Positions 1-1,625 of a stretch of 1,625 bases of DNA are shown here, in pieces. Source of the stretch: Naegleria gruberi (Eukaryota). The notes under the pieces were generated by a model. It was given only the letters and a program-made list of their open reading frames with translations, made no database searches and was not told the DNA's origin. How positions within the stretch are numbered: the first letter of the stretch is position 1; the number at the start of each line of letters is the position of its first letter. A program made the translations under genes and the position numbers. Where the stretch lies: NCBI GenBank assembly GCA_000004985.1, contig GG739366.1; one strand, 5' to 3'.

Positions 1-7
1 TTATTTA

Positions 8-15
8 TATAAATA
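8..15 (+). promoter_or_regulatory. Candidate TATA box (TATAAATA) followed by an oligo-dT run, for the small heat-shock gene
   Basis: Seen directly: tatataaata at 6-15 followed by tttt at 16-19, the usual dictyostelid core-promoter layout (TATA, then a T-run, then a transcription start about 30 bp downstream). That puts transcription start near 40-55, which is downstream of ATG 38. ATG 122 is then the first AUG in the mRNA, since no ATG occurs between about 45 and 121. TATA-like strings do occur by chance in DNA this AT-rich. Confidence 0.35.
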
Positions 16-121
16 TTTTAATAGTACATATCATGAGATGTGTACTCTAATTAAAAAAACAACACCAGAACTACAACTACTCATCACTTTAATCAAGTAT
101 AATAATATTAATAATTTGAAA

Positions 122-634
122 ATGTCAATTGTTAAAAAATTATTTGGTGGATCTCCAAGTAAACAACCATCATTATTTAAAACATCCATATATAGAAAAT
201 CAGATCCATTTTATAATTTTATTAATCAATTTAGTGAAAATGATTTAATTCAACCATTAATATCTTCATCTCTTTTACCATTACCAGTTGATGTTAAAGA
301 ATCAGATAAAGAATTTGAATTACTTGCTGATATTCCTGGTTTTTCTAAAAATGAAATTAATTGCCTAATTGATCAAGATAAACATTTGTTAACTTTAAAA
401 GGTGAAAAGAAAGAAGAAAATGAAGAAAATGAAGGAAATTATATTATCAAAGAACGTTATTATAATTCCTTTACAAGACATTTTGATATTCCTTCAAATG
501 TTAATTTAGATCAAATTAAAGCTCAATTAAAAAATGGTCAACTTAAATTAACAATTCCAAAATTAGAAAATCAAAATGAAACTGAAAATGTTAATAATAT
601 TAAGAATATTGAAATTAATACTTTAAATGAATAA
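122..634 (+). CDS. Small heat-shock protein, Hsp20/alpha-crystallin family (170 aa); resembles the dictyostelid hspG paralogue group
   Basis: The translation carries a textbook alpha-crystallin domain: PVDVKESDKEFELLADIPGFSKNEINCLI...LTLKGEKK...ERYYNSFTRHFDIPSNVNLDQIKAQLKNGQLKLTIPK. Its N-terminal region has an SDPFYNF (DPF-type) motif, and its C-terminal tail has an I-x-I motif (NIEIN). I chose ATG 122 as the start because of its context ttgaaaATGtca, the 5'UTR-like A-rich sequence upstream, and the TATA box at 8-15. The track ORF 38..634 is the same frame with a non-coding-looking 28-aa extension (MCTLIKKTTPELQLLITLIKYNNINNLK). The stop is TAA at 632-634. No intron is needed. Codon usage (TTA, CCA, GGT, AGA, CAA, GAA) fits the genome. 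Confidence 0.9.
   Translation: MSIVKKLFGGSPSKQPSLFKTSIYRKSDPFYNFINQFSENDLIQPLISSSLLPLPVDVKESDKEFELLADIPGFSKNEINCLIDQDKHLLTLKGEKKEENEENEGNYIIKERYYNSFTRHFDIPSNVNLDQIKAQLKNGQLKLTIPKLENQNETENVNNIKNIEINTLNE
284..562 (+). other. Alpha-crystallin domain (ACD) core of the small heat-shock protein; it contains an acidic KKEENEENEGN insertion encoded by a GAA-rich purine tract at 401-439
   Basis: Conserved ACD landmarks can be read in the translation: the ADIPGF strand, the R in ERYYNSFTR, and the GxL motif in NGQLKLTIPK. The EEN-EEN insertion lies between the LTLKGEKK strand and ERYY, a loop that varies in length between small heat-shock proteins. Confidence 0.8.
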
Positions 635-635
635 A
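630..635 (+). terminator. AATAAA polyadenylation-signal hexamer overlapping the heat-shock gene stop codon; more copies at 728-733 and 736-741
   Basis: Seen directly: tgAATAAAttt. AATAAA is common by chance in DNA that is 93% A+T, so which copy is used cannot be told from sequence. Confidence 0.3.
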
Positions 636-750
636 TTTCTTTTAAATTTCTTCTAAATTTCCCATTAATTAAATATTACAATAATATTTAATAATATACT
701 AATAATTAATAATAATTATAATTAATTAATAAAATAATAAATATTAATAA
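635..750. other. Convergent intergenic / dual 3'UTR region between the plus-strand heat-shock gene and the minus-strand microprotein gene
   Basis: The 116 bp between the two stop codons are about 93% A+T, with no G and only a few C. A candidate minus-strand ATTAAA signal appears as plus-strand tttaat at 687-692, about 60 nt past the minus-strand stop. Confidence 0.6.
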
Positions 751-963
751 TTAATCTCTTCTTGTTCTAATTTGATGTACAAGTGCTGGATTTTGATTTT
801 TTAATATTTGTGGATTAATTTGATCATACATTCTATGATTTTTTTGTACATGAAATTTCTCTCTTAATAATTCTTCATATTCAAGTCTTTCATTATGAAA
901 CATTAATCCTTTCTTTTCATCATCACGTACTCCTACTATTGCTAATATAACTGGTATTATCAT
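751..963 (-). CDS. Small protein (70 aa as a single exon): short N-terminal hydrophobic segment (MIIPVILAIVGV) followed by a charged, helix-prone tail (RDDEKKGLMFHNERLEYEELLREKFH...RTRRD); family unassigned
   Basis: A 70-codon open frame in roughly 72% A+T sequence is longer than expected by chance. G+C rises to about 28% across 754-960 against about 7% in the flanking intergenic DNA. Codon choice matches the neighbouring genes (CCA, TTA, AGA, CAA, GAA). The stop is TAA at 753-751. The start as drawn is ATG at 963-961, but its context (agtggaATGata) lacks the usual A-run, and the hydrophobic stretch is too short for a full transmembrane helix. See the finding on a possible upstream exon. I see a weak, unverified resemblance to single-pass mitochondrial respiratory-complex accessory subunits (COX6C-like V-x-D-x-x-K-K-[AG] and [FY]EE[ML].[RK] patterns). 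Confidence 0.55.
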   Translation of the reverse strand: MIIPVILAIVGVRDDEKKGLMFHNERLEYEELLREKFHVQKNHRMYDQINPQILKNQNPALVHQIRTRRD

Positions 964-987
964 TCCACTTGTTATTATATATATTTA

Positions 988-1034
988 TATTATTATTATT
1001 ATTATTATTATATTGATGATGATGATATATATAT
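988..1034. repeat. Compound microsatellite (TAT)8 at 988-1011, (GAT)4 at 1015-1026, (AT)5 at 1025-1034
   Basis: Seen directly. It lies immediately upstream, in minus-strand sense, of the 70-aa ORF, in either its 5' leader or an intron. Confidence 0.9.
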
Positions 1035-1051
1035 GATAATGTTCATGTTGT

Positions 1052-1096
1052 TGATGATGGTGATGATTATTTGTTGATGATAAAGTGATGATGAAT
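1052..1096. repeat. Imperfect GAT/GTT-rich triplet tract (tgatgatggtgatgat ... gatgatgaat)
   Basis: Seen directly. Read on the minus strand it is CAT/CAC/CAA-rich (HHHHQQHEH in the frame of the downstream ORF), but an in-frame TAA 8 codons before ATG 963 follows it. Confidence 0.7.
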
Positions 1097-1252
1097 AAAA
1101 AAGCCTTTAAAAAAGAAACGTACAATGAAGCATATTTCATTACTTTCATTTTTTTATATTTAATTTTTTTATTAGAAATGTTATCAGGAAATTCTCATCC
1201 ATTAAATATATTTAATATTAAGAGATCACTTTACAATCGAGTTGTTTTTCAT

Positions 1253-1260
1253 ACACGTGT
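1253..1260. promoter_or_regulatory. ACACGTGT 8-bp perfect palindrome (CACGTG E-box/G-box core) in the divergent promoter, part of a local G/C-containing 13-mer, ACACGTGTCGAAG
   Basis: Seen directly. It stands out against the AT-rich background. A second ACGTGT occurs at 1304-1309. Function is not established from sequence. Confidence 0.3.
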
Positions 1261-1267
1261 CGAAGAG

Positions 1268-1278
1268 TTTAAATTTCC
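1268..1278 (+). promoter_or_regulatory. Copy 1 of the 11-bp direct repeat TTTAAATTTCC, about 75 bp upstream of ATG 1342, preceded by ACGTGT + cgaagag
   Basis: Seen directly: identical 11-mers at 1268-1278 and 1310-1320. Each follows an ACGTGT hexamer (1255-1260 and 1304-1309), so the repeated unit is composite, ACGTGT(n1-7)TTTAAATTTCC. It could be a TATA-like core element at about -30 from a transcription start near 1300, or a transcription-factor site. Confidence 0.3.
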
Positions 1279-1309
1279 AAGCAATAAGCCTTCAATGAAT
1301 TTTACGTGT

Positions 1310-1330
1310 TTTAAATTTCCGAAATTTCAA
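1310..1330 (+). promoter_or_regulatory. Copy 2 of TTTAAATTTCC embedded in a 21-bp near-palindrome TTTAAATTTC-c-GAAATTTCAA (9 of 10 arm matches), 12-32 bp upstream of ATG 1342
   Basis: Seen directly. The reverse complement of 1310-1330 is ttgaaatttcggaaatttaaa. The core AAATTTC c GAAATTT has symmetric 7-bp arms. It contains TTCcGAAatTTC, which looks like a heat-shock element or a STAT-binding GAS site but has non-canonical spacing. Confidence 0.3.
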
Positions 1331-1341
1331 TTTGCAAAAAA

Positions 1342-1625
1342 ATGTCCAACAAGAATAATCATCATCATGATCATCATCAGCCTAACTTGACGACTAGTAA
1401 GAAATATATAAAACAAGAGGAAGATGAATTATCAACAATAACAAGAAAGTTATCATCATCACCTACTACTACGGAATCACTTTCTCCTTCTCCACCTATA
1501 AAAGCCTCATCAACATCATCATTAGGCTCATCATTGAATTATGATAAAATTGATAAAACTGATAATAATAATAGTAATAATAATATATTTAGAAGAATTC
1601 TTAATTATATAATACATACACTTTA
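1342..1625 (+). CDS. 5' end of a protein-coding gene, open to the window end (94+ codons), with a low-complexity His/Ser/Thr/Asn-rich N-terminus of unknown function: MSNKNNHHHDHHQPNLTTSKKYIKQEEDELSTITRKLSSSPTTTESLSPSPPIKASSTSSLGSSLNYDKIDKTDNNNSNNNIFRRILNYIIHTL...
   Basis: The start context is caaaaaaaATGtcc, a typical A-run start context. In frame 1 (coordinates congruent to 1 mod 3) I found no stop codon from 1342 to 1625 by manual codon-by-codon reading, which is unlikely by chance in AT-rich DNA. G+C is raised (for example cctactactacggaatcactttctccttctccacc). The six-frame track omits it only because it has no in-window stop. The overlapping track ORF 1085..1390 is in a different frame. 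Confidence 0.65.
   Translation, partial: MSNKNNHHHDHHQPNLTTSKKYIKQEEDELSTITRKLSSSPTTTESLSPSPPIKASSTSSLGSSLNYDKIDKTDNNNSNNNIFRRILNYIIHTL
1360..1377 (+). repeat. (CAT)3 GAT (CAT)2 coding triplet repeat giving HHHDHH
   Basis: Seen directly, inside the CDS that starts at 1342. Confidence 0.8.

Follow-up and report, generated by a model that had tools for sequence, protein, structure and literature searches.

A probable two-exon microprotein gene in an AT-rich window and its relative in Naegleria fowleri

Introduction

We report that a 1,625-base stretch of DNA (hereafter the window; 22% G+C overall) almost certainly carries a real and conserved nuclear microprotein gene which, judged by sequence comparison, adds a new and so far unannotated member to a small family. 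This family also includes a protein of Naegleria fowleri, annotated but uncharacterised, and two environmental sequences of eukaryotic origin. The gene very probably consists of two exons that are spliced to encode 80 residues, the junction being placed by conservation. The gene, its family, and the spliced model with the anatomy of an anchored helix, when taken jointly, form a likely reading of this locus.

This reading provides a case of a conserved spliced microprotein gene (80 codons, with a first exon of 26 nt) that escaped notice when a draft protist genome was annotated automatically. In N. fowleri, the brain-eating amoeba, what had been a singleton “hypothetical protein” becomes part of a conserved family, small but with its motif and gene structure defined, which offers a specific target for tagging, complexome profiling, and knock-down.

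The 70-Codon Frame and Its Coding Signal

The original prediction described a 70-codon open reading frame (ORF) convergent with a heat-shock gene. The frame is present as described: it runs from ATG to TAA on the minus strand at positions 751-963 (translation MIIPVILAIVGVRDDEKKG...IRTRRD), and the neighbouring gene is a member of PF00011 (Table 1). The stop codons of the two convergent genes are 117 nt apart. The product of the neighbour is exactly the N. gruberi protein XP_002668065.1 (NAEGRDRAFT_77025, D2W6I1), and the nearest relative found for this Hsp20 is 67% identical.

The frame had also been described as a compositional island of about 28% G+C between flanks of about 7%. The value for the 3' flank is accurate (6.9% at 635-750), whereas the frame itself has 25.4% G+C and the 5' flank (964-1123) has 20.6%. 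In other words, the island is one-sided, because the low G+C is found only in the 3' flank. At third codon positions, the G+C of the window is only 4-7%.

Could the frame have arisen by chance in AT-rich DNA? Among dinucleotide shuffles, those of 635-1342 (the inter-gene region) contained an ATG-initiated ORF of at least 70 codons in 3% of cases and those of the whole window did so in 7.5%, and the length of the ORF by itself is weak evidence of coding at such a composition. The internal composition of the frame, on the contrary, is of the coding type: its G+C contents by codon position (49/21/7%) resemble those of the Hsp20 gene (37/24/5%), internal stops occur in all five of the other frames, and its codon log-likelihood is the best of the six (+3.7 bits versus -17.5 or lower).

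Neither the 70-aa nor the 80-aa form of the product was found in a collection of 15 billion proteins, in which the Hsp20 was the only product of the window to be present. This points to the lack of a gene model for the small gene, in agreement with the expectation that a locus of this kind goes unannotated.

Relatives and Selection

Using an exhaustive phmmer (HMMER) search against 1.84 billion representative proteins, we obtained three hits, two of which are true relatives. One (P0009; E 7.7e-7, 54% identity) is a 56-aa fragment of exon 2 from a 12-kb JGI metagenome contig, and the other (P0010; E 3.9e-6, 56% identity) is a 79-aa protein from a Logan assembly that shares a 90% cluster with N. 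fowleri FDP41_011610 (P0012, XP_044567393.1, A0A6A5CAJ2; 79 aa). A third relative (P0013), from an ENA metagenome, was added by a profile search. When the window protein was left out and compared with the other three by hhalign, it was recovered with a probability of 98.7% (E 4e-16). Because it groups with FDP41_011610, the window protein is not a complete orphan. A literature search on FDP41_011610 found no papers.

The family as treated here consists of four loci, all from one apparent lineage. With the 80-aa query, a word-indexed search over 5.8 billion proteins gave zero candidates, and a scan of JGI metagenomes for more loci gave 249 pattern matches, none of which was confirmed.

It should be mentioned that the top HMMER hit (P0008; 2,842 aa, E 1e-15) was rejected. 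It is a T/V/S/D-rich tandem-repeat protein whose score is an artefact, because ten repeats of approximately 5.7 bits each (per-stretch E of approximately 2e6) were summed. A 952-aa UvrA-like protein (P0011) that is clustered with the 56-aa fragment at 90% identity was set aside as a clustering artefact.

The original prediction had proposed purifying selection as a check, and its signature is seen in the comparison of the two environmental loci (L002 and L004), which differ by 13 synonymous and six non-synonymous substitutions (dN/dS 0.098), while their introns are of unequal length and identical at 32 of 54 positions. Across genera, protein identity is 39-52%, and 20 columns are invariant in the four sequences. 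These sequence comparisons show that purifying selection is acting on the family. Homologues at E values of approximately 1e-6 in a search of this size, a conserved intron position (described below), and a family dN/dS of 0.10 leave the chance reading with hardly any probability; it is effectively refuted by the homologues, the selection, and the intron conservation. The claim that this is a real protein-coding gene accordingly holds, on the significant homologues, the codon-position G+C, and the best of six frames.

The genomic neighbours differ among the loci: a PAS-guanylate cyclase in N. fowleri, a BTB protein at L002, and the Hsp20 in the window. Because synteny is not conserved, the convergent Hsp20 gene is uninformative on function, and this neighbour is incidental. 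The source had been assumed to be a dictyostelid, which is not supported: the Hsp20 is recorded as N. gruberi NAEGRDRAFT_77025, and the only named relative of the microprotein is that of N. fowleri.

A Two-Exon Gene Model

The 70-aa ORF had been offered as the gene product, with an 80-aa form (a 26-nt upstream exon plus an intron) as an alternative. Our comparison favours the alternative: the ORF would be only part of exon 2, which contains the whole of it, and the predicted spliced product has 80 residues (MKVMKYASFGMIIPVILAIVGVRDDEKKGLMFHNERLEYEELLREKFHVQKNHRMYDQINPQILKNQNPALVHQIRTRRD), running MKVMKYASFGMIIPVILAIVGVRDDEKKG...IRTRRD. In this model, exon 1 starts with an ATG at 1147-1149, just after an A-rich leader, and ends in phase 2 (Table 1).

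Table 1. Features of the window, with the predicted exons and protein segments of the microprotein gene, and the gene structures proposed for the other three loci (a slash marks the acceptor junction).
Feature	Position	Strand	Description
HSP20 small heat-shock gene	122-634	+	170 aa; Pfam PF00011, E 9.2e-22; outside the microprotein gene
Exon 2	751-967	-	last base of codon 9, codons 10-80, and TAA at 751-753
Variable Pro/Asn/Gln-rich linker and basic C-terminus	754-822	-	residues 58-80, ...IRTRRD
Conserved charged helix (predicted)	823-924	-	residues 24-57, DDEKKGLMFHNERLEYEELLREKFHVQKNHRMYD; holds most of the invariant family residues
Hydrophobic (predicted transmembrane) segment, exon-2 part	928-967	-	residues 9-22, FGMIIPVILAIVGV
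Intron	968-1123	-	156 nt, GTACGT...AACAAG (GT..AG)
Exon 1, coding part	1124-1149	-	26 nt, ATGAAAGTAATGAAATATGCTTCATT; encodes MKVMKYAS and the first two bases of codon 9
Hydrophobic segment, exon-1 part	1126-1140	-	residues 4-8
Third gene	1342-1625	+	runs off the contig end; begins MSNKNNHHHDHHQPNLTT...
N. fowleri gene			433 nt for 79 aa; exon 1 of 32 nt, ATGGAATTTGTGCGAAATAATTGGTTCACAAT; donor GTTCGT; intron of 193 nt; acceptor caacag/T GCA ATG
L002			exon 1 of 29 nt; donor GTATGT; intron of 40 nt; acceptor ttaaag/T
L004			exon 1 of 29 nt; donor GTATGT; intron of 49 nt; acceptor cgaaag/T

The main evidence for splicing is the conservation of the intron in position and phase. At all four loci (the window, L001, L002, and L004), a GT..AG phase-2 intron splits a codon exactly 29 residues before an invariant EYE, and exon 1 also ends in phase 2 at the other three loci, where its lengths are 32, 29, and 29 nt. 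The acceptor of the window reads aacaag/T GGA ATG. Within the 156-nt interval there are just two AG dinucleotides, one 18 nt from the donor and one that coincides exactly with the homologous acceptor. As splice donors go, GTACGT is not the most frequent form. The reading frames of the intron score -0.15 to -1.27 bits per codon versus +0.13 for exon 2, and in the window, as at L002 and L004, unspliced read-through from exon 1 runs into a stop.

The opposite reading is that the unspliced 70-aa ORF, initiated at the ATG at 961-963, is the true product and that the upstream mini-exon is a coincidence. The ORF is indeed complete, with its own ATG and stop, and the splicing in our model is deduced from conservation. 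However, the methionine encoded at 961-963 is not conserved in the relatives, the acceptor AG lies exactly at the phase-2 site that is homologous to those of the N. fowleri model and both environmental loci, and exon 1 opens with an ATG that has A-rich surroundings, while the GT at its end is in the phase that the splice needs. Hydrophobicity is also against it. The 70-aa form has a hydrophobic start of just 12 residues, and its best 19-residue Kyte-Doolittle mean is 0.78, whereas that of the 80-aa form is 1.91 (residues 4-22), the usual threshold for a membrane helix being 1.6. The spliced value resembles those of the equivalent segments in L002 (2.06) and L004 (2.09). We consider it very unlikely that the unspliced ORF is the product, and return here to the spliced model, in which exon 1 would complete the anchor, because the 80-aa form reaches 1.91 and the 70-aa form only 0.78.

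The intron at 968-1123 consists largely of microsatellites, (TTA)n at 972-1011 and (TGA)n at 1014-1094. Its retention would give a 54-codon ORF (985-1149) whose tail is rich first in His and then in Ile.

In the relatives, the intron also affects ORF calling. Prokaryote-style ORF calls (2361-2600 at L003 and 50-289 at L004) begin at an ATG inside the intron. Because ORF calling takes this intronic ATG, the N-termini of P0010 (MYVLFHEHFNS...) and P0013 (MFRFSFSCADCPLSES...) are false, and the true first exons lie upstream.

Anatomy of the Protein

The plan put forward in the original prediction, namely a hydrophobic segment followed by a charged helix and a basic C-terminus, is retained, although the 70-aa form to which it was applied lacks a complete membrane helix and the segment would become complete only in the spliced protein. 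The sequence thus probably, on balance, has an N-terminal membrane anchor. The equivalent segment of the N. fowleri protein is marginal (0.84), and given this value membrane insertion is not certain for every member. Within the hydrophobic segment, one Gly is invariant and a second is present in three of the four members, so that three members have G-x4-G and the window protein has a single G. The residues flanking the segment give no clear membrane topology, and the net charge of the proteins is +3 to +4.

Conservation is concentrated in the charged region, where D25, K28, M31, E35, E38, Y39, E40, L42, L43, R44, K46, Q50, K51, R54, M55, Y56, and D57 are invariant and constitute the motif D..K..M...E..EYE.LLR.K...QK..RMYD. 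Beyond it, P61 and R78 are invariant, and the C-termini read RRD, RRD, KRE, and KRE in the four members. An AlphaFold2 model of the N. fowleri homologue, built with five sequences, has one helix over residues 3-58 and then a break at the Pro-rich linker, at low confidence (mean pLDDT 61, pTM 0.27).

The hydrophobic stretch might instead be a cleaved signal peptide, in which case the product would be a secreted or lumenal charged peptide of approximately 55 residues. All members have a basic residue ahead of the hydrophobic core, N. fowleri has a plausible A-x-G site right before LFDD, and the hydrophobic region is the least conserved part of the protein. On the other hand, a hydrophobic core of 17-20 residues exceeds what is usual in signal peptides, and the V/I/G of the window protein at positions -1 and -3 make a poor cleavage site. 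The invariant Gly, together with the second Gly in three of four members, suggests that the helix is retained and packs against something. Cleavage is decidedly unlikely on this evidence, and a retained anchor is the reading that we follow below.

The closest known system is the N. fowleri gene, FDP41_011610. The two products are of similar length (79 versus 80 aa), and each gene is split into two exons by a phase-2 intron that lies 29 codons ahead of EYE. Both proteins have an N-terminal hydrophobic segment, a D..K..M...E..EYE.LLREK...QK..RMYD helix, and a C-terminal RRD. They are 39% identical overall and 56% identical over the core. In contrast, the N. fowleri segment is far less hydrophobic (0.84 versus 1.91), exon 1 is two codons longer, the linker is three residues shorter, and the neighbouring genes are different. 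The N. fowleri gene has approximately 36% G+C versus approximately 25% for the window gene.

Comparison with Known Families

It had been stated that the protein could not be placed in a named family, and the profile searches agree. Pfam scans with the 70-aa and 80-aa forms and the four members (E<=10) gave noise only: Fst_toxin (0.23), ABC_membrane_3 (0.36), and DUF1087 (0.72), in one member each. Among PDB sequences, phmmer found none, and a profile search gave six hits at chance level, the best being GRK3 (E 0.39), followed by the CBP/p300 KIX; these six hits include no respiratory-complex subunit.

For a comparison by hhalign, the references were 17 small N-terminally anchored proteins, 16 of which were validated against Pfam, Cox9 having matched none. 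The set comprised COX6C, Cox9, MWFE, MNLL, NDUFA3, ATP synthase subunit e, Tim11, DAPIT, the 6.8-kDa proteolipid, PET100, PET117, COX16, UQCC3, Cbp4, SMIM20, QCR9, and STMP1. The family profile reached at most 3.9% probability against these 17 references, in the same range as the reversed-sequence controls. Among the positive controls, human subunit e versus Tim11 gave 59.6% and UQCC3 versus Cbp4 gave 24.6%, and COX6C versus the Cox9 reference gave 0.4%; because this last pair was itself missed, negative hhalign results are weak for such short proteins.

The individual families gave the same picture. A loose likeness to COX6C had been noted in the original prediction, but COX6C (PF02937) had no Pfam hit in the four members at E<=10, and hhalign gave 0.1% against the Pfam-validated human COX6C, a value that equals the reversed controls. 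The likeness to COX6C is therefore unsupported by these tests. The other profile checks that had been suggested, against NDUFA1/MWFE (PF15879) and NDUFB1/MNLL (PF08040), were also negative, with no Pfam hit and 0.1% by hhalign for each; the MWFE reference itself matched PF15879 with an E value of 5.6e-23. ATP synthase subunit e (PF05680) had no Pfam hit and gave 0.1% with the human protein and 2.2% with yeast Tim11, the latter being equal to the reversed control. For PET100, PET117, COX16, UQCC3/Cbp4, SMIM20, QCR9, NDUFA3, STMP1, DAPIT, and the 6.8-kDa proteolipid, there were no Pfam hits, and hhalign gave at most 3.9%.

Nevertheless, the microprotein could be a highly diverged version of a known respiratory or ATP-synthase subunit or assembly factor (COX6C/Cox9, NDUFA1/MWFE, NDUFB1/MNLL, subunit e, PET100, COX16, or UQCC3) whose similarity has been eroded below detection. 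The resemblance in architecture is real: NDUFA1/MWFE, PET100 (PF09803), UQCC3 (PF15141), and subunit e are mitochondrial inner-membrane proteins of 60-100 residues with a very short N-terminus and one hydrophobic helix, followed by a charged helix that in those proteins binds partner subunits, and the 70-80 aa of the microprotein are arranged in the same way. Moreover, in the discoban Andalucia godoyi, COX6C/Cox9, COX7C, ATP5ME, ATP5MG, UQCR11, NDUFB1, and NDUFC1 were reported as “not detected” by sequence (PMC7050145). Because that survey missed them, small respiratory subunits seem to be generally hard to find in the discoban supergroup, and even human COX6C and the yeast Cox9 reference, which was not validated by Pfam, are barely matched by hhalign, as mentioned above.

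The likeness, however, is one of architecture only. The microprotein has no detectable sequence or profile similarity to MWFE, PET100, UQCC3, or subunit e, as the Pfam, PDB, and hhalign results indicate. The family is without the GxxxG of subunit e, having G-x4-G in three members, and is also without the W..M.RDRR motif of MWFE. COX6C/Cox9 is likewise single-pass, and its helix is followed by a stretch of basic and acidic residues, but COX6C has a basic N-terminal segment of approximately 20 residues ahead of the helix, whereas the hydrophobic segment of the microprotein starts at residue 4-8 in four of four members. The two motifs that had been compared with COX6C are 12 residues apart in COX6C and eight residues apart in the window protein. 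With these points on both sides, descent from one of the known subunits seems unlikely.

A Possible Role

Proteins with one hydrophobic and one charged helix of this kind have their commonest home in the mitochondrial inner membrane. I speculate here on how the window protein might work. The first 20 or so residues would form a single N-terminal membrane anchor, and the next 35 or so would form one continuous, highly charged alpha-helix that projects from the membrane. On this helix, M31, Y39, L42-L43, F/Y47, and M55-Y56, which lie among fixed E, K, R, and Q residues, could make up a surface on which a partner protein docks, more likely than a site of catalysis. After the charged helix would come a linker rich in Pro and then a basic tip (RRD or KRE).

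An architecture of this kind suggests, a little short of an even chance, that the protein is small and anchored and serves a complex of membrane proteins, either as an accessory subunit or as an assembly factor. That its location is mitochondrial is doubtful, although the same architecture is consistent with it, and it is unlikely that the protein specifically serves a heterolobosean mitochondrial membrane complex, as a small subunit or assembly factor that is either confined to the lineage or diverged beyond recognition. If this last were true, the protein would be one of the small single-pass subunits (e.g., COX6C/Cox9 or ATP synthase e) that are listed as “not detected” in discobans, and it would help to complete the respiratory-complex parts list of Naegleria, including that of the pathogen N. 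fowleri. The family looks narrow.

The Window and Its Other Features

The genome-wide G+C content of N. gruberi is 33% (PMC8296547, Table 2), so that the window, at 22%, is far under the average and atypical for that genome. The window microprotein is 39% identical to that of N. fowleri, and the product of the metagenome locus L002 (approximately 39% G+C) is 51% identical to it. The window may be an atypical region of the N. gruberi genome, or a stray or contaminant contig from another AT-rich eukaryote that has the same family.

The third gene of the window (Table 1) encodes a low-complexity product rich in His, Ser, Thr, and Asn, and its G+C contents by codon position are 29/38/16%. Between this third gene and exon 1 of the microprotein gene lies a divergent region of 192 bp, which holds two copies of a bipartite motif, ACGTGT-N(0-7)-TTTAAATTTCC, at 1255-1278 and 1304-1320 on the plus strand (region 1253-1320). 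Even a single match was found in none of 200 shuffles. The motif is a candidate shared cis-regulatory element. The palindrome ACACGTGT (1253-1260) encloses the first copy of the motif.

Follow-up and report, generated by a model that had tools for sequence, protein, structure and literature searches.

We describe here an unannotated microprotein gene on the minus strand of a Naegleria gruberi scaffold. Sequence comparison indicates that this gene probably has two exons, with a first coding exon of 26 nt (1149-1124) joined across a phase-2 intron (1123-968) to a second exon (967-751). The window, by which we mean the whole stretch of DNA that was analysed, corresponds to one entire scaffold (1625 bp) in the N. 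gruberi assembly. We infer splicing in the organism of the window by comparison with orthologous loci.

Reading frame and features of the gene model

The minus strand of the window has an ATG at 1149-1147, directly after AAATATAAAAAAA, and a second ATG at 963-961, which lies in the same frame 186 nt downstream and follows AAGTGGA. The hexamer GTACGT at 1123-1118 falls 26 nt after the upstream ATG, in phase 2, and an AG is found at 969-968. Recomputing the coordinates returned each of these elements where the original prediction had placed it. The intervening segment has GT (1123-1122) and AG (969-968) at its ends, as expected of a GT-AG intron, and removal of 1123..968 (156 nt) restores an open frame, giving an uninterrupted 243-nt coding sequence with no internal stop. 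The spliced product would be an 80-aa protein, MKVMKYASFGMIIPVILAIVGVRDDEKK...RTRRD. Read without splicing, ATG 1149 opens a 54-aa ORF; these two products are also as first quoted. The minus-strand ORF from ATG 963 is 70 aa long. The predicted features of the gene are as follows.

1150..1162, minus strand: A-rich start context AAATATAAAAAAA, immediately upstream of the predicted initiator ATG; an A-run is also present in three of three orthologous loci
1124..1149, minus strand: predicted coding part of exon 1, 26 nt, ATGAAAGTAATGAAATATGCTTCATT, encoding MKVMKYAS and the first two bases (TT) of a split Phe codon
1118..1123, minus strand: putative 5' splice site GTACGT, beginning 26 nt after the ATG, phase 2
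968..1123, minus strand: putative phase-2 GT-AG intron, 156 nt, 80% A+T, with position and phase identical in four loci
972..1094, given in plus-strand notation: trinucleotide microsatellites (TTA)13 at 972-1011 and imperfect (TGA)29 at 1014-1094 (Tandem Repeats Finder)
985..987, minus strand: in-frame TAA ending the 54-aa unspliced reading, 7 codons before ATG 963
968..970, minus strand: putative 3' splice site AAG, in the same alignment column as the orthologous acceptors; exon 2 would start at T967
751..967, minus strand: predicted coding part of exon 2, comprising the third Phe-codon base, GMIIPVILAIVGVRDDEKKGLMFHNERLEYEELLREKFHVQKNHRMYDQINPQILKNQNPALVHQIRTRRD and the stop codon at 753-751, and containing the internal ATG 963-961

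The 80-aa product had zero matches in a word-index protein search, and the 70-aa ORF has no exact entry in the protein and ORF collections.

Homologs and orthologous loci

Searching 1.84 billion representatives exhaustively by HMMER, with the 70-aa ORF as query, yielded three matches. Two of them, P0009 (56 aa, E 7.7e-7) and P0010 (79 aa, E 3.9e-6), have 54-56% core identity. P0012, a cluster-mate of P0010, is the N. fowleri 'hypothetical protein FDP41_011610' (XP_044567393.1). P0013, a sequence from an ENA metagenome, came out of a profile search. The alignments have 20-22 invariant columns and the core E-x2-EYE-x-LLR-x-K-x3-QK-x2-RMYD. This conservation marks the minus-strand ORF of 70 aa as a genuine gene, and the window gene is a new, unannotated member of a family that is already annotated (in N. 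fowleri) but uncharacterised.

The remaining match, the top-scoring P0008 (2842 aa), was rejected as a false positive: its score consists of about 5.7 bits summed over ten near-identical repeats belonging to an unrelated T/V/S/D-rich protein. The 56-aa P0009 shares a 90% identity cluster with P0011, a 952-aa sequence from a Logan assembly that we take, from the way it reads, to be a UvrA-type excision-repair ATPase; its presence in this cluster is evidently a clustering artefact. The microprotein has no Pfam match at E<=0.1, and its best match in a PDB sequence-profile search (E 0.32) is at chance level. Rfam returned sub-threshold matches only (22-23 bits against cut-offs of 45-80), and a tRNA search found none. 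A suggested likeness of the microprotein to SMIM20/PET100-type small mitochondrial assembly factors was set aside, having no Pfam or PDB support.

The N. fowleri protein FDP41_011610 (XP_044567393.1 / KAF0982680.1, 79 aa) is the only named homolog of the microprotein, and the record of the window itself is N. gruberi, so the dictyostelid frame in which the gene was originally interpreted is not supported. The two proteins are ~41% identical overall and 56% identical in the core. They share the core ...EYE-LLREK---QK--RMYD..., the C-terminal RRD and an N-terminal uncharged segment followed by a charged helix, and the window tail extends 3 residues further at the C-terminus in the alignment. The likeness extends to the gene structures, each with two exons, an A-run ATG, an exon 1 of ~30 nt, an intron at the same column and a GTnCGT donor. 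The genes differ in the length of exon 1 (32 nt in N. fowleri, 26 nt in the window) and of the intron (193 and 156 nt), in the acceptor (CAG and AAG) and in GC3 (0.21, compared with 0.09 for the window microprotein gene). The N. fowleri intron, unlike that of the window, is not microsatellite-rich, and the N. fowleri gene is annotated whereas that of the window is not.

The other two relatives are environmental sequences, P0009 (JGI 3300002220, locus L002) and P0013 (ENA ERZ27250632, locus L003), with GC contents of 39-43%. They resemble the window in 54% core identity, a mini-exon (29 nt), the same phase-2 intron position and an AAG|TG acceptor, but have shorter introns (40 and 49 nt), the consensus donor GTATGT and no ATG at the start of exon 2.

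We enumerated all combinations of ATG, GT and AG that open into the conserved ORF at each of the four loci. The same solution emerged at all four, which represent only three independent lineages: an A-run ATG, a mini-exon, a GTnnGT donor, a phase-2 intron and an [A/C]AG|TG acceptor. The individual solutions are listed below.

Window: A-run ATG; exon 1 of 26 nt; donor GTACGT; intron of 156 nt; acceptor AAG|TGGAATG
N. fowleri: A-run ATG; exon 1 of 32 nt; donor GTTCGT; intron of 193 nt; acceptor CAG|TGCAATG
L002 (metagenome): A-run ATG; exon 1 of 29 nt; donor GTATGT; intron of 40 nt; acceptor AAG|TGCTGCT
L003 (metagenome): A-run ATG; exon 1 of 29 nt; donor GTATGT; intron of 49 nt; acceptor AAG|TGTTGCT

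The distance from the acceptor to the downstream codon that aligns with ATG 963 is exactly 4 nt at every locus. The split codon (Phe in the window, Ile in N. fowleri, L002 and L003) is located exactly 17 residues before a conserved Asp at all four loci and the phase is 2 throughout, from which it follows that the position and phase of the predicted intron are identical. The comparison of orthologous loci that had been proposed as a check on the model thus came out in its favor on both counts, with a first exon of 29-32 nt after an A-run ATG, and a phase-2 intron whose acceptor occupies the same column, in three of three relatives.

For the N. fowleri gene the intron is already present in the deposited model, since the annotated gene FDP41_011610 spans 433 nt for a 240-nt coding sequence (79 aa), which leaves a 193-nt intron. 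The annotated protein begins MEFVRNNWFTI-AMMATFG... and the raw genomic ORF begins MYVLFHEHFNS-AMMATFG..., the two differing only before the junction. Divergence upstream of a single point is, at the level of sequence, the signature of a splice junction. The annotation pipeline that produced the N. fowleri FDP41 models as a whole used BRAKER1 with RNA-seq (PMC6831594), and the short first exon of the N. fowleri gene is therefore likely to have read support.

The pair L002 and L003, on which alone we assessed exon-like and intron-like divergence, diverges in the manner expected for a real intron between real exons. Their exons differ by 14 synonymous and 5 non-synonymous codon changes with 0 indels. 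In the putative intron, 11 of 50 columns are gapped, with the GTATGT and AAG ends conserved. At L002 (2887-2910) the exon-1 ATG of the microprotein gene comes just 22 nt after the stop codon of an upstream gene on the same strand; going by this spacing, the source genome must be very compact, with the promoter or transcription start inside the neighboring gene. Two metagenome scans with the family alignments produced no further confirmed locus, and the upstream neighbor of the N. fowleri gene has no similarity to the partial upstream gene of the window.

Three of the four database entries of the family are artefacts of intron-blind ORF calling, the spliced NCBI model from N. fowleri being the sole exception. 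P0010 and P0013 carry translated intron at their N-termini, and P0009 is an exon-2 fragment starting at TTG. The positions concerned are:

L001: 2168-2380 and 2361-2600
L003: 50-289
L002: 3001-3171

Short first coding exons followed by an early, short, AT-rich GT-AG intron are found in compact protist genes and are commonly missed by gene finders and ORF callers. Compared with this class the window gene is mechanistically ordinary, its distinctive features being the helix-splitting position of the intron and the trinucleotide repeats that fill it.

Splice signals and competing readings

The predicted intron was originally described as 156 nt of nearly pure A/T microsatellite with the size and composition of a dictyostelid intron. 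Its length and its richness in repeats stand, but it is 80% A+T rather than nearly pure A/T, with trinucleotide repeats making up ~120 of the 156 nt (Tandem Repeats Finder); in minus-strand notation these are (TAA)n at 972-1011 and imperfect (TCA)n at 1014-1094. Naegleria introns average 126-203 bp, with a minimum of ~30 bp used for mapping (PMC8296547), and a length of 156 nt is ordinary by this standard.

The donor had been seen as the weak point of the model. GTACGT nevertheless retains A at +3, G at +5 and T at +6, departing at +4 alone (C), and the GTTCGT of the N. fowleri ortholog is less canonical still. A literature search found no published consensus for Naegleria 5' splice sites. As a stand-in we used a neighboring split guanylate-cyclase gene of N. 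fowleri, whose apparent donors, a small unannotated sample read by eye, are GTAAGT, GTGAGT, GTATGT, GTATGT and GTAAGT. G at +5 and T at +6 are invariant across the window, ortholog and guanylate-cyclase donors, and +3 and +4 are variable. On the acceptor side, the AG at 969-968 is the sole AG between the in-frame TAA (987-985) and ATG 963, and one of just two in the whole stretch 1123-964. The 3' part of the predicted intron, ...AATATAAATATATATAATAACAAG, offers many TAAT/TAAC-like candidates for a branch point with no single outstanding one, and the AG and an ATAAC motif are just 4-5 nt apart.

To estimate how often such an arrangement arises by chance, we shuffled the 378-nt intergenic region of the window 20,000 times with its dinucleotides preserved. 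An AG fell exactly where the orthologs have their acceptor in 1.6% of the shuffles, and an acceptor AG combined with an ATG having A at -3 and an in-phase GTnnGT donor occurred in 0.02%. A looser requirement, for the acceptor AG with any in-frame ATG...GT, was passed by ~78% of the AG-bearing shuffles and has no discriminating power.

The main rival to the two-exon model is an unspliced mRNA, either starting within 964-1120 or starting upstream and carrying a 54-codon upstream ORF, from which a 70-aa product would be translated from ATG 963. We regard this as unlikely, though it is possible at the window locus, also as a minor isoform. ATG 963 is present with a purine at -3, and the N. fowleri protein has Met-Met at this position. 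An in-frame ATG is kept at the start of exon 2 in both genes, and a 70-aa form in the window and a 67-aa form in N. fowleri, made without splicing or by internal initiation, are therefore possible. The repeat-rich stretch has one ATG only (1046), making it a tolerable leader, and the C at +4 of the donor and the lack of a convincing branch point in the AT-rich 3' part of the intron speak against splicing. These points are set against the placement of the AG, the in-phase GTnnGT and the A-run ATG as in the orthologs, an arrangement rarely reached in the shuffles. The corresponding N. fowleri segment has 8 ATGs, an unusual number for a leader. Under the scanning model little re-initiation is expected after a 54-codon upstream ORF, in this case one ending 21 nt before ATG 963.

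At L002 and L003 the unspliced reading is impossible. At both loci the first ATG in exon 2 is downstream of the predicted transmembrane segment, so that exon 1 is needed for the conserved protein there, and at L002 a TAA stands two codons upstream of the junction. The alternative offered with the original prediction, an unspliced leader carrying an in-frame upstream ORF, can therefore not apply to these loci. A regulatory leader of this kind would be expected to have a conserved AUG and arrangement, and exon 2 of L002 and L003 lacks an AUG at its start.

The consequences for the protein also distinguish the readings. With exon 1 the uncharged segment is 17, 20, 20 and 20 aa long in the window, N. 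fowleri, L002 and L003, respectively; without it the lengths are 12 and 13 aa in the first two and no such segment is found in the last two. The claim that the first exon extends the hydrophobic stretch is thereby borne out, with 12 uncharged residues in the window becoming 17, and the 12-residue stretch of the 70-aa product is too short for a membrane span.

A second alternative keeps the intron of the two-exon model and moves the start to ATG 1140-1138, giving an exon 1 of 17 coding nt and a 77-aa protein, MKYASFGMII... MAFFT aligns the Met of this ATG with Met1 of the orthologs, and the L002 and L003 orthologs also have a second Met, at position 4. We nonetheless consider this start very improbable. 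The A-run context seen before the initiator in all orthologs belongs to ATG 1149, which a scanning ribosome would reach first if it is within the transcript. All four loci share the N-terminal pattern M-x-[VFYH]-[MV]-[KR] when counted from Met1 without gaps, and this gap-free fit from the first ATG favors ATG 1149 over ATG 1140.

Other first exons can be paired with the same acceptor in a compatible frame, namely ATG 1252 with a donor GTGATC at 1229 (a 262-nt intron, giving MKNNSIVN-GMII...) and ATG 1133 with a donor GTTTCT at 1119 (giving MLHCT-GMII...). Neither has the A-run context or a donor with G+5 and T+6. Both lack the N-terminal motif, leave the hydrophobic segment unextended and have no equivalent in the orthologs, and we give this reading almost no credence.

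Predicted protein, scaffold context and significance

In the two-exon model, transcription would start upstream of 1149 and the ribosome would initiate at the A-run ATG 1149. The major spliceosome would remove the 156-nt phase-2 GT-AG intron 1123..968, largely composed of trinucleotide repeats, joining TT|T to form a Phe codon and fusing the 9 exon-1 residues MKVMKYASF to GMIIPV.... From exon 1 would come a basic flank at the N-terminus and the beginning of a transmembrane helix of 17 residues, and from exon 2 the remainder of this helix together with the conserved charged helical tail ...EYEELLREKFHVQKNHRMYD.... For the 70-aa part, AlphaFold2 predicts an entirely helical structure at low confidence (pLDDT 59), in which one long helix covers residues 3-36. 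The product, as we infer it, would be a microprotein of 80 aa that is anchored by its N-terminus, crosses the membrane once and ends in the charged helical tail, which is conserved. The likeliest role for it is that of a small subunit or regulator anchored in the membrane, its helical tail directed toward a soluble compartment.

On the plus strand, the ORF at 122-634 encodes an Hsp20/alpha-crystallin protein of 170 aa (Pfam PF00011, E 9e-22) that matches N. gruberi EFC35321.1 / XP_002668065.1 (NAEGRDRAFT_77025) along its whole length with 100% identity; neither version of this ORF had an exact entry in an ORF look-up. The closest relative of the Hsp20 protein, with 67% identity, is SRC SRR3989338_465958, taken to be an ORF from a soil metatranscriptome catalogue, and its read-through leader confirms the Hsp20 start MSIVKKL. 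The Hsp20 gene and the microprotein gene point toward each other, their 3' ends separated by an AT-repeat spacer of 116 nt (635-750); nearly all of window positions 632-755 is AAT/TAAT-type tandem repeat, with 13-15% GC. On the other side, a third gene (1342-1625, plus strand) begins MSNKNNHHHDHHQPNLTTSKK... and runs off the scaffold end. It and the microprotein gene are divergent, their start codons lying 192 nt apart, and it is of low complexity, rich in His, Asn and Ser, with no family match.

The scaffold as a whole has a GC content of 22%, its genes have GC3 values of 0.05-0.16, and TTA and AAA are the dominant Leu and Lys codons. This composition is dictyostelid-like although the record is N. 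gruberi, the genome of which is 33-35% GC overall (PMC8296547, PMC9928731). In N. fowleri and the metagenome relatives GC3 is 0.21-0.36 and TTG is the preferred Leu codon. The scaffold could represent either an atypical part of the N. gruberi genome or foreign DNA in the assembly. Analysis with ContScout has reported contaminants in the N. gruberi assembly, mostly bacterial, by a method that cannot separate protist from protist. Given the GC3 values and the dictyostelid-like codons, the scaffold may stem from an unsequenced, extremely AT-rich amoeba. We also considered that the repeat-filled intron, whose in-frame reading runs to a stop 7 codons short of the internal ATG, may act as a retention switch between the 80-aa membrane form and a 54- or 70-aa product; both the retention switch and the foreign-amoeba scaffold are quite unlikely. 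The splice conclusion is independent of where the scaffold originated.

With this analysis, a scaffold in the reference assembly of N. gruberi gains a gene that had been missing, its structure corrected to two exons. The structure is of a well-known kind and calls for no change to concepts of splicing or translation. The case illustrates that ORF-based gene calling truncates or mis-starts such genes, and that comparison by itself is enough to recover a 26-nt exon. Together with N. fowleri FDP41_011610 and the two environmental sequences, the window gene defines a small family of putative membrane microproteins with a conserved intron that splits the predicted transmembrane helix. If the scaffold does come from a foreign AT-rich amoeba, the microprotein and its helix-splitting intron would be conserved well beyond one genus.
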